Part shown: in pieces, positions 1 through 64,000 of the stretch
How the letters are laid out: the number at the start of each line of letters is the position of its first letter
How positions within the stretch are numbered: the first letter of the stretch is position 1
Assembly (NCBI GenBank): GCA_963741945.1
Contig: CAVUKA010000001.1
Span: forward strand, 1,152,001-1,216,000
DNA from: an uncultured Gemmatimonadales bacterium
Lineage (GTDB): Bacteria; Gemmatimonadota; Gemmatimonadetes; Longimicrobiales; RSA9
Reading direction: 5' to 3'
Length of the DNA stretch: 64,000 nucleotides
Notes under the pieces: model-generated
Told to the model about the DNA's origin: nothing
The model's input: only the letters and a program-made list of their open reading frames with translations
Database searches by the model: none
Made by a program: the position numbers and the translations under genes

Positions 1-873
1 CGTCTCCACGTACTTGGTCAGCAGCACGATAGGGAGGTAGCCCTGCAGGTACTGCTGCTGGTCGATGGCGAACGCGATGCGCCCGTCCTCGATCCCGCGC
101 AACACGTCCGGGGTGAGGTCGAACGTCGCATACGCGATCCGGCCTCCGCGGCCGCTGGCCGCCAGCGCCGCCAGGGCGGGTCCCGCGGCCGCCGGCCCGA
201 GCGTGAGCACGCCGTCGATGGCCGTGTCCGCCGCCAGCACGCCGGCAATGCGCTGCTGCGTGTCCTCGGGGTCCGCCAGCTGAACGGCGACCACGCGCGT
301 CTCGCCGCCCGCCGCCGCCAGTGCGTCCCTGAGCCCCGCGCACCGCTGGTCCTGCGCCAGGTTGCCCACCTCGTGGTTGACGCACACGACGTGGCGCACC
401 CCGGCCCGGGCAAGCCGCTCGCCGCCGGCGTGTCCTGCCCCGTACTCGGTCTGGCCCACGTGCGCGAGGACGCCCAGCGTGCGGTACGCGTCGGCGCCCG
501 AGTTGATGGAGATCACGGGGATCCCTGCGTCCACGGCGCGCCGGATGGAGCCGCGCAGGGCGTCGGGATCGGGGATGGACACCACCAGCCCATCCGGGCG
601 CGAAGCCACCGCGGCGTCGATGAGGTTCGACATCTCCACCATGTCGAACGACGTCGGCGCCTGGTACTCCGCCCGCACGCCCATGTCCGCCGCCGCGTCC
701 CGGACGCCGTTCGAGACCACGGACCAGAACGGGTCCGCCGACTGGCCGTGGGTCACCACCACGAACCGGAGTCCGGCGCGGCCGTCGGAACTGTCGCCCG
801 GTGCCGGCGCACCTCCGCCGCAGCCGGCGAGAGCGAGAAGCAGGAGCGCGGGCAGAATGGATCTGTAGCTCAT
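1..873 (-). CDS. Sugar ABC transporter substrate-binding lipoprotein (runs off left edge)
   Basis: Own translation from ATG 873: [18 protein letters not shown] (lipobox)...[14 protein letters not shown]...[13 protein letters not shown], typical of RbsB-like binding proteins; ATGA overlap with trehalase stop. Confidence 0.9.
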
Positions 874-2648
874 GGATTGCCGTTCCGGGCGGGTCGAGTG
901 GCCAGCAGGCCGAGCACCACGCCGTTCGTCCAGCCGAACCCGTCCTGTGTCGGGTACTCCCCGCCACCGGCGGGGCGTTTCAGGTCCACCACGTCGTACT
1001 TCTCCATCATCCGGCCCGTGGCGCGGTACGTGTCCCGCAGCAGCCGGAGCCAGCGCGTGGCCGCCGAATCGGCCAGGGCGCGGGGCGCAGCGGGGTCCGG
1101 CCGAGCCCCGCCGGTCCCCATGACGGCTTCATCGGAATAGCGGGTCACCCCCCGGATGGCCATCCATTCCAGGGGCGGCCAGCCGTTCGGCGCGTCCCAC
1201 TGCTGTCCCGATACCACCCGCGTGGTCACGAAACCGCCCGGCCGGAGGAAGTCGCGGGCGAGAACGCGGGCGACGGCCCGTCCCTGCGCGGGCGTCGCGA
1301 GGCCGAAGAAGAGGGGCACGGCGGCGGCGAGGGTGGGACGGTCGGTCACGCGCTCACCGGTGGGCCAGCGCACATCGTAGAAGAACTGCCGGTCGGGGTC
1401 CCAGGCCAGCGCCAGGAGGTCCCGGCGGCGCGCGGCGGCGGTGTCGTCGAAGCGACGGGCGGCGTCGGCGTCGCCCGGCTGACGCCGGAACCGGAGCAGG
1501 GCGGCGATCGTCCGCTCCTGCTGATAGAGCAGGCTGTTCAGGTCCACCGGCACCAGGTCCGCAGTTTCGAGCGTCCGCAGGTCGGCGGGGTCGCGCATCC
1601 AGCGGCTGGAGAAGTCCCACCCGCTCTCGGCCGTAGCGCGGACGTTGCGGTAGAACGCCGGCCGCGCGGCGGGCGGGAGGGTCTGCCCGATCCGGTAGTC
1701 TTCCCGATACGACTCCGGTCGCGGGTCGTCGCGGTCATCCCAGTAGCGGTTGAGGACAGCGCCATCGGGCAAGCGTACAACGCGCCGATGCGCTTCTCCG
1801 GGCGCGAGCCGGTCGGCGCCATCCATCCAGAACGCGTGCTCGGTGATCAGGGCGTCCAGGTAGCGGAGGGCGCGGGCGGTGTCGGCGGCCTCGGCGAACA
1901 GCCCCACCATTGCGGCCAGGAACGGGGGCTGGCTGCGGCTCAGGTAGTACGTGCGGTTGCCATTCGGCACGTGGCCGTACGTGCGCACCAGCCAGGCGAA
2001 GTTGTCCAGCATGCTCTCGACCCGGTCCACGCGTCCGCTCTCCACCAGACCGATCATCGTGAAATACGAGTCCCAGTAGTAGACTTCGCGGAAGCGGCCG
2101 CCCGGCACCACGTACGGCTCCGGCAGCGGGATCAGCGAGGAGCGGGCATCCGGGGAGTCGGCAGGGCGCGTCAGCACCGGCCAGAGGGCGCGGATGTGCT
2201 CGGCCATGCTCCGCGTAGTATCCGTCCTGAACCCGCCGCCCGCGAACGCCGGGAGCTCGAACTCGGCGCGGACGAAGGCGGCCAGGTCGAACCCCGGCTC
2301 GTCCCGGCGGGCGACGTAGCGCGCCGCCACCAGCTCGGGCGCTTCCCGCGGCCGGGCATCCACGAACGTCTTGGAATCCTCGAAGATCCCGGCCAGCTGG
2401 ACGGCCCCGAAGAGCGGACCGAGGTCACGGGACGGGCGGTAGAGCGACGGCGCGGCCCGGACGGCGGCGCCCCGGCCCTCCGCCTGGACGGGGCGCGCCC
2501 CGGGCGACGGTCTCGTGCCGGTGACCGGCCCGCACGCGAGCGCGGGCAGCGACAGAAGCAGGGTGGCGAGAAGGAGCGCGCGGACGGGGTGCCCGACCGG
2601 CGAGCGGGGGAGTGGCGGGCGGGTGCCCGGCGGCGCGGCGACCGTCAC
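870..2648 (-). CDS. treA: Alpha,alpha-trehalase (GH37)
   Basis: [41 protein letters not shown] and [16 protein letters not shown] motifs; likely start GTG 2648 (ORF track extends to 2744). Confidence 0.92.
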
Positions 2649-3231
2649 GAGAGCGCGGCCAGTGCTGCGTCCACCTCGGGACGGAGTGCGCGCGGGATCC
2701 GAGCGGCGGGCGCTCCCGGCACAGCTCCACGTGACCCATGTCATCGAAGTGCTGGTCCAGGAAGTCCAGATCCGAGTCCCAGTCCACGCCCAGGCGCAGC
2801 TCCACGCCCTCCTCGCGGGCGATGGCGTACAGGATTCCCTGCATGAAGTAGAAGCGCCGCGCCTTCTTCTCCGCCGCCTCCGCCGTGTCGCCCGCTCGCG
2901 GCCATGGGTCGCCGCCCGGCAGGTAGGGCGTCAGGTCCGCGGCATCGCTCAGACCGTGGGCGTCGTAGTCCCCGTGCCCGTCCCGCGGGATGTGGCGACT
3001 GTCGATGGTCCGGGTGACGCCGCGGCGCAGGTAGGCGATCTGCGTCTCGAGAGAGCGCCGCCCCTCCGTGACCGTGAAGTCGTAGATCCGGATGGCGCGC
3101 TCCAGGACCCGGCGAAGGTCGGGGTGCAGCGTCTCGAGCTGGCCGGCGGAAGCGCGGCCGAAACGGAACGGGCCGGGTCGGGCGAACAAGGCGATGCCCT
3201 CGTCGTTGGGGTTGCGGCTACGGAACGGCAA
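2645..3231 (-). CDS. M15-family (L-Ala-D-Glu endopeptidase/endolysin-like) Zn peptidase, probable 1-nt frameshift near 2700
   Basis: LHPDLRRV...TEGRRS..Q...SRH...AADL...LGVDW...DMGHVEL matches T5-endolysin-type M15 motifs; shifted tail [17 protein letters not shown] ends at TGA 2645-2647, overlapping the trehalase GTG. Confidence 0.75.
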
Positions 3232-3976
3232 TCTGAGGCGCCAGCGCGGCGAGGTCCATCGCGTACGCGGCGTCCACGCCCTGGAAGCGGCGAGTGCCGG
3301 ACGCGGGGTGCCGCCCCTTCCCGAACGCCTGGTGCTGGAGATAGAAATCGTGGATGGTGGCTACGTGGTCGTCTCCGTTCGCCCGCAACAGGCGAGTCAG
3401 GAGGTCCAGGAAGGCGTCCACGGCGTCCATGACGGACGCCACCAGGGCGCCATCGAAGCGGGGCGACGACGCGGCCCGGTCCAGCGCCCCGGCCAGCCCC
3501 GTTTCCCGCCTCGCCGCGTCCACCGCGGCGCCCAGCGCTCGCAGGTCGCCATCCGACTCCATGACCACCACGTGGAAATCCACGAACCAGCGCGGCTCCG
3601 TCATGCAGGCCACCACCATGCCGCCGTCGCCCAGCGGCAGCCGGTCGCCCGCGTGGATCCCCGGAAAGCTGCGCGTCCGGTACTCCACCATCCGGCCACT
3701 CCCATCCAGCGCCGCAGTCAGCACGTACAGCTCGGCGGCCGCCCCGAACAGCCGGCCCAGGAGACCCTCCGTCTGCCGCAGCAGGATGAGCTCGCTGAGG
3801 CTGATTGTCAGCCCCACCGGACCCGCCCGCTCCATGTCATCGGCGGCCGCGTCCACCGCGCGGACCAGGGCCGCGTTGGCCGGATCGGCGCGGAAGTCCG
3901 GGGATGAGAGGGCGCGCAGCACGGTGCCCGGGTCCGTCGTCGCCAGGCGCTCGGCGTTCGGTATGGAAAGGCTCAT
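3218..3976 (-). CDS. Hypothetical protein (252 aa) coupled to patatin
   Basis: ATG 3976 overlaps the patatin TGA (ATGA); GC3-biased, protein-like composition; no family recognised. Confidence 0.75.
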   Translation of the reverse strand: MSLSIPNAERLATTDPGTVLRALSSPDFRADPANAALVRAVDAAADDMERAGPVGLTISLSELILLRQTEGLLGRLFGAAAELYVLTAALDGSGRMVEYRTRSFPGIHAGDRLPLGDGGMVVACMTEPRWFVDFHVVVMESDGDLRALGAAVDAARRETGLAGALDRAASSPRFDGALVASVMDAVDAFLDLLTRLLRANGDDHVATIHDFYLQHQAFGKGRHPASGTRRFQGVDAAYAMDLAALAPQIAVP

Positions 3977-5628
3977 GATCGCAGTCCCAGGTAACGGTCC
4001 AGGAAGAGCCCGGCCTGACGCCGGGCGAGCCAGCGCACCAGAGGGCCCGAGACCCGGTTCAGCCACCGGGGGCCCACGTGCACCTCCGCGGCGACGGCAT
4101 CGATTTTCGCCACCACGGCGTCGCGCAGCCGCTCGCGCCCGGCGCGCGGTGCGTTCGCCAGGGTGACACTCCCCAGGTCCAGCGTCGGCTCGTACGCCAC
4201 CCCCGGCTCCGGCACGGGCATCCGCGAGGGATCCATCCCGAGCACGGCCGGCAGCTCCCGGCGCGCCGCCCGGCGACCCACGGTGTAATCATGCTCGCGC
4301 CACTCGCGGGAGAGAAAGCCCGCGAACGCGCTCAGCTGGTCGCCCGCCGTCTCCTCGGGCGTGCTGAAGATGACATGGAGGTCGAGCTCGTGCTTGCTGT
4401 CCAGGCCGGCCACGCTGTTCAGGAGGAAGACCAGCGTGGCGAAGACGTCGCCTCGCAGCTCGCTCATGCCTTCCATCTCCCCGGCCCAGGTGCGCCGCGT
4501 CCGCTCGATGGCGAGCGCCACGTAATCGGCCGGGTAGCGATCTGCCCCCAGGCGCTCTCGCTTGCGCGCCACGATCCCCTCCGCGCTGCAGCGGAGCTCG
4601 GCCAGCAGCCGCGCCGGTTCTTCCACCTCGAGCGCGCGCACCATCCCCGCCATCTGGTGCACCAGCCCGTCACGCCAGCTCACCTCGTTGTTCTTCCGCA
4701 GCGCTTCCAGCCAGTCGTTCGCCGCGGCCTCCCCGCGTACGGCCGTGGCCACGCGCAGCCCGATCCGCCAGAGCGGTGATGCGCCGTCGAACGCGGGATC
4801 GTGCGCCGAGCGGTTCAGATTGGCGTCCACCAGGAGGAAGACGCGATCGGCCGCGAGCCCTCCGTCCGCGGCCGTATCCGCAGCCCGTGACAGCCGGACC
4901 GCCTCCCCCAGTGGCTCGTTGTTGAACAGCCCGCCATCCACGTACCAGAACGCGTCCGGCCACGGCTCCAGCGCGTTGTCCGGGAACGCCGCCGCAAGCG
5001 ACGGCAGCCGGTGCGGCGCGAACGCGAGCGGGAAGTCCCCCGAGGCGATCGCGGCTTCACGCACGCCGCCCCAGAACGCCGGGTCGCCCGCCGTCCCGGC
5101 ATCCACGATGAAGTCCCGCTGCTCGGCGAAAAAGGTGCCGGTGAACGCGTCGCCTGCCGCGGTGCCGTCGCCCGGGTGCCCGCCGTCGCGGCGAGGCAGG
5201 CGGTAGTCCACGCCGGTGAGATTGGTCACGGTGAACGTCATCCGCAGCCGCTCCGGCGCCATCGACGACGGGACGGGCGCCACCCCCGGCTCCAGCGCCA
5301 GGAACTCCCGCGCGATCCGCTGAATCGGGTCACTGGACAGCAGCGCGTTGGCCGGTGCCCGGTCCAGCAGCGCGGCAATGTCGATCTCATCCACCCACGC
5401 ATCGCGCAGCCGCCGTCGTCGACCGAAATCCACCATCACGGCCTCCGCCACCAGCGCGGCGGTCATGGCTCCCGCGGATGCGCCCGTGATCACGTCGATC
5501 CGGTAGCGCTGGGTCGGGGCTCGATTGCGGTTGAGCACGTCGAGAACGTAGAGCAGCTCGTCGAGGACCCCCGCCTCGAAGCTGCCCAGCGAAACGGCCC
5601 CCGACAGGACGAGGGAGATGGCCGGCAT
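3973..5628 (-). CDS. Patatin-like phospholipase
   Basis: Gly-rich LSGAVSLG, nucleophile GASAG and catalytic DGG (YVDGGLFNNEP); GGAGG RBS. Confidence 0.9.
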   Translation of the reverse strand: MPAISLVLSGAVSLGSFEAGVLDELLYVLDVLNRNRAPTQRYRIDVITGASAGAMTAALVAEAVMVDFGRRRRLRDAWVDEIDIAALLDRAPANALLSSDPIQRIAREFLALEPGVAPVPSSMAPERLRMTFTVTNLTGVDYRLPRRDGGHPGDGTAAGDAFTGTFFAEQRDFIVDAGTAGDPAFWGGVREAAIASGDFPLAFAPHRLPSLAAAFPDNALEPWPDAFWYVDGGLFNNEPLGEAVRLSRAADTAADGGLAADRVFLLVDANLNRSAHDPAFDGASPLWRIGLRVATAVRGEAAANDWLEALRKNNEVSWRDGLVHQMAGMVRALEVEEPARLLAELRCSAEGIVARKRERLGADRYPADYVALAIERTRRTWAGEMEGMSELRGDVFATLVFLLNSVAGLDSKHELDLHVIFSTPEETAGDQLSAFAGFLSREWREHDYTVGRRAARRELPAVLGMDPSRMPVPEPGVAYEPTLDLGSVTLANAPRAGRERLRDAVVAKIDAVAAEVHVGPRWLNRVSGPLVRWLARRQAGLFLDRYLGLRS

Positions 5629-5685
5629 GGCCGCGCCTCCGCTGAGAGCGTGGGAACGGTGCTGCGCTCTGCGACCCCTGTGTTG

Positions 5686-6543
5686 CTATGGACGCCCCGA
5701 CGGGACGGCACCCCTGCGGCCGAGCACCGAGTCGGGATCGATCCCGGTCTCCGCTCGCACCGCCGCCAGGAACAGCCGCACCACGTTCAGAGGGATGATC
5801 ACGCCGTACGACGACGCGGCATCCCGGTACTCGCGGTGACCCCGGTCCACACCCACCACCCGGCCGTCCCGCCGGAACGCCGGCCCGCCGCTCACCCCGG
5901 GAAAGAGGAACAGGTCCGCCTCCAGCGCGTTCGTCCCGGGATCCCCCGGCACGCGCGTACGATACCCACTGCTGTAGCCCGCCGTGAAGCGTCGGAAGAC
6001 CGTGAACTGCGACACCACGTCCGTGTCGCTCGCTTCCACCACACCGCCCTCTGGCAGACCGTAGCCGATCGTGGCCAGCGGCGTGCCCATCGACGCCTCC
6101 TCATCCGTCCAGCGCACGATCGGCAGGCTGTCCGCCCCGATCCGGAGCACCGCCAGGTCCTTCCCGGCGTCCAGCCCCACCACCACCGCATCGTAGAACA
6201 CCGCACTCGTGTCCCGCTGCACCAGAACCTGGAGGTTCGGCACCACCTCCCCCTCGGGCGCCACTACGTGCGCGTTCGTCAGCAACAGCCCGTCCGTCGT
6301 GATCCCGAACGCGCTCCCCACCGGCGCGAACGCCGTGCGGCCAAGCGCGCTCACCACCCGGCTCCCCCACACCGACTGCACCGTCGGCCGCACCGCCGAC
6401 GCCGCCCCCACCCACTCCTCCGGCTCCCGCGCACCACCCTCCGGCCCGCATCCCGATACGAGCAGCATCACGCCCACCACCACGATGGACCGGGCCCGGC
6501 ACGCGACAGGTCGGTGTCCGCTGCGACTCGCCATGACGCCCAT
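5686..6543 (-). CDS. Trypsin-like (S1) serine protease, possible lipoprotein
   Basis: TNAHVV, DLAVL and PGVSGGP triad; LVSGC lipobox-like; start uncertain (ORF track extends to 6780). Confidence 0.85.
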   Translation of the reverse strand: MGVMASRSGHRPVACRARSIVVVGVMLLVSGCGPEGGAREPEEWVGAASAVRPTVQSVWGSRVVSALGRTAFAPVGSAFGITTDGLLLTNAHVVAPEGEVVPNLQVLVQRDTSAVFYDAVVVGLDAGKDLAVLRIGADSLPIVRWTDEEASMGTPLATIGYGLPEGGVVEASDTDVVSQFTVFRRFTAGYSSGYRTRVPGDPGTNALEADLFLFPGVSGGPAFRRDGRVVGVDRGHREYRDAASSYGVIIPLNVVRLFLAAVRAETGIDPDSVLGRRGAVPSGRP

Positions 6544-6821
6544 GATACCCGTTCGGGCTCCCGCGATAAAGAGCGCCGCTCCACCCCACACAACGAAAAG
6601 CGGGCCACGACTCGCGTCGCGACCCGCTCTCCCTGCCAAGTGGGTTCGATTCCGTCGATTCCGGGCCGGGGCCGGCTGATCCCCCCAGACGCAGCCGGTG
6701 GGCCCAACCCGTAATCGCATCAAACCAGAAGCCATCAAACGGCGCCCCGGGAGCACCACAAACCCACCCATCTTCCGCACCCTCTGGCCTCACCGGGGCC
6801 CGACCCACAGTTTCCCTGATT

Positions 6822-6872
6822 GTTGACCGCGAGGTCAACGCCCGATGCTAACGTTTACTGACCCTTCGGTCA
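6822..6872. promoter_or_regulatory. Two TGACC-N4-GGTCA palindromes, likely TetR autoregulatory operators
   Basis: GTTGACC-GCGA-GGTCAAC (6822-6839) and TGACC-CTTC-GGTCA (6859-6872) directly upstream of tetR, flanking extended -10 TGcTAACGT. Confidence 0.7.
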
Positions 6873-6882
6873 AGAGGACGCC

Positions 6883-7491
6883 ATGCCAGGGAAACGGCTG
6901 CCCGAGGAAGAGCGGCGAGAGGCGATCATCGAAGCCGCGTTCCGGGTCGCGACGCGGGAGCGGCTCGGGGGGCTGAGCGCGCGGGCGGTGGCGGAGGCGG
7001 CGGGGGTGAGCAAGGGGCTGGTGTTCTTCCATTTCAACGACCGTGAGCGGCTGCTGCTGGCGCTTCTGGAATGGCTGCTGAAGGAGGATCCGCGGGTGCG
7101 TGTGCCGCCGGAGCTGGAGGGGGCGGAGTGGGAGGATCGACCGGCGAAGCGTCTGCTGGCGCTGCTGGAGCACCAGCTGTCGGTGCTTCCGACGCGGCGG
7201 GACCGGTCGGGGCTGTTCCTGGACTACTGGGTTCTGGGGACGGCGGTTCCGGACATTCAGCGCCGGATCCGGTCGGCGTTCAAGCGGTACCGGAGCGAGT
7301 TCCTGCCGTGGACCGCGCCGGTGGTGGCGGCGGCGCCGGAGCGGTTCGAGGGAGTGGGCGGAGAGGGGCTGGCGGGGGTGGTGGTGAGTTTCATCCAGGG
7401 CTGCTCCATGCAGCTCATCGCGGACCCTACGCGGTTCGACCTGGATCAGTACCGTGCGGCGGTCCGGGGGCTGGTGGTACGGGAGCCGTAG
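6883..7491 (+). CDS. TetR/AcrR family transcriptional regulator
   Basis: N-terminal HTH RREAIIEAA...ARAVAEAAGVSKGLVFFHF. Confidence 0.92.
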   Translation: MPGKRLPEEERREAIIEAAFRVATRERLGGLSARAVAEAAGVSKGLVFFHFNDRERLLLALLEWLLKEDPRVRVPPELEGAEWEDRPAKRLLALLEHQLSVLPTRRDRSGLFLDYWVLGTAVPDIQRRIRSAFKRYRSEFLPWTAPVVAAAPERFEGVGGEGLAGVVVSFIQGCSMQLIADPTRFDLDQYRAAVRGLVVREP

Positions 7492-8407
7492 CGGAGCCGG
7501 AGGCGTGCAGTGCGCTTTCGGCGCCGCGGATGATGCCGCGCGCGATGGTCACGGCGGCGGCGGCGGCCCGGTCATCGATGTCGTAGGCGGGGTCATAGGA
7601 TGCGATGGCGGCCGCTTCCACGGGTCGGATCGTGGCCGCGCCGGTGACGGCGTCCACCACCTCCTCGGCGGTGAGTCCGGCCGGTGTGCTGAACGCGCTG
7701 ACCGGGGCGACGCCCGGGTCGAGGACATCGAGGTCGACGTGCGCGTAGAATCGGTCGGCGGACTCGCCCATGCGGCCGAGGCGCTCCTGCGCAGCGCGCC
7801 CGGGTCCGCGGCTCCGGATCTCCTCACAACCGACACGTGCGATTCCGAGTGCCGACGTGAGGGCCGTCTCCGGGCGGTCGAGGTCGCGGGCGCCGAGCAG
7901 GAGCAGGTTGAGGTCGTGGAGCGGGCGGAACCCGGGGACGGTGCTGGCGAGCTCTCGCCAGCAGCGGCCCGTGAGCGTGGACAGGGCCATGCCATCGAGG
8001 AGGCCGCTCACGGTGGTGTCGGGGGTGTTCAGATCTCCGTGTGCGTCGAACCAGAGGACGCCCACGCGCTCGCCGCCGAGGCCGGAGACGGTTCCGAGGG
8101 CGGAGAAGCAGTTCCCGGCCAGGACCAGGGGGAATCGGCCGGAGACCCGGGCGTCGGCCACGGCGGCGGAGAGGGAGCGGGCGAGGCCGAAGGCGCTGGC
8201 GATCTCGGCGGGCGGCACGAGTGTGGATTCGAGGGTGCGGATCCGGACGGTGTGGCCATCGTCCTCGAGGGCCCCGGGGAGTCCGAAGTCGAGGAGTCGG
8301 CCGGGCCCGCGGCCCATGCGTACGTCGCGAGTGCCGGAATCGTAGGGGACGGCCAGGATGTCGATGTCCACGGGGGCTCCAGAGCGGGTGATGCCGGAAA
8401 TCAACAT
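7427..8407 (-). CDS. Arginase family protein
   Basis: DAHGD and HVDLDVLDP metal-binding motifs; start may be GTG 8371. Confidence 0.88.
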   Translation of the reverse strand: MLISGITRSGAPVDIDILAVPYDSGTRDVRMGRGPGRLLDFGLPGALEDDGHTVRIRTLESTLVPPAEIASAFGLARSLSAAVADARVSGRFPLVLAGNCFSALGTVSGLGGERVGVLWFDAHGDLNTPDTTVSGLLDGMALSTLTGRCWRELASTVPGFRPLHDLNLLLLGARDLDRPETALTSALGIARVGCEEIRSRGPGRAAQERLGRMGESADRFYAHVDLDVLDPGVAPVSAFSTPAGLTAEEVVDAVTGAATIRPVEAAAIASYDPAYDIDDRAAAAAVTIARGIIRGAESALHASGSATAPVPPAPGPPHGTDPGRTA

Positions 8408-8537
8408 CTTCGGAGCATGTCTGTCCAGTGTGGCGTCGGCGCGCGGATCGGACCGGAAAGCGGCTCATGGCCCGAATCGCGCCGACCGACAGCGCCGCTT
8501 TGCCGTCGCTGTTATCGTTGACGGATGATCCGATCCC

Positions 8538-9512
8538 GTGACCACTCCCTTCCGTCCTGCCCGCGGTCTCGCCAATCCCCACTTCCAGTCCATCGCCGGC
8601 AAGGTGCTGCGACCGGACCTGCGCCTGCCGCTGCGGCGCGAGCGGGTGCGTACGCCCGATGGCGACTTCCTGGACCTGGACTTCGCGGGGGGTGACCACG
8701 CCGGGCCGGCCGTGCTGGTGCTGCACGGCCTGGAAGGGTCGGCCGACCGCCGCTACATGCGGACCACGTACCGCGCGCTGCTCGACCGCGGCCTCCGCCC
8801 GGTGGGCCTGAACTTCCGCGGCTGCAGCGGGGAGCCGAACCACAGCACGCGGGCGTACCACTCGGGCGAGACGGAGGACGTGCGGTTCGTGCTGGAGGGG
8901 CTGAAGTCGCGCTCGGGCGGACCGTTGGGGCTGGTCGGGTACTCCCTGGGCGGCAACGTGGCCCTGAAGCTGGCGGGGGAGATGGGCGACGCGGCCGGGG
9001 CGCTGCTGGGTGCGGTCGCAGCCGTGAGCGTCCCCTTCGACCTGGACGCCGGCTGCCGCCGCATCGGTGCCGGCTTCATGGGGCGGTTCTACACCGCCTA
9101 CTTCATGCGCAGCCTGCTGCGGAAGGTGCGCGACAAGCGGGGCGTGCTGGAGGGCGCCATCGACGTGGACGCCGTGCTCGACGCCCGCGACCTGCGCGCG
9201 TTCGACGACGCCATGACCGCTCCCGTGCACGGCTTCGCCGACGCCGCGGACTACTACGCCCGCAGCAGCTCCGATCGGTTCATTCCATCGATCCGCGTGC
9301 CCACGCTGGTGATCCACTCGGAGGACGACCCTTTCCTCCCGCCGGAGCGGATCCCGCGGGCGACCATGGAGGCGAACGCGGCAGTCACGCCGCTGATCAC
9401 CAAGGCGGGCGGCCACGTCGGGTTCATTGCGGGGAGCGTGCTGCGGCCCCGCTTCTGGGCGGAGGAGCGGATCGCGGACTTCCTGGCGGCGGAGCTCGGG
9501 GCCGCGGCGTAG
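8538..9512 (+). CDS. Alpha/beta hydrolase, YheT-like
   Basis: HGLEGS, GYSLGG, DDPF and GGHVGF motifs. Confidence 0.9.
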   Translation: MTTPFRPARGLANPHFQSIAGKVLRPDLRLPLRRERVRTPDGDFLDLDFAGGDHAGPAVLVLHGLEGSADRRYMRTTYRALLDRGLRPVGLNFRGCSGEPNHSTRAYHSGETEDVRFVLEGLKSRSGGPLGLVGYSLGGNVALKLAGEMGDAAGALLGAVAAVSVPFDLDAGCRRIGAGFMGRFYTAYFMRSLLRKVRDKRGVLEGAIDVDAVLDARDLRAFDDAMTAPVHGFADAADYYARSSSDRFIPSIRVPTLVIHSEDDPFLPPERIPRATMEANAAVTPLITKAGGHVGFIAGSVLRPRFWAEERIADFLAAELGAAA

Positions 9513-9580
9513 GCCGGCTGGCGCAGGCCGGCCGCGCCACGCGGGCGGGCGGGGCGTCGCCCTCCGCGGGTCGTGCGTGG

Positions 9581-9967
9581 CTAGAGGTCGCTCGTGTTGT
9601 CCGTGATGGAGAGCACGTTCCCGTCCGGGTCCCGGAACCAGGCCACGCGCGTGCCATCGGGCGAGCTCCAGATCCCTCGTTCGTCCTGCTCCAGCGTCTC
9701 GAAGCGCTCGAAGGTGACGCCGTCGCGGACCAGCGCCTCCACCGCCCCAGCCACGTCATCCACCTCCCACCCGAACACCGTGAAGGCGTGCGGCTGGAGG
9801 CGGTCGACGCGTGTGACACGGAGCGGGGTGCCGCCCGCGTCGAAGACCAGGGCGAAGACGTCCTCGTGCATGAGCTGGAGCCCCAGCGTGCCGGCGTAGA
9901 ACGCGCGGGCGCGATCCAGGTCGCGGACCCCGATGAAGCCCACGGGCGTAGCGTCGTGGTGGAGCAT
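9581..9967 (-). CDS. VOC/glyoxalase family protein
   Basis: DLDRARAFY...WFRDPDGNVLS; C-terminal part of the long track ORF, ATG 9967. Confidence 0.88.
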   Translation of the reverse strand: MLHHDATPVGFIGVRDLDRARAFYAGTLGLQLMHEDVFALVFDAGGTPLRVTRVDRLQPHAFTVFGWEVDDVAGAVEALVRDGVTFERFETLEQDERGIWSSPDGTRVAWFRDPDGNVLSITDNTSDL

Positions 9968-10028
9968 GCTGCCAGGATAGCGGACAGCCGCCGGGCGACG
10001 CCACCCCGGGCCCGCGCCCTCGTCGCGC

Positions 10029-10057
10029 TTGACCGGCGGCGCGGGCGCCGTTAGCCT
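10029..10057 (+). promoter_or_regulatory. Sigma70-type promoter of the his leader
   Basis: TTGACC (10029-10034), 17 nt, TAGCCT (10052-10057). Confidence 0.65.
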
Positions 10058-10066
10058 CTTCGGACC

Positions 10067-10153
10067 ATGACGAGCGAGAACCGGATTCAGCGGCACCATC
10101 ATCACCATCACGGCCCCGGACGGGTCGCGGTGGCGGGTGCGCTCGTGGTGTAG
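10067..10153 (+). CDS. hisL: His operon leader peptide MTSENRIQRHHHHHHGPGRVAVAGALVV
   Basis: Six consecutive His codons (10094-10111) in a 28-codon ORF immediately upstream of hisG. Confidence 0.9.
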   Translation: MTSENRIQRHHHHHHGPGRVAVAGALVV

Positions 10154-10184
10154 AAGGACCGAACGAGCAGCGCGCAGGCCACGC

Positions 10185-10218
10185 GGCCCGTCCCTTTCCG
10201 GGGCGGGCTTTTTTGTTT
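10185..10218 (+). terminator. Attenuator terminator of the his operon
   Basis: Stem GCCCGTCCC / GGGGCGGGC with TTTCC loop, followed by TTTTTTGTTT; 5' arm can alternatively pair with 10118-10134. Confidence 0.88.
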
Positions 10219-10322
10219 GCACCCACCCCGGCCCAGGCGACGATCGTCGCGCCCCGCGCACCCCGGCACCGCACGATGCGGGCGGCCGGGCAAGCACACC
10301 AGGCAAGCGCCGGAGAAGCATT

Positions 10323-11240
10323 GTGGCCACGCAGAGGGGGATCGAGGAGAGGGAGCGGGCGGCGTCCAGCCGTCTGCGCATCGCGCTGCCCAACAAGGGG
10401 CGGCTGGCGCGGGAGGCGCTGGAGCTGCTGGAGCGGGCTGGGCTGGAGCCCGCCATGGTCTCGGAGCGGGCGCTGCGGGCGGATCTGGGGGAGGATTTCA
10501 CCGCCATTTTCGTCCGGGCGCGTGACATCCCTGAGTTCGTGGCGGACGGCGCGGCGGACGTGGGGATCACGGGAAGCGACCTGGTGGCCGAGTCCGGGCG
10601 GGAGATCCGGACGCTCCTCCCCCTGGGCTTCGGCCGCTGCCGCCTGGTGGTGGCGGGCCGCGACGCGGACGGTGAGTGGGACACCGTGGATGCGGTCCCC
10701 GAGGGCGCGCGCGTCGCCACGTCCTTCCCCCGGACCACGGAGCGCTGGTTCGCGGAGCGGGGTCGACGCGTGGAGATCGTCCCCATCACCGGCGCCGCCG
10801 AGGTGGCGCCACACGTGGGCGTGGCGGAAGTCATCGCCGACCTGGTGAGCACGGGCTCCACGCTGAAAGTGAATGGGCTGCGCGAGCTGGCGACGGTGGC
10901 GGAAGTGGAAGCCGTCCTCGTCGCCCGGCCCGCGGATGCGGCGGACGCGGACTGGCGCCGCACGCGGGTGCGGGAGCTGGTGGCCGCGCTGGAGTCCGTG
11001 CTCCGCGCCGATGGCAAGCGGTACCTCATGGCGAACGTCCCCCGGAGCGCGCTCCTCCGCCTCCGGGACGTGCTCCCGGGGCTCAACGGGCCCACCATCG
11101 TGGACATCCTGAACGCCGGCGAGCACGTGGCCGCCCACGCCGTGGTGGACCGCGCGGAAGTCTACCGCACCATCGCCGCGCTGAAGGAGCTGGGCGCGGA
11201 GGGGATCCTGGTCACCCGCATCGAGAGGCTGATGCCATGA
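10323..11240 (+). CDS. hisG: ATP phosphoribosyltransferase, long form
   Basis: IALPNKGRL and DLVSTGSTLKVNGL, plus C-terminal regulatory domain; start GTG 10323 inferred. Confidence 0.93.
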   Translation: MATQRGIEERERAASSRLRIALPNKGRLAREALELLERAGLEPAMVSERALRADLGEDFTAIFVRARDIPEFVADGAADVGITGSDLVAESGREIRTLLPLGFGRCRLVVAGRDADGEWDTVDAVPEGARVATSFPRTTERWFAERGRRVEIVPITGAAEVAPHVGVAEVIADLVSTGSTLKVNGLRELATVAEVEAVLVARPADAADADWRRTRVRELVAALESVLRADGKRYLMANVPRSALLRLRDVLPGLNGPTIVDILNAGEHVAAHAVVDRAEVYRTIAALKELGAEGILVTRIERLMP

Positions 11241-13714
11241 TCCCCGTGCGAAGACTCGCCGAACTCGACGCCGCCGCCCTCGGCCGTCTCCTGGTGCGCG
11301 GGCGCGCCGGCGACCCCGACGTGGCCCGCTCCGTAGCCGCCGACATCGCCAATGTCCGCGCCCGCCGCGACGCCGCGCTGATCGACCTCGTCCGCCGCTA
11401 CGACGGTGTGTCGCTGGACGCCATCGAAGTCCCCAGGCCGGCCCGGGACGCCGCCCTCGCCGCCCTGGACCCCGCCGTGCGGCGGGCCCTCGAGGAGGCG
11501 GCCGCGGCCATCCGGCGCTTCCACGCCGCCCAGCGCCCCGCGCCCCTGGTCTTCGACGCCGCGCCCGGCCTCACGCTCGGACGCCGCCCGGATCCGCTCC
11601 GGCGCGTGGGGGTGTATGCTCCCGGCGGGCGGGCGGCCTACCCGAGCAGCGTCCTCATGGGCGTCGTCCCGGCCAGGGTGGCGGGGGTGGAGGAGGTGGT
11701 GGTGTGCTCGCCACCCGGCCCGGACGGAACGCCGTCGCCGCTGGTGCTGGCGGCGTGCGCGGTGGCGGGCGCCGATCGCCTGTTCGCGCTGGGCGGCGCC
11801 GGCGCCGTAGCGGCCATGGCGCTGGGCACGGAGACCGTGCCGCGGGTGGACCGGATCGTCGGGCCCGGGAACGCCTACGTCACGGAAGCGAAGCGCCAGC
11901 TCACGGGCGACGTGGGAACGGACGCCCCCGCCGGCCCATCGGAGCTGCTGGTGGTGGCGGACGGGGACGCGGAGCCGGTCACCGTGGCGCTGGAGCTGTT
12001 GGCCCAGGCCGAGCACGACCCCGACGCCGCGGCAGTCCTGGTGAGCACGGACGCGGCGCTCGCGGAGGAAGTGGCCGCGGAGCTGGAACGGCGGGCCCCG
12101 GCCGAGCCCCGGAGCGCCATCGTCGCCGCGTCGCTGGCCACCGCCGGCGCGCTGCTGGTGGCGGACGACCTGGACGCCGCCCTGGCCTTCGCCGAGCGCT
12201 ACGCGCCCGAGCACCTCCTGCTCCTGGTGCGCTCGCCCCGCGACGCGCTGGACCGCGTTCGCGCCGCCGGAACCGTGTTCCTGGGGCCCACCACCTCCGT
12301 CGCGTTCGGCGACTACGCCACCGGCGCGAACCACGTCCTCCCCACCGGCGGGCTGGCCCGGGCATGGTCCGGGCTGTCCCTGGACGACTACTTCCGCTGG
12401 ACCACGTGGCAGGAAGCGGCGCCCGCCGCCGCGGCGGAGCTGGCCGGCATCGTAGCGCCCCTCGCCGACGCCGAAGGCCTTCCCGCCCACGCGGCCGCCG
12501 CGCGACGGGCCGGAGGCGCTGGGAATATTGGTCCCCGTGCGGGCGCCGGCGTGACGCCGAGGCCCCGGGCGGCGTACCGGGACCTGGCGCCGTACGATCC
12601 GGCCCGGCCGCGGCTCCCCCTCGACCTCAGCGCGAACACCAGCCTCTGGGGCCCGTGCCCCGCGGCCGTGGAAGCGCTCCATGCCGCCGCGGTGGACGCC
12701 TATCCGACGCCGTACGCGGACGCGTTGAAGACCGCGCTGGCGGAGACGTGGGACGTGGACGCATCCCAGGTGACCACCGGAAGCGGCTCGGACGACGTGC
12801 TCGACTCCGCGGTCCGGGCGTTCTGCGACCCGGGAGCGGTGGTGGCGTTCCCGTGGCCCACGTTCGGAATGGCGCCGGAGTTCGCGCGCATGAACGCGGC
12901 GGCGCCGCTGCCGGTGCCGCTGGGGCCCGCCGGAGAGCTGGACGGCGACGGCGAGGCGGCGCTGGCGTGCGCCGACGTCGTCTACCTCTGCCGGCCGAAC
13001 AACCCCACCGGGCTCATGCTGCCGCGGGAGCGCGTGATGGCCCTGCTGGAGCGGGCGCGGGGCTTGGTGGTGGTGGACGAGGCGTACGGCGAGTTCGCGG
13101 GCGAGACCCTCCTCCCCGCCGTCCTCGCCTCTGGCCGCGGGATCGTGCTCCGGACGCTTTCCAAGGCGTATGGCCTCGCCGGGCTTCGCGTGGGCTACGC
13201 CCTCGGCCCGGCACCGCTGATCCGGGCGGTGGAGCTCTCCCGCGGGCCGTACAAGGTGGGCGCTGCCGCCGAGCGCGCCGCCGTGGCCGCCGTGCGGGAG
13301 GGGCGGCCGTGGGTGGCCGACGTGGTGCGGCAGGCGACGACGGCCCGGGGCCACCTCGTCGCCGGGCTCCGCGCCCGCGGGCTCACCGCCATCGAGGGCC
13401 ACGGCAACTTCGTGCTGTTCGGACCGGGCGGCGGGGGTGACCGTGCGGAAAGGGCGGACGCTCCGGCGGGCGAGGGTGCGGACGACGGCCCCGGCGGCCG
13501 GGCGCGAGGCTGGGCTGTGGCGGTGAAGGCGGGTCTCGCCGCCCGCGGCGTGGGCGTGCGGGCGTTCCCCGACCTCCCGGGCTTCGGCGACATGGTGCGC
13601 GTCACGGTCGGCCCACCGGCTGCCATGGAGCGGTTCCTGGACGCCCTCGACGGCTCCCGCGCTCTCGCCGGCCGCGATGGCGCGGGGCCGGCACTGGCGG
13701 AGGCGTGGTCGTGA
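11237..13714 (+). CDS. hisD: Fused histidinol dehydrogenase (HisD) / histidinol-phosphate aminotransferase (HisC)
   Basis: HisD motifs (GVYAPGG..YPSSVLM, GPGNAYV, AGPSE, QAEHD, PEHL, NHVLPT), then in frame HisC motifs (GSDD, PNNPTG, VDEAY, RTLSKAYGLAGLRVGY). Confidence 0.88.
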   Translation: MIPVRRLAELDAAALGRLLVRGRAGDPDVARSVAADIANVRARRDAALIDLVRRYDGVSLDAIEVPRPARDAALAALDPAVRRALEEAAAAIRRFHAAQRPAPLVFDAAPGLTLGRRPDPLRRVGVYAPGGRAAYPSSVLMGVVPARVAGVEEVVVCSPPGPDGTPSPLVLAACAVAGADRLFALGGAGAVAAMALGTETVPRVDRIVGPGNAYVTEAKRQLTGDVGTDAPAGPSELLVVADGDAEPVTVALELLAQAEHDPDAAAVLVSTDAALAEEVAAELERRAPAEPRSAIVAASLATAGALLVADDLDAALAFAERYAPEHLLLLVRSPRDALDRVRAAGTVFLGPTTSVAFGDYATGANHVLPTGGLARAWSGLSLDDYFRWTTWQEAAPAAAAELAGIVAPLADAEGLPAHAAAARRAGGAGNIGPRAGAGVTPRPRAAYRDLAPYDPARPRLPLDLSANTSLWGPCPAAVEALHAAAVDAYPTPYADALKTALAETWDVDASQVTTGSGSDDVLDSAVRAFCDPGAVVAFPWPTFGMAPEFARMNAAAPLPVPLGPAGELDGDGEAALACADVVYLCRPNNPTGLMLPRERVMALLERARGLVVVDEAYGEFAGETLLPAVLASGRGIVLRTLSKAYGLAGLRVGYALGPAPLIRAVELSRGPYKVGAAAERAAVAAVREGRPWVADVVRQATTARGHLVAGLRARGLTAIEGHGNFVLFGPGGGGDRAERADAPAGEGADDGPGGRARGWAVAVKAGLAARGVGVRAFPDLPGFGDMVRVTVGPPAAMERFLDALDGSRALAGRDGAGPALAEAWS

Positions 13715-14301
13715 CGGTCCTCGTGTTCGACTACGGCACCGGGAACCTCCACTCGCTGGTGAAGGCACTGGAGCGGTGCGGCGCCCGCCCGCGGATCGAC
13801 ACCCGGCCGGACGGAGAAGACGCTCTGGTGCTCCCCGGCGTCGGGGCATTCGGCGCGGCGGCCGAGCGGCTCCGGCCCCACGCGGCGGCGGTGCGCGGGG
13901 CCGTGTCGCAGGGCATGCCGGTGCTGGGCATCTGCCTGGGCATGCAGCTGCTCCTGGACGCCAGCGACGAAGGGCCCGGCGACGGCCTCGGCCTCATCCC
14001 CGGCGCCGTGCGTCGGCTGCGCGCCCGGCGCACGCCCCACATGGGCTGGAACGTGGTCTCGCCCGCGGGCGGGGACGCCCTGTTCCGCAGCGTGGAAGGC
14101 GAGCGGTTCTACTTCGCGCACAGCTACGCCGCCGACCCCGCCGACCCCGCCCACGTGGTGGCGTGGACGGAGCACGAGGGGGTCCCGGTTCCCGCGGCCG
14201 TTCGCCGAGGCCCCGTGCTGGGCACGCAGTTCCACCCGGAGAAGAGCGGCCTCGCCGGGCTCGCCCTCCTCCGCAACTTCCTGGAAGGGATCGCGCCATG
14301 A
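13711..14301 (+). CDS. hisH: Imidazole glycerol phosphate synthase glutaminase subunit
   Basis: DYGTGNLHS, PGVG, GICLGMQ, PHMGWN and QFHPEKS motifs. Confidence 0.95.
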   Translation: MTVLVFDYGTGNLHSLVKALERCGARPRIDTRPDGEDALVLPGVGAFGAAAERLRPHAAAVRGAVSQGMPVLGICLGMQLLLDASDEGPGDGLGLIPGAVRRLRARRTPHMGWNVVSPAGGDALFRSVEGERFYFAHSYAADPADPAHVVAWTEHEGVPVPAAVRRGPVLGTQFHPEKSGLAGLALLRNFLEGIAP

Positions 14302-15041
14302 GGGTGTTCGCGGCCGTGGACCTCCGGGGCGGCGATGCCGTGCAGCTGGTGGGCGGTGAGCCCGGGAGCGAGCGGGTGCGGGAGCGCGACCCCGCGGCCG
14401 TCGCCCGGCGCTGGGTCGAGGCGGGCTTCCGCCACCTCCACGTGGTGGACCTGGACGCCGCGCTCGGTACCGGCAAGAACCGCGGCGCCATCATGTCCAT
14501 CGCCCGGAGCGCGGCCGCGTCCCGGGCCGGTGGAGCCGCGCCCGTGATGCTCCAGGCGGGCGGCGGCGTCCGGAGCCGCACGGCGGTGGATGCGCTCCTG
14601 GACCTGGGCGCGGACCGCGTGATCGTCGGGACGCGGGCTGTGGAGGACCGGGCGTGGCTCGAAGCCGTGGCCACGGCGCGGCCGGGGCGGCTGGTGGTTG
14701 CCGCGGACGTGCGCGACGGGCGGGTGGTCACCCACGGCTGGCGGCGCACTACGGAGCTGGATGCCGCCGGCCTCCTGGCCGCCCTGGCGCCCCTGCCGCT
14801 CGCCGCCGCGCTGATCACGGACGTGGGACGGGAAGGACGGGAGGGCGGCGCCGACGCCCCGTTGTTCCGCACACTCGTGGCCGCTTCGCCCCACCCGGTG
14901 CTCGCCGCCGGCGGTGTGGCCGGCCCCGACGACCTGGATGCCCTGGCCCGCGCCGGCGTCGCCGGCGTGGTGGTGGGCATGGCACTGTACACGGGCCGGC
15001 TCCGCCCGGCCGACGCACTGCGGTACGAGGAGGACGGATGA
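14298..15041 (+). CDS. hisA: ProFAR isomerase
   Basis: AVDLRGG, HVVDLDAA and QAGGGVR motifs; ATGA coupling. Confidence 0.92.
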   Translation: MRVFAAVDLRGGDAVQLVGGEPGSERVRERDPAAVARRWVEAGFRHLHVVDLDAALGTGKNRGAIMSIARSAAASRAGGAAPVMLQAGGGVRSRTAVDALLDLGADRVIVGTRAVEDRAWLEAVATARPGRLVVAADVRDGRVVTHGWRRTTELDAAGLLAALAPLPLAAALITDVGREGREGGADAPLFRTLVAASPHPVLAAGGVAGPDDLDALARAGVAGVVVGMALYTGRLRPADALRYEEDG

Positions 15042-15643
15042 GCGTGCTGACGCGGGAGACGCAGGAGACGACGGTGCGGGTGACGCTGCTGGGCGCCGCC
15101 GGTGCCGGGGACGGCTGCGGGGCCACGGCCGGCGCGTCGCCTCCGCGGGTGGCCACGGGCGAAGCGTTCCTGGACCACATGCTGACCACACTGGCGCGCT
15201 ACGCCGGGCTCGACCTGGCCGTGGACGCCACGGGCGACCTGCGGCACCACCTGGTGGAGGACGTGGCCATCACGCTCGGCGCCGTGCTGGCCCGGGACGT
15301 CCCGGCCGCGTGCGCCCGCTTCGGCCACGCCACCATCCCCATGGACGAAGCGCTGGTCCAGGTGGCGCTGGACGCGGGCGGGCGCGCCCACTTCGAGGGG
15401 CGGCTGCCGAGCCGCCTCTACGAGCACTTCCTCCGCTCGCTGGCCATGAACGCCGGCTGGACACTGCACGTGCGCGTTCTCCGGGGCCGCGACCGGCACC
15501 ACGCGGTCGAGGCCACGTTCAAGGCGCTGGGCCTCGCGCTCCGCCAGGCGCTCCGTCAGCCGCTCGCCGGACAGGGCGACGCCGTCTTCAGCACGAAGGG
15601 CGCGGTGCGGATGGCGTGGGAGGAGGCCGGCGATGCTGGCTAA
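15038..15643 (+). CDS. hisB: Imidazoleglycerol-phosphate dehydratase
   Basis: [36 protein letters not shown] and STKG motifs. Confidence 0.95.
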
Positions 15644-16409
15644 GCGCGTCGTCGTCTGCCTGGACGTGGACGCGGGACGCGTGGTGAAGGGCGTCCGCTT
15701 CCGCGACCTCCGCGACGTGGGCGAGCCCGCGGCCCTCGCTGCCCGCTACGAGGCCGCCGGCGCGGACGAGCTCGTGTTCCTCGACATCACCGCATCGGCC
15801 GAGGATCGCGAGACCACCCTCGACAGCGTCCGACGCACCGCCGAGCGCCTCTTCGTCCCCCTCACCGTGGGCGGCGGCATACGCTCCGCCGACGACGCGG
15901 GCCGCGCGCTCCGGGCCGGGGCGGACAAGGTGGCCGTCAACACCGCCGCGGTGCTCCGCCCGTGGCTCATGGCCGAGTGCGCCGATCGATTCGGCGCCCA
16001 GTGCGTGGTCGCCTCCATCGACGCCATTCCCCACGACGAGGCGCCGTCCGGCTACCGCGTCCGCATCCGGGGCGGCCGCACGCCCGTGGCGCTGGACGCG
16101 GTGGGCTGGGCCCGCCGTTGCGCCGAGCTGGGCGCGGGCGAGATCCTTCTCACGGCCATCCACCGCGACGGCGAGCGCGCCGGCTTCGACGGCGAGCTCA
16201 CCCGCGCCGTGGCAGAGGCCGTGCCGGTGCCGGTCATCGCCAGCGGCGGCGCCGGTCGGCCGTCGCACTTCGTGGACGTGCTCACCACCGCGGGCGCCGA
16301 CGCCGCACTGGCGGCCGGCATCTTCCACGACGGCGTGGTCACGGTGGGCCAGGTCAAGGACGCGCTGGCCGCGGCCGGCGTGCCCGTGCGCAACGGGAGG
16401 CGAGCATGA
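15633..16409 (+). CDS. hisF: Imidazole glycerol phosphate synthase cyclase subunit
   Basis: [25 protein letters not shown] and PVIASGGAG motifs. Confidence 0.96.
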
Positions 16410-17233
16410 GCGAGTGGAGGGCGGAGCTGGAAGCGGCCGTGGAGGCGGCGGAGGCCGCGGGTCGCCTGGTGATGGAATGGTACGGGCGGGACCCCGAAGT
16501 GGAGGCCAAGGCCGATGGCTCCCCCGTCACCGTGGCCGACCGCGAGGCCGAGCGGGCCATCCGCGAGATGCTCCTGCGCCGCTTCCCCGGCGACGGCGTG
16601 CTCGGCGAGGAGCACGGGGAAGCCCCCGGCACCGCCGGCCGACGATGGATCATCGACCCCATCGACGGGACCCGCTCCTTCGTCCACGGCGTCCCGCTCT
16701 TCGGCGTCATGGTGGCCTTCGAGGTCGACGGCCGCCCTGTGGTGGGGGTGCTCCACTTCCCCGCCCTGGGCGAAACGGTCGCCGCCGCCCGCGGCCTCGG
16801 CTGCCAGTGGAACGGCCGCCCCGCCCGCGTTTCCGACGTGGACGCCCTCGACCGCGCCCTCGTCCTCACCACGGGCGACGCCCGCACCCTCCGCTCCGAT
16901 CCCGCCCACCGGGCCGACCGCGTGAACCCCGCGGATCCCGCGGACCCAGCGGACCTCGTCGCCGCCCGCGCGGCCGCCATCGAGCGCGTGGGCGCCGCCG
17001 CCGACACGTTCCGCACGTGGGGCGACTGCTACGGCTACGCCCTCGTGGCCACTGGCCGCGCCGAAGCCATGCTCGACCCCGTCCTCAACATCTGGGACAC
17101 CGCGGCAGTGCGCCCCATCATCGAGGAGGCCGGTGGCGTGTTCACCGCCTGGGACGGCAGCCTCTCCCACACCGCAGGCCACGCCGTGGCCACCAATGCC
17201 GCCCTCTCCGCCACCATCCGGAGGATGCTGTGA
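16406..17233 (+). CDS. hisN: Histidinol-phosphatase (inositol monophosphatase family)
   Basis: [27 protein letters not shown] and WD motifs; position in the his operon. Confidence 0.88.
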
Positions 17234-17928
17234 GCCCCGCCAGGCCGGGCGGGGCGCGGAGCCGCGGCGAACCGGCCCGAGCGGGGGGCCGGCGGCCGGC
17301 GCTCGACCTCGACGCGCTGGACTTCGCCAAGGGCCTGCTCCCGGTGGTCGCCCAGCACGACCTCACGGGCGACATCCTCATGGTGGGCTACGCCGACCGC
17401 GACGCCCTCGCCCGGACCATCGAATCCGGTCTCCTCACGTTCCGCTCCCGCTCGAGAGGCGCGCTCTGGACGAAGGGCGAGACCAGCGGCAATACCCTGC
17501 GCGTGGTCTCCCTCCACGCCGACTGCGATGGCGACACCATCCTCGCCCGCGTCCGGCCCGCGGGACCCGCCTGCCACACTGGCGCCCGGAGCTGTTTCGA
17601 CGCCCCGGAGCCGCAGGAGCCGCCAGAGCCCGCGACGTCGGCGGCGCCCCGCCCCACGCTTCCCGCCCTCGCGGCCCGGCTCGCTGCGCGCCGGGACGCG
17701 GATCCTGCGCGCAGCTACACGGCGCGGCTCCTGGCGGACCGCAACCTGCGCCTGAAGAAGCTGGGAGAGGAGGCCGTGGAGCTCGCCATGGCGTGCGCCG
17801 ATTCCGACGCCGCCCGCGTGGCCGAGGAGGCGGCGGACGTGGTCTACCACACCCTGGTTGCCGCCCTGGGCGCGGGCGTGGAGCTGGAGGCAGTGCTCGC
17901 CGTGCTGGACGCGCGCCGGTCTGCCTAG
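17230..17928 (+). CDS. hisIE: Bifunctional PR-AMP cyclohydrolase / PR-ATP pyrophosphatase
   Basis: SRSR..LWTKGETSGN, DCDGD and CHTG, then SYT..KKLGEEAVE..EAADVVYH. Confidence 0.93.
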   Translation: MSPARPGGARSRGEPARAGGRRPALDLDALDFAKGLLPVVAQHDLTGDILMVGYADRDALARTIESGLLTFRSRSRGALWTKGETSGNTLRVVSLHADCDGDTILARVRPAGPACHTGARSCFDAPEPQEPPEPATSAAPRPTLPALAARLAARRDADPARSYTARLLADRNLRLKKLGEEAVELAMACADSDAARVAEEAADVVYHTLVAALGAGVELEAVLAVLDARRSA

Positions 17929-17981
17929 AGGGGGTCGCCCCCCGGGTACCGATCGGCGGCGTCCGCCCTTACCTTCCGCGC

Positions 17982-19787
17982 ATGCCCGCGACCGACATCA
18001 CACCGCTGCACGAGGAAGAAGCCCTCGGCAAGGCGTACGACGCCCGCCTCATGCGGCGGCTTCTGGCGTACCTGCGCCCGTATCGGTGGCCGGTGGTGGG
18101 GGGAGTATCGATCCTGCTGGTGATCGCGGCGCTGGAGCTGGCCGGTCCCTACCTCACGAAAGTGGCGCTGGACAGCGCGATTCCGAATGGCGACGTGGGA
18201 CTGCTCGGGGTGCTCGCGCTGGCATACTTCGGAGCGCTCTTCTTCACGATGGTGCTCGGCTACGGTCAGCAGATCCTGACCACGTGGCTCGGCCAGCGGA
18301 TCATGTTCGATCTGCGGGGCGAGCTGTTCGGCCATCTCCAGCACCAGAGCCTGCGCTACTTCGATCGAAACCCCGTGGGCCGGCTCATGACCCGCGTGGT
18401 GAATGACGTCGAAGTGCTGAACGAGCTGTTCAGCTCCGGGATCGTCACGGTGTTCGGCGACATCTTCACGCTCCTCCTCATCGTGGGCGTGATGCTCTGG
18501 ATGGACTGGAAGCTGGCGCTGGTGGCGTTCGCCGTGATGCCGCTGGTGTTCCTCGTCGCCTTCCTGTTCCGGAAGAAGGTACGGGATGCGTACCGCGACA
18601 TCCGGATCCGGCTGGCCCGGATCAACTCCTACCTCCAGGAGCGGATCACGGGCGTGAGCATCGTGCAGCTCTTCGGGCAGGAGCGGAACACGGTCCGCCG
18701 GTTCAGCGACATCAACCGCGACCACCTGGAGGCGCACCTCCGTAGCATCACGTATTACGCGCTGTTCTTTCCGGTCATTGAAGTCCTCACCACCCTCGCC
18801 CTCGCGCTCATCCTGGTCTACGGCGGCAGCCGCCTGGTGGGTGGGACGCTGTCGGTGGGCGTGGTGACGGCGTTCCTCATGTACGCTCGCCGCTTCTTCC
18901 GTCCGATCCAGGACCTGTCGGAGAAGTACAACATGCTCCAGGGGGCCATGGCGTCGTCGGAGCGGATCTTCCGGGTCATGGACACCGAGTCGGAAGTCCG
19001 CGACCCCGCCGAGCCGGCGACGCTGCCGGAGCCCGGCCGCGGGGAGATCGAGTTCCGCAACGTGTGGTTCGCCTACACGCGCACGGAGGACGGCAGCGAC
19101 TGGGACTGGGTGCTGAAGGACGTCTCCTTCCACGTCTCGCCCGGGGAGCGGCTCGCGGTCGTGGGCCACACGGGCGCCGGGAAGAGCACGCTCATCAGCC
19201 TCCTGATGCGCTTCTACGAGCCCCAGCGGGGCGAGATCCTGTTCGATGGCGTGCCGATCCAGGACGTGAGCCAGCAGGCGCTGCGCGAGCGGATCGGGCT
19301 CGTGCTCCAGGACGTGTTCCTCTTCAGCCGGAGCGTGGAGTACAACATCCGTCTCGGCCGGGAGGACATCGATGACGAGCGCGTGCGGCAGGCCGCGGCA
19401 CGGGTGGGCGCGGACACGCACATCGAGCGCCTCCCCGCCCGCTACGACGAGGAGCTCGGGGAGCGCGGCGCAAGCCTGAGCGTGGGGCAGCGCCAGCTCC
19501 TTTCGTTCGCCCGCGCCCTCGCCTTCGACCCGCTCGTGCTGATCCTCGATGAAGCCACCAGCTCGGTCGACTCCGAGCTCGAGGCGCAGATCCAGGAAGC
19601 GCTCGAGCTGCTCCTGCAGGGCCGCACATCCCTCGTCATCGCCCACCGCCTCTCCACGGTGCAGAACGCCGACCGGATCCTGGTTTTCCACCACGGCGAC
19701 CTGCGCGAGACCGGCACCCACGCCGAGCTCCTCGCCCGCGGCGGCCTCTACGCACGCCTCCACGAGCTCCAGTTCGCGAACGTCTGA
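17982..19787 (+). CDS. ABC exporter, fused permease/ATPase (MsbA/MdlB-like)
   Basis: TM region, Walker A GHTGAGKS, LSVGQRQ, LILDEATS and IAHRLST. Confidence 0.93.
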   Translation: MPATDITPLHEEEALGKAYDARLMRRLLAYLRPYRWPVVGGVSILLVIAALELAGPYLTKVALDSAIPNGDVGLLGVLALAYFGALFFTMVLGYGQQILTTWLGQRIMFDLRGELFGHLQHQSLRYFDRNPVGRLMTRVVNDVEVLNELFSSGIVTVFGDIFTLLLIVGVMLWMDWKLALVAFAVMPLVFLVAFLFRKKVRDAYRDIRIRLARINSYLQERITGVSIVQLFGQERNTVRRFSDINRDHLEAHLRSITYYALFFPVIEVLTTLALALILVYGGSRLVGGTLSVGVVTAFLMYARRFFRPIQDLSEKYNMLQGAMASSERIFRVMDTESEVRDPAEPATLPEPGRGEIEFRNVWFAYTRTEDGSDWDWVLKDVSFHVSPGERLAVVGHTGAGKSTLISLLMRFYEPQRGEILFDGVPIQDVSQQALRERIGLVLQDVFLFSRSVEYNIRLGREDIDDERVRQAAARVGADTHIERLPARYDEELGERGASLSVGQRQLLSFARALAFDPLVLILDEATSSVDSELEAQIQEALELLLQGRTSLVIAHRLSTVQNADRILVFHHGDLRETGTHAELLARGGLYARLHELQFANV

Positions 19788-20151
19788 GAGCGCGGAGAAC
19801 CGCCGGAGCACGCGGGGAACGGCCGGAGAGCGCGGAGAACCGCCGGAGCACGCGGAAGAACAGCCTTCCACGCGGAGGCGCGGAGAACGCGGAGGGCGCC
19901 GCGGGCCGAGGAAGCGGCGAGCCCACGCAGCCACGGGGGCCATTTTTTGAATGGCATGCCCGGCGCCCTGCGTTCGCCGCCGGCCTTCCGCTCCCCGGAA
20001 TCCCCTCCGCGTTCTCCGCGACTCCGCGTGGCCGCTGTTTCCTCCGCGTTCTCCGCGCCTCCGCATGACCGCCGTTCCTCCGCGTTGTCCGCGCCTCCGC
20101 GTGACCGCTGTTTCCTCCGCGTCCTCCGCGCCTCCGCGTGGAAGGCTGTTC
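19788..20151. repeat. Intergenic CGCGGAG/CTCCGCG repeat cluster with 37-bp inverted repeat
   Basis: ~40-bp tandem duplication at 19788-19860; 19858-19894 is the reverse complement of 20115-20151 (36/37); four tandem 36-37-bp units at 20005-20151. Confidence 0.88.
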
Positions 20152-20242
20152 CTCCGCTTGACCGCGGCGCAAACCTTGCAACCCGCAGAACCAACATCGC
20201 TTCGCGCCTCGCGCGGAGCGCACCCGAGGACGGACCGGAGTC

Positions 20243-20629
20243 ATGACCGACACAACCATCCTGATCGTGGATGACGATCCCGACTCCCTCGAAATCGTCC
20301 GCACGTTCCTGGAGTCGAAAGGCTACGTCGTCTCGACGGCGAGCAACGGAAGGGACGGGCTGGCGAAGCTCGAGGAAGTGCACCCGGCGCTGGTGCTGCT
20401 CGACGTGATGATGCCGGGGATGGACGGGTGGGAAGTGGCGCGCGTGATCAAGAACCACCCCAGCTTCGGGGACACGCGCGTGGTCATGCTCACGGCGCGC
20501 AGCGGCTTCAGCGACAAGCAGGCGGGGCTCCGGGCGGGCGCGGACGACTACATCGTGAAGCCGATCCGGCTGGACGATCTGGCCACCCGCGTGGAGAAGA
20601 ACCTGGAGGCGCGGACGAGCTCGACGTGA
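20243..20629 (+). CDS. Single-domain response regulator (REC)
   Basis: ILIVDDD, LLDVMMPGMDG, MLTA and YIVKP motifs. Confidence 0.93.
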   Translation: MTDTTILIVDDDPDSLEIVRTFLESKGYVVSTASNGRDGLAKLEEVHPALVLLDVMMPGMDGWEVARVIKNHPSFGDTRVVMLTARSGFSDKQAGLRAGADDYIVKPIRLDDLATRVEKNLEARTSST

Positions 20630-22284
20630 AGATCGTCGCCCGTGTGAGTGATCCCGAGCTGCGGGACACCGTCGACCGCGTGGGGCAGCGCCTCAAGGCT
20701 ACCATTTCCTACGGCGCTGGCGCTGACCGCTCTCCCGCGACCGAGGTCGACCGGAGCGGCAACGGCGCCGGGAATGCGGATGTCCTGCTCGCCGAGATGC
20801 CGGCGGACCACCGGCTCGACGCGCTGGCCGACCAGGCGCACTCCCTCGGCGCCGCACTGGTGATCGCCTGCCGATCCCAGGAGGACTGCGCGGCCGACTC
20901 GCTGGTGCAGGCGGATGACTGGTTCCGCGTCCCGGCGGACGACGAGGAGGTCGAGGCGAGGCTCGGCACGGCCCGGCAGCGGGCGATCCAGCACCTGCTC
21001 TCCCGCGACCGCGAGCACGCCGCCGAGCTGCTCCGCTACGAGGAGCTGCTCTACGACCGGCTCACCGGCTTCCCGACCCTTCCGGTCATGATGGAGAAGG
21101 CCCGGAGCCTCCTGGAGAACTATGGCGAGCTGACCATCCTCTACATCCAGTTCGTCTGGTTCGAGAAGATCGAGGAGATCTACGGCTGGCAGAAGCTGGA
21201 CGACGTCCTGGAGTCCACGGCCGACGGCGTGCGCGCGTTCTATCGCCGCCACCATCCGGACTCCGAGAGCCTGATGATGGTGAGCCACATCGGCGACGAC
21301 GACTTCATCCTCTTCACGGAGCACCCGCGCATGCGGGATGTCGACGAGCCGGAGCGGCGGCTGAAGGAGCTGACGCAGAACATGGAGGAGCACCTGCGTC
21401 GTCGGCTCGAGACGGACCACTCCGAGGACATCGCGTCGCTCTGCGGCATCTACGTGGGCGCGGCCACGGTGTTCCGGAACCCGAAGATCCGGACGGAGCG
21501 GCTGATCTATCGAGGGATCCGGGAGGCATCGCAGGCGGCGCGCGGCGCGAAGGAGTGGGAGCGGAGCCGCAAGATCAGCGACCTGAAGGCGCTGTTGCGC
21601 GAGGGCGCCGTGTTCATGGAGTACCACCCGATCATCGTCACGGCCACGGAGGAGGTGTACGGCTACGAGGCGCTGGCTCGCGGACGTCGAAGCGGGCTCC
21701 GCTCTCCCGAGGTGCTGCTCGACGTCGCCAGTCAGGCCAACCTCCTCTGGGAGCTGTCCCGGCTGCTCCGGCGCCGCGCCGTGGAAGGGATCGCCGACGC
21801 GCTCAAGGAAGGCGAGCTGCTCTTCCTCAACGTGGACCCGCACGACTTCAACGACCCCGAGTTCCGCGACATCACGCCCGAGTCACTCGGCATGAGCGAT
21901 CCCGACCGGCTCGTGCTCGAGATCACAGAGCGCACGGCCATCAGCGACTACCCCCGGTTCCAGCAGTACCTGAAGACGTTCCGCGAGCGCGGATTCCGAT
22001 TCGCGGTCGACGACGCGGGCAGCGGCTATGCCGGACTCGGCTCCATCGCCAACCTGGATCCCGACTACATCAAGCTCGACATCTCGCTCATTTCCAACAT
22101 TGACACCAACTTCCTGAAACAGAACCTGGTGGAGACGCTGGTGGGGTTCGCCGAGAACCACGGCGCCATGGTCGTGGCCGAAGGTGTCGAGCGACGTGAC
22201 GAATTCGAGACCATCAAGCAGATTGGCGTCCACCTGACCCAGGGATTCCTCTTCCATAAGCCCCGGCTCGTCGGCATTGATTGA
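20626..22284 (+). CDS. EAL-domain c-di-GMP phosphodiesterase with degenerate GGDEF domain
   Basis: YDRLTGFP and HIGDDDF (degenerate GGDEF); YEALARG, LEITE, DDAGSGY, IKLD and AEGVE; GTG 20626 overlaps the REC stop. Confidence 0.85.
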   Translation: MKIVARVSDPELRDTVDRVGQRLKATISYGAGADRSPATEVDRSGNGAGNADVLLAEMPADHRLDALADQAHSLGAALVIACRSQEDCAADSLVQADDWFRVPADDEEVEARLGTARQRAIQHLLSRDREHAAELLRYEELLYDRLTGFPTLPVMMEKARSLLENYGELTILYIQFVWFEKIEEIYGWQKLDDVLESTADGVRAFYRRHHPDSESLMMVSHIGDDDFILFTEHPRMRDVDEPERRLKELTQNMEEHLRRRLETDHSEDIASLCGIYVGAATVFRNPKIRTERLIYRGIREASQAARGAKEWERSRKISDLKALLREGAVFMEYHPIIVTATEEVYGYEALARGRRSGLRSPEVLLDVASQANLLWELSRLLRRRAVEGIADALKEGELLFLNVDPHDFNDPEFRDITPESLGMSDPDRLVLEITERTAISDYPRFQQYLKTFRERGFRFAVDDAGSGYAGLGSIANLDPDYIKLDISLISNIDTNFLKQNLVETLVGFAENHGAMVVAEGVERRDEFETIKQIGVHLTQGFLFHKPRLVGID

Positions 22285-22308
22285 CCGGGGCGGGCACCCA
22301 CGAGGCCC

Positions 22309-24219
22309 GTGACCGAGCAGCCAAGAGCAGACGACCGGCACCCGCCCCACCCGGACCTGGAGTCCGGGCCCGGGAACGACCGCGACCCCGACTACCACGG
22401 GCGGCGCGACCGCGCTGCGCACCGCCACCGCCGCATCACGGCCCGCGCGGGGCGCGTCTCCAACCTCCGGCTGGCAATCTTCCTGGCCGGAATCGGCGCC
22501 CTCGTATGGGCAGAAGTGCGCCCGCATACCGGCCCCGTGGCCTTCGCCATTTTCGCCGCAGCCGTGGTGGTGTTCGTGGTCCTGGTGGTGGTCCACTCCC
22601 GGCTGACGCAGCGCGCCCGGGTCGCGCAGGAGCTGGCGCGGGTCAACGAGGAAGCGCTGGCGCGGGTTCAGCGGGAATGGAGCGGGCTCCCCACCGTGCC
22701 GGAGCGGGGCGAGCCCGGTCACGCGTTCGCGCACGATCTGGACGTTTTCGGCCATGCGTCCGTGGCCCGTCTGTTCGGCACGGCCGGAACCGGGATCGGC
22801 CGGGAGCGGCTGTACGCGTGGCTGCTGGAGCCCGCGAGCACGGAGGAAGCCCGGCGTCGCCAGGCCGCGGTGAAGGAGCTGGTGCGCCGCCTCGACTTCC
22901 GCCAGGACCTGCAGGTGGCCGGGCGGCTCGCCGGGAACCCCGATCGGCGCGCCATCGGCCGCTTCCTGGAGTGGGCGGAGGGCGACGCGTGGCTCCTCGC
23001 GCGACCGGCGCTCCTCTGGGCCTCCCGCCTGATTCCGGCCGCCACGCTCGTGCTGGGCGTGCTGCAGGCGCAGGGCGTGCTGGAGCGGCCATGGTGGATC
23101 GCGACCCTCGTCGCCGGCACGCTGCTGGCCGTGGCCGTCGGGCGGCGAATCCACGACGCCCTCGACCGCGCTTCACTCGGCGACGCCAGCCTCCGCCACT
23201 ACGCCGGGCTCGTGGATCGCATCCAGGCGGAGACGTTCGAAAGCGAGCCGCTCCGGGCCGCCCGGGCCGCGCTCACCGAGCCATGCGACGCGCGGCGCGA
23301 GCTGGAGCGGCTGGGCTGGCTGACGGAGCTCGCCGACCTCCGCCACGGCGGCATGTTCTATGTCCTCATCCACGTGCCCACGCTCTGGGATTTCCACGTC
23401 CTGGCCGCGCTCGAGCACTGGCAGCGCCGGGCGGGGCGTCACGTGCGGGCGTGGGCGGAGCGCATCGCGGAAGTGGACGCCTGTGCGGCGCTCGCCTCGC
23501 CCGTGGCTGAGGAGGCGGGCTGGTCGTTCCCGGAGCTCGCCCAAGACGGCGAGCGCTTCGTCGCCGAGGGTCTCGCCCATCCGATGCTGCCCGCAGGACG
23601 CCGCGTCCCCAACGACGTGGTGGTGGGTCCACCGGGCACGTTCCTCATGGTCACCGGGTCGAACATGTCCGGGAAGAGCACGCTCCTGCGCGCCATCGGC
23701 GTGAACGCCGTGCTCGCGCTGGCCGGCGGCCCCGTATGCGCCCGCCGCCTGCGCACGCCGCCGCTCGACATCCGGACCAGCATGCGCGTGGAGGACTCAC
23801 TCGAAGAAGGCGTGTCGCTGTTCATGGCCGAGCTGCAGCAGCTGAAGCGCGTGGTGGATGCCGCCGACGCGGCCGGCCATGGCGACGATCCGGCCCACCA
23901 CGACGTCGCCGACGCCCCCCTCGTCCTCTACCTCCTGGACGAAATCCTCCACGGGACGAACAGCGCCGAACGGCAGGTAGCCGTGCGCCGCGTCATCGCG
24001 CACCTGCTGGAGAGCCGCGCCATCGGCGCCATCTCCACCCACGACCTGGAGCTCGCCAACGCCGAGCCGCTGGCCTCCGCCGTGGTCCCCGTGCACTTCC
24101 GCGAGACCGTGCACCCGGAAGGCCACGAGCCGCCCATGACGTTCGACTACGTGCTGCGCGACGGCGTCGCCACGTCAACGAACGCGCTCAAGCTGGTCAG
24201 GCTGGTGGGGCTGGCGTAG
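22309..24219 (+). CDS. Membrane-anchored MutS-like ATPase (MutS domain V only)
   Basis: TM segments; TGSNMSGKST, SLFMAEL, LDEILHGTNS and STHDLEL motifs. Confidence 0.88.
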   Translation: MTEQPRADDRHPPHPDLESGPGNDRDPDYHGRRDRAAHRHRRITARAGRVSNLRLAIFLAGIGALVWAEVRPHTGPVAFAIFAAAVVVFVVLVVVHSRLTQRARVAQELARVNEEALARVQREWSGLPTVPERGEPGHAFAHDLDVFGHASVARLFGTAGTGIGRERLYAWLLEPASTEEARRRQAAVKELVRRLDFRQDLQVAGRLAGNPDRRAIGRFLEWAEGDAWLLARPALLWASRLIPAATLVLGVLQAQGVLERPWWIATLVAGTLLAVAVGRRIHDALDRASLGDASLRHYAGLVDRIQAETFESEPLRAARAALTEPCDARRELERLGWLTELADLRHGGMFYVLIHVPTLWDFHVLAALEHWQRRAGRHVRAWAERIAEVDACAALASPVAEEAGWSFPELAQDGERFVAEGLAHPMLPAGRRVPNDVVVGPPGTFLMVTGSNMSGKSTLLRAIGVNAVLALAGGPVCARRLRTPPLDIRTSMRVEDSLEEGVSLFMAELQQLKRVVDAADAAGHGDDPAHHDVADAPLVLYLLDEILHGTNSAERQVAVRRVIAHLLESRAIGAISTHDLELANAEPLASAVVPVHFRETVHPEGHEPPMTFDYVLRDGVATSTNALKLVRLVGLA

Positions 24220-25599
24220 GGGCGTGCCTACCGCCGAGTCCGGCGCCAGCGTGTCCGGCGGCGGATACAGCTCCGCGCCCAGACCCGCGAACCACGGCTC
24301 CTTCCCGTCCGCGTCGGCGAACGCCTCGACCGGGTAGCGCACAGCGGCATGCCAGAGGACCCACTCGCGAAGACCGGCGTCGTAGACGGCATCGATCTGC
24401 GCCCGTATCTGGCGAGGGCCATAGTCGGGCTTGCCCATGCTGAACGCCTGGAGCCATGGCCGGATCCCGGCGGCGCCGTCGATTTCCTTCGAACGCTCCA
24501 CTCCATCCGTAACGGCGTGGCGCACGATCTGGTACGGCGCGGCGTTCGGGTTCTGATAGTGCCAGGTCCCGCGCGGGTAGTGCGACGGGTAGACCATGGG
24601 GAGCAGGACATCGGTCACGTCCGACATCTTCTCCCACAGCTGCCCGATTCCGTAATCGCGGTGCGCCGACGCGGTGATGCCGAACACGTCGGCGGTCACG
24701 GGCACGCCGTAGTCCGCCAGCCGGTCGCGTGAGTAGGCCAGGAAAGCGCGGATGCCGTCCGCCTTGTCCCTGCCGTCGCGCGCGGGGTAGACCGCGGGGA
24801 CCGTGTCCATGTACGAGCTCGGCACGTCCGGGAAGCGCACGTAGTCCCACTGGACTTCGCTGAACCCCAGCGCCACCGCCTCGCGCGCCAGCTCGATGTT
24901 GTAGTCCCACACGTGCCGGTCGTAGGCGTCCACCCAGCGCACCCCGTGCTGGTCCTCCCACACCGACCCGTCCTCCGCCGTGATCGCCCATTCCGGCCTC
25001 GCCGACGCCAGCAGCGGGTCCTTGAACGCGACGATCCGCGCGATCGGGTAGATCCCGTGCTCGCGAAGCCGCGTCAGCACGCCTCGGATGTCGCCGATCT
25101 TCACCCGCGCCGTGGCCCCGATCTCCTCCGCCAGCGGCACTCCCGACGCGTAGCTCACCTCGCCCGTCGCATCCTTCACGTCGATCACGAAGCTGTTGAT
25201 CTCCGTGTCATCCGCAAGCGCGATCAGCTGACCCAGGCGACGCGAGCTCCCCACGCTCCACGCCCCCACGTAGATGCCCCGCACCGCGTCCGGCTTCGGC
25301 ACCCGCTCCACCGCCGCCGCGCCACGCCCGGGCACACCCGCCGCCGCATTGGCCTCCGCGGGATCGGGCGCCGCCGCCGCGAGGTCCGGCGGCCCAGGCG
25401 TCGCCGCGGTCCCCTCCGCCGGACCGGGCGCTGCCGCCGCGACCTGGCCGGGATCGGCCGTCGCTCCGGCCCGATCGCGTCCGATCCCGAACCCGAGGCC
25501 CGCCGCCGCCACCAGCGTCAACACGCCAGCGGCCACGCGGAGACCAGGTCGGCGACCCCGTCCCGTCGACGGATGGTTTTCCTCACGCCGGAAGAGCAT
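24175..25599 (-). CDS. Putative glycoside hydrolase (DUF4015-like)
   Basis: VRGIYV, VIDVKD, IARIVAFKD, EVQWDYVRFP, PMVYPSHY and RPWLQAF; N-terminal TM with Ala/Pro linker; ATG 25599 inferred. Confidence 0.82.
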   Translation of the reverse strand: MLFRREENHPSTGRGRRPGLRVAAGVLTLVAAAGLGFGIGRDRAGATADPGQVAAAAPGPAEGTAATPGPPDLAAAAPDPAEANAAAGVPGRGAAAVERVPKPDAVRGIYVGAWSVGSSRRLGQLIALADDTEINSFVIDVKDATGEVSYASGVPLAEEIGATARVKIGDIRGVLTRLREHGIYPIARIVAFKDPLLASARPEWAITAEDGSVWEDQHGVRWVDAYDRHVWDYNIELAREAVALGFSEVQWDYVRFPDVPSSYMDTVPAVYPARDGRDKADGIRAFLAYSRDRLADYGVPVTADVFGITASAHRDYGIGQLWEKMSDVTDVLLPMVYPSHYPRGTWHYQNPNAAPYQIVRHAVTDGVERSKEIDGAAGIRPWLQAFSMGKPDYGPRQIRAQIDAVYDAGLREWVLWHAAVRYPVEAFADADGKEPWFAGLGAELYPPPDTLAPDSAVGTPLRQPHQPDQLERVR

Positions 25600-25986
25600 T
25601 CGCCCCAGTGGGTTGGATTCCGAGAACACGTGTTTCGCCGGGAGAATAGGTAAAGAAGGCCGTCGGGACCACCGGAAACATATGCCGCACGTTCGAGGCC
25701 ACCCGCCAGGTCCCACACCCGGCTCCACGAAACTCGCTCCAGGTGGAGAGATCCGCCAGGATCATCAATGCGCGTAACGTGTTGTACTGCATTAATATAC
25801 GGCCACACCCGCCGCCGGAGGATCTCTCCACGTCGAGCGACTTTCGACGGGGGGTGACATGCCGTACCGCCGCGTGCTGGCCCGCGGTGGCCCTTCTCGC
25901 GCACGGCCCTGCTCGCGCGCGGCCTCGCGGCCTTCTCGCGCACGGCCTCTGATTTCACGCGCGGGGGCGCGAGGGGAGCGCTGGCG

Positions 25987-27162
25987 CTAATAGCGCGGCA
26001 TGCGCGGGTCCACCTCGTCGCGCCAGGCGGCGAGCCCGCCGCGAAGGTTGCGGGCATGGCGGTGGCCGCGGCCGCGGAGGAAGCGGGTGACGTCGCCGCT
26101 GCGTTCGCCCACGTGGCAGACGAAGACGGTCTCACGGGCGGGGTCGATCTCGTCGAGGCGCGATTCCAGCTGACGGATCGGGATGAGTCGAGCGCCGAAC
26201 TCGCCCAGGTTGGCGATGCGCCATTCGTAGGGCTCGCGGACGTCGACGAGATCGATGGCGTCGCCGCGGTCGAGGCGGTCTTTGAGCTCACGCGCTCCGA
26301 TCTCGAACGGCGTCTCGGGCTCGGCCGGAAGGGCGCCGACGGGCTCCCCCGCGCAGAACTCCTCGTAGTCGATGAGCTCGGTGAGGGTGGGATGATCGCC
26401 GCACGCGGGACACTCCGGGTTCCTGCGGAGCTTGAGCTCCCGCCATCTCAGCGCCAGGCCGTCGAAGAGGAGCAACCGCCCGATGAGCGGCTCGCCGGCG
26501 CCGGTGATGAGCTTGATGGCTTCCAGGGCCTGGAGCGAGCCGATGACGCCGGGGAGCACGCCCAGGACGCCGCCCTCGGCGCAGCTGGTGACGAGGTCGG
26601 GTGGCGGCGGTTGGCGGAAGAGGCAGCGGTAGCAGGGCGCGTCGTCGCCGCCGAAGACGGAGACCTGGCCTTCGAACTTGAGGATCGAACCGTAGACGTT
26701 CCGCTTCCCCAGGAGGACGCACGCGTCATTGACCAGGTACCGGGTCGGGAAGTTGTCCGTCCCATCGAGCACGATGTCGTAGTCGCGGATGATCTCGAGC
26801 GCGTTCTCGCTGGTGAGCCGCTCCGGGTGTTTCACCACGGCGATGTGCGGGTTGAGGTCCCGCAGCCGCTCCGCGGCGGCGTCCAGCTTCGGCCGTCCCA
26901 GGTCCGACTCGCCGTAGAGCACCTGCCGCTGGAGGTTGCTCGCGTCCACCACATCGAAATCGACGAGCCCGAGCGTGCCCACTCCCGCCGCGGCGAGGTA
27001 GAGCGCCGCGGGCGAGCCCAGGCCGCCGGCGCCCACGATGAGGACGCGCGCCGCCTTGAGCTTCTCCTGCCCCGTCTCACCGACACCGTCGAGGACCAGG
27101 TGGCGGGCGTAGCGGAGCGTCTCCGCGGGGGAGAGGGAGGATTCGCGAGGGTCGCCCATCAC
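25987..27162 (-). CDS. moeB: MoeB/MoeZ-type adenylyltransferase with rhodanese domain
   Basis: RYARH, GAGGLG, SNLQRQ, CYRC and CAEGGVLG; C-terminal DVREP..CHVG.RS. Confidence 0.9.
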   Translation of the reverse strand: MMGDPRESSLSPAETLRYARHLVLDGVGETGQEKLKAARVLIVGAGGLGSPAALYLAAAGVGTLGLVDFDVVDASNLQRQVLYGESDLGRPKLDAAAERLRDLNPHIAVVKHPERLTSENALEIIRDYDIVLDGTDNFPTRYLVNDACVLLGKRNVYGSILKFEGQVSVFGGDDAPCYRCLFRQPPPPDLVTSCAEGGVLGVLPGVIGSLQALEAIKLITGAGEPLIGRLLLFDGLALRWRELKLRRNPECPACGDHPTLTELIDYEEFCAGEPVGALPAEPETPFEIGARELKDRLDRGDAIDLVDVREPYEWRIANLGEFGARLIPIRQLESRLDEIDPARETVFVCHVGERSGDVTRFLRGRGHRHARNLRGGLAAWRDEVDPRMPRY

Positions 27163-27482
27163 CCGCCCGCGATGCTCGGGACCACGGTCACCACGTCGTC
27201 CGGGCCGGCCGGCGTGTCCTCGCCGGCCAGGTAGCGGACGTCGTCGTCATTCAGGAAGACGTTCACGTGCTCCCGCAGCCCACCGGCCTCCGACCGGAGA
27301 TGGCGACGGAGCCCCGGGTGTCGACGGACCAGTGCGTCCAGCGCCTCGCCCACGGTCGTGCCGGGCACGGCCACTTCGGACGCCCCATCCGTCAGCGGGC
27401 GCAGGGGGCCGGGTACGCGGATGCGCACCGTCGTGGCGTCGGCGGGAAGGGGCTGCGGGGGTCGGGGGTCATCCATGCTCAT
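27159..27482 (-). CDS. MoaD/ThiS/CysO-family sulfur carrier
   Basis: Beta-grasp sequence ending PSIAGG; coupled to moeB. Confidence 0.9.
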   Translation of the reverse strand: MSMDDPRPPQPLPADATTVRIRVPGPLRPLTDGASEVAVPGTTVGEALDALVRRHPGLRRHLRSEAGGLREHVNVFLNDDDVRYLAGEDTPAGPDDVVTVVPSIAGG

Positions 27483-27504
27483 GCGATCCGAGGTACCCGG
27501 AGCG

Positions 27505-27541
27505 GCCGTGTTCGTGCCGTGTTCGTGCCGTGTTCGTGCCG
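27505..27541. repeat. Tandem repeat (GCCGTGTTCGT)x3
   Basis: Three perfect 11-bp copies plus GCCG between waaA and the sulfur carrier gene. Confidence 0.9.
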
Positions 27542-27542
27542 C

Positions 27543-28877
27543 TCAGAACAGCCCCGCCACGAGCTCGGCGTTGCGCCTGGCGGCGCCGGTGCGCGATTCC
27601 ACGAACGCCCGCGCCCGCTCGCCCGATGCCCGCGTCGTCGCGGGATCCGCCAGCAGATCGCGCAGGCGCGCCTCGAGGGCGGCCGCGGTGTTCACCACCC
27701 GCGCCCCCCCGGCCTTCGCCAGTCCCACCGCTTCCGACGCGTTCCCGTGCGCGGGGCCGAACAGAACCAGGACGCCGAGCGCCGCCGGCTCCACCACCGA
27801 ATGCAGGCCGGCCTTCCCGAACCCGCCCCCCACGTACGCCGCGTCGGCCAGGGCGTACAGATCGGCGAGGACGCCCATCCGGTCCACGACCACCACTTCA
27901 GGCGCCGGCCGACCGCTCGCCACGACCGCGCTCAGGCGGGCGTGGTCCAGCCGATGCCGCTGGAGGCGCTCTTCGAGCTGCCGCAGGTGCGCGCGCGACG
28001 GCTCGTGGGGCGCAATGACCAGCCGCAGCGGGTGCTCGCGCCGGAGCACGGACACGCCGGGGAGCAGGACCTTCTCGTCCTCGGCCCACGTGGACCCGGC
28101 GACCAGCGTGAAGACGGACGGATCGTCCAGCTTCCGCCAGATCGGCCGGATCTCCGCCGGCACGCGCTCTGCCGCGCTCTCCTGCCCGCGCAGCCCGGCC
28201 AGCCCGCGCGCCTCGATCCGGCGGAACACCTGATCGAAGCGGGCGTCGCCGGTCACCGTGATCCGCCCGGGCGGTACTCCCAGGCGCTCGTAACGCTGGG
28301 CGCACGCATCGTTCGCAGCACCGACCCGCTCCAGGCGACGATACACGGCTTCCAGGAACGCGCGACCCAGCCAGCTCAGGCGCCCCGAGTCCTCCGCCAG
28401 CACGGCGTTCACCAGCGCCATGCGCGCGCCCGCCTGGGCCGCTTCCCGCGTCACCACGGGCCACACCTCCGTGCGGACGAACGCGATGGCCGACGGGCGG
28501 AGCAGCCCCAGGACCTCCCGCACCGGCTTGCGCGTGTCCCAGGGGATGTAGCCCCAGACGTCGGCCCCCACCTCTCCCACCATCCGCTCCGCCGACGGCG
28601 AGAAATGGGTGAACGCGATCTGCGCCTCGGGACGGAGGTCGCGGAGCTCCGCGATGATCGCCTGCGCCATCAGGCTCTCGCCCACCGACGGGGCGTGGAA
28701 CCAGACCAGCGGGCGGGCGCGGTCGCGCTCCGAAGCGCCCCACGCACGGAACCGGTTCAGCGACTCCTTCCGGCCGCGAACCCCGCGCGTGGCCTTCGCG
28801 TGCAGCGGCGAGGCTGCCCGGATCAGCGGCCCGACCGCGGCCAGCGCCCCTTCGTACAGGTTCTCAGGCAGTGACAC
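27543..28877 (-). CDS. waaA: 3-deoxy-D-manno-octulosonate transferase (KdtA/WaaA)
   Basis: WFHAPSVGE, EVWP, TGDARFD, AGSTW and AYVGGGF..HSVVEPA motifs. Confidence 0.88.
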   Translation of the reverse strand: MSLPENLYEGALAAVGPLIRAASPLHAKATRGVRGRKESLNRFRAWGASERDRARPLVWFHAPSVGESLMAQAIIAELRDLRPEAQIAFTHFSPSAERMVGEVGADVWGYIPWDTRKPVREVLGLLRPSAIAFVRTEVWPVVTREAAQAGARMALVNAVLAEDSGRLSWLGRAFLEAVYRRLERVGAANDACAQRYERLGVPPGRITVTGDARFDQVFRRIEARGLAGLRGQESAAERVPAEIRPIWRKLDDPSVFTLVAGSTWAEDEKVLLPGVSVLRREHPLRLVIAPHEPSRAHLRQLEERLQRHRLDHARLSAVVASGRPAPEVVVVDRMGVLADLYALADAAYVGGGFGKAGLHSVVEPAALGVLVLFGPAHGNASEAVGLAKAGGARVVNTAAALEARLRDLLADPATTRASGERARAFVESRTGAARRNAELVAGLF

Positions 28878-28936
28878 GGTCCCGACTCCACCGGCGCCTC
28901 TCCATCCGCTTCACCCGCGCCACCCCTCTCCCCGGC

Positions 28937-29134
28937 TCACCCGGGCGTGAATTCCCGCGCGTCCGGATCCGCCTGGACCCGGACCTCCGCAAGCTCCGCC
29001 GTCGCGGCCACGCTCTCGGACATACGCTCCGCCGCGGCAAGGAGCGCGCCCCGGAGGTCGGGGGCCTCCACGTCGATTATCTCATAGAGCGCCCTCGGCG
29101 CCCCGTGTCGGATCGTGACTCTGTAGCTCGGCAT
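28937..29134 (-). CDS. Small hypothetical protein (65 aa)
   Basis: MPSYRVTIRHG...REFTPG; protein-like composition, GC3 bias. Confidence 0.6.
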   Translation of the reverse strand: MPSYRVTIRHGAPRALYEIIDVEAPDLRGALLAAAERMSESVAATAELAEVRVQADPDAREFTPG

Positions 29135-29325
29135 GATCGTTCGAGTGGGGGACCGCGCGTATTGTCGCGCCCGCCCGGGCGGGAGGCAACGCCCTCCGCA
29201 CCAGCGTCCACACCAGATCCACTCCGTGCCCGTAGCGGGCCCGCCTCCGCGCGTCCCGATGGCGCCGGCCGCCGGAAGCCGCCACTTTGTGTCCCGACCC
29301 GGCACGTCACATGGACAGGGCCGCC

Positions 29326-30402
29326 GTGCGATACATCGGCAACAAGACCAAGCTGCTCTCCTTCATCGAGGGGCGCGTCCGCCGCCGCGGGATCACGGGC
29401 ACGGCGGTGGACCCGTTCAGCGGCACGGCGAGCGTGGCGCAGCACCTGAAGCGCATGGGCTTCCGGGTCACGGCGTCGGACATCATGACGTACGGCTACG
29501 TTTTCGCGCGCGCGTACGTCGAGGCCTGGGCGCTCCCCGCGGCGCCGGGGCTGTCGGACGAGGTGCTCGCCGTGGAAGGTCGGGACGCGCCGTCGCTCGG
29601 CGACGTCGTCGCCTACCTGAACGGGCTCGACCCGCTCCCGGACTTCGTCCACCGCCACTACTCCCCGGCGGGGCAGGCGGCGAGGGAGCACGGCCGGATG
29701 TACTTCACGCCGTCGAACGCGGCGAGGATCGACCACATCCGGAACCGGATCGAGGAGTGGCGACGCGCGGCTCGCATCGACGACGACCTCTTCCACCTCC
29801 TCCTGGCGGCGCTCATCGAGGCGGCGGACCGGGTGGCGAACACCACGGGGGTGTACGCGGCGTTCGTGAAGAGCTGGCAGCCGAACGCGCGCAGGCCGCT
29901 GGAGCTGCGGCCGCCGGAGATCGTGGAAGGGAACGGCTGCCGTGCGGAGCGGAAGGACGCGCTGGATCTCGTCGCCGGGCTGGAGCCGTTCGACCTGCTC
30001 TACCTCGACCCGCCGTACAACAACCGGCAGTACCCCGGCTACTACCACATTCCCGAGCTGATCGCGGAGGGGTGGTTCGATGGCGAGCCGGAGCTGCGCG
30101 GGAAGACGGGGCTGCTCCCGGACGCGGACAAGCGCAGCGACTGGTCGCGCGCCGGGAAGTGTGAGGCCGCGTTCGAGGCGCTGGTGGCCACCGCGCCGTG
30201 GCGGCACCTGGTCATGAGCTACAACGACGAGGGGATCATCCCCGGACCCACCATCGAGCGCGTGCTGACGCACCACGGCGACGCCGCCACCTACCGCCGC
30301 TACCACCGCAGCTACAAGCGCTACCGGTCCGACTCGGACTCCGAGCAGCGGAGCTACAAGTCGGACCGGACCTACGAGTACCTGTACTGCGTCAGCCGGT
30401 AG
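29326..30402 (+). CDS. N6-adenine DNA methyltransferase (D12/FokI-like class), solitary
   Basis: RYIGNKTKLL, DPFSGTASV, YLDPPYN and MSYNDEG motifs; start GTG 29326 or ATG 29311. Confidence 0.9.
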   Translation: MRYIGNKTKLLSFIEGRVRRRGITGTAVDPFSGTASVAQHLKRMGFRVTASDIMTYGYVFARAYVEAWALPAAPGLSDEVLAVEGRDAPSLGDVVAYLNGLDPLPDFVHRHYSPAGQAAREHGRMYFTPSNAARIDHIRNRIEEWRRAARIDDDLFHLLLAALIEAADRVANTTGVYAAFVKSWQPNARRPLELRPPEIVEGNGCRAERKDALDLVAGLEPFDLLYLDPPYNNRQYPGYYHIPELIAEGWFDGEPELRGKTGLLPDADKRSDWSRAGKCEAAFEALVATAPWRHLVMSYNDEGIIPGPTIERVLTHHGDAATYRRYHRSYKRYRSDSDSEQRSYKSDRTYEYLYCVSR

Positions 30403-30462
30403 CGCGCGCCCCCTGGCGGCCGCTGCCCGGCCCGCCGACCGGTGCTGTGGCCCTCGCGCCGG

Positions 30463-32220
30463 CTACTGCACCTCGAACTTGATGTCCAGCGCGATCCAGA
30501 CGGGGACCTTCTCGTTGCCGTTGTACGCCGGCGTGAACTCCGTGACGTCGGCCACCCTCAACGCCGCCTGGTCGAGGGCATCGTGACCGCTCGACTTGTT
30601 CACCTGCACCTTCTTCACGCGGCCGTCCGTGTCGATGAAGAACCAGACGTTCGTGGTGCCGCCGATCCCCGCGCCGCGGAGCTCCGGCGGGTAGTCCGCC
30701 ATCAGCGCCTGCCGGACCTCCGTGGCGTTCTCCAGCATCGGCCGCCGGGTCATGGGCGTGAACGCCGGGCCGGCCGCGATGTCGACGCGCTCGCCACCTT
30801 CAGCCTCGCCGGCGGGAGGCGCCGGAGCCTCCCCGGACGCAGCGGCCTCCACCCTGTCGCCGCCGAGAAGCCAGTCCTGGACCTGGATGTACTTCTCCGT
30901 GGCGTCGATCAGCTTCGGCACGTCCGCCGACGCGTGCGCCTTCTCGTAGCCGCGCGCCGCCTCGAACAGCTCGAGCGCGCCCTGGTACAGCGGCTTCGCC
31001 TCCGCCGCCGACCGGGCCGTCATCGGCGCGCCCACCTTCTGCGCCTGCTCGTACAGGATGTACGCCATCCAGAACGCCCGGGTCCGCTGGTCCTCCTCCG
31101 TCTTCGCCAGCATCCCGGCGTCGGCAAGGAGCTGGTACGCCTCGCTAAGCCGGCCCTTCTGGAACTCCTCACGGTACGCGTGGGCGAACAGCGCCCCGAA
31201 GTCGGAGAAGTCCGCCGCGGTCACCGCCGCCGCGGCGGCGGCCCCGGCCGCCCCGGCGTTCGGCTCCGCAGCGACGCCGGAGTCCGCCGGCGCCCCGGCG
31301 TCCACGCCCGGCGCCGTCGGCTCCACCGTCGTCTCCTTCGGCGCCTCGCACGAGAGCGCCAGCGCGAGGGTGAGGGCGGACGCCGCGCCCAGCGCCAGCG
31401 CCCGGAGCGTGCGGCGGCCCGTCGTCGTCCGAGTGATCATCCGGATCCTCCTCTCGAGCATCGATTTCGGTTCGGCCAGCCCCAGCGCGAACGCGGCCCG
31501 GCGCTGCCCCACCTCCAGGAGGAGCGAGCCGTAGCGGCGCGCGTCGCCGCCCCCCCGCAGCACGCGGGCGTCGCAGTCCAGCTCGAGCGCCAGCCGGAGC
31601 CGCCGCAGCTGCCACCACATCACGGGGTTCCACGGAACGAGCGCGCACACGAGCAGCGCCCCGAGCGCCAGGCGAGGATCGCCGGCACGCACGTGCTCCG
31701 CCTCGTGCCGCACCAGCAGGCGACGACGGTCGGGGTCCAGCTCCAGCGCCCATTCGGGCACCACAACCGCTCCTCGCCAGATGCCCACCGCCGCGGGCCC
31801 CACGCTCCTCGACAGGAGCACATCGACGCCATCCACCCGCCGGCGAGACCAGCCCCGGCGACGGCGCCCGAGATGCACGGCCGCCACCACGAGGACGACC
31901 ACCAGCGCGAGCGACGCCGCCGCCCACCCCATCAGCAGGAGGTCGCCCAGCGACGACCCCGATGATGCCGATGACGTCACCCGCATCGGCGCGATCGCCT
32001 GCAGCGTGTACCCGGCCGGGAGCGACGGGAGCGGCGCCACCGGGCCGTGCGCGGGAAGCAGCACCGCGGCCGCCGGAAGCCCGACCGACGTCAGCAGCGC
32101 TCCCGCCCACACCCACCGCACCGGCCACCCCTGCGCCTCCGCCGCGCGCTCCGCAGCCACTGCCGCCACGGTCACCAGCGCCGAAACGGTCAGCACGTAG
32201 GCCAGCCACCCCAGGATCAT
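30463..32220 (-). CDS. BlaR1-like M56 peptidase fused to TonB C-terminal domain
   Basis: HEAEHVRAGD and PWNPVMWW..ELDCD; C-terminal YPPELR.AGIGG...F.ID.DGRV...ALDQAA. Confidence 0.88.
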   Translation of the reverse strand: MILGWLAYVLTVSALVTVAAVAAERAAEAQGWPVRWVWAGALLTSVGLPAAAVLLPAHGPVAPLPSLPAGYTLQAIAPMRVTSSASSGSSLGDLLLMGWAAASLALVVVLVVAAVHLGRRRRGWSRRRVDGVDVLLSRSVGPAAVGIWRGAVVVPEWALELDPDRRRLLVRHEAEHVRAGDPRLALGALLVCALVPWNPVMWWQLRRLRLALELDCDARVLRGGGDARRYGSLLLEVGQRRAAFALGLAEPKSMLERRIRMITRTTTGRRTLRALALGAASALTLALALSCEAPKETTVEPTAPGVDAGAPADSGVAAEPNAGAAGAAAAAAVTAADFSDFGALFAHAYREEFQKGRLSEAYQLLADAGMLAKTEEDQRTRAFWMAYILYEQAQKVGAPMTARSAAEAKPLYQGALELFEAARGYEKAHASADVPKLIDATEKYIQVQDWLLGGDRVEAAASGEAPAPPAGEAEGGERVDIAAGPAFTPMTRRPMLENATEVRQALMADYPPELRGAGIGGTTNVWFFIDTDGRVKKVQVNKSSGHDALDQAALRVADVTEFTPAYNGNEKVPVWIALDIKFEVQ

Positions 32221-32594
32221 TCGTCGCCTCCCTCCCCGAGCCGCTCATCCAGCAGACGACGCATCCGCTCCAGCTCCTCGTCGCTCAGCTCCCGCTCGCT
32301 CACCAGCTGCGTCAGCAGAAGCTCCGGCGATCCGCGGAACACCCGATCAAGAAGGCGAGCGAGCGCGCTCGCGCTGGCCTCCTCCCGCTCCACCAGCGGC
32401 CGGTACCGGTAGGCCCGACCCTCCCCTTCCCGGTGCCCGACGTGCCCCTTCTCCTCCAGCGTCCGCAGCACCGTCAGCACCGTGGTGTACGCCAGCTCGT
32501 CCGAAAGCCGCGCCTGCACGTCGGCCACCGTCGCCTCTCCCAGCTCCCACAGCACCGCCATCACGTCCAGCTCGCGATCCGTGAATCTCGGCAT
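32217..32594 (-). CDS. BlaI/MecI/CopY family repressor
   Basis: TDRELDVMAVLW and LAYTTVLTVLRTLEEKG motifs. Confidence 0.93.
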   Translation of the reverse strand: MPRFTDRELDVMAVLWELGEATVADVQARLSDELAYTTVLTVLRTLEEKGHVGHREGEGRAYRYRPLVEREEASASALARLLDRVFRGSPELLLTQLVSERELSDEELERMRRLLDERLGEGGDE

Positions 32595-32696
32595 TCCTCA
32601 CTCCTCCCGTCGCTGCGCCCGCCCCCGTCCGCCGCATCCGCCGCGTTCGGGCGGCGGGGGCCCGGTGGCCTGTGCCCGGGCCTCGGAGGCCCGCTG

Positions 32697-32755
32697 CTAC
32701 TAGCCTACTAGTAGATAAGGGGACGGATCGCCGCTGTCAACTATTTTGTTAGTAG
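32697..32755 (-). promoter_or_regulatory. blaI promoter with operator palindromes
   Basis: CTACTAG-CCTA-CTAGTAG (32697-32714); degenerate copy CAACTAT-TTTG-TTAGTAG (32738-32755); minus-strand TTGACA at 32740-32735. Confidence 0.72.
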
Positions 32756-33111
32756 CACCCGCAGGCGGCCGGGACCTCGGCCGGCAAATAGGGGCGCCGC
32801 AGGAGTGGGGGGCCGACAAGGCGCGCGGGGGCCGCGGCGGTGGGGGCCCCGTGAGTGGGCGGCGCGGCCGTGAGTGGGCGGGGCCGCCGCGGTTAAATCG
32901 CCATTGTTGCGTCGAAAGAAGGAAGGTGGCGATTCAGCCGCGCCCACCGCGGCTGGATCGCCAAAATGCCGGGACCTGATCCGGAGGATGGGGAATGGAC
33001 CGCGCGCCGCATCGCCCCGCACCCGCAAGGCCGGGCGCGACGCATCAATGAGGCCCGCGATGATGGCTGCCGAGGGTGGCAGCGGCGCCGGGGTTCAGCG
33101 GGCTTCCGGAA

Positions 33112-33480
33112 TCACCCCCGCACCGCCGCCCACGCCAGGAGCGCCCACCCGGCCATGAACGAAAGGCCGCCCAGCGGCGTCACCGCGCCGAGCCACCGGG
33201 GCGCGCCCAGCGCCAGGGCGTAGACGGTCCCGCAGAAGACGACGATCCCGGCCACGAAGAGCCACCCCGCCGCGTGGGCGGTGGAGCCCGGCCAGCGACT
33301 GGCCGCGCCGGCCGCGAAAAGGAGTGCCAGGGCGTGGTACATCTGGTAGCGCGCCGCGGTTTCCCAGGTCTGGAGCCGCTCGGGGGTGAGGTGCGCCTCG
33401 AGGGCGTGTGCGCCGAACGCGCCGGCGGCCACGGCGAGCAGCGCCGCGATCGATCCGAGGATGAAGAAGGTGCGGTTCAT
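33112..33480 (-). CDS. DUF423 membrane protein (YgdD/YwdK-like)
   Basis: GAFGAH, WETAARYQMYH and GAVTPLGG motifs. Confidence 0.9.
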   Translation of the reverse strand: MNRTFFILGSIAALLAVAAGAFGAHALEAHLTPERLQTWETAARYQMYHALALLFAAGAASRWPGSTAHAAGWLFVAGIVVFCGTVYALALGAPRWLGAVTPLGGLSFMAGWALLAWAAVRG

Positions 33481-33708
33481 GGAGAGAATGTCCGTCGGCC
33501 GGGCCGCCGCCGCAACTTCCCGGGGGCCTGGCTCCACAATCCACATACGCGGCCGTCCGTTCTGCGCGTGGGGGCGCCATATTCGAGGTGCCGCACCGGC
33601 TCCGTCGGCCGTGCCAGGCTCCAGAATCCATATTCTCTCCGGGCGCCCCCCCCCGCCCGCCCAGCACTCCCATGGAACCGCGCCTCTCCACGGGGGTCTC
33701 AGGTCCAC

Positions 33709-34779
33709 ATGCGCATCCGCACGGTTCGTCGCCTGTCCCTGCTGGCACTGCTGGCAGTAGTGGCCGGCTCACTCCTGTTCTGCTCGCCCGGGTACGTGGT
33801 GCGGGCGGGGCTGGAAGAGGCCAGGATCCTGAGCCGGCGCCGTCCCATCGACGAGGTGATCGCGTCGCCCGCGACGGGGACGCGGACGCGCGACAAGCTG
33901 GAGCTGGTGCGAACGGCGAGGACCTTCGCGGCGCAGCAGCTGGGTCTGGACGTGGGCGACAGCTACACGACGTTCGCGCGCGTGGACAGCGACACGCTGC
34001 TGCTGGTGCTGCAGGCGTCGCGGAAGGACGCGTTCCAGCCGGTGACCTGGTGGTTCCCGATCGTGGGACACGTGCCGTACAAGGGGTTTTTCGATCCCGA
34101 GGACGCGCTGAAAGCGGCCAGGAAGCTGGAGCGCGAGGGGTACGACACGTACGTGCGACCGTCGGGGGCGTTCAGCACGCTCGGCTGGTTCAACGATCCG
34201 CTGCTGAGCACGATCCTCGACTACGACAGCGTGGCGCTCGCCTCCACGGTGATCCACGAGGTCACGCACAATACGTTCTACCTGCCCAGCCAGGCGGCGT
34301 TCAACGAGAGTTTCGCCAACTTCGTGGGCGACGTGGGGGCCGCCGAGATGTTCTGCGGCATCGAGGGCGATGACGGGCCGCACTGCCGGGCCGCGCGGGC
34401 TGCCTGGCACGACGCGATCCTCTTCGGCGACGCGCTCCAGCGCCTGGTCTCTGCGCTCGACAACCTGTACGCACGCACCGACATCACGTCGGCCCGGAAA
34501 GTGGCGGACCGAGAGGTCATCATCCGCCGCTGGCGGGAGGGCTACGAGCGGGAAGTGGTGCCCCGTCTCGAGCGAAGCTTCCGCACGTTCGCGCGGCGGC
34601 CGATCAACAACGCCACGCTGATGGGTGTGCGGCTCTACTACAAGGACCTGGGGCTGTTCGACCGCGCATACCGCGAGACGGGCGCGCCGCTGAAGGAGGT
34701 GGTGGCCGCCATGGTGAAAGCGGCGAAGTCGTCGCCTGACGCCCCGTACCAGGCGATCGCCCGCTTGGCTCCCGGTTGA
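33709..34779 (+). CDS. Putative zinc aminopeptidase
   Basis: WWFPIVG.VPYKGFF, AFSTLGWFNDP, IHEVTH and FNESFANFVG motifs. Confidence 0.87.
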   Translation: MRIRTVRRLSLLALLAVVAGSLLFCSPGYVVRAGLEEARILSRRRPIDEVIASPATGTRTRDKLELVRTARTFAAQQLGLDVGDSYTTFARVDSDTLLLVLQASRKDAFQPVTWWFPIVGHVPYKGFFDPEDALKAARKLEREGYDTYVRPSGAFSTLGWFNDPLLSTILDYDSVALASTVIHEVTHNTFYLPSQAAFNESFANFVGDVGAAEMFCGIEGDDGPHCRAARAAWHDAILFGDALQRLVSALDNLYARTDITSARKVADREVIIRRWREGYEREVVPRLERSFRTFARRPINNATLMGVRLYYKDLGLFDRAYRETGAPLKEVVAAMVKAAKSSPDAPYQAIARLAPG

Positions 34780-34882
34780 CCCCGCCCCTATGTTACCGCG
34801 CTTGGGCGCCGGGGGCGGCTCGACGTCGCAGAGGTCGTGAGCGCCGCGCAGGCCATACACGCTAATCCGCATCCGCTTTCTG

Positions 34883-37387
34883 ATGGACGACACCACCTAC
34901 AACGCATCCGCGCTCGACAGGAAATGGCAGGCCCGGTGGGCCGAGGAGGGGACGAACGCCCTCGATGAGGAGACGCTCCTCGGGGCGGAGAAGCCGTTCT
35001 TCAACCTCATGATGTTCCCCTACCCCTCCGCGGAGGGGCTGCACGTGGGGAATATCTACGCGTTCACGGGCGCGGACGTGTACGGGCGCTACATGCGGCT
35101 CCGGGGCCACACTGTCTTCGAGCCCATCGGCTTCGACGCGTTCGGGATCCACAGCGAGAACTTCGCGCTCAAGATGGGGACGCACCCCATGGAGCTGATC
35201 CCGAGCAACGTGGCGAACTTCACGCGCCAGCTGAAGCGCACGGGCGCCATGTACGACTGGAACCACGCGGTGAACACCACCGATCCATCGTACTACAGGT
35301 GGACGCAGTGGATCTTCCTCCAGCTCTACAAGGCCGGACTGGCGGAGAAGAAGGAAGCGCCGGTCAACTGGTGCCCGTCGTGCCAGACCGTGCTGGCCAA
35401 CGAGCAGGTCATCGCGGGCGAGTGCGAGCGCTGCGGCACCCCCGTCGAGCAGCGCTTCCTCAGCCAGTGGTTCTTCAGGATCACGGAGTACGCCGGCCGG
35501 CTCCTGAACAACCTGTCCTGGATCGACTGGTCCGAGACCACGAAGAAGGCGCAGGAGAACTGGATCGGGAAGAGCGAGGGCGCGCTCGTCCGCTTCCCCA
35601 TCGCCCGGAAGAAGGTGGCCGAGGACGAGCACGAGAAAGCGCAGGTGCACGCGGACCGTCCCGTCATCGAGGTGTTCACCACGCGCCCGGACACCCTGTA
35701 CGGCGCCACGTTCATGGTCCTGGCGCCCGAGCACCCGGCGGTGGACCGGCTGACGACGGACGATCGCCGCGAGGAGGTGGAAGCGTACCGTCGCCGCGCC
35801 GCGGCCATGGACCTCGTCTCCCGCAAGAAGACGGAGAAGGAGAAGACCGGCGTCTTCACCGGCGGCTACTGCGTGAACCCGGCCACGGGCGAGGACGTCC
35901 CGGTCTGGATCGCCGATTACGTGCTCATGGAGTACGGCACCGGCGCCATCATGGCCGTCCCCGGTCACGACGAGCGCGATTTCGAGTTCGCCACCAAGTT
36001 CGCGCTGCCGATCGTCCGCGTGGTGGCGGGCGAGGGCGACGACGGGCTGGCGCCGCTGGAGCAGGCCTACATCGGCGACGAGGGCACCCTGGTCAACTCC
36101 GACCCGTTCAATGGCATGCCGTGGCGGGAGGCGAAGAAAGCCATCACCGCCTGGCTCGCCGAGCGCGGGCTGGGCGAGGAGCGGATCAACTACCGCCTCC
36201 ACGACTGGTGCATCTCCCGCCAGCGCTACTGGGGCCCGCCCATCCCCATCATCTACTGCGACGACTGCGGCACCCTCCCCGTCCCCGAGGAGGACCTCCC
36301 CGTCCTGCTCCCCCACGTGGACGACTACAAGCCCGACGCCTCCGGCATCAGCCCCCTCGCCCGGGCGGAGTCGTGGTACCGCGTGACGTGCCCCTCGTGC
36401 GGCGGCGAGGCGAGGCGTGAGACGGACGTGAGCGACACGTTCCTGGACAGCTCCTGGTACTTCCTCCGCTACCCGTCCACCGCGCTGGACGACCGGGCGT
36501 TCGGGCCGGAGCGGACGGAGAAGTGGCTGCCGGTGGACATGTACATCGGCGGCGAGGAGCACAGCGTGCTGCACCTGCTCTACGCCCGCTTCATCACCAT
36601 GGTGCTCAAGGACCTCGGCTTCATCGATTTCGAGGAGCCCTTCGAGCGCTTCCGCAAGCACGGCCTCATCATCAAGGAAGGGTCCAAGATGTCGAAGTCC
36701 CGGGGCAATGTCGTGGTCCCGGACAAGTACATCGAGAAGTGGGGCGCGGACACGTTCCGTACCTACCTCATGTTCCTCGGACCCTACCAGGAGGGCGGCG
36801 ACTTCCGCGACCAGGGGCTCAGCGGGCCCGGCGGCTTCTACTCCCGCCTGTGGGACACCATCGTCCGCGACGAGCTCGGCGATGCCTCGATCTCCGGCGA
36901 CCTGGAACAGAAGCTCCACGCCACCATCAAGAAGGTGACGGATGACATCGCCGCGCTCAGCTACAACACCGCCATCGCCGCCATGATGGAGTACCTCAAC
37001 GCGGTGCGGGAGCGCGGGCGGCAGGCCAGCCGCAGCGAAGTGGAGCCCCTCGTCGTCCTGGCCGCGCCCTTCGGGCCCCACATCGCCGAGGAGCTGTGGG
37101 CGAGGCTCGGGCACGAACAGCCGCTCTTCCGGCGCCAGACCGCGGCCGGCAACCCGGTCCTCTGGCCCGACTACGACCCCGGCAAGGTCACCGCCGACAC
37201 CATCGAGTTCGTCGTCCAGGTCAATGGCAAGCTCCGCGCGCGGATGCCCATGGCTCGCGGCATCTCCGAAGACGACGCCCGACAGGCCGCCCTCGCCGAC
37301 GAAAACGTGGCCCGGCAGCTCGAGGGCAAGACGGTCCGCAAAGTCATCTTCGTCCGCGATCGCCTGGTCAACCTCGTCGTCGCGTAA
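34883..37387 (+). CDS. leuS: Leucine--tRNA ligase
   Basis: MFPYPS..HVGN, FTTRPDT, GTGAIMAVPGHD, SRQRYWG, KMSKS and VQVNGKLR motifs. Confidence 0.97.
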   Translation: MDDTTYNASALDRKWQARWAEEGTNALDEETLLGAEKPFFNLMMFPYPSAEGLHVGNIYAFTGADVYGRYMRLRGHTVFEPIGFDAFGIHSENFALKMGTHPMELIPSNVANFTRQLKRTGAMYDWNHAVNTTDPSYYRWTQWIFLQLYKAGLAEKKEAPVNWCPSCQTVLANEQVIAGECERCGTPVEQRFLSQWFFRITEYAGRLLNNLSWIDWSETTKKAQENWIGKSEGALVRFPIARKKVAEDEHEKAQVHADRPVIEVFTTRPDTLYGATFMVLAPEHPAVDRLTTDDRREEVEAYRRRAAAMDLVSRKKTEKEKTGVFTGGYCVNPATGEDVPVWIADYVLMEYGTGAIMAVPGHDERDFEFATKFALPIVRVVAGEGDDGLAPLEQAYIGDEGTLVNSDPFNGMPWREAKKAITAWLAERGLGEERINYRLHDWCISRQRYWGPPIPIIYCDDCGTLPVPEEDLPVLLPHVDDYKPDASGISPLARAESWYRVTCPSCGGEARRETDVSDTFLDSSWYFLRYPSTALDDRAFGPERTEKWLPVDMYIGGEEHSVLHLLYARFITMVLKDLGFIDFEEPFERFRKHGLIIKEGSKMSKSRGNVVVPDKYIEKWGADTFRTYLMFLGPYQEGGDFRDQGLSGPGGFYSRLWDTIVRDELGDASISGDLEQKLHATIKKVTDDIAALSYNTAIAAMMEYLNAVRERGRQASRSEVEPLVVLAAPFGPHIAEELWARLGHEQPLFRRQTAAGNPVLWPDYDPGKVTADTIEFVVQVNGKLRARMPMARGISEDDARQAALADENVARQLEGKTVRKVIFVRDRLVNLVVA

Positions 37388-37485
37388 GCCGGTGCTGTAC
37401 TTGCGGTTGAATACTTCGGAACACGGGCGTGGAAGCGCTCGCTGGCCTGGACCGGAGCACCCCGGAACGAGCTCCCCGCACGGGG

Positions 37486-37514
37486 TTGACACCCCCCGCG
37501 ACCGGGGGTAATTT
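37486..37514 (+). promoter_or_regulatory. Sigma70 promoter for tRNA-fMet
   Basis: TTGACA, 17 nt, TAATTT. Confidence 0.8.
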
Positions 37515-37525
37515 AGGTGTCTCGA

Positions 37526-37599
37526 CGCGGGGTGGAGCAGTCTGGTAGCTCGCCGGGCTCATAACCCGGAGGTCGCGGGTTCAAATCCCGCCCCCGCTA
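37526..37599 (+). tRNA. tRNA-fMet(CAT)
   Basis: Cloverleaf, unpaired C1, three G-C pairs in anticodon stem, CTCATAA loop. Confidence 0.95.
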
Positions 37600-37623
37600 T
37601 TCGGCAAGGCCGCACCACGGCCG

Positions 37624-37660
37624 GCCCGCCCCGAGTCCGAACGATGGGGCGGGCTTTTCG
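37624..37660 (+). terminator. Intrinsic terminator after tRNA-fMet
   Basis: GCCCGCCCC...GGGGCGGGC followed by TTTT. Confidence 0.65.
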
Positions 37661-37843
37661 TCGAAATGACGAAGCGTGGATCGGCGGAGCCGGTGACAAT
37701 TCGGGTCATGAGCGCGGCCGGGGAAGTGGCCCGGCAGGGGTACGACCTGGGTCGGGTGACTCGGGTCTCGCCGCGATGCGGGCGCCGAGAGCGCCGGGCC
37801 CATGAGGACGGGAGTGAACGGGTGCCGCGACTTCGGATGGTAA

Positions 37844-37916
37844 GGCCGGGTAGCTCAGTTGGTAGAGCACACGACTGAAAATCGTGGTGTCGACAGTTCG
37901 ATTCTGTCCCCGGCCA
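37844..37916 (+). tRNA. tRNA-Phe(GAA)
   Basis: Cloverleaf, loop CTGAAAA. Confidence 0.95.
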
Positions 37917-37923
37917 CTGGTGT

Positions 37924-37996
37924 AGGTCCGTAGCTCAACTGGTAGAGCACCGGTCTCCAAAACCGGCGGTTGGGGGTTCAAGTCCCTCCGGGCCTG
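37924..37996 (+). tRNA. tRNA-Trp(CCA)
   Basis: Cloverleaf, loop CTCCAAA. Confidence 0.95.
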
Positions 37997-38043
37997 TTGG
38001 CGATCAGACGGCGCGAGCCCGCGGGCTCGCGCACATGGAAGAG

Positions 38044-38116
38044 GCCCCCATCGTCTAGTGGCCTAGGATATCTGGTTCTCAGCCAGGAGACCGGGGTTCG
38101 ATTCCCCGTGGGGGTA
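38044..38116 (+). tRNA. tRNA-Glu(CTC)
   Basis: Cloverleaf, loop TTCTCAG. Confidence 0.93.
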
Positions 38117-38189
38117 TGAAGACGTCGTTGCCGGGGTGGTGCTCGTTGCCGGGAAGCGACCCCGAGCCGGGCGTTGGAAGGGCGGCTGG

Positions 38190-38261
38190 GCCCTCATCGT
38201 CTAACGGCTAGGACGCCAGCCTTTCAAGCTGGTAATAGGGGTTCGATTCCCCTTGGGGGCA
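38190..38261 (+). tRNA. tRNA-Glu(TTC)
   Basis: Cloverleaf, loop CTTTCAA. Confidence 0.93.
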
Positions 38262-38307
38262 TGAGCGGGGATCGTGCGAAAGCGATCCATGCAGGAGCGG
38301 GAAGTGT

Positions 38308-38380
38308 GCGGGCGTAGCTCAGTTGGTAGAGCGTCTGCTTGCCATGCAGAAGGTCGCCGGTTCGAGTCCGGTCGCCCGCT
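38308..38380 (+). tRNA. tRNA-Gly(GCC)
   Basis: Cloverleaf, loop TTGCCAT, U73. Confidence 0.95.
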
Positions 38381-38411
38381 TCGGTAGGCCGGCCCGGAAG
38401 GGTCGGGGTCA

Positions 38412-38486
38412 GGGGCTGTAGCTCAGTTTGGTTAGAGTGCCGGTCTGTCACACCGGAGGTCGCGGGTTCAAGTCCCGTCAGCCCCG
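38412..38486 (+). tRNA. tRNA-Asp(GTC)
   Basis: Cloverleaf, loop CTGTCAC, G73. Confidence 0.95.
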
Positions 38487-38587
38487 CTGAGTTGATTGAA
38501 AACAGAGGTGCGACACGCAGGCCGGGGCGAGAGCCCCGGGACGACGTTGAGTCGATGAACCGGCATGGTGCCGGGGAGTCGGCCGTC

Positions 38588-38660
38588 GGGGCTGTAGCTC
38601 AGTTGGGAGAGCGCCTGAATGGCATTCAGGAGGTCAGGGGTTCGACTCCCCTCAGCTCCA
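38588..38660 (+). tRNA. tRNA-Ala(GGC)
   Basis: Cloverleaf, G3:U70, loop ATGGCAT. Confidence 0.95.
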
Positions 38661-38669
38661 TGGTGGTTC

Positions 38670-38753
38670 GCTCGGATGGCGGAATTGGTAGACGCGCATG
38701 GTTCAGGACCATGTGGGGGCAACCCCGTGGAGGTTCGAGTCCTCTTCCGAGCA
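38670..38753 (+). tRNA. tRNA-Leu(CAG)
   Basis: Cloverleaf with long variable arm, loop TTCAGGA. Confidence 0.95.
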
Positions 38754-38774
38754 CTGGATCGCAGGATGCAGGGA

Positions 38775-38858
38775 GCCCACGTGCTGAAATTGGTAGACAG
38801 GCTGGTTTGAGGGACCAGTGCCCGAAAGGGCGTACAGGTTCGAGTCCTGTCGTGGGCA
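38775..38858 (+). tRNA. tRNA-Leu(GAG)
   Basis: Cloverleaf with long variable arm, loop TTGAGGG. Confidence 0.95.
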
Positions 38859-38862
38859 CTCC

Positions 38863-38946
38863 GGTGGGGTACCGAAGCGGCTAAACGGGACAGACTGTAA
38901 ATCTGTTGGGCCACGCCCTACGAAGGTTCGAATCCTTCCCCCACCA
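38863..38946 (+). tRNA. tRNA-Tyr(GTA)
   Basis: Cloverleaf with long variable arm, loop CTGTAAA. Confidence 0.95.
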
Positions 38947-38953
38947 CTGCTCC

Positions 38954-39028
38954 GGGCGCGTAGCTCAGTCTGGTTAGAGCGCTACGTTGACATCGTAGAG
39001 GTCAGAGGTTCGAGTCCTCTCGCGCCCA
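38954..39028 (+). tRNA. tRNA-Val(GAC)
   Basis: Cloverleaf, loop TTGACAT. Confidence 0.95.
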
Positions 39029-39084
39029 TGAAACCGACGCTGGGCGGGAGGGTATCCGGCTCGGCGGCGGGGAGTGGAAGTGCC

Positions 39085-39157
39085 GGGGCTGTAGCTCAGT
39101 TGGGAGAGCGCTGCAATCGCACTGCAGAGGTCAGGGGTTCGACTCCCCTCAGCTCCA
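39085..39157 (+). tRNA. tRNA-Ala(CGC)
   Basis: Cloverleaf, G3:U70, loop ATCGCAC. Confidence 0.95.
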
Positions 39158-39164
39158 CTGACGC

Positions 39165-39237
39165 GCCACCATAGCTCAGCTGGTAGAGCACATCATTCGT
39201 AATGATGGGGTCCGCGGTTCGAATCCGCGTGGTGGCT
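39165..39237 (+). tRNA. tRNA-Thr(CGT)
   Basis: Cloverleaf, loop TTCGTAA. Confidence 0.95.
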
Positions 39238-39249
39238 CTCGGGTGGTTC

Positions 39250-39312
39250 GGCGAGGAAGTGTGCGGGCGTAGCTCAGTTCTGTGAACGTGGAACGTTCAC
39301 AGACTCCGCCCG
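39250..39312 (+). pseudogene. Duplicated 5' fragment of tRNA-Gly fused to a palindrome
   Basis: 39250-39279 is identical to 39347-39376 (leader plus first 17 nt of tRNA-Gly), followed by TCTGTGAACGT-GGA-ACGTTCACAGA. Confidence 0.8.
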
Positions 39313-39359
39313 GATCCGGGAGAGGCTCACGCCCTCTCGGGTCGGTGGCGAGGAAGTGT

Positions 39360-39432
39360 GCGGGCGTAGCTCAGTTGGTAGAGCATCAGCTTCCCAAGCT
39401 GAGGGTCGCCGGTTCGAGCCCGGTCGCCCGCT
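39360..39432 (+). tRNA. tRNA-Gly(CCC)
   Basis: Cloverleaf, loop TTCCCAA. Confidence 0.95.
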
Positions 39433-39458
39433 CTGGCTCCACGAGAGCCGGTGGACAT

Positions 39459-39531
39459 TGCCCCTTGGTGTAACTGGCAACACGTCTGACTCTGGATCAG
39501 AAGAGTCCTGGTTCGAGCCCAGGAGGGGCAA
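39459..39531 (+). tRNA. tRNA-Gln(CTG)
   Basis: Cloverleaf, U1:A72, loop CTCTGGA. Confidence 0.95.
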
Positions 39532-39553
39532 CTGGAGAAAGCTACGAGGGTTG

Positions 39554-39640
39554 GGAGAGGTGGCCGAGTGGCTTAAGGCGGCGCCCTGCTAAGGCGTTTG
39601 GGCCGAAAGGCTCTCGAGGGTTCGAATCCCTCCCTCTCCG
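39554..39640 (+). tRNA. tRNA-Ser(GCT)
   Basis: Long variable arm, loop CTGCTAA, G73. Confidence 0.95.
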
Positions 39641-39650
39641 CTCGCCATCG

Positions 39651-39735
39651 GGACGGGTGTCCGAGCGGCTTAAGGAGCACGATTGGAAATCGTGTGGGGC
39701 GCAAGCTCTCGTGGGTTCGAATCCCACCCCGTCCG
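39651..39735 (+). tRNA. tRNA-Ser(GGA)
   Basis: Long variable arm, loop TTGGAAA, G73. Confidence 0.95.
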
Positions 39736-39808
39736 TAACGCCGCGCCGGCTCGTTCCGGAGTCGCCGGTACGTGTGTCGCACCGCTGGAGCTGGATCGAT
39801 GAGAGACT

Positions 39809-39882
39809 CGGGGAGTAGCTCAGCCCGGTAGAGCACTGCGTTCGGGACGCAGGGGTCGCAGGTTCAAATCCTGTCTCCCCGA
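39809..39882 (+). tRNA. tRNA-Pro(CGG)
   Basis: Cloverleaf, C1:G72, loop TTCGGGA. Confidence 0.95.
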
Positions 39883-39893
39883 CTGAGTCAGAG

Positions 39894-39930
39894 GAAAGCG
39901 CCGCAAGGGTTTAACCCCTGCGGCGCTTTC
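39894..39930. terminator. Hairpin ending the tRNA array, possibly bidirectional
   Basis: GAAAGCGCCGCAAGGG-TTTAA-CCCCTGCGGCGCTTTC between convergent units. Confidence 0.75.
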
Positions 39931-39968
39931 TGCGTTCGATCAATCTGCCGCCTTCGCGTTCCGGCCCG

Positions 39969-42900
39969 CTACGTCCCCGGCTCGTCGGGGCGTGCCGCCT
40001 TCTTCACGAACGGCGGGTGCGCGCTCGGTTTCACGTGGTCGGTGGCAAGCAGCCTCATGGCCTCGGCCACGGCGCGTTCGAGCTGGGGATCGCGGCCGGC
40101 GGCATAGGCTTTCGCATCGAAGTAGACGGGGATGTCGGGGGGGACGCCCTCGTTCTCGGCCACCCAGTGGTCGCCGGAGAAAACGGCGCTGCAGGGGGAA
40201 GTGATGTAGCCGCCGTCGACGAGAGCATAGGGCCTGCATGCGGCGACGAGGCCGCCCCAGGTGCGCTGGCCGATGAGCGGACCGATGCCAAGCTGGCGGA
40301 AGGCCCAGGGGAAGTAGTCGCCGCCGGAGCCGGCGAGCTCGTTGATGAGCAGCACCTTGGGCCCGAGGATCCCGGCCATGGGGAGGCGGTAGTCGGTACC
40401 GTGAGCGGCGTCGTTGGTGACGCCGCCGATGAGCGTGCGGCCCATGAGATCGACCATGTAGTCGTCGAGGAGCCCACCGCCGTTGAAGCGCTCGTCGATG
40501 ACCGCGCCGTCGCGGTCCTGCTGGGCAAAGAAGTAGCGGTTGAAGTTGACGAACCCGCTTCCGCCGGTGTTCGGCACCCAGACGTAGGCCAGCCGGCCAT
40601 TGGAGAGCGAGTCGACCATGCGGCGGTTGTCCTCGACCCACGCGCGCTGCCGGAGCGCGCCCTCGCTGCGCACCGGAACGACGGTGACCGTCCACGATCC
40701 GTCGAGCGCGGGCCGGCTGTTCAGGCGCAGCACCGTCTGCTGGTCGGCGGTCCCGTCCAGCCACTGGTACGGGTTGTCGGCAGCCGTGAGCTCGCGGCCG
40801 TTCACGGCCAGGAGGTAGTCGCCTTCGGACGCGTGCACACCCGGCGCGGCCAGCGGGGCCGAGAGCTCCGGGTTCCAGCTCTCCGCGGTCAGGATCCGCT
40901 GGATGCGCCAGCGGCCGTTGCGGACCACGAGGTCGGCGCCCAGCAGCCCGCCCCGCACCGTGTCCACGGCCGGGTAGTCGCCGCCGCCCGTGAAGCTGTG
41001 GCCGACGCTCAGCTCGCCGCCGACCTGATCGAGGATGTAGCGCAGGTCCTCGCGGCTCCGCACGTACGGCACGAGCGGGGCGTAGCGCGCGTGGACGGCC
41101 GCCCAGTCGGCGCCGTGGAGTCCCGGGTCATAGAAGAAGTCGCGCTCGATCCGCCACGCTTCCTCGAAAACCTGCCGCCATTCCTCGGCCGGGTCGACCC
41201 GCATCCGGAGTGCGACGTCGAGCTTTCCGTCGCCGGGCTTGGGCGGGGACCCTGTCCCGACGACGTGCCACGACGACCCCGACCGGTGGAGCAGCTTCGA
41301 CCCGTCGCGCGAGAGGGCGAAGCTGCGCGCGCCTTCCAGGAACGTGTCGTCCTTCCGCTTCTCCATGTCGAACCGATGCAGCGTGAGGCCGGGCGCGTTC
41401 TCCGGGCGCTCGGCCAGGAACACCACGCCTCGCGGCCCCGCGGCCAGCTCCACGTAGCGGCGCACGGGCAGCGGCAGCGCCACGATGCGCCGGGCGACGC
41501 CGGCCGTGTCGATGCGCACGTCCACGGCCGAGTCCGCGCCTCCCGTTTCCGACGGCAACGCCCGGGCGCCCGCGCCAGCGCCGCCGCCGGTGCCCGCCTG
41601 GGCGTCCGGGGCATGGCCCGGCTCGTCGTCGCTCTCGGGCATGAACGGGGTCCGGTCGTCGCTCCGCAGCACGGCCACATACGCGCCGTATGTGGGGTCC
41701 GCCTGCGCGTTGCTCAGGTTGGCCCATCCACTGGCGAGGCCGAGGTCGGTGCTGGCGAGGAAGTAGAGCCAGCGCCCGCCGGCGTCCCAGGCCGGGGAGA
41801 CGGCGTCGGCGAGCGGATCGGTAAGCGGCGTCGCCTTGCCGGTGTCCAGCGACCAGGCGACGATGCGGTGGAAGTGGTTCGCGTACTCCTTCGCGTACGC
41901 CAGCCATCTGGAGTCGGGGGACCAGGTCAGCCCGAGGCCGCGCCGGTTCTGGATCGTGCCGTCCACGTCCGCGGTGCGGAGCGTTCCGCTCGCCAGCTCC
42001 ATGACGTGGATCCGCGCTCGCTGGTCCACCCACGCCAGCCGCTGGCCGTCCGGTGACCATGTGGCCGACCACGCGTACTTCGTCTCGTCCCCCAGATCGA
42101 GCGCGCGGGCTTCCCCGAGCCCGTCCTGGTCACCGACCATCAGGCGGTAACCCTCGCCTGCATCGGAAAACCACGCCACTGTGGACCCGTCGGGCGACCA
42201 GAGGGGGGAGCGGTCGGCGGCGCCGGAGGAGCGCGTGAGGTTCCTCGGATCGCCCTTCTCCGCCGGAATCGTGAAGATCTCGCCCCGGGCCTCGAACAGC
42301 GCCCGCTTCCCGGTGGGTGAAAGCGAGGCCGACGCGATTTCGTCGCTCACGGCCTCCCAGTGGGGCGCCGCCCACGGGAATTCGCCGCGCACCGTCACAT
42401 CCAGCTTTCGCGCCTGACCGCTGCCAGGATCCAGGAGCCAGAGCCAGCCATCCTGCTCGAACGCCAGCGCATCGCTCGCGCCGCCGCCCAGCGCCTTCAC
42501 ATCGGCATCGGCGAAGCGGGTGACCTGCGCCAGGTCGCCCGTGGCCACGTCGTAGCGCCACACGTTCGTGGCATGGCCACGGTCGGAGAGGAACCAGATG
42601 CGATCCCCCAGCCATACCGGCTGTGTGTCGGTGGTGCGCTCATTGGGGAGCATCACCTCGGAGAGGTCGTCCAGGTCCAGGATGGTGAGCGCCGTGTTCT
42701 GGCCGCCACGGTAGTTCCGGAACTCACTGTCCCACCGCGGGACCCGGTCGATGACGAGCCGCCTCCCGTCGGGCGAGAACGACGCCCTCGCCGCCATGGG
42801 CTCCGGCACTTCATGCGACGGTCCCCCTTCCGCGGGAACGAGCCACAGCCGCGTGTATCCCACCGGCGCGGACGCTCGGGCGGACGCGTACAGGACTTCG

Positions 42901-43334
42901 TCGCCGTCTGGCGTCCAGCCGCGGGCTTCCGCGCCACCGCCCGGATACCACGTCAGGCGACGCGGCTCCCCACCCTGCGCGGCCACCACCCAGACCTGGT
43001 CCGATCCGGTCCGGTTGGACGTAAAGGCGATCTGCCTGCCATCGGGGGAGAAGTGCGGGCCGGTCTCGATGGCGGGAGTGGCCGTGAGTCGACGGGCCTC
43101 CCCACCCTGCCGTCCCACTACCCAGAGGTCGCCGCCGTACTCGAACGCGACCTCGGTGGCGGAGACGGTGGGGGATCGGAGGAGGCGCGTCGGCTGCCCC
43201 GGCGTACCCTGCCCCGCGAGCGGGCGACCGCCGCCGGTCGAGGACAGCGCGACACCTCCGAGGAGGGCCAGAAGGGCGAGGACGCGAACGCTGCGCGCCC
43301 GGGCGGGCGCGGGCCGGGAACGGGACGAAGGCAT
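39969..43334 (-). CDS. Tricorn-like S41 protease (beta-propellers, PDZ, catalytic domain)
   Basis: PD40-type SPDG repeats, GELSVGH, IDERFNGGG, GSGGDYFP, RTWGG and ENEGVPPD; signal peptide. Confidence 0.93.
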   Translation of the reverse strand: MPSSRSRPAPARARSVRVLALLALLGGVALSSTGGGRPLAGQGTPGQPTRLLRSPTVSATEVAFEYGGDLWVVGRQGGEARRLTATPAIETGPHFSPDGRQIAFTSNRTGSDQVWVVAAQGGEPRRLTWYPGGGAEARGWTPDGDEVLYASARASAPVGYTRLWLVPAEGGPSHEVPEPMAARASFSPDGRRLVIDRVPRWDSEFRNYRGGQNTALTILDLDDLSEVMLPNERTTDTQPVWLGDRIWFLSDRGHATNVWRYDVATGDLAQVTRFADADVKALGGGASDALAFEQDGWLWLLDPGSGQARKLDVTVRGEFPWAAPHWEAVSDEIASASLSPTGKRALFEARGEIFTIPAEKGDPRNLTRSSGAADRSPLWSPDGSTVAWFSDAGEGYRLMVGDQDGLGEARALDLGDETKYAWSATWSPDGQRLAWVDQRARIHVMELASGTLRTADVDGTIQNRRGLGLTWSPDSRWLAYAKEYANHFHRIVAWSLDTGKATPLTDPLADAVSPAWDAGGRWLYFLASTDLGLASGWANLSNAQADPTYGAYVAVLRSDDRTPFMPESDDEPGHAPDAQAGTGGGAGAGARALPSETGGADSAVDVRIDTAGVARRIVALPLPVRRYVELAAGPRGVVFLAERPENAPGLTLHRFDMEKRKDDTFLEGARSFALSRDGSKLLHRSGSSWHVVGTGSPPKPGDGKLDVALRMRVDPAEEWRQVFEEAWRIERDFFYDPGLHGADWAAVHARYAPLVPYVRSREDLRYILDQVGGELSVGHSFTGGGDYPAVDTVRGGLLGADLVVRNGRWRIQRILTAESWNPELSAPLAAPGVHASEGDYLLAVNGRELTAADNPYQWLDGTADQQTVLRLNSRPALDGSWTVTVVPVRSEGALRQRAWVEDNRRMVDSLSNGRLAYVWVPNTGGSGFVNFNRYFFAQQDRDGAVIDERFNGGGLLDDYMVDLMGRTLIGGVTNDAAHGTDYRLPMAGILGPKVLLINELAGSGGDYFPWAFRQLGIGPLIGQRTWGGLVAACRPYALVDGGYITSPCSAVFSGDHWVAENEGVPPDIPVYFDAKAYAAGRDPQLERAVAEAMRLLATDHVKPSAHPPFVKKAARPDEPGT

Positions 43335-43525
43335 GCGTCACCTCGTTTCGGAACGGGACCGTGTGTGCGGGGAGCACAACGTACGGTCTCGCCTCCGCCC
43401 GTGTCGAGGCGCCGCCGGGTGCGGGCGCAGCCGACGGGAGCGGGGCGCGGCGCCGGCCCCCGCTCCCCGCCCAGACGCCGCTCAGCCTCCGTTGTCCTGG
43501 AAGCCTTCGGCCGCGGCCGCCCGGG

Positions 43526-44101
43526 CTATGGTGTGCCCGGCTGCTGGATGTGGATGTCGCTCTCGTTCACGACCAGGAAGATCGGCTGCTGCTGCGCGAT
43601 GTTGCGGGTATCCTGGTCGAGGGGCACGCCCGGGACCTGCCCCAGGTAGTCGGGCCCGCGCAGCGTGCCGCCGGTGATCCGCAACCGCTGGCCGGGGTTG
43701 ATGTCCACCGGCTGCTCGTTGGGCTGGTCGATCACGATGGCGAACAGCCGGTTGCCGTTCTCTTCGAGCCAGAACCCGCGATCGGTGGGCACTTCGGGGA
43801 CGGACGCCTCCACAGTCGGGAGCGAGCGCCCCATGTATTCCTGCGGGTTGGCCGTGATGTCGCCGAACTGGACGTTCGGGCTGACCACATTGGCCGGCTC
43901 GGTGGTGGCGGGCGCACCCATGGCGCCGGTTTCCGCGGCCGGGGCCGCCGCACCCACGGGCGCGGTGACTTCCGCCACATCGCCGACGTCGTTGTTCGGC
44001 CAGGCCCACCAGACGATCAGCCCGATGATCAGCAGCCCCACCACCCACCAGACCCACCCGGCTCCGCCGCGCCGCCTGCGTTCCAGATCGATGTCCGCCA
44101 T
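43526..44101 (-). CDS. Hypothetical single-TM protein
   Basis: MADIDLERRRR then Trp-rich TM; GGAGG RBS; no family recognised. Confidence 0.75.
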   Translation of the reverse strand: MADIDLERRRRGGAGWVWWVVGLLIIGLIVWWAWPNNDVGDVAEVTAPVGAAAPAAETGAMGAPATTEPANVVSPNVQFGDITANPQEYMGRSLPTVEASVPEVPTDRGFWLEENGNRLFAIVIDQPNEQPVDINPGQRLRITGGTLRGPDYLGQVPGVPLDQDTRNIAQQQPIFLVVNESDIHIQQPGTP

Positions 44102-44168
44102 GCTGTCCTCCCTGTTCGTCGCCCTGTTCGTCGAAACTCTCTGCCTGCCGCGGGCTCGCCGCTTCGCT

Positions 44169-45035
44169 TCAGCGCGGCTCGGGTCCGCGCGGCAGGGTGT
44201 TCAGCTCCCGGGACCGGTAGCGCGGGTGCTCGTACTCCCGCTCGCCCGAATACGCCTCGTCGAATCGGCGGGTGAGGTCCCGCTCGAAGCCCCGGCCGAT
44301 GGGACCGCCCTCGTAGGCGGGAATACGGGCGAACCGATCCCGTTCCAGTCCGGTGAGCACCACCCGCTTCTCCGCCCGATCGACGTCGACGTGGCCGGTG
44401 GGGATCAGCACGTTGCGGCGTCCGCCCGGGACATCCTCGTCCAGCTCCACATCGAGGTAGCGCACTTTCATGGCGCCGGTGTCGCCGATGAGGTGCTCCA
44501 CGCGGCCCGTATGTCGGTCCGCCGCGTCCACCACCTCCCAGCCGCGCGGGTCCGGGTCGTGCTCGGCCACTTCGACGTCGTCCAGGCGGTCGACGCGCGC
44601 CACCGTCCTGTCCGGCTCCTCGAACTCCGTCCGCCTCCACGCGGCGCCGTAGTGGGCGCGCTGGTAGTAGTCCTCGTCGCGATAGGCGCGATCGTAGGCG
44701 GTGGTCAGTGACCGCGCGTAGTCGGACGTGATCCGCTTCGGCTCGTGGTCATACTTCGGCAGCGCGCGCACCGCGTCCCTGTCCAGCCCGGGCAGTCGGA
44801 TCACTCGCTCGGAAGCATCCACGCGCGTTTCACCGCTCGGCATCAGGATGTGGCCACCACCTTCCACATCCACGTCCACGAACCGCGCGCGGCCGTCCTC
44901 GGCCAGGAGCACGTCGTGGACCCGTCCCACCGTCTCTTCGTCGGCGCCCGTGCGCACTTCCCAGTCGCGCACGTCGTAGGCGTCTTCCCCGAAATGGACA
45001 TCCGGTCGCTCGGACAAAGGCTGGAATCGCGCCAC
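44169..45035 (-). CDS. Tandem PRC-barrel domain protein
   Basis: Two repeats (DVRDWEV...VGRVHDVL...RFVDV; DPRGWEV...GRVEHLI...RYLDV); AGGAGG RBS before GTG 45035. Confidence 0.85.
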   Translation of the reverse strand: MARFQPLSERPDVHFGEDAYDVRDWEVRTGADEETVGRVHDVLLAEDGRARFVDVDVEGGGHILMPSGETRVDASERVIRLPGLDRDAVRALPKYDHEPKRITSDYARSLTTAYDRAYRDEDYYQRAHYGAAWRRTEFEEPDRTVARVDRLDDVEVAEHDPDPRGWEVVDAADRHTGRVEHLIGDTGAMKVRYLDVELDEDVPGGRRNVLIPTGHVDVDRAEKRVVLTGLERDRFARIPAYEGGPIGRGFERDLTRRFDEAYSGEREYEHPRYRSRELNTLPRGPEPR

Positions 45036-45184
45036 GGGATCCTCCTCCTGTACTGGTGCTTCTGACGCGGGCCGCTCCGGGCCGCCACGGCGCCGACGAA
45101 CCGGTGCCGCGGGGCGGGCGGCCCGATCGTGAAGCATGCAAAAGAGGGTCCGGATCGGGACGGGTGTGGGGGTGGGGGTGGGGC

Positions 45185-45817
45185 TCAGCGGTAGTCGGCG
45201 AACGCGACCAGGGCGTCCGCCATCTCTTCCGCCGAGAGCAGCACGGGCTCGCCCGCCTGCAGCGCGCGCCAGTACAGCTCGGCCAGCCTTTCCACTCCCG
45301 CGGCCAGCTCCAGCGCGACCGGGAGCGAAGCGCCGATGGCGAGCATTCCGTGGTTGGCCAGCAGGCAGGCACGCCGGTCCCGGAGCGCCTCGACCGCGAG
45401 ATCGCCCAGCGCGGGGGTGCCGAACGTGGCGTAGCCGGAGCAGCGGATGGAGTCGCCGCCCGCGAGGGCGATCATGTAGTGGAAAGGCGGGATCCCGCGG
45501 CGCATCGTCGCAAGCGTGGTGCAGAAGGTCGAATGGGCATGGACGATGGCGTCGGCATCGGGCCGCGCCCGATAGATGGCCGCGTGCATCGGCCACTCGC
45601 TCGTGGGCTTCCGCTCTCCTTCCAGCACTCGCCCGTCCATGGCCACGCGCACGATGTCGGCGGTGCCCATCTCCGCGTACGGGAACGCCGAGGGTGTCAC
45701 GAGCATGCCGTCGTCCGCGCGCGCGCTCACGTTCCCGGACACACCGGGGCTCAGCCCCGTGTCGCTCATGCGACGGGCCGTCCGCACCACCGCCGCCCGC
45801 TGCGCCGTGTCCCTCAC
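45185..45817 (-). CDS. Class II aldolase (FucA/Ald2-like)
   Basis: SGNVSAR, PTSEWPMH, VHAHS, FHYMIA and LLANHG motifs; coupled to mtnA. Confidence 0.88.
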   Translation of the reverse strand: MRDTAQRAAVVRTARRMSDTGLSPGVSGNVSARADDGMLVTPSAFPYAEMGTADIVRVAMDGRVLEGERKPTSEWPMHAAIYRARPDADAIVHAHSTFCTTLATMRRGIPPFHYMIALAGGDSIRCSGYATFGTPALGDLAVEALRDRRACLLANHGMLAIGASLPVALELAAGVERLAELYWRALQAGEPVLLSAEEMADALVAFADYR

Positions 45818-46935
45818 CCGGGCCCCTCCACTGGCGCGGCCCGTCCGTCCGCGTGCTCCGGGAACAGCCGCCGCAGCCCTTCCGCAGTCGCGGGCGCAAC
45901 TCCGCGCTCGGTGATCAGCCCGGTGACGAGGCGCGCAGGCGTGACATCGAACGCCGGGTTCGCCACCGTCGATCCCGCCGGAATGACGCGCACGGCCGCC
46001 ACCTCCCCCGTGTCCGTTGCGCCGCGGACGTGGGAGACTTCCGAGCCGTCGCGCTCTTCGATCGGGATCTCACGGCCGTCCGCCAGCGTCCAGTCGATGG
46101 ACGACGATGGCGCCGCCACGTAGAAGGGCACGGCGTTGTCCCGCGCCGCCAGCGCTTTCAGGTACGTGCCGATCTTGTTCGCCGCGTCGCCCGCTGCCGT
46201 GGTGCGGTCCGTGCCCACCAGGCACACGTCCACCCTGCCGCGCTGCATGAGGTGGCCGCCGGCGTTGTCCACCACAATGGTGTGCGGCACGCCGTGGTGC
46301 CCGAGCTCCCACGCCGTCAGGCTCGCACCCTGGTTCCGCGGCCGCGTCTCGTCCACCCACACGTGCACGGGCACTCCGGACTCGTGCGCCAGGTAGATCG
46401 GCGCGGTGGCCGTTCCCCAGTCCACCGTGGCCAGCCATCCGGCGTTGCAGTGGGTCAGGATCTCCACCGGACGACCCGGGTTGCGTGCGGCCATCTCCCG
46501 GATCAGCTTCAGACCGTGCTCGCCAATGCGGCGGTTCCGCGCCACATCGGCGTCCGCGATCCCGGCGGCCAGGTGGTACGCGGCGGCCGCCCGGTCGGTC
46601 GGGGGGAGCGGCGACACGGCATCCGTGACCTGGTCCAGCGCCCAGCGCAGGTTGACGGCCGTGGGTCGGGTGGCCAGCAGGCGATCCCGGACGGCGGCGA
46701 GGGCCGCATCGGTGGCGCCGTTCCGGAGCGCCAGCGCCATCCCGTACGCGGCGGTGGCGCCGATGAGCGGGGCTCCGCGAACCTGCATGGTGGCGATGGC
46801 CCCGGCCGCGCCTTCCAGATCCACGAGGCGCACGAGCCGGAATTCGTGCGGCAGGAGGGTCTGGTCGACGATGCGGACGGACCACCCGTCGTCATCCAGG
46901 AAGATGCTGCGATAGCCGACCCCGTCTACCTTCAT
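45814..46935 (-). CDS. mtnA: S-methyl-5-thioribose-1-phosphate isomerase
   Basis: VRGAPLIG, RPTAVNL, THCNAGWLA, ETRPRNQG, NKIGTY and NPAFDVTP motifs. Confidence 0.95.
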   Translation of the reverse strand: MKVDGVGYRSIFLDDDGWSVRIVDQTLLPHEFRLVRLVDLEGAAGAIATMQVRGAPLIGATAAYGMALALRNGATDAALAAVRDRLLATRPTAVNLRWALDQVTDAVSPLPPTDRAAAAYHLAAGIADADVARNRRIGEHGLKLIREMAARNPGRPVEILTHCNAGWLATVDWGTATAPIYLAHESGVPVHVWVDETRPRNQGASLTAWELGHHGVPHTIVVDNAGGHLMQRGRVDVCLVGTDRTTAAGDAANKIGTYLKALAARDNAVPFYVAAPSSSIDWTLADGREIPIEERDGSEVSHVRGATDTGEVAAVRVIPAGSTVANPAFDVTPARLVTGLITERGVAPATAEGLRRLFPEHADGRAAPVEGPG

Positions 46936-47050
46936 GTCACCGCTTTCGGAAGCGCGTGGGCGCGCCGCCAGGCGGCCCGGGAGCGAACGATGGCGCACGG
47001 CCGCCGGACGGGGCAAGGGCCGGCCACACGGATCGGGGAACGGAGCGGGT

Positions 47051-47764
47051 ATGGACGTGCTGGGAATCGTGGGCGGGAGCGCATTCCTCGGGGGCGGCGA
47101 GCCGCCAGGCACGCGGCAGCGCGTGGTGGAGACGCCGCGCGGCAAGGTCGTGGCCCACATCGGCGATGGCTTCATCTTCCTGCTGCGCCACGGCCGGGAC
47201 CGCTATCGCCCGCCCCACCGCGTCACCCACCACGCCCACGCCCTCGCCTTCGAAGCGCTCGGCGTGCGCCGCGCCGTGGGCCTGTGCTCCGTGGGCGCGC
47301 TCGACCCCTCCCTCGATCCCGGGACGGCGGTTGTCCCTGACGACTATCTCTCCTTCCACGCACCACCCACCTTCGCCGAGGACGAGCGCCTGCACATCGT
47401 GCCCGTGCTGGATGAGCGACTCCGGCGCGCGCTCCTCCGTGTGGCGCGCGAAACGGACGGCCCCGTCCGCGATGGCGGCGTGTACGCCGAGACCCGCGGC
47501 CCCCGCTTCGAGACGCGGGCGGAGATCCGGCTGCTGGCCGATTACGCCCACGTCATCGGCATGACGGCCGCCTCCGAGGCCACACTCTTCCAGGAGCGGG
47601 GGATCCGCTACGCGGTGCTCGGGCTGGTGGACAACATGGCCAACGGCGTGGGAGCGACGGCGCTGACGCTGGACGCGTACGAGGCGCAGCTCGCCCGGAA
47701 CAGCGCCCGGGCGACGGCCATTGTGGCGATGCTGATCGAGCAGACGAACGGAGGCGGTGCGTGA
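47051..47764 (+). CDS. MTAP-family purine nucleoside phosphorylase (MTA/MTI phosphorylase)
   Basis: GIVGGS, RHG...PPH, GPRFETRAE, GMT and VDNMANG (DN variant suggests 6-oxopurine/MTI preference; inference). Confidence 0.85.
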   Translation: MDVLGIVGGSAFLGGGEPPGTRQRVVETPRGKVVAHIGDGFIFLLRHGRDRYRPPHRVTHHAHALAFEALGVRRAVGLCSVGALDPSLDPGTAVVPDDYLSFHAPPTFAEDERLHIVPVLDERLRRALLRVARETDGPVRDGGVYAETRGPRFETRAEIRLLADYAHVIGMTAASEATLFQERGIRYAVLGLVDNMANGVGATALTLDAYEAQLARNSARATAIVAMLIEQTNGGGA

Positions 47765-49050
47765 GGCTGGAGATCCGTGGGGCCGTGGTGGACGGCGGGC
47801 CGAAGGACATGGGAGTCGAGGATGGTCGCATCGGGTGGATCGGGAACGCGGGCCACGCCAGCGCCAGCCGGCCGCCGGGCGACCCGCCCGACCGGGTGAT
47901 CGACGCCCGCGGACTGCACGCGTTCCCCGGCCTCCGCAACGGTCACACCCACGCGGCCATGACGCTCTTCCGCGGCTGGGGCGACGACCTCCCGCTCATG
48001 GAGTGGCTGCGCACCCGGATCTGGCCGGCGGAAGCGAAGCTGTCGGAAGCGGACGTGTACGCCGGGACACGGCTGGCCCTGGTGGAGATGATCCGCTCCG
48101 GAACCACCTACTTCAACGACATGTACTGGCACCGCCCGGCCGTGGTGAGGGCGGTGGAGGAGATGGGGATCCGCGCGCACGTCGGATCCGTCTTCATCGA
48201 CCATGGCGACGCGAGCGGCGTCGAAGCGGGCGAGCAGCGCGCGTCGATCCTCCGGCAGGTCGAGGAGCGCGGATCGCTGGGGCCGCGCGTCCAGGTGGCG
48301 CTGGCGCCCCACGCCATCTATACCGTCGCCCCCGAGAGCCTGGAGTGGCTCGGCGTCCTCGCCGCCGAGCACGGCCTCCTCTTCCACATCCACCTCTCCG
48401 AGACCCGGGACGAAGTGGAGGCGTGCGTCGCGAAGCACGGCGTCCGCCCCGCCGAGTACCTCCGCCGGCGCGGGCTCCTCGGCCCCAACCTCGTGGCCGC
48501 CCACGGCGTCTATCTCGACCCCGGGGAGATGGAGCGCATGGCCGAGGCCGGCGCCACGGTCGTGACCAATCCCACCGCCAACATGAAGCTGGCGACGGGC
48601 GGGATCTTCGACTACGGGGCCGCGAAAGCCGCCGGACTGCGCGTGGCCCTCGGCACCGATGGCGCCGGGTCGAACAACAACCTGGACATGGTCGAGGAGA
48701 TGAAGACGGTGGCGCTGGTGCAGAAGCACCTGGCCGGAGATCCCACGGTCATGACCGCGCGCGACGCCCTCGGTCTGGCCACCACCGCCGCCGCCGAGGC
48801 GTTCGGGCTCGGCAGCGGCCGGCTCGAGCCGGGCGCCGCTGCGGACCTCATCCTCGTGGACCTGGCGGACCCGTCCACTCAGCCCGTGCACGACCCGGTC
48901 TCCGCGCTCGTCTATGCTGCCAATGGAAGCGCGGTCCACACCACCATCTGCGACGGCCGCGTGCTCATGCACGATCGGCGGCTGGAGGTGGCGGACAGCG
49001 CCGAGATCGTGGCGGAGGCGGTGCGAGCGGCGGAGCGGCTGGAGGGCTAG
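47761..49050 (+). CDS. 5'-methylthioadenosine/SAH/5'-deoxyadenosine deaminase (MtaD/DadD-like amidohydrolase)
   Basis: HTHAAM, PHAIY, HIHLSET and GTDG.GSNN motifs. Confidence 0.85.
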   Translation: MRLEIRGAVVDGGPKDMGVEDGRIGWIGNAGHASASRPPGDPPDRVIDARGLHAFPGLRNGHTHAAMTLFRGWGDDLPLMEWLRTRIWPAEAKLSEADVYAGTRLALVEMIRSGTTYFNDMYWHRPAVVRAVEEMGIRAHVGSVFIDHGDASGVEAGEQRASILRQVEERGSLGPRVQVALAPHAIYTVAPESLEWLGVLAAEHGLLFHIHLSETRDEVEACVAKHGVRPAEYLRRRGLLGPNLVAAHGVYLDPGEMERMAEAGATVVTNPTANMKLATGGIFDYGAAKAAGLRVALGTDGAGSNNNLDMVEEMKTVALVQKHLAGDPTVMTARDALGLATTAAAEAFGLGSGRLEPGAAADLILVDLADPSTQPVHDPVSALVYAANGSAVHTTICDGRVLMHDRRLEVADSAEIVAEAVRAAERLEG

Positions 49051-49060
49051 AAGAGAGTCC

Positions 49061-49113
49061 GCCGGGTTGGCCGGGTTGGCCGGTTGGCCGGGTTGGCGGG
49101 TTGGGGGGTTGGC
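49061..49113. repeat. Degenerate tandem repeat (GCCGGGTTG)~x6
   Basis: Six GGTTGG cores at 8-9-nt spacing between convergent genes. Confidence 0.8.
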
Positions 49114-49146
49114 GGAGGCGGGCGGGGTGGGGACCGGAACGCGCCG

Positions 49147-49764
49147 CTATCTCACCGGCGCGCGGAGATCGAGCTCCCGGCCGCTGCGGAAGCGCAGCGT
49201 GAGCGCCACCGTGTCCCCCTTCACGAGCGGGTCGATCAGGCCGATCAGCATGATGTGGTAGCCCCCGGGCTCCAGCACCGCCTCCCCTCCGGCCGGCACC
49301 GCGACGGAGTCCACCTGCCGCATCCGCATCACGTCATCCCGCATCGAGACTTCGTGGATCTCGACCGCGGAAGCTGCCGGCGACGACGCGGCCACCAGAG
49401 CGTCCCCGGCGTCGCCTGCGTTGCGGATCGCGAGGTACGCGGCGGAATTCACCGGCGGGCGGGCGGAATCGGGGCCGATCTCGGGGACAATGGCGGCCCG
49501 GACCCACGGATCGAAGGCTGCCAGGCCATCCACGGAAGCGGCCGGGGCCGCCGCGGCGCTGTCGCCGCGCTCGTCGCCCGCCAGGATCGCGCCCTCTCCC
49601 GCGCCGTCGGAGGCACTGCCTCCGCCGTCGCTGCACCCTGCCAGCGCCGCGAGGGCCAACGGAGCCAGGAGCGCCAGAGCACGGACAGCCGCCCGGACTC
49701 GCCCGGGCGCCCGCGTGCACGCCCGCGCTCGGAGGCGCGCCGGAGCACCGGGTGAGGCGCTCAC
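49147..49764 (-). CDS. Copper chaperone PCu(A)C
   Basis: PWVRA, AAYL.I.N, VEIHE..M...VMRM and PGGYHIMLIGL; lipobox LAGC. Confidence 0.88.
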   Translation of the reverse strand: MSASPGAPARLRARACTRAPGRVRAAVRALALLAPLALAALAGCSDGGGSASDGAGEGAILAGDERGDSAAAAPAASVDGLAAFDPWVRAAIVPEIGPDSARPPVNSAAYLAIRNAGDAGDALVAASSPAASAVEIHEVSMRDDVMRMRQVDSVAVPAGGEAVLEPGGYHIMLIGLIDPLVKGDTVALTLRFRSGRELDLRAPVR

Positions 49765-50360
49765 AGGATCGCCTTCAGGTCGGCCGCCATCTGCTCGGGC
49801 TCCAGGGTGGGCCCCCAGATCAGCTCCACGCCCCCCTCGGGGTTCACCACCGTGATCGCCGCCGTGTGATCGATCAGGTAGCCCGTGGCCTCGGAGCCCT
49901 CCCGCTTCGCGTAGTAGATCCCGTAGTCTTTCGCCACGCGCGCGATCGCCTCCGGCGACCCCGTCACCCCGAGGATCCCCGGGCTCACCGCTCGCGCGTA
50001 CGCCGCCACCCGCTCCGGCGAGTCCCGCTCTGGGTCCACGCTCACGAACACCACCTGCACGCGGCCGCGCTCCTTCCCCAGCGCGTCCAGCATCCGGCTC
50101 AGGCGGAGGAGCGTGGTGGGGCAGACATCGGGGCACGACGTGTAGCCGAAGAACAGGACCACCGCCTTCCCCCGCAGCTCCGAGAGACGGACGTCGCCCG
50201 TGTCCGTGCGCAGCGTGAACGGGGGCGCCGGCGTCGCCGGCTCGAGGTGCGTCCCGGCGAACCCGTGCCGCGTCCGCCCCAGCGCCGCCCCGACGACGAG
50301 CACCACCACCAGCGCCGCGCCGGTGACCAGGAGCATCCAGATCAGTCGCTGTCGTATCAT
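49761..50360 (-). CDS. SCO1/SenC family copper protein
   Basis: FGYTSCPDVCP, VSVDPERD and YLIDHT motifs. Confidence 0.93.
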   Translation of the reverse strand: MIRQRLIWMLLVTGAALVVVLVVGAALGRTRHGFAGTHLEPATPAPPFTLRTDTGDVRLSELRGKAVVLFFGYTSCPDVCPTTLLRLSRMLDALGKERGRVQVVFVSVDPERDSPERVAAYARAVSPGILGVTGSPEAIARVAKDYGIYYAKREGSEATGYLIDHTAAITVVNPEGGVELIWGPTLEPEQMAADLKAIL

Positions 50361-50506
50361 GGCCTTCCGCGTTGGGGGCGACTCCGCGGCAGCCCGCCGG
50401 CCGGACCGCGCTCGCCCCGGGGCATGCAGAAGCTTGGCCGACCCCGCGGCCGGACGCAACCGGGCACCGCTTCTCACCCCCCGACCAGGCCGCCACTGCC
50501 GAGGGG

Positions 50507-50535
50507 TTGAAAGGACCTGTCGCGCCGCCTATCTT
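50507..50535 (+). promoter_or_regulatory. Sigma70 promoter for tRNA-Ser
   Basis: TTGAAA, 17 nt, TATCTT. Confidence 0.65.
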
Positions 50536-50577
50536 TTCGTGCTCTGCGGACGCGGCATCGACCGCTTCCGCGGCTCT

Positions 50578-50661
50578 GGAGGTGTAGTCCTAATTGGTAA
50601 GGCACCGCACTCGAAATGCGGCGGGCGCAAGCCCATGGGGGTTCGAGTCCCTCCACCTCCG
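50578..50661 (+). tRNA. tRNA-Ser(CGA)
   Basis: GGAGGTG/CACCTCC acceptor, loop CTCGAAA, long variable arm, G73. Confidence 0.9.
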
Positions 50662-50676
50662 CTGACGCCAACGAGG

Positions 50677-50713
50677 GAAGGCCCCGGCGGTTTTCACCGC
50701 CGAGGCCTTTTTT
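50677..50713 (+). terminator. Intrinsic terminator after tRNA-Ser
   Basis: AAGGCCCCGGCGG-TTTTCA-CCGCCGAGGCCTT followed by T-run. Confidence 0.85.
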
Positions 50714-50903
50714 CGTCCCGCCCGCCGTCCGGAGAAAGTTGCCCCCCGTTTACCTGTGGGCTACCCTCCCCCGGCGGCAGTTCCGGAAGGAGGCGCGGCA
50801 TCCGGAGTGGCCGCTCGTGGCGAAGCTCCGGCTCACAATGCTTCCGCGTGGGCGCTCGGGAGGGCCCGCCGCGGTCACTCTTACCGTGGACAGGAAGAGA
50901 CCC

Positions 50904-52037
50904 ATGAGCGCGATGCCCGTGACGGCGCGGCTGACGGTAGCGGCGATGATGATGCTCGGCTTGTGCGGGTGCGGCGAGGGGGGCGGGGACTCCGGTCCCG
51001 TCGCACCGGAGAAGTCGGCGCCCACGGTGAAGACGATGGGCGTGAGCAACATCCTCTACAGCGCCGCCAGGGTCCGCGTCCAGATCGTGTCGAACGGAGG
51101 AGGCACGGTCACGGACAAGGGGATCTGCTGGGCCGGGCACCCCGATCCCGCCATGGCGGACCACTGCCTCTCCGACGCGGGATCAGCCTATGACTTCGCG
51201 GTCCTCATCCACGGTCTGGAGGCCAACACCGCTTACAACGTCCGGGGGTACGCCACCAACGGGTACGGCACGGCGTGGGGGGAGAACCTCCCGTTCACGA
51301 CGCTTCAGGAGGGCACCCTTCCCGCTTCGGTGGACCCGCTGATGGTTTCGAAGTGGGACGTCTTCCACTGGCCGTACAACGCCTTCTACCCGCCATACCA
51401 GGGCAATGGAGCCCCCAACGGCCGGTTCGGGGCGGCGTGTGGGCCGACCGCCTTCGCCCGCGTCCTCGGGTACTGGGGAGGCAGGATCACGGCCACGGGC
51501 CAGATCGACGCGCCGAACACGTGGGGCGACGTGCAGATGCAGGTCGACTTCGACACGCTCGTCGTGGACTATTCGAACCTGCCGGTCTCCCTGGGGTCCG
51601 GCGCGACGTTCGAGCAGTACGTGGACGTGGCCAGGGTCTTCCTCATCGCCGGTGCCATAGGACTGACCAACCAAATGGATGTCGGGACCCCGGGCGACGT
51701 CTTCATCGACGGCCTCAAAAGACATCTGAACGTCAGCGACAACGTCCGATTCGCGAGACGGTGGGAGTACTCGAGGGCGGACTGGATCGCGCTCCTCAAG
51801 AACGAGCTGGCCCACGGCCGCCCGCTGATGATCGCCGCCCGGAGCACGGATTCACCCGCGCCGGACGAGCCGGGAAGCGTGGCCGGTCACTGGTACGACA
51901 TCGAGGGATACGACGCCCAGGACCGGTTCTACATCGACTACAACATGGGCGGGTTCCGGGGCTATTTCGACGTGGATGAGTTCGGTGACTACCGGGCGTA
52001 CGGCCTGGTGGTGGTGGGGTTCGAGCCGGGCAGCTGA
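50904..52037 (+). CDS. Lipoprotein with FN3-like domain and papain-fold C10-like peptidase domain
   Basis: LCGC lipobox; GLEANTAYNVRGYATN.YGTAWG (FN3-like); ACGPTA (Cys) and GHWYDIEGYD (His). Confidence 0.7.
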   Translation: MSAMPVTARLTVAAMMMLGLCGCGEGGGDSGPVAPEKSAPTVKTMGVSNILYSAARVRVQIVSNGGGTVTDKGICWAGHPDPAMADHCLSDAGSAYDFAVLIHGLEANTAYNVRGYATNGYGTAWGENLPFTTLQEGTLPASVDPLMVSKWDVFHWPYNAFYPPYQGNGAPNGRFGAACGPTAFARVLGYWGGRITATGQIDAPNTWGDVQMQVDFDTLVVDYSNLPVSLGSGATFEQYVDVARVFLIAGAIGLTNQMDVGTPGDVFIDGLKRHLNVSDNVRFARRWEYSRADWIALLKNELAHGRPLMIAARSTDSPAPDEPGSVAGHWYDIEGYDAQDRFYIDYNMGGFRGYFDVDEFGDYRAYGLVVVGFEPGS

Positions 52038-52371
52038 CACGAGTCGACCAGACCCGCGCGTCGGCCGGAACCCACGCGCCGCGCACCGCTTCCGGTGGTC
52101 CGGCGCGGCCCCGCCCGGTGCCGGGTGCGCGCGGTCCGGGGAAGCGGGCTGGTCGCAGGCGATTGCGGGGAAAGCGGCCCCTCCGTCACATTCGTCGCCT
52201 GGAGGTGCCATGTCGATGCCCGAAGTCGTGGTCCCGGCCGCCACCCCCCCTCCCCGCACCGCTCCTGGGGGCCCTCCCGTTTCAACGCTTGGATGGTCGG
52301 CCCGGGCCGATGGTTGAGAGCATCCGGTCCGCAGCGGGAGACCGGCCAGCCTCAGCTTCGGCGCTGCCCTC

Positions 52372-52905
52372 TCAGAACGCGAACCCCACGTTCACGATCC
52401 GGAGCGTCGGGATCACCCTCAGCGCGCCGTCCGGGATGTCCCCGAGCAGCCGCTTCAGACCGAAGCCCACGCCCACGTAGAAGTTGCCGTTCCTGCCCAG
52501 CAGCCAGCTGTGGTTCGCGTCGAAGCCGTACCCGAAGTTCGTCGACGACTCCGACCACCCCTTCTGCCGCGTGGCACCGACCTTCAGCCCGAAGTTCCAC
52601 CCTTCGAGCGGCCGGCCGCCCGGGTAGAAACGGAAGAACACGTCGCCGTTGAAGTAGCTGGAGTCCTGCGTGTTGCCGAACTCGTCCGTGTCCTCGTCCC
52701 GCCCGTAGGAGCCACCCACCCCCATCGTGGAGGACTCGCTCACCACCCGCTCGACCTCCGCGTTGAACAGGTCGAGCAACAGGCCGAACGGGTTGGCCGA
52801 GACCACCTGTCGGTATCCCGCGCTCTCCTGCGCGCGCGCGGGGGCCGCGTGTGCCGCGGCAAGGACGATCAGCGCCGCCACGGACCGCCGTACGGTTCTC
52901 TGCAT
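52372..52905 (-). CDS. Small outer-membrane beta-barrel (DUF3575-like)
   Basis: Signal peptide ARA-Q, SANPFGLL, alternating beta pattern, C-terminal VNVGFAF. Confidence 0.75.
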   Translation of the reverse strand: MQRTVRRSVAALIVLAAAHAAPARAQESAGYRQVVSANPFGLLLDLFNAEVERVVSESSTMGVGGSYGRDEDTDEFGNTQDSSYFNGDVFFRFYPGGRPLEGWNFGLKVGATRQKGWSESSTNFGYGFDANHSWLLGRNGNFYVGVGFGLKRLLGDIPDGALRVIPTLRIVNVGFAF

Positions 52906-53029
52906 CGAAGGGCTCTCCAGGGAGGGTCGGGCGCCGCGCGAGCGCGCGATGATTGAGCTTAATCCCTTCCGGCTTCTTTTCAAGGGGCGACGACGGGGCG
53001 GCCCTGCCCTCACGCCGCGCCTCGCGCTC

Positions 53030-54243
53030 CTCGTGACCAGCACGCTGCTCCGCGCGGGCGCTACGGTGGAGCCGAGGCGGAGCCGGACCGGCGCCGTCGA
53101 GGACCACCAGGGACTGCGGCCGGGCCATCGGCTGAGGCCCTCTGCTGCAGCGGTGATAGACGAGGGCGTGGCCGAGCTCGAGCGCGCGGTCGAGCTCGCG
53201 CCCGACAACCCCCAGTGGCTCGCCCAGCTCGGACAGGCCATGGCAATGGCCGGCCGCGTCGACGACGCCCGGCGGATCCTGCGCCAGCTGGAGGAGCGGG
53301 CGGCGACGGAGTTCGTCGCCCCCTGCCACCTCGCCACATCCACACCGGGCTCGGGGACCACGAGCGCGCCATCGACCTCCTGGAGCGCTCGTTCGAGGAG
53401 CGGCCGCGGCGATCTACGGCATCGGGGCTCGTTCCTGTTCGCCGCGCTCCCGGTCGTACCGTTCCGCCCAACGGCTGGTCTCGCGCCGACCATCGATGAG
53501 CTGCACGTTCAGTCGGATCCTACTGGAGGAGCTCTGGACCGACCCTTCCAGCAGCGTGGAGACATTGAGATCCCCGGCGATGGCGGACAGGCGCTTTTCC
53601 GTGTCGCGATACGCCAGCACGGACCGTCGCGCGATGACGGTGAGCCCGGGCACTCTCGAGAGCGCCGTCAGCACATCGCCGTGCAGTCCGGAAGCGAGGA
53701 CCGCCACGTCGTCGGTACCGCTCAGGTTGTCGAACGGCAGCACGGCGACGGAGCTCGGGTCGGGGTGGCGCCCCGCGAGTCCGACGTCGGCGGGCCTTCG
53801 CGGGCGGCCGCACCGGTGGCGGAGCCATCACCGGCGGGTCCGCGTCAGCACCGTCCGTGCGCTCGATCCCCGTGGGCGTGACGTCGTAGGTCCAGGCCAG
53901 AACCAGGGCCAGCGGGAATGCGAACACGGCCACGGCGAAGACCACGCCTACGGTCCACGAGGGCAGCCGGGTGTACGGGAGCGCGATGTCCGAGAGCTCC
54001 ACCACCGCGGCCGCCACGGCAACATAGATCGCCGTGCTGCGGTACACCTTCCGGATGCGCAGCTCGGCCAGGAATCGGCGGATCCTCGACGTCCGGCCGG
54101 TCATCTCCGAAGGCGCTGCAGCATCATGACGCCCCGGCGTTCGCAGGTGATCCCGACGTCCGACGCGGGGATCCTCGTGCGTGCGGCTGTCGGTACGGAG
54201 CCGCTGCGGGGGCACCCCCGCTTCCAGGGCACCTCGTCAAGCC
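53030..54243. pseudogene. Scrambled TM-TolB_N-TPR gene: C-terminal TPR on +, N-terminal half inverted on -
   Basis: + strand 53030-53450 TPR remnants with frameshifts; - strand 54104-53450 ELRIRKVYR TM region and SVAVLPFDN..WAERYDRE; + strand 54201-54243 PLRGHPRFQ tail. Confidence 0.75.
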
Positions 54244-55244
54244 CGCCTCGGGCCGTCCTCGAGCAGGGCGTAATTGGTGATGAAGAGCGTCTTCTGCACG
54301 CCGCGCGTGGTTCCGAACGCGAGCGACGCGGGAAAGTCCAGCGCGGGATCCGGCTCACCGGCGGCGCCGGCCAGGTCCATCACCTCGCCGGTGGCCGGAT
54401 CGATCCGGATCACGCGGTTCTGGACGTTGAGCGCCGCGTACAGCCGCCCCTGCGCATCCACTTCCAGACCATCCAGACCGAACAGCGCCTCGCCGCCCGC
54501 CACCTGCTCCGGTGTGCCCGGCGAGCCGTCCGGGTTCACGGGGATCTCCACCACCAGCCCCTTCTCTGAGTTGGTAACGTAGAGGCTCCCTTCGTGGAAC
54601 GCGATGCCGTTCGCGCCCACGGGCACGCCCAGCCCGAACGCGCCCGTGCCTTCCAACGTCGGATCCTGGATCCAGATCCCGACCTCGCCCGCAGGATCGA
54701 TCCGCCACACTGCGCCCTGGCCCGAGTCGGTCACGTAGAGCGACCCGCGGGGGTCGGACGCCATTCCGTTCGGGAATACGATGTCCTCCGTGCCCGCCAG
54801 GCGAATGGCCTCGCCGCCGTTCCGGCCGATCCGGTACACGCCGACAGTGGCGGGGTCGAACGAGGCCAGCGCGGCGTAGACATCGCCTGCGGGAGTCGTC
54901 GCCAGCCCCACCGCGCCCGGAGCACCCTCGGGAACGTCGCCGGCCAGCGTGGCGAACACCGACCGCGTCCCGGCCGGCGTGATCCGCACCACCTCGCCCA
55001 GCGGCGCGTACGTGGTGTACAGGTTGCCCCGCTTGTCGAACGCGAGCCCTTCCGGCATCTCGTGCGCCGCCATGTCGAACAGCGCGAACGCCTGCGCATC
55101 GCCGATCGCGCCGACATGCGCGGACGACGACGCCTTCGACGCGGTGGCGTCCTCCGTTGTGATCGCGTTGGCGCCCCCATCCGCGCACGCGGCGCTGGCG
55201 AGCAGCAGAAGGACGGGAATGGCGGGTCGGCGTAGTACCGGCAT
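54237..55244 (-). CDS. SMP-30/gluconolactonase-like beta-propeller lipoprotein
   Basis: PEGLAFD, FPNGMA.D..G.LYVTDS, ANGIAF and FPASLAFG; ASAAC lipobox-like. Confidence 0.82.
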   Translation of the reverse strand: MPVLRRPAIPVLLLLASAACADGGANAITTEDATASKASSSAHVGAIGDAQAFALFDMAAHEMPEGLAFDKRGNLYTTYAPLGEVVRITPAGTRSVFATLAGDVPEGAPGAVGLATTPAGDVYAALASFDPATVGVYRIGRNGGEAIRLAGTEDIVFPNGMASDPRGSLYVTDSGQGAVWRIDPAGEVGIWIQDPTLEGTGAFGLGVPVGANGIAFHEGSLYVTNSEKGLVVEIPVNPDGSPGTPEQVAGGEALFGLDGLEVDAQGRLYAALNVQNRVIRIDPATGEVMDLAGAAGEPDPALDFPASLAFGTTRGVQKTLFITNYALLEDGPRRA

Positions 55245-55344
55245 ATGACCTCCTGGAGAGTGGAAGGAGCCCAGCGAAGGCGGGGAATGGCCCGTTCGAC
55301 TGAGATTCCACAGACGAAGATCAGTCGACGAAACGCGCGGGGGC

Positions 55345-57747
55345 TCAATCCAGGAAGTTCAGCGACTTCAGCAGCGCGACGAAGCGGGGGTCGGAGCGAA
55401 GCGGGTCGAAGATCGGGTCGTGGCCGATCCAGCAGAGGAACTGGGAGTCGGCGGCGCGGGCGCGCTCCAGCGCCTCGGTGGCCTCTCCCGACTCCCCGAG
55501 CCCGAGGTGTACCAGGGCGAGATTGAACGGCGCCACCGTTGCGTCCGGTGACTCGGCGCGGAGGGTGTCGAGCGCGGCAATGGCGCGGGGGCGGTCGCCG
55601 GCCGCGCCGTAGGCAAAGGCGAGGTACGCGGTGACGAACGGCGGTGCCCCGAGGGTCCGCGCCTCCACCAGGAAGGGGATCGCTCCCGCGAAGTCGCCCC
55701 GGGCGAGACGGGCCCATCCGCGGACCATCACCGGAAAGAAGAAGGTGGGATCGAGCTCGATGGCGCGCCGCATGAGCGAGTCGACGGTAACGGTGTCCTT
55801 CTGGAAGATGGGTGCGATGGTGGCATCGACCAGCACCTGGGGCGAAAGCGGGTCGAGCGCCGCCGCGAGCCGGCTCTCGGCCGCGGATTCCGCGTAGCGC
55901 CCGGTGAAGGCGAGGTTCAGGGCGAACTGGTCGTGCGCGAACGCGTAGCTCGGGTTGAGGGCGATGGCGCGTCGGAACTCCGCTTCGCTCCCGCTCCAGT
56001 CGTATTCGTAGAAGAGCTTGAACACGGCGAGGGACGTGCGCGCCTCCGCGGAGCGCGGGTCCAGCGACACCGCTTTCTCCGCGGCGGCCCTCGCCCGGGG
56101 CTCGGCGGCCGAAGCAGTGATGAACCCCTCGTTGTAGCCGGCCCACAGGTAGGCGTCGGACAGTCCCGAGTAGGCGGGTGCGAACGTTGAGTCGATGGCA
56201 ACCGCCTGCTGGAACTGCTGGATCGCCTTCCGCAGGTTCTCGTCGCTTGGCCGGTTGAAGAAGTAGCGACCCATGAGGTACGCGTCGTGGGCGCGCGGGT
56301 CGACGGTGGGCGCCGCGGCCAGGCGAGTCTGCTCGCTCGCGGTCAGGCGGATGTCGATGGCATCGGCGATGGCGGCCGCCAGGTCGGATTGCAGCGCCAG
56401 GACGTCGCTCGAGCGGCGTTCGAAGCTGCGGGCCCACAGGTGCCTGTCCGCGCGCGCGTCGATGAGCTGCGCGTTGATCCGCACCCGGTCTCCTTCGCGC
56501 ACGACCGACCCCTCCACCACCGCGTCCACGCCGAGCGATTTCGCGATCTCCGGCATGGCGGGGCGGCTCCGACCCTGGAACTGCATGGCGGACCCCCGCG
56601 AGATGACGCGGAGCTGGCTGATGGTGGCGAGCGCGGTGGTCAGCTCGTCCGTCATGCCTTCCGCGAAGTAGTCCTGGGCCGGGTCGCCGGAGTAGTTGTC
56701 GAGCGGCAGGACGGCGACGGAGCGGATCCCGCCACTCCCGGCAGCGTCGGCCGTGCTCGGCGCTGCCGCAGGGGGGCCGGGCAGCCCGTAGCGGCCGATC
56801 GCCGCGACCGCCACGCCGGCGATGACCACGAGCGCTGCGACGACGGCGCGGCGCCAGCGTGGCCCCCACTTCTTCCCACCCGCGGGGGCCGGCCGCACAG
56901 CCGTAGCCGGAGCGGTGAGCGCGTCCGCGAGTTCGCGGGCAGTGGCGAAGCGGTCGGCCGGCTCCCTGGCCAGGGCGCGCGTGATGGCGGCCTCCAGCTC
57001 CGGGGGAACCCCGTCCCGCAGCACGTGCACCGGCGTGGGGCGCTCCGTCAGGAGCTTCGCGATCAGGGCGCGCGCGGTACTCCCGGTCACGGGCGGCTCG
57101 CCGGTCAGCATCTCGTACGCCACCGCGCCGAGCGAGTAGATGTCGGTGCGCGCATCGATATCGCGCTCTCCCGTGACCTGCTCCGCGCTCATGTACGAGG
57201 GTGTGCCCACGGAGAGGCCGGTGCCGGTGAGACGGTCGCCGGAGAGATCGGCAAGGGCGATGGCGATGCCGAAGTCGGCCAGCAGCGCCTCGCCCTCATG
57301 GAGCAGGATGTTCGCCGGCTTCAGGTCACGGTGGACGACGCCGCGCCGATGGGCGAAGTCGAGTGCGCTCGCCACCTGTCCGACGATCCGGACGACCTCC
57401 ATGACCGGCAGCACCTTTTCACGGTCGAGGCGCTCCCGGACGGATCCCCCTTCCACCAGCGGCATGACGTAGAAGAGGACGCCGTCGGCTTCGCCGGAGT
57501 CGTAGAGCGGCAGGATGTGCGGGTGCTGGAGGTTCGCGGTGACCTGGATTTCCCGGAGGAACCGCGTGGAGCCGATCGCCGCGGCGAGCTCCGGCTGGAG
57601 CACCTTGATGGCGACCTGCCGGTCGTGACGGAGGTCGTGCGCGGCGAAGACCGTGGCCATTCCGCCGCGTCCGAGCACGCGATCGAGGCGGTAGCGGCCG
57701 GCGAGCGCCTGGTTCAGCCGGTCCAGCGGCCACGGGAGGTCGTTCAC
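55345..57747 (-). CDS. Hanks-type Ser/Thr kinase with TM, TolB_N-like and TPR domains
   Basis: GRGGMATV, VAIK, HRDLKPAN, DFG, GTPSYMS, SVAVLPL, TPRs and FDPLRSDPRF. Confidence 0.93.
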   Translation of the reverse strand: MNDLPWPLDRLNQALAGRYRLDRVLGRGGMATVFAAHDLRHDRQVAIKVLQPELAAAIGSTRFLREIQVTANLQHPHILPLYDSGEADGVLFYVMPLVEGGSVRERLDREKVLPVMEVVRIVGQVASALDFAHRRGVVHRDLKPANILLHEGEALLADFGIAIALADLSGDRLTGTGLSVGTPSYMSAEQVTGERDIDARTDIYSLGAVAYEMLTGEPPVTGSTARALIAKLLTERPTPVHVLRDGVPPELEAAITRALAREPADRFATARELADALTAPATAVRPAPAGGKKWGPRWRRAVVAALVVIAGVAVAAIGRYGLPGPPAAAPSTADAAGSGGIRSVAVLPLDNYSGDPAQDYFAEGMTDELTTALATISQLRVISRGSAMQFQGRSRPAMPEIAKSLGVDAVVEGSVVREGDRVRINAQLIDARADRHLWARSFERRSSDVLALQSDLAAAIADAIDIRLTASEQTRLAAAPTVDPRAHDAYLMGRYFFNRPSDENLRKAIQQFQQAVAIDSTFAPAYSGLSDAYLWAGYNEGFITASAAEPRARAAAEKAVSLDPRSAEARTSLAVFKLFYEYDWSGSEAEFRRAIALNPSYAFAHDQFALNLAFTGRYAESAAESRLAAALDPLSPQVLVDATIAPIFQKDTVTVDSLMRRAIELDPTFFFPVMVRGWARLARGDFAGAIPFLVEARTLGAPPFVTAYLAFAYGAAGDRPRAIAALDTLRAESPDATVAPFNLALVHLGLGESGEATEALERARAADSQFLCWIGHDPIFDPLRSDPRFVALLKSLNFLD

Positions 57748-57923
57748 GCGAATCCGGGTAGCAGGTGAGATGGCGCGGCGGGTGCCGAACAATGGAGCGG
57801 GCGACGGAGGCGCGTCAAGAACGGCAGGCGGCGCGTGGCGCGACCTGGCGGGCGCGACCACTTTGAATGGAGAGGTGAAGTCCGCACCTCACCACTTCCG
57901 CGAACCCGATGTGCGCCGCGCCG

Positions 57924-58841
57924 ATGACTTCGCTCCCCGAGCGCTGGCTGGTCCTCATGGCCCCCGCCGCCACCAGGTCGGAGGCACTGCTGCTGGTGGA
58001 CGCCCTCCGGCGTGTGGGTGCCCGCGCGGTCGAGCGGCGTGGCGACCGGGTGGAGGCGCTCTTCCCGCCGCCCGGAGACCCGGCATCGCTGGTGGCAGAC
58101 GCGACCTCCTCCATCCGCGCGAGCACGTCGCTCCCCGACCCTCAGCTCTCCTGGGAATGGCGCAGCCACGAGGAGTGGGCCGCGGCGTGGCGGGCGACGC
58201 ACCCGCCGGAGCGGGTCGCGGAGCGGCTGGTGGTGGCGCCCACGGGGAGCGCATGGGGCGGCGGCGACGACGACCTCGTCATCCGGCTCGACCCGGCCGT
58301 GGCGTTCGGGACGGCCGAGCACCCGACCACGCGCGCGTGCCTCCGCATCCTCGGCTCCATTCCGCTGGAGGGCGCGCGCATCGTGGACATTGGCGCGGGC
58401 TCGGGCATCCTCTCCATCGCGGCTGCGCTCCTCGGTGCCGGACGCGTCCTGGCGCTGGAGGCCGACGCCCTGGCCTGCGCGGTGGCGCGGGAAAACGCGC
58501 GGGCCAGCGGCGTGCCAAGACGGGTGGAGGTGCTGGAGCGCCGGGTCACGGCGGGGGACCTGGGTCGCCTGGGTCGACTCACCGGGTGGGCGAGGCGCGC
58601 TCCCTTCGACCTCGTGCTGGCGAACCTCGACGCGGCTATGGTCCTGTCGCTGCTGCCGGGCCTTCCGCGACTGCTGCGAGCCGGCGGCTCCATCGTGCTT
58701 TCGGGCGTCCTGCGGATGGAGCGCGACGCCGTTCTGGCCGCGGCCGTGGCCGCGGGGCTCGCGGTGGCGAGAGAGGAGCGCGATGGCGGGTGGTGGACGG
58801 GCCGGCTGACGGCGGGCGGTGGGCGGTGGCGCGGATCTTGA
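57924..58841 (+). CDS. prmA: Ribosomal protein L11 methyltransferase
   Basis: DPAVAFGTAEHPTT, DIGAGSGILSI, VLANL and LSG motifs. Confidence 0.87.
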   Translation: MTSLPERWLVLMAPAATRSEALLLVDALRRVGARAVERRGDRVEALFPPPGDPASLVADATSSIRASTSLPDPQLSWEWRSHEEWAAAWRATHPPERVAERLVVAPTGSAWGGGDDDLVIRLDPAVAFGTAEHPTTRACLRILGSIPLEGARIVDIGAGSGILSIAAALLGAGRVLALEADALACAVARENARASGVPRRVEVLERRVTAGDLGRLGRLTGWARRAPFDLVLANLDAAMVLSLLPGLPRLLRAGGSIVLSGVLRMERDAVLAAAVAAGLAVAREERDGGWWTGRLTAGGGRWRGS

Positions 58842-58855
58842 CCGCGCTGGGCGGC

Positions 58856-59932
58856 ATGGCACGGGATCCAGAGACGGAACGGACGGAAGCGGGCATGGTC
58901 CACGCGAGCCTCAGTCGCATGCGGTGGGAGGTCGTGCTGCCGCTTGCTGCCGCGCTGGCGCTGGGGCTGGGCTTCATCCAGCTGATCGGCCTGATCCTGC
59001 GTCCTGTTGCGCTCCTGATCCTGGCCATCACGCTCGCGGAAGCGCTGGCGCCCATCGTGGACTGGGTGGAGGCGCGGCTCCACCGCCGTGCGCTGGCGGT
59101 AACCGTGGTCTACCTGGTGATCGCGCTGCTGATGGGAGGCCTCGGGTGGATGGTGGCACCCGCCATCATCGACCAGGGCCGGGAGCTGGTGGACCGGGCA
59201 CCGGAGCTGATCGGGAACCTCCAGTCTCGCCTCACCCGAGGCGGGATCCTCTCCCAGCAGGACATGTCCGGGTTCGCCTCTTCCCTCCAGTCGCGACTCG
59301 GGAACCTGATCATCGGCGCCCCGCAGATGGTGATGGGCGTGGCCGTGGACGTCCTGGTGGTGATCTTCATCAGCGTATACTGGCTGATCACGGTCCGGAG
59401 CATCCGGTCGTTCACGCTCTCGCTCTTCCCCGCCTCGAGGCGGGAGCGAGCTGGGGAAGTGATGAACCGGATGGGTCGGACCATGGGAGGCTACATCCGG
59501 GGGACGGTGATCAACGCCATCGTCATGGGCGTCCTGGCCTACGTGGGGCTTCTGCTGGTGGGAGTGAACTATCCGCTCGCGCTGGGCGTGCTCACCATGA
59601 TGGGCGAGGTCGTGCCCTACATCGGGCCCGTCATCGTGGGGATCATCGTGAGCCTGATCGCACTGCTGCAGTCGCTCACCCGCGCCCTGATCGCACTCGC
59701 CCTCTTTGTGGGGCTGGAGCAGTTCGAGGGGCACCTGCTCACGCCCAACATCATGCGCAGCCAGACGGACGTGCCCCAGACGCTGGTGCTCTTCGCCATC
59801 GTGGTGGGCGCGGGCGTGGGCGGCATCCTGGGGATCCTCGTCGCCATCCCCACGGCCGCCGCGCTCCGCGTCTTCATCCTCGAAGTGCTGGCCCCGCGCG
59901 AGCGAAAGGCCGTGGCGGAGGCGGCGGAGTAG
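58856..59932 (+). CDS. AI-2E family transporter
   Basis: Multi-TM; VPYIGP, EGHLLTP and GILGILVAIP motifs. Confidence 0.88.
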   Translation: MARDPETERTEAGMVHASLSRMRWEVVLPLAAALALGLGFIQLIGLILRPVALLILAITLAEALAPIVDWVEARLHRRALAVTVVYLVIALLMGGLGWMVAPAIIDQGRELVDRAPELIGNLQSRLTRGGILSQQDMSGFASSLQSRLGNLIIGAPQMVMGVAVDVLVVIFISVYWLITVRSIRSFTLSLFPASRRERAGEVMNRMGRTMGGYIRGTVINAIVMGVLAYVGLLLVGVNYPLALGVLTMMGEVVPYIGPVIVGIIVSLIALLQSLTRALIALALFVGLEQFEGHLLTPNIMRSQTDVPQTLVLFAIVVGAGVGGILGILVAIPTAAALRVFILEVLAPRERKAVAEAAE

Positions 59933-60022
59933 CGATCCTGGTCGCGGGCGGCCGGCGGCGACGGCCGCGCCAGCCGGGGGGTCTCTCCAACCTGTCCAAC
60001 CTGCCATGTCGGGGACCGTCAG

Positions 60023-61042
60023 CTAGGGCAGCGGTCGTTCCGTGATCTCGCGCATCTCCCGCCGCGCGGCGGGGGAACGGACCTCTCGAAGCCACAGCAG
60101 CGCGAGCGCCGGTATTCCCACCAGCACGTCCCGCAGCCGTTTCAGCAGCGACACGGCCACCCCCACTGCGGCCGTGAGCCCCACGAGGTGCGCGCCCAGC
60201 AGGTATCCGCCTTCCTGGGCTCCGAGCCCCGCGGGCATGAAGAACCCCGCGTTCGCGGCCGCGCGGCCGACGCTCTCGAATACCACCATGTCCCGGGCGC
60301 CGATGAACTGGTGAACGGCGTACAGCAGCATCCAGATCTCTGCGGCGGCGAAGAAGAAGCTCAGGAAATGCCAGCCGGCCGTGCGGGCGAGGGCTCGGGT
60401 CTCGCCATAGATGGTGCCGATGGTGTCGTCCACGCCGTTGATGCTGCCGGCGAACCTGAGCCACCGGTCGCGCTCCGCTCGACGCTCCAGACGGGTGGCG
60501 AGCTTCCGCAGCAGGTTGGCGCGCTGGGCATAGACCAACGAGCCGAGCATTACGATGAGGATCGCCCCCGCCACCGCGGTATCGGTCGCGCTCTGGCCGC
60601 GAATCGCCAGGAGGCTCAGTCCGCAGCCGATGAACAGGGCCAGGGACACCATCCGGAGCGTCAGCTCCACGATGATGACGGCCGCCGACACCGTTCCCCC
60701 GACTTCCGGACGATGCCGCGCCAGCAGATAGCCGCGCATGACGTCGCCGGCCACTTCCGGACCGGGCAGCAGCGCCTGCGACCCGTCCGCGACCCAGCGG
60801 TAGTAGAAGATGTCCCGGAACGGCGCGTTCGCACCGTTGGCGTGCAGCAGGCTCCGCCACGCCATGGCCAGGATGGCGATGTAGGCGAAGTGCGCCACGG
60901 CGAGCAGCGCCACCCACCACCCCGCTTCGCGGAGCATCCCCCAGATGCGGGCGGGTCCCGCGTGCAGGATGAAGAAAACCGTGAGCCCCAGCCCCAGGGC
61001 GAGGAGGAGCGCTCCCCAGACCCTGACCCGGGCGCGGGTCAC
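60023..61042 (-). CDS. Lysylphosphatidylglycerol-synthase TM domain / HpnL-like membrane protein
   Basis: LLP..EVAGD and FFMPAGLGAQEGGY..G...SLLKRLRD; GTGA-coupled to the radical SAM gene. Confidence 0.78.
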   Translation of the reverse strand: MTRARVRVWGALLLALGLGLTVFFILHAGPARIWGMLREAGWWVALLAVAHFAYIAILAMAWRSLLHANGANAPFRDIFYYRWVADGSQALLPGPEVAGDVMRGYLLARHRPEVGGTVSAAVIIVELTLRMVSLALFIGCGLSLLAIRGQSATDTAVAGAILIVMLGSLVYAQRANLLRKLATRLERRAERDRWLRFAGSINGVDDTIGTIYGETRALARTAGWHFLSFFFAAAEIWMLLYAVHQFIGARDMVVFESVGRAAANAGFFMPAGLGAQEGGYLLGAHLVGLTAAVGVAVSLLKRLRDVLVGIPALALLWLREVRSPAARREMREITERPLP

Positions 61043-62733
61043 CCGGCGCGCCTCGTCTCGAGCTGGACGAGCGAGCCAGGGCGCGCATCGCCGGCGCCGG
61101 GGTGCACCTCCGCCGGTGCGCCATCGGGCGAGTAGAAGGAGTACTCTCCCACGCCGGCGTCGCAGTCCCGGGCGAACTGGATCAGGTGGTGCGCCACCAT
61201 CGGGACATGGACCAGCGACTCGATCTTCCCCTGCCGCAGGGCGGGGAGGGCGAACCGCCAGAAGGTCCGGCGGTAATCGCCGCGCACACCCACGCGCCAG
61301 AAGGTGCGGGCTAGCATGCCGAGTCCCTTGCGCAGCGATCCCTCAGGGATCGTCCGGTTCTCGCCCGGGTCGAACCGGTGGGGATAGGTGTGATCCACCT
61401 GGTGCTGGAAGCGACGGTAGAGCGCCTCCGGCCGGTTCGCCTCCCGCACCGCGCGCAGCCATCCTTCTCGCACCGTTTCCCGCGGCAGCTTGAAGTCGAC
61501 ATTCGACTCGTCGCCGCCCGCACCGTCGGAGAGGATGCGTCCTTCCTTCTCCAGCCGCCGCCAGAGCGGTGTCCGCGGGAGAGCGTACAGGAGGTTGATG
61601 GTGAGCATCGGGATATGAGATGCCTCGATGAACTCGAGGATCCGGTCCGGCGTCTCCTCCGTGTCCGAGTCCAGCCCCATGATGATCCCCGAAACCACTT
61701 CGAAGCCGTAGGAGTTCAGGATCTGCACGGCTTCAAGGATCGGCATCCCGAGGTTCTGCTTCTTGGAGATCCCGGCCAGCGACTCCTCGTCAGGGGTCTC
61801 GATCCCCACGAACACGGTGTGGAACCACGCCTCCCGCATGAGCTCCAGGATCTTCGTGTTCCTCGCCACGTTGATGGAGAGCTCGCAGGCCAGGCTCAGG
61901 GGGTAGCCGTTCCTCCGCTGCCAGTCCACCAGGTGCGGCAGGATCTCCAGCGCGGCCTTCTGGCTCCCGATGAAGTTGTCGTCCACGAAATACACGGCGC
62001 CCGGCGCTCCGGCCTCCATGAGAGCGTCCAGCTCCGCGCACACCTGCTCCGGCGTCTTCAGCCGCGGCACGCGGCCGTACAGCTCCGGGATGTCGCAGAA
62101 CTCGCAGCGGAACGGGCAGCCGCTGGAGTACTGGATGCTGGCCAGGAAGTAGTCGCGCACGTCGATGTGCTCGTAGGCCGGCAGCGGGAACTCGTGCAGC
62201 GGCCGCCGATCGGTGGTCTCGTACCGCAGCTGCTCGGGCGGGCGCTCCACGGTGCGGGCGATCCGATCGAAGAGCGCATCCGTTCCATTGCCCAGCTCGC
62301 CGAGGTGGAGCAGGTCCACGTCCGGGTACCACTCCGGGCACGCCGATACGGACGGCCCTCCCAGCGCCGTGACGAGGCCGTGCCGGTGCGCCGCGGCGTT
62401 GACTTCCCGGATACGCTCTCGCTGCACGTGCATCCCGGTGATGAACACCGCGTCCGCCCACTCGTAGTCCTCGTCGCTCGCGCGCCCGAGGTTCTCGTCC
62501 ACGAACCGGACCTCCCACGCGTCCGGGATCGCGCCGGCCACGACCAGCAGCCCCTGTGGGGGCATGAACGCCCTGGCCCGCCCGTGCAGCGGATACGCGT
62601 GGTGCAGCGTGCCGAAGGAGCGGGCGTACTGCGGGAACACGCACAGGATCCTGCGGGCCGGTCCCTTCCTTGTCGGCGTGCGCGTTCGGTGCGGACTGTC
62701 GGGGATCAGGCGTCTCGTGTCTTCTCGTCCCAT
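61039..62733 (-). CDS. hpnP: B12-binding radical SAM enzyme, HpnP-like hopanoid C-2 methylase
   Basis: RRILCVFP.Y..SFGT..H.YPL, AFMPPQGLL, GGPSVSACP.WYP..D.LH.GELG, QYSSGCPFRCEFCDIP.LYGR.PRLKTPEQ, LTINLL.ALP.TPLW and ESNVDF match my recollection of HpnP. Confidence 0.82.
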   Translation of the reverse strand: MGREDTRRLIPDSPHRTRTPTRKGPARRILCVFPQYARSFGTLHHAYPLHGRARAFMPPQGLLVVAGAIPDAWEVRFVDENLGRASDEDYEWADAVFITGMHVQRERIREVNAAAHRHGLVTALGGPSVSACPEWYPDVDLLHLGELGNGTDALFDRIARTVERPPEQLRYETTDRRPLHEFPLPAYEHIDVRDYFLASIQYSSGCPFRCEFCDIPELYGRVPRLKTPEQVCAELDALMEAGAPGAVYFVDDNFIGSQKAALEILPHLVDWQRRNGYPLSLACELSINVARNTKILELMREAWFHTVFVGIETPDEESLAGISKKQNLGMPILEAVQILNSYGFEVVSGIIMGLDSDTEETPDRILEFIEASHIPMLTINLLYALPRTPLWRRLEKEGRILSDGAGGDESNVDFKLPRETVREGWLRAVREANRPEALYRRFQHQVDHTYPHRFDPGENRTIPEGSLRKGLGMLARTFWRVGVRGDYRRTFWRFALPALRQGKIESLVHVPMVAHHLIQFARDCDAGVGEYSFYSPDGAPAEVHPGAGDARPGSLVQLETRRAG

Positions 62734-62909
62734 GGACAGCTCCGGGTAAGGAAGAACTCGCGCGGCTATCCGACCGGCAGCGCAAGACATGTTCCCGCTC
62801 CAGGCCATCGCGCGCGGGGCCCGGAGCCGTACATTGGGCACATGGGGGAGCCCCGGGGCGCCGCCCGACGCCAGCCGGAACCCGCGCGAACCTCCAACCG
62901 GAGCCGGAG

Positions 62910-63656
62910 ATGGACCACCGCGTGGTGCCGCGCCGCGTAACCACGATCGCCGCGCTGGCGACGCTGATGTCGGCCGCGCCCGCGTGCCGCCGGAGCGCCG
63001 ATGTCTGGCTGGAAGGGCGGACCCTCTCCGCAACTTCCCGGGGCACGGCCGATGACGCCTCGCCTGCCCACCCGGCCGCGTCCTACACGCTCGACAGCAG
63101 GGAGCTGTGGGCGGCGGACAGTCTGACGTCCGCGTACTCCGAGCCGCCGCGCGCCGGGAGGCTGGCGGGCGGCGTGGCCGCCCAGCCCGTGGACACGGCC
63201 ACCGGCCTCGACGTCCGCTATGCCACTGCGCGCTCGGTGAGCCGCGTCGTCTTCCCCATGGAAGTCCGGAAGGCGGGGCGCGTGGAGCTGCAGATCGACC
63301 TGGCGCTCGCCGACGTCGAGATCGGAGGCACGGGGCTCCCGCGCGTCGAAACGAGCGGCGCGATCCTGGACCAGGACGGCGCGCCGGTCCCCGGCGGGGA
63401 CATCGGCACCCTCACACTGGAGATCCGCGGCGACGGGGCCGTGGTCATCGACCAGTTCCCCGACGCTACGGATGCCCTCCAGGCGAACGGCCGCTATACG
63501 CGCACCCTGAGCGGGCCGCTCGGAGGCGTGCGCCTGGCCCGCGGCCGCTATCAGGTGGGGATGGACCTGTGGCTCGAGGCCTCCGCCGCCACGGCGAGCG
63601 GGCCGTACCAGCTCGCGCGCATCGGGCAGGCGACGGCGACGCTTCGCGTCCCCTGA
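62910..63656 (+). CDS. Hypothetical exported protein
   Basis: Signal-like N-terminus with Cys, beta-rich body, GC3 bias. Confidence 0.65.
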   Translation: MDHRVVPRRVTTIAALATLMSAAPACRRSADVWLEGRTLSATSRGTADDASPAHPAASYTLDSRELWAADSLTSAYSEPPRAGRLAGGVAAQPVDTATGLDVRYATARSVSRVVFPMEVRKAGRVELQIDLALADVEIGGTGLPRVETSGAILDQDGAPVPGGDIGTLTLEIRGDGAVVIDQFPDATDALQANGRYTRTLSGPLGGVRLARGRYQVGMDLWLEASAATASGPYQLARIGQATATLRVP

Positions 63657-63665
63657 CCCGTCCGG

Positions 63666-64000
63666 CTACTCCGTCGCCGCTGCCTCCGCCACCGTTCCCC
63701 CCGCCGCGGCGTGCGCCTGCGACTGCGCGCTCCCGCGCGGGAAGACCAGCGCCACGGCGATTCCCAGCGCCGCCACCACCATCATCCCGACATACACGGA
63801 ATGGAGGCCCGCGGCCATCGCCTGGCGGAGCGCTTCCAGCTGCTCGGGCGGCACTGAGCCACGGAGCGCCGGGTCGAGCGCGGTGTTCGGGTCCAGCTGC
63901 ACATTGGCCTCGTGCAGGTGCGTCGTGAGCAGCGCGCCGAGCCCCGCCACGGCGATGGCTCCACCAATGGTGCGGAAGAACTGCGTGCTGCCGGTAGCCA
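63666..64000 (-). CDS. MFS (DHA2/EmrB-like) transporter, C-terminal part (runs off right edge)
   Basis: ATGSTQFFRTIGGAIAVAGLGA...AAGLHSVY. Confidence 0.8.
   Translation of the reverse strand, partial: ATGSTQFFRTIGGAIAVAGLGALLTTHLHEANVQLDPNTALDPALRGSVPPEQLEALRQAMAAGLHSVYVGMMVVAALGIAVALVFPRGSAQSQAHAAAGGTVAEAAATE

What the first reader, a model, noticed from the sequence alone, without database searches (positions are those of the whole stretch)
60023..62733. HpnP-like hopanoid C-2 methylase in an unexpected lineage, coupled to an HpnL-like gene
The radical SAM protein follows, along its length, motifs I recall from Rhodopseudomonas HpnP, beyond the generic B12/DUF4070 family. It is GTGA-coupled to an HpnL-like membrane protein, a family found in hopanoid clusters. 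Known: HpnP makes 2-methylhopanoids, key geological biomarkers, and is chiefly reported from Alphaproteobacteria and Cyanobacteria with a few Acidobacteria. Inference: a probable Gemmatimonadota carrier would widen the biomarker's source range, and the hpnP-hpnL pairing is unusual. No shc is in this window.
Basis: partly seen in the sequence, partly recalled or inferred. Interest (0 to 1): 0.78.

Follow-up and report, generated by a model that had tools for sequence, protein, structure and literature searches.

The report
Hopanoid 2-methylase gene in a Gemmatimonadota genome
A soil-type bacterium of the phylum Gemmatimonadota carries a gene very like the enzyme that makes 2-methylhopanoids, lipids used as geological biomarkers, which adds one more rare source lineage to a list that was already known to be patchy.

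Summary
At 61039-62733(-) lies a 564-aa B12-binding/radical-SAM/DUF4070 protein. Its stop overlaps (GTGA) the start of a 339-aa HpnL-family membrane protein at 60023-61042(-).

The radical SAM protein belongs to the HpnP orthogroup:
- It is 54-62% identical to cyanobacterial and Methylobacterium orthologues.
- It keeps 38 of 40 HpnP-specific signature residues.
- It groups with HpnP, apart from HpnP-like paralogues, in two trees (support 97-99).
- Its position inside the HpnP clade is unresolved: either sister to cyanobacteria or early-branching.

The genome is Gemmatimonadota, Longimicrobiales-like by RecA. It has shc, hpnH and hpnA 1.1 Mb away. It has no cobQ and one B12 riboswitch.

Orthologues are very rare in the phylum: 3 of 401 genomes sampled from the order, and none of 400 others sampled from the phylum. 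All three carriers have shc and three hpnL paralogues, and in relatives the hpnL copies sit beside shc. The hpnP-hpnL adjacency is specific to this genus.

Gemmatimonadota is not among the 12 phyla of the 2023 HpnP survey. However, sporadic, transfer-like occurrences were already described there. This is a new member of a known kind, of moderate interest, and the enzyme activity is untested.

The parts
61039..62733 (-). hpnP orthologue: cobalamin-dependent (class B) radical SAM methyltransferase, 564 aa. It has an N-terminal Rossmann-like B12 domain, the cluster motif C206-x3-C210-x2-C213, and a C-terminal DUF4070.
   Evidence: Pfam domains. Alignment with invariant CxxxCxxC. HpnP-clade placement. 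Signature residues 38 of 40. Fold model and Foldseek hits to cobalamin radical SAM enzymes.
60023..61042 (-). hpnL-family gene: 339-aa polytopic flippase-like membrane protein, one of three paralogues in the genome.
   Evidence: TIGR03476 at 187.2 bits (cut-off 195.65), TIGR00374 at 43.9 bits (cut-off 43.2) and PF03706. Paralogues at C3:40221-41237 (201.3 bits) and C7:60000-61022 (192.2 bits). Orthologues and paralogues lie beside shc in G1013 and G454.
61039..61042 (-). GTGA overlap: the hpnP stop TGA shares bases with the hpnL start GTG, an arrangement typical of translational coupling in one operon.
   Evidence: Read directly from the sequence. Gene order and adjacency are conserved in the same-genus genome G454.
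62734..62909 (.). 176-bp divergent intergenic region between hpnP and a lipoprotein-like ORF. It is presumed to hold the promoter of the hpnP-hpnL operon.
   Evidence: Inference from gene layout. No sigma-70-like site and no Rfam element was found.

Best explanation
The two genes form an hpnP-hpnL operon in a Gemmatimonadota (Longimicrobiales-like) bacterium that can make hopanoids. HpnP is a cobalamin-dependent radical SAM methyltransferase. By analogy with class B enzymes and with characterised HpnPs (inferred, not shown here), it uses one SAM to load methylcobalamin and a second SAM, cleaved at the 4Fe-4S cluster, to abstract hydrogen at C-2 of the hopanoid A ring; the methyl group is then transferred to give 2-methylhopanoids. 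The substrate comes from the genome's shc-hpnH-hpnA cluster, which sits with mevalonate-pathway genes. B12 is probably imported, because cobyric acid synthase was not found and a cobalamin riboswitch is present. HpnL is a flippase-like membrane protein of unknown function that belongs to the hopanoid gene set. The most likely guess is that it translocates or modifies hopanoid lipids in the membrane. The whole set (shc, hpnH, hpnA, three hpnL copies, hpnP) is confined to a few Longimicrobiales genomes. It was most likely gained by horizontal transfer, or kept from an ancestor and lost almost everywhere else.
For: Orthology.
- In a library clustered at 50% identity, one full-length representative scores 646 bits (55% identity). 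The next full-length one scores 393 bits (42%).
- The protein is 58-62% identical to named cyanobacterial loci and 54-57% identical to Methylobacterium loci.
- JGI names 11 of the 120 listed relatives 'hopanoid C-2 methylase'.
- In both trees the HpnP clade, with the query inside it, is split from 17 or 8 paralogue outgroups with SH-aLRT 99 and 97.
- 143 of 152 invariant columns and 38 of 40 clade-signature columns are kept.

Pathway.
- shc scores 636 bits (cut-off 431), hpnH 355 bits (cut-off 225) and hpnA 418 bits (cut-off 368), in one cluster with squalene-synthase-like and mevalonate-pathway genes.
- A weak HpnG-like match lies inside that cluster.
- All three Gemmatimonadota hpnP carriers have shc.

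B12.
- No cobQ match over the cut-off was found.
- One cobalamin riboswitch scores 66 bits.

Host.
- RecA relatives are named Longimicrobiales or Gemmatimonadota.
- The single-contig relative G1013 carries recA (78%), shc and hpnP (74%) together, which rules out a binning artefact.

HpnL link.
- G1013 has three TIGR03476 genes (220, 195.9 and 217.4 bits) directly beside shc-hpnH-hpnA.
- G454 has one copy beside shc and one after hpnP.
Against: - No enzyme activity or lipid data exist for this lineage.
- Under the site-heterogeneous model, the query's 8-row clade falls outside the 25-row clade (support 97) that holds all phyla with confirmed 2-methylhopanoid production. It sits in a basal polytomy with a Myxococcaceae homologue whose genome lacks shc over the cut-off. 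Hoshino et al. doubt a hopanoid role for such early-branching homologues (section 7 read).
- The alternative position, sister to cyanobacteria, is not rejected (p-AU 0.43) but is not established either.
- My trees contain no experimentally tested sequence. Nostoc, Methylobacterium and Beijerinckiaceae loci stand in for them.
- No curated HpnP model was available to score against. The best NCBIfam hits are other class B families, far below their cut-offs.
- The Pfam B12-binding match is below the gathering score.
- The HpnG match (65 bits against 187) and the absence of HpnN leave the extended-hopanoid branch and transport unclear.
- The hpnP-adjacent HpnL copy is just under the TIGR03476 cut-off.
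- In G1013 hpnP is not next to any hpnL, so the adjacency itself carries little functional weight.
Confidence: 0.75

Rival explanations
1. The protein is an early-diverging HpnP-clade homologue that methylates something other than C-2 of hopanoids, such as another terpenoid or lipid, or another position. The organism would then make no 2-methylhopanoids.
For: The mixture-model tree puts its clade outside the alphaproteobacterial, acidobacterial and cyanobacterial crown group, next to a Myxococcaceae homologue from a genome without shc over the cut-off. Hoshino et al. state that activity is confirmed only for late-branching phyla. hpnP is unlinked to shc in this genome.
Against: The protein keeps 38 of 40 signature residues shared by cyanobacterial and alphaproteobacterial HpnPs, more than the Myxococcaceae sequence keeps (33). 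It is 54-62% identical to the crown group. All three Gemmatimonadota carriers have shc. The sister-to-cyanobacteria topology is not rejected. Lack of synteny with shc is the rule for true HpnP (Hoshino, passage seen).
Confidence: 0.17
2. The hpnP-hpnL operon is a recent single-gene-pair insertion from another phylum, for example the soil clade labelled Thermoanaerobaculia or Rokubacteria-like bacteria. It would be a passenger with no settled role in this host.
For: Orthologues occur in only 2 of 73 family genomes, 3 of 401 order genomes and none of 400 other phylum genomes sampled. The nearest non-Gemmatimonadota relatives, at 66-72% identity, are soil-metagenome sequences, three of them labelled Thermoanaerobaculia.
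Against: GC3 is native-like. Synteny is conserved across the two species of the genus. G000-to-G1013 identities of HpnP (74%), HpnH (73%), HpnA (63%), HpnL (59%) and SHC (57%) scale alike relative to G454, which suggests one shared history for the whole hopanoid set rather than a late hpnP add-on. This is a hint from three genomes only. Of the 16 metagenome loci of the close soil clade (63-72% identity, L119-L134), none carries hpnL nearby, so the pair was not transferred as such.
Confidence: 0.06
3. The finding is an assembly or binning artefact: the contig belongs to a known hpnP phylum.
For: The genome is an 8-contig assembly with 2.17% estimated contamination. The RecA used for taxonomy lies on another contig, C3.
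Against: The window lies in a 1.41-Mb contig that makes up a third of the genome. Base composition is uniform. The same gene order occurs in G454. The one-contig 4,456,228-bp genome G1013 of the same order holds hpnP, shc and a 78%-identical recA together.
Confidence: 0.02

Closest known systems
HpnP, hopanoid C-2 methyltransferase of Rhodopseudomonas palustris TIE-1 and Nostoc punctiforme (KEGG K22705). That these two are the validated enzymes is recalled, and both appear in the taxon list of Hoshino et al. seen.
   Same: It has the same three-domain architecture and the CxxxCxxC motif. It is 54-62% identical to orthologues from the same genera or families. It keeps 143 of 152 invariant and 38 of 40 signature columns. 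It falls in the same clade against paralogues. It is unlinked to shc, and the genome has a single copy each of hpnP and shc.
   Different: The host phylum is Gemmatimonadota. The clade forms its own branch whose position relative to the validated enzymes is unresolved. The gene is translationally coupled to an hpnL gene. Activity has not been tested.
Rokubacteria (Methylomirabilota) HpnP clade of Hoshino et al. 2023 (PMC10697835)
   Same: It is a well-supported, separate, high-GC soil clade of HpnP with untested activity. In the LG tree my 19-row clade sits beside cyanobacteria, and the order of their taxon list suggests the same for Rokubacteria.
   Different: Identity of the two clades was not tested, because I held no named Rokubacteria sequence. 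The only names in my clade are 'Thermoanaerobaculia bacterium'. The Longimicrobiales sequences form their own 3-row subclade (support 99).
HpnP-like DUF4070 radical SAM paralogues, which are widespread and occur in many Gemmatimonadota
   Same: They share the B12-binding, radical SAM and DUF4070 architecture. 102 of 400 other phylum genomes have such a homologue at E<=1e-20.
   Different: They are only 25-42% identical and score 337 bits or less. They keep 0-12 of 40 signature columns and form a separate clade.
HpnR, hopanoid C-3 methylase (TIGR04367)
   Same: It is a class B radical SAM hopanoid methylase.
   Different: The match is 56.5 bits against a cut-off of 650 and covers only the radical SAM core. 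The protein is not a member.
HpnL (TIGR03476) of Pseudomonadota hopanoid clusters, and the MprF flippase domain (PF03706)
   Same: It is a flippase-like polytopic protein of the same length, and its family members sit beside shc. Lawrence et al. 2025 (PMC12324291, passages seen) report hpnL enriched near shc and its function unknown.
   Different: Here there are three paralogues per genome in a phylum outside Pseudomonadota, and one copy is coupled to hpnP. The nearest relatives outside the three genomes and one short contig are 33% identical or less. There is no synthase domain as in MprF. A full MprF is encoded separately, at C1:46965-49508.

Membership tests
HpnP (hopanoid C-2 methyltransferase) | Architecture of B12-binding domain, radical SAM core and DUF4070 | tested here: met
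   Radical_SAM 61.5 bits and DUF4070 109.9 bits. B12-binding is 28.5 bits, below gathering score 32.1. The model shows an N-terminal Rossmann-like domain (pLDDT 66.8). The top Foldseek hits are the B12-domain radical SAM enzymes AprD4, CysS, MgmA, OxsB, TsrM and TokK.
HpnP (hopanoid C-2 methyltransferase) | CxxxCxxC motif for the 4Fe-4S cluster | tested here: met
   C206, C210 and C213 are invariant in the 13-sequence alignment A1.
HpnP (hopanoid C-2 methyltransferase) | Falls in the monophyletic HpnP clade, apart from HpnP-like paralogues | tested here: met
   SH-aLRT is 99 (LG+G4, 89 rows) and 97 (LG+C20 PMSF, 45 rows). There is a score gap from 646 to 393 bits in the 50%-cluster library.
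HpnP (hopanoid C-2 methyltransferase) | Nested among, or bracketed by, experimentally validated HpnPs | tested here: inconclusive
   The LG tree puts it sister to cyanobacteria (support 93). The C20 tree puts it outside the crown clade (support 97). The AU test does not reject the former (p 0.43). No validated sequence itself was in the trees.
HpnP (hopanoid C-2 methyltransferase) | Host genome encodes squalene-hopene cyclase | tested here: met
   TIGR01507 scores 636 bits against cut-off 431 at C1:59947-62217. The other two carriers also have it.
HpnP (hopanoid C-2 methyltransferase) | Passes a curated HpnP-specific model (KEGG K22705) | not testable with these tools
   No HpnP model appeared among the NCBIfam hits and no KEGG profile is available. 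JGI's name 'hopanoid C-2 methylase' is on 11 of the 120 listed relatives.
HpnP (hopanoid C-2 methyltransferase) | Produces 2-methylhopanoids | not testable with these tools
   This needs lipid analysis or heterologous expression.
HpnL (TIGR03476) | Scores over the curated cut-off of 195.65 bits | tested here: not met
   The hpnP-adjacent copy scores 187.2 bits, 8 bits short. The G000 paralogues score 201.3 (met) and 192.2. The G1013 copies score 220, 195.9 and 217.4 (met). I therefore call it HpnL-family or HpnL-like.
HpnL (TIGR03476) | Flippase-like LPG_synthase_TM fold without a synthase domain | tested here: met
   PF03706 scores 97.2 bits over residues 14-308 of 339. TIGR00374 scores 43.9 bits against cut-off 43.2.
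HpnL (TIGR03476) | Genomic association with hopanoid biosynthesis genes | tested here: met
   It is coupled to hpnP in G000 and G454. Copies lie beside shc-hpnH-hpnA in G1013 (three) and G454 (one). No copy was found in 90 order-mates or in three shc-positive, hpnP-negative genomes.

The most novel reading that the evidence does not exclude
In this lineage the HpnL paralogues are functionally tied to hopanoid methylation and not only to hopanoid synthesis. The subfamily occurs in all 3 hpnP-positive genomes (three copies each), in none of 3 shc-positive, hpnP-negative family members, and in none of 90 order-mates. One copy is translationally coupled to hpnP. HpnL could be the membrane partner that presents or flips hopanoids to the peripheral methylase, or that moves the methylated products. 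That would give the long-unassigned HpnL family a first concrete role.
Probability: 0.12. Interest if true: 0.6.

Novelty: new member of a known kind. Interest (0 to 1): 0.4.

Why it matters
2-Methylhopanes are used to read ancient microbial ecosystems, so every lineage able to make their precursors bears on how specific the biomarker is. This finding adds Gemmatimonadota, a common soil and sediment phylum, to the HpnP-bearing phyla. It also shows how rare the trait is there: 3 of 401 order genomes and none of 400 other phylum genomes sampled. The secondary result may be more useful. HpnL-family genes, until now reported mainly from Pseudomonadota and without a known function, travel with shc and hpnP in an unrelated phylum, which strengthens the case that HpnL is a true hopanoid-pathway component.

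Tried and rejected
- Binding of HpnP and HpnL: complex prediction on residues 26-540 of HpnP with full-length HpnL gave 'no answer' (score 0.00). It is neither for nor against binding.
- Mixture-model tree on 89 rows: two runs of 288 s did not finish. I replaced them with LG+G4 on 89 rows and C20-PMSF on 45 rows.
- Finding the empty insertion site: PrmA-centred 20-kb regions of five other genera of the family share no other gene with the G000 neighbourhood, so no before-and-after comparison was possible.
- Naming the donor:
  - The listing of cluster members gave no names for the close relatives.
  - A 400-genome Acidobacteriota sample centred on an Acidobacteriaceae carrier held no further orthologue.
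  - The protein atlas gave only generic family labels.
- Regulation: no riboswitch or other Rfam family, and no sigma-70-like promoter, was found around the operon. There was one terminator-like hit, at chance level.
- Solved structures by sequence: only two weak radical SAM core matches.
- HpnR, HpnJ or another named class B family as the identity: rejected, since all are far below their cut-offs.
- The published mSystems version of Lawrence et al. is not held.
Full report
**What is there.** The window is high-GC DNA (about 0.64-0.77 in 2-kb windows) and lies at C1:1152001-1216000 of an 8-contig, 4.09-Mb genome that is 96.7% complete with 2.2% contamination.
- At 61039-62733(-) is a 564-aa ORF with an ATG preceded by GGAG.
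- At 60023-61042(-) is a 339-aa ORF that starts with a GTG.
- The GTG overlaps the upstream TGA, so the genes share GTGA.
- GC3 is 0.90 and 0.89 for the two genes. The contig median is 0.87 over 788 likely-coding long ORFs.
- Pfam gives Radical_SAM, DUF4070 and a sub-threshold B12-binding match for the first protein, and LPG_synthase_TM for the second.
- NCBIfam gives no family over its cut-off for the first protein. The best hits are PhpK at 78 bits, HpnJ at 57 and HpnR at 56.5, against cut-offs of about 578-650.
- For the second protein NCBIfam gives HpnL TIGR03476 at 187.2 bits against 195.65, and TIGR00374 'flippase-like' just over its cut-off.

**Neighbourhood.** The pair stands alone.
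- Downstream, and convergent, are an AI-2E/PerM transporter, PrmA and a Ser/Thr kinase with TPR repeats.
- Upstream, across a 176-bp divergent gap, is a lipoprotein-like ORF.
- Beyond that lie an MFS transporter and citrate lyase, isocitrate dehydrogenase, aconitase and PrpD genes.
- No other hopanoid gene is nearby.

**Is it HpnP?** Four lines of evidence agree.
- The closest database relatives are unnamed. JGI of the 120 listed 'hopanoid C-2 methylase'. Named cyanobacterial proteins are 58-61% identical.
- A scan of species-representative genomes returned 80 named loci. Cyanobacterial loci such as Nostoc are 57-62% identical; Methylobacterium, Beijerinckiaceae and other Alphaproteobacteria 52-61%; Acidobacteriaceae 58-59%. 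Single Vulcanimicrobiota, Methylophilaceae, Geobacteraceae, Gammaproteobacteria and Myxococcaceae bins also appear.
- In a library clustered at 50% identity, the family collapses to one full-length representative at 646 bits. The next full-length protein has 393 bits and 42% identity.
- Of 152 columns invariant in 27 named HpnPs (14 cyanobacterial, 13 alphaproteobacterial), the query keeps 143, while 17 paralogues keep 84-104. Of the 40 such columns that at most 20% of paralogues share, it keeps 38. The low paralogue counts on those 40 columns are by construction; the query's count is the independent test.

A moderate AlphaFold model (pLDDT 66.8) matches B12-domain radical SAM enzymes best: AprD4, CysS, MgmA, OxsB, TsrM and TokK.

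**Trees.** I built a 90-row set as follows:
- the query;
- 25 of the 120 hits;
- 9 of the 150 representatives, one as ingroup and eight as outgroups;
- 41 of the 80 genome loci;
- 5 of the 80 metagenome loci;
- 9 of 29 Gemmatimonadota paralogue loci.

One row, L124, was dropped by the tool as too short.

Under LG+G4 the HpnP clade (72 rows) separates from the 17 outgroups with SH-aLRT 99. The query sits with P0004 (100) and P0005 (99) inside a 19-row clade (100) of soil sequences, three of them labelled Thermoanaerobaculia. That group is sister (93) to the cyanobacteria.

The mixture model did not finish on this set. On a 45-row subset, LG+C20-PMSF again recovers the HpnP clade (97). It places the query's clade outside a 25-row clade (97) of Alphaproteobacteria, Acidobacteriota/Vulcanimicrobiota and Cyanobacteria, in a basal polytomy with a Myxococcaceae sequence. 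An AU test does not reject the LG arrangement (delta lnL 3.2, p 0.43).

Membership of the HpnP clade is therefore robust. The position relative to the phyla with demonstrated 2-methylhopanoid synthesis is not. This matters because Hoshino et al. 2023 note that activity is confirmed only for late-branching phyla and doubt a hopanoid role for shc-less myxobacterial homologues (section 7 read). In my check the Myxococcaceae genome has no shc over the cut-off, while four other carriers do.

**Can the host make the substrate?** Yes.
- The genome has one cluster at C1:46965-62217. It holds shc (636 bits), hpnH (355), hpnA (418), type-2 IPP isomerase, HMG-CoA reductase, mevalonate kinase, a decarboxylase, isopentenyl phosphate kinase, a squalene-synthase-like gene, a GT4 glycosyltransferase and MprF.
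- A weak HpnG-like match (65 bits against 187) lies in the cluster.
- HpnN was not found.
- CobQ was not found, and one cobalamin riboswitch is present. This suggests B12 uptake rather than synthesis.

**Who is the host?** RecA (on contig C3) has 120 listed relatives. Every organism name among them that gives a taxon below 'bacterium' is Longimicrobiales, Gemmatimonadales or Gemmatimonadota, at 82-91% identity. NCBI places Longimicrobiales in Gemmatimonadota.

**Distribution in the phylum.**
- Among 400 other genomes sampled from the phylum, 102 have a homologue at E<=1e-20, but none exceeds 42% identity or 337 bits. These are paralogues.
- In the whole family held (73 genomes), only G000 and its congener G454 (88%) have the orthologue.
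- In a 401-genome sample of the order, 3 do. The third is G1013, a one-contig 4,456,228-bp genome of another family, at 74% identity.
- shc itself is rare: 5 of 73 family genomes. G1013 has it too.
- G454 keeps the gene order CitE-CitF-hyp-MFS-ORF-HpnP-HpnL-PerM-PrmA.
- G000's identities to G454 and to G1013 respectively are: RecA 95/78%, HpnP 88/74%, HpnH 84/73%, HpnA 80/63%, HpnL 79/59%, SHC 78/57%.
- The hopanoid genes thus diverge in step with each other. This hints that the set shares one history, but three genomes cannot separate ancient presence with loss from transfer within the order.

**HpnL.**
- The adjacency with hpnP is rare elsewhere. One of the 80 named loci shows it (an alphaproteobacterial bin, 28% identity), and none of the 80 metagenome loci does, including the 16 closest at 63-72% identity. 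Some flanks were short.
- In G1013 hpnP has no hpnL nearby.
- The subfamily is nevertheless tightly tied to the pathway. G000, G454 and G1013 each have three paralogues.
- In G1013 all three (220, 195.9 and 217.4 bits, over the cut-off) lie directly beside hpnA-hpnH-shc. In G454 one lies beside shc.
- None was found in 90 other genomes of the order (30 per family, E<=1e-8). None was found in the three shc-positive, hpnP-negative genomes of the family, whose completeness is 85-96%.
- Outside these genomes and one short contig, relatives drop to 33% identity or less.
- Lawrence et al. 2025 (passages seen) report hpnL enriched near shc, found mainly in Pseudomonadota, with its function unknown.

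**Novelty.**
- Hoshino et al. found HpnP in 12 phyla. It is concentrated in Rokubacteria, Alphaproteobacteria and Cyanobacteria and is sporadic elsewhere (passages).
- Their 135-taxon tree file carries the labels dP, aP, gP, Ac, Am, Vr, Pl, Nsr, Em, Ad, Rk and Cy. There is no Gemmatimonadetes label (part 1 of the file read).
- 'Gemmatimon' occurs nowhere in their main text or in the 8 supplement files held as text.
- Full-text searches gave 0 papers for hpnP with Gemmatimonadota and 2 irrelevant ones for hpnP with Gemmatimonadetes. One of those was checked by passages and the other by its listing only.
- Longimicrobi with hopan gave 1 paper, and Gemmatimonad with methylhopan gave 6. One of the six was checked by passages and another had been read earlier; the rest I judged irrelevant from the listing.
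- Naafs et al. 2022 and the published mSystems paper of Lawrence et al. are not held, so an earlier mention there cannot be excluded.

**Verdict.** This is a real hpnP orthologue, coupled to an HpnL-family gene, in a hopanoid-capable Gemmatimonadota genus.
- It is a new host phylum for a known enzyme family, found in very few genomes.
- The biochemical claim is probable (about 0.75) but untested.
- The biomarker consequences are small.
- The HpnL association is a useful lead.

Noticed in passing
window 62910-63656 (+): A conserved ORF runs divergent from hpnP. It starts MDHRVVPRRVTTIAALATLMSAAPAC, a lipoprotein-like signal with a lipobox cysteine. It has no Pfam family, and the same-genus genome G454 keeps it at 80% identity in the same place.
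   Followed up: partly
G000:C1:46965-62217 (outside the window): Hopanoid genes (shc, hpnH, hpnA, HpnG-like) are clustered with a full mevalonate pathway: HMG-CoA reductase, mevalonate kinase, a decarboxylase, isopentenyl phosphate kinase and type-2 IDI. A squalene-synthase-like gene, a GT4 glycosyltransferase and a bifunctional MprF are in the same cluster.
   Followed up: partly
G000:C3:40221-41237 and G000:C7:60000-61022: Two further HpnL-family paralogues, 41% and 43% identical to the hpnP-adjacent copy. The first lies beside patatin-like, TetR and KAS III genes. The second lies beside a GT9-like glycosyltransferase.
   Followed up: partly
L227 (G1013:C1:570001-590000): In a genome of another family of the same order, three HpnL genes sit directly next to hpnA-hpnH-shc. 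A trehalase and an SDR gene are close by.
   Followed up: yes
L090-L118 (Gemmatimonadota genomes): HpnP-like DUF4070 radical SAM paralogues (25-42% identity) are common in the phylum: 102 of 400 other genomes sampled, some with two or three copies in tandem. Their function is unknown.
   Followed up: no
L042, L052, L076, L047, L054 (genome contigs): HpnP-clade orthologues occur in bins labelled Methylophilaceae, Gammaproteobacteria, Geobacteraceae and Vulcanimicrobiota. The Methylophilaceae sequence nests among cyanobacterial ones, which may mean transfer or mis-binning.
   Followed up: no
window 39969-43334 (-), window 50616-52037 (+), L003 8651-16286 (-): Other genes noted while annotating: a tricorn-like protease (PD40, PDZ and S41 domains), a C10-family peptidase, and a run of citrate lyase alpha and beta/ACP-fusion, isocitrate dehydrogenase, aconitase and PrpD genes upstream of the operon.
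   Followed up: no
G000:C4:52704-52889 (+): This is the only cobalamin riboswitch match in the genome (66 bits). I did not look at the gene it controls.
   Followed up: no
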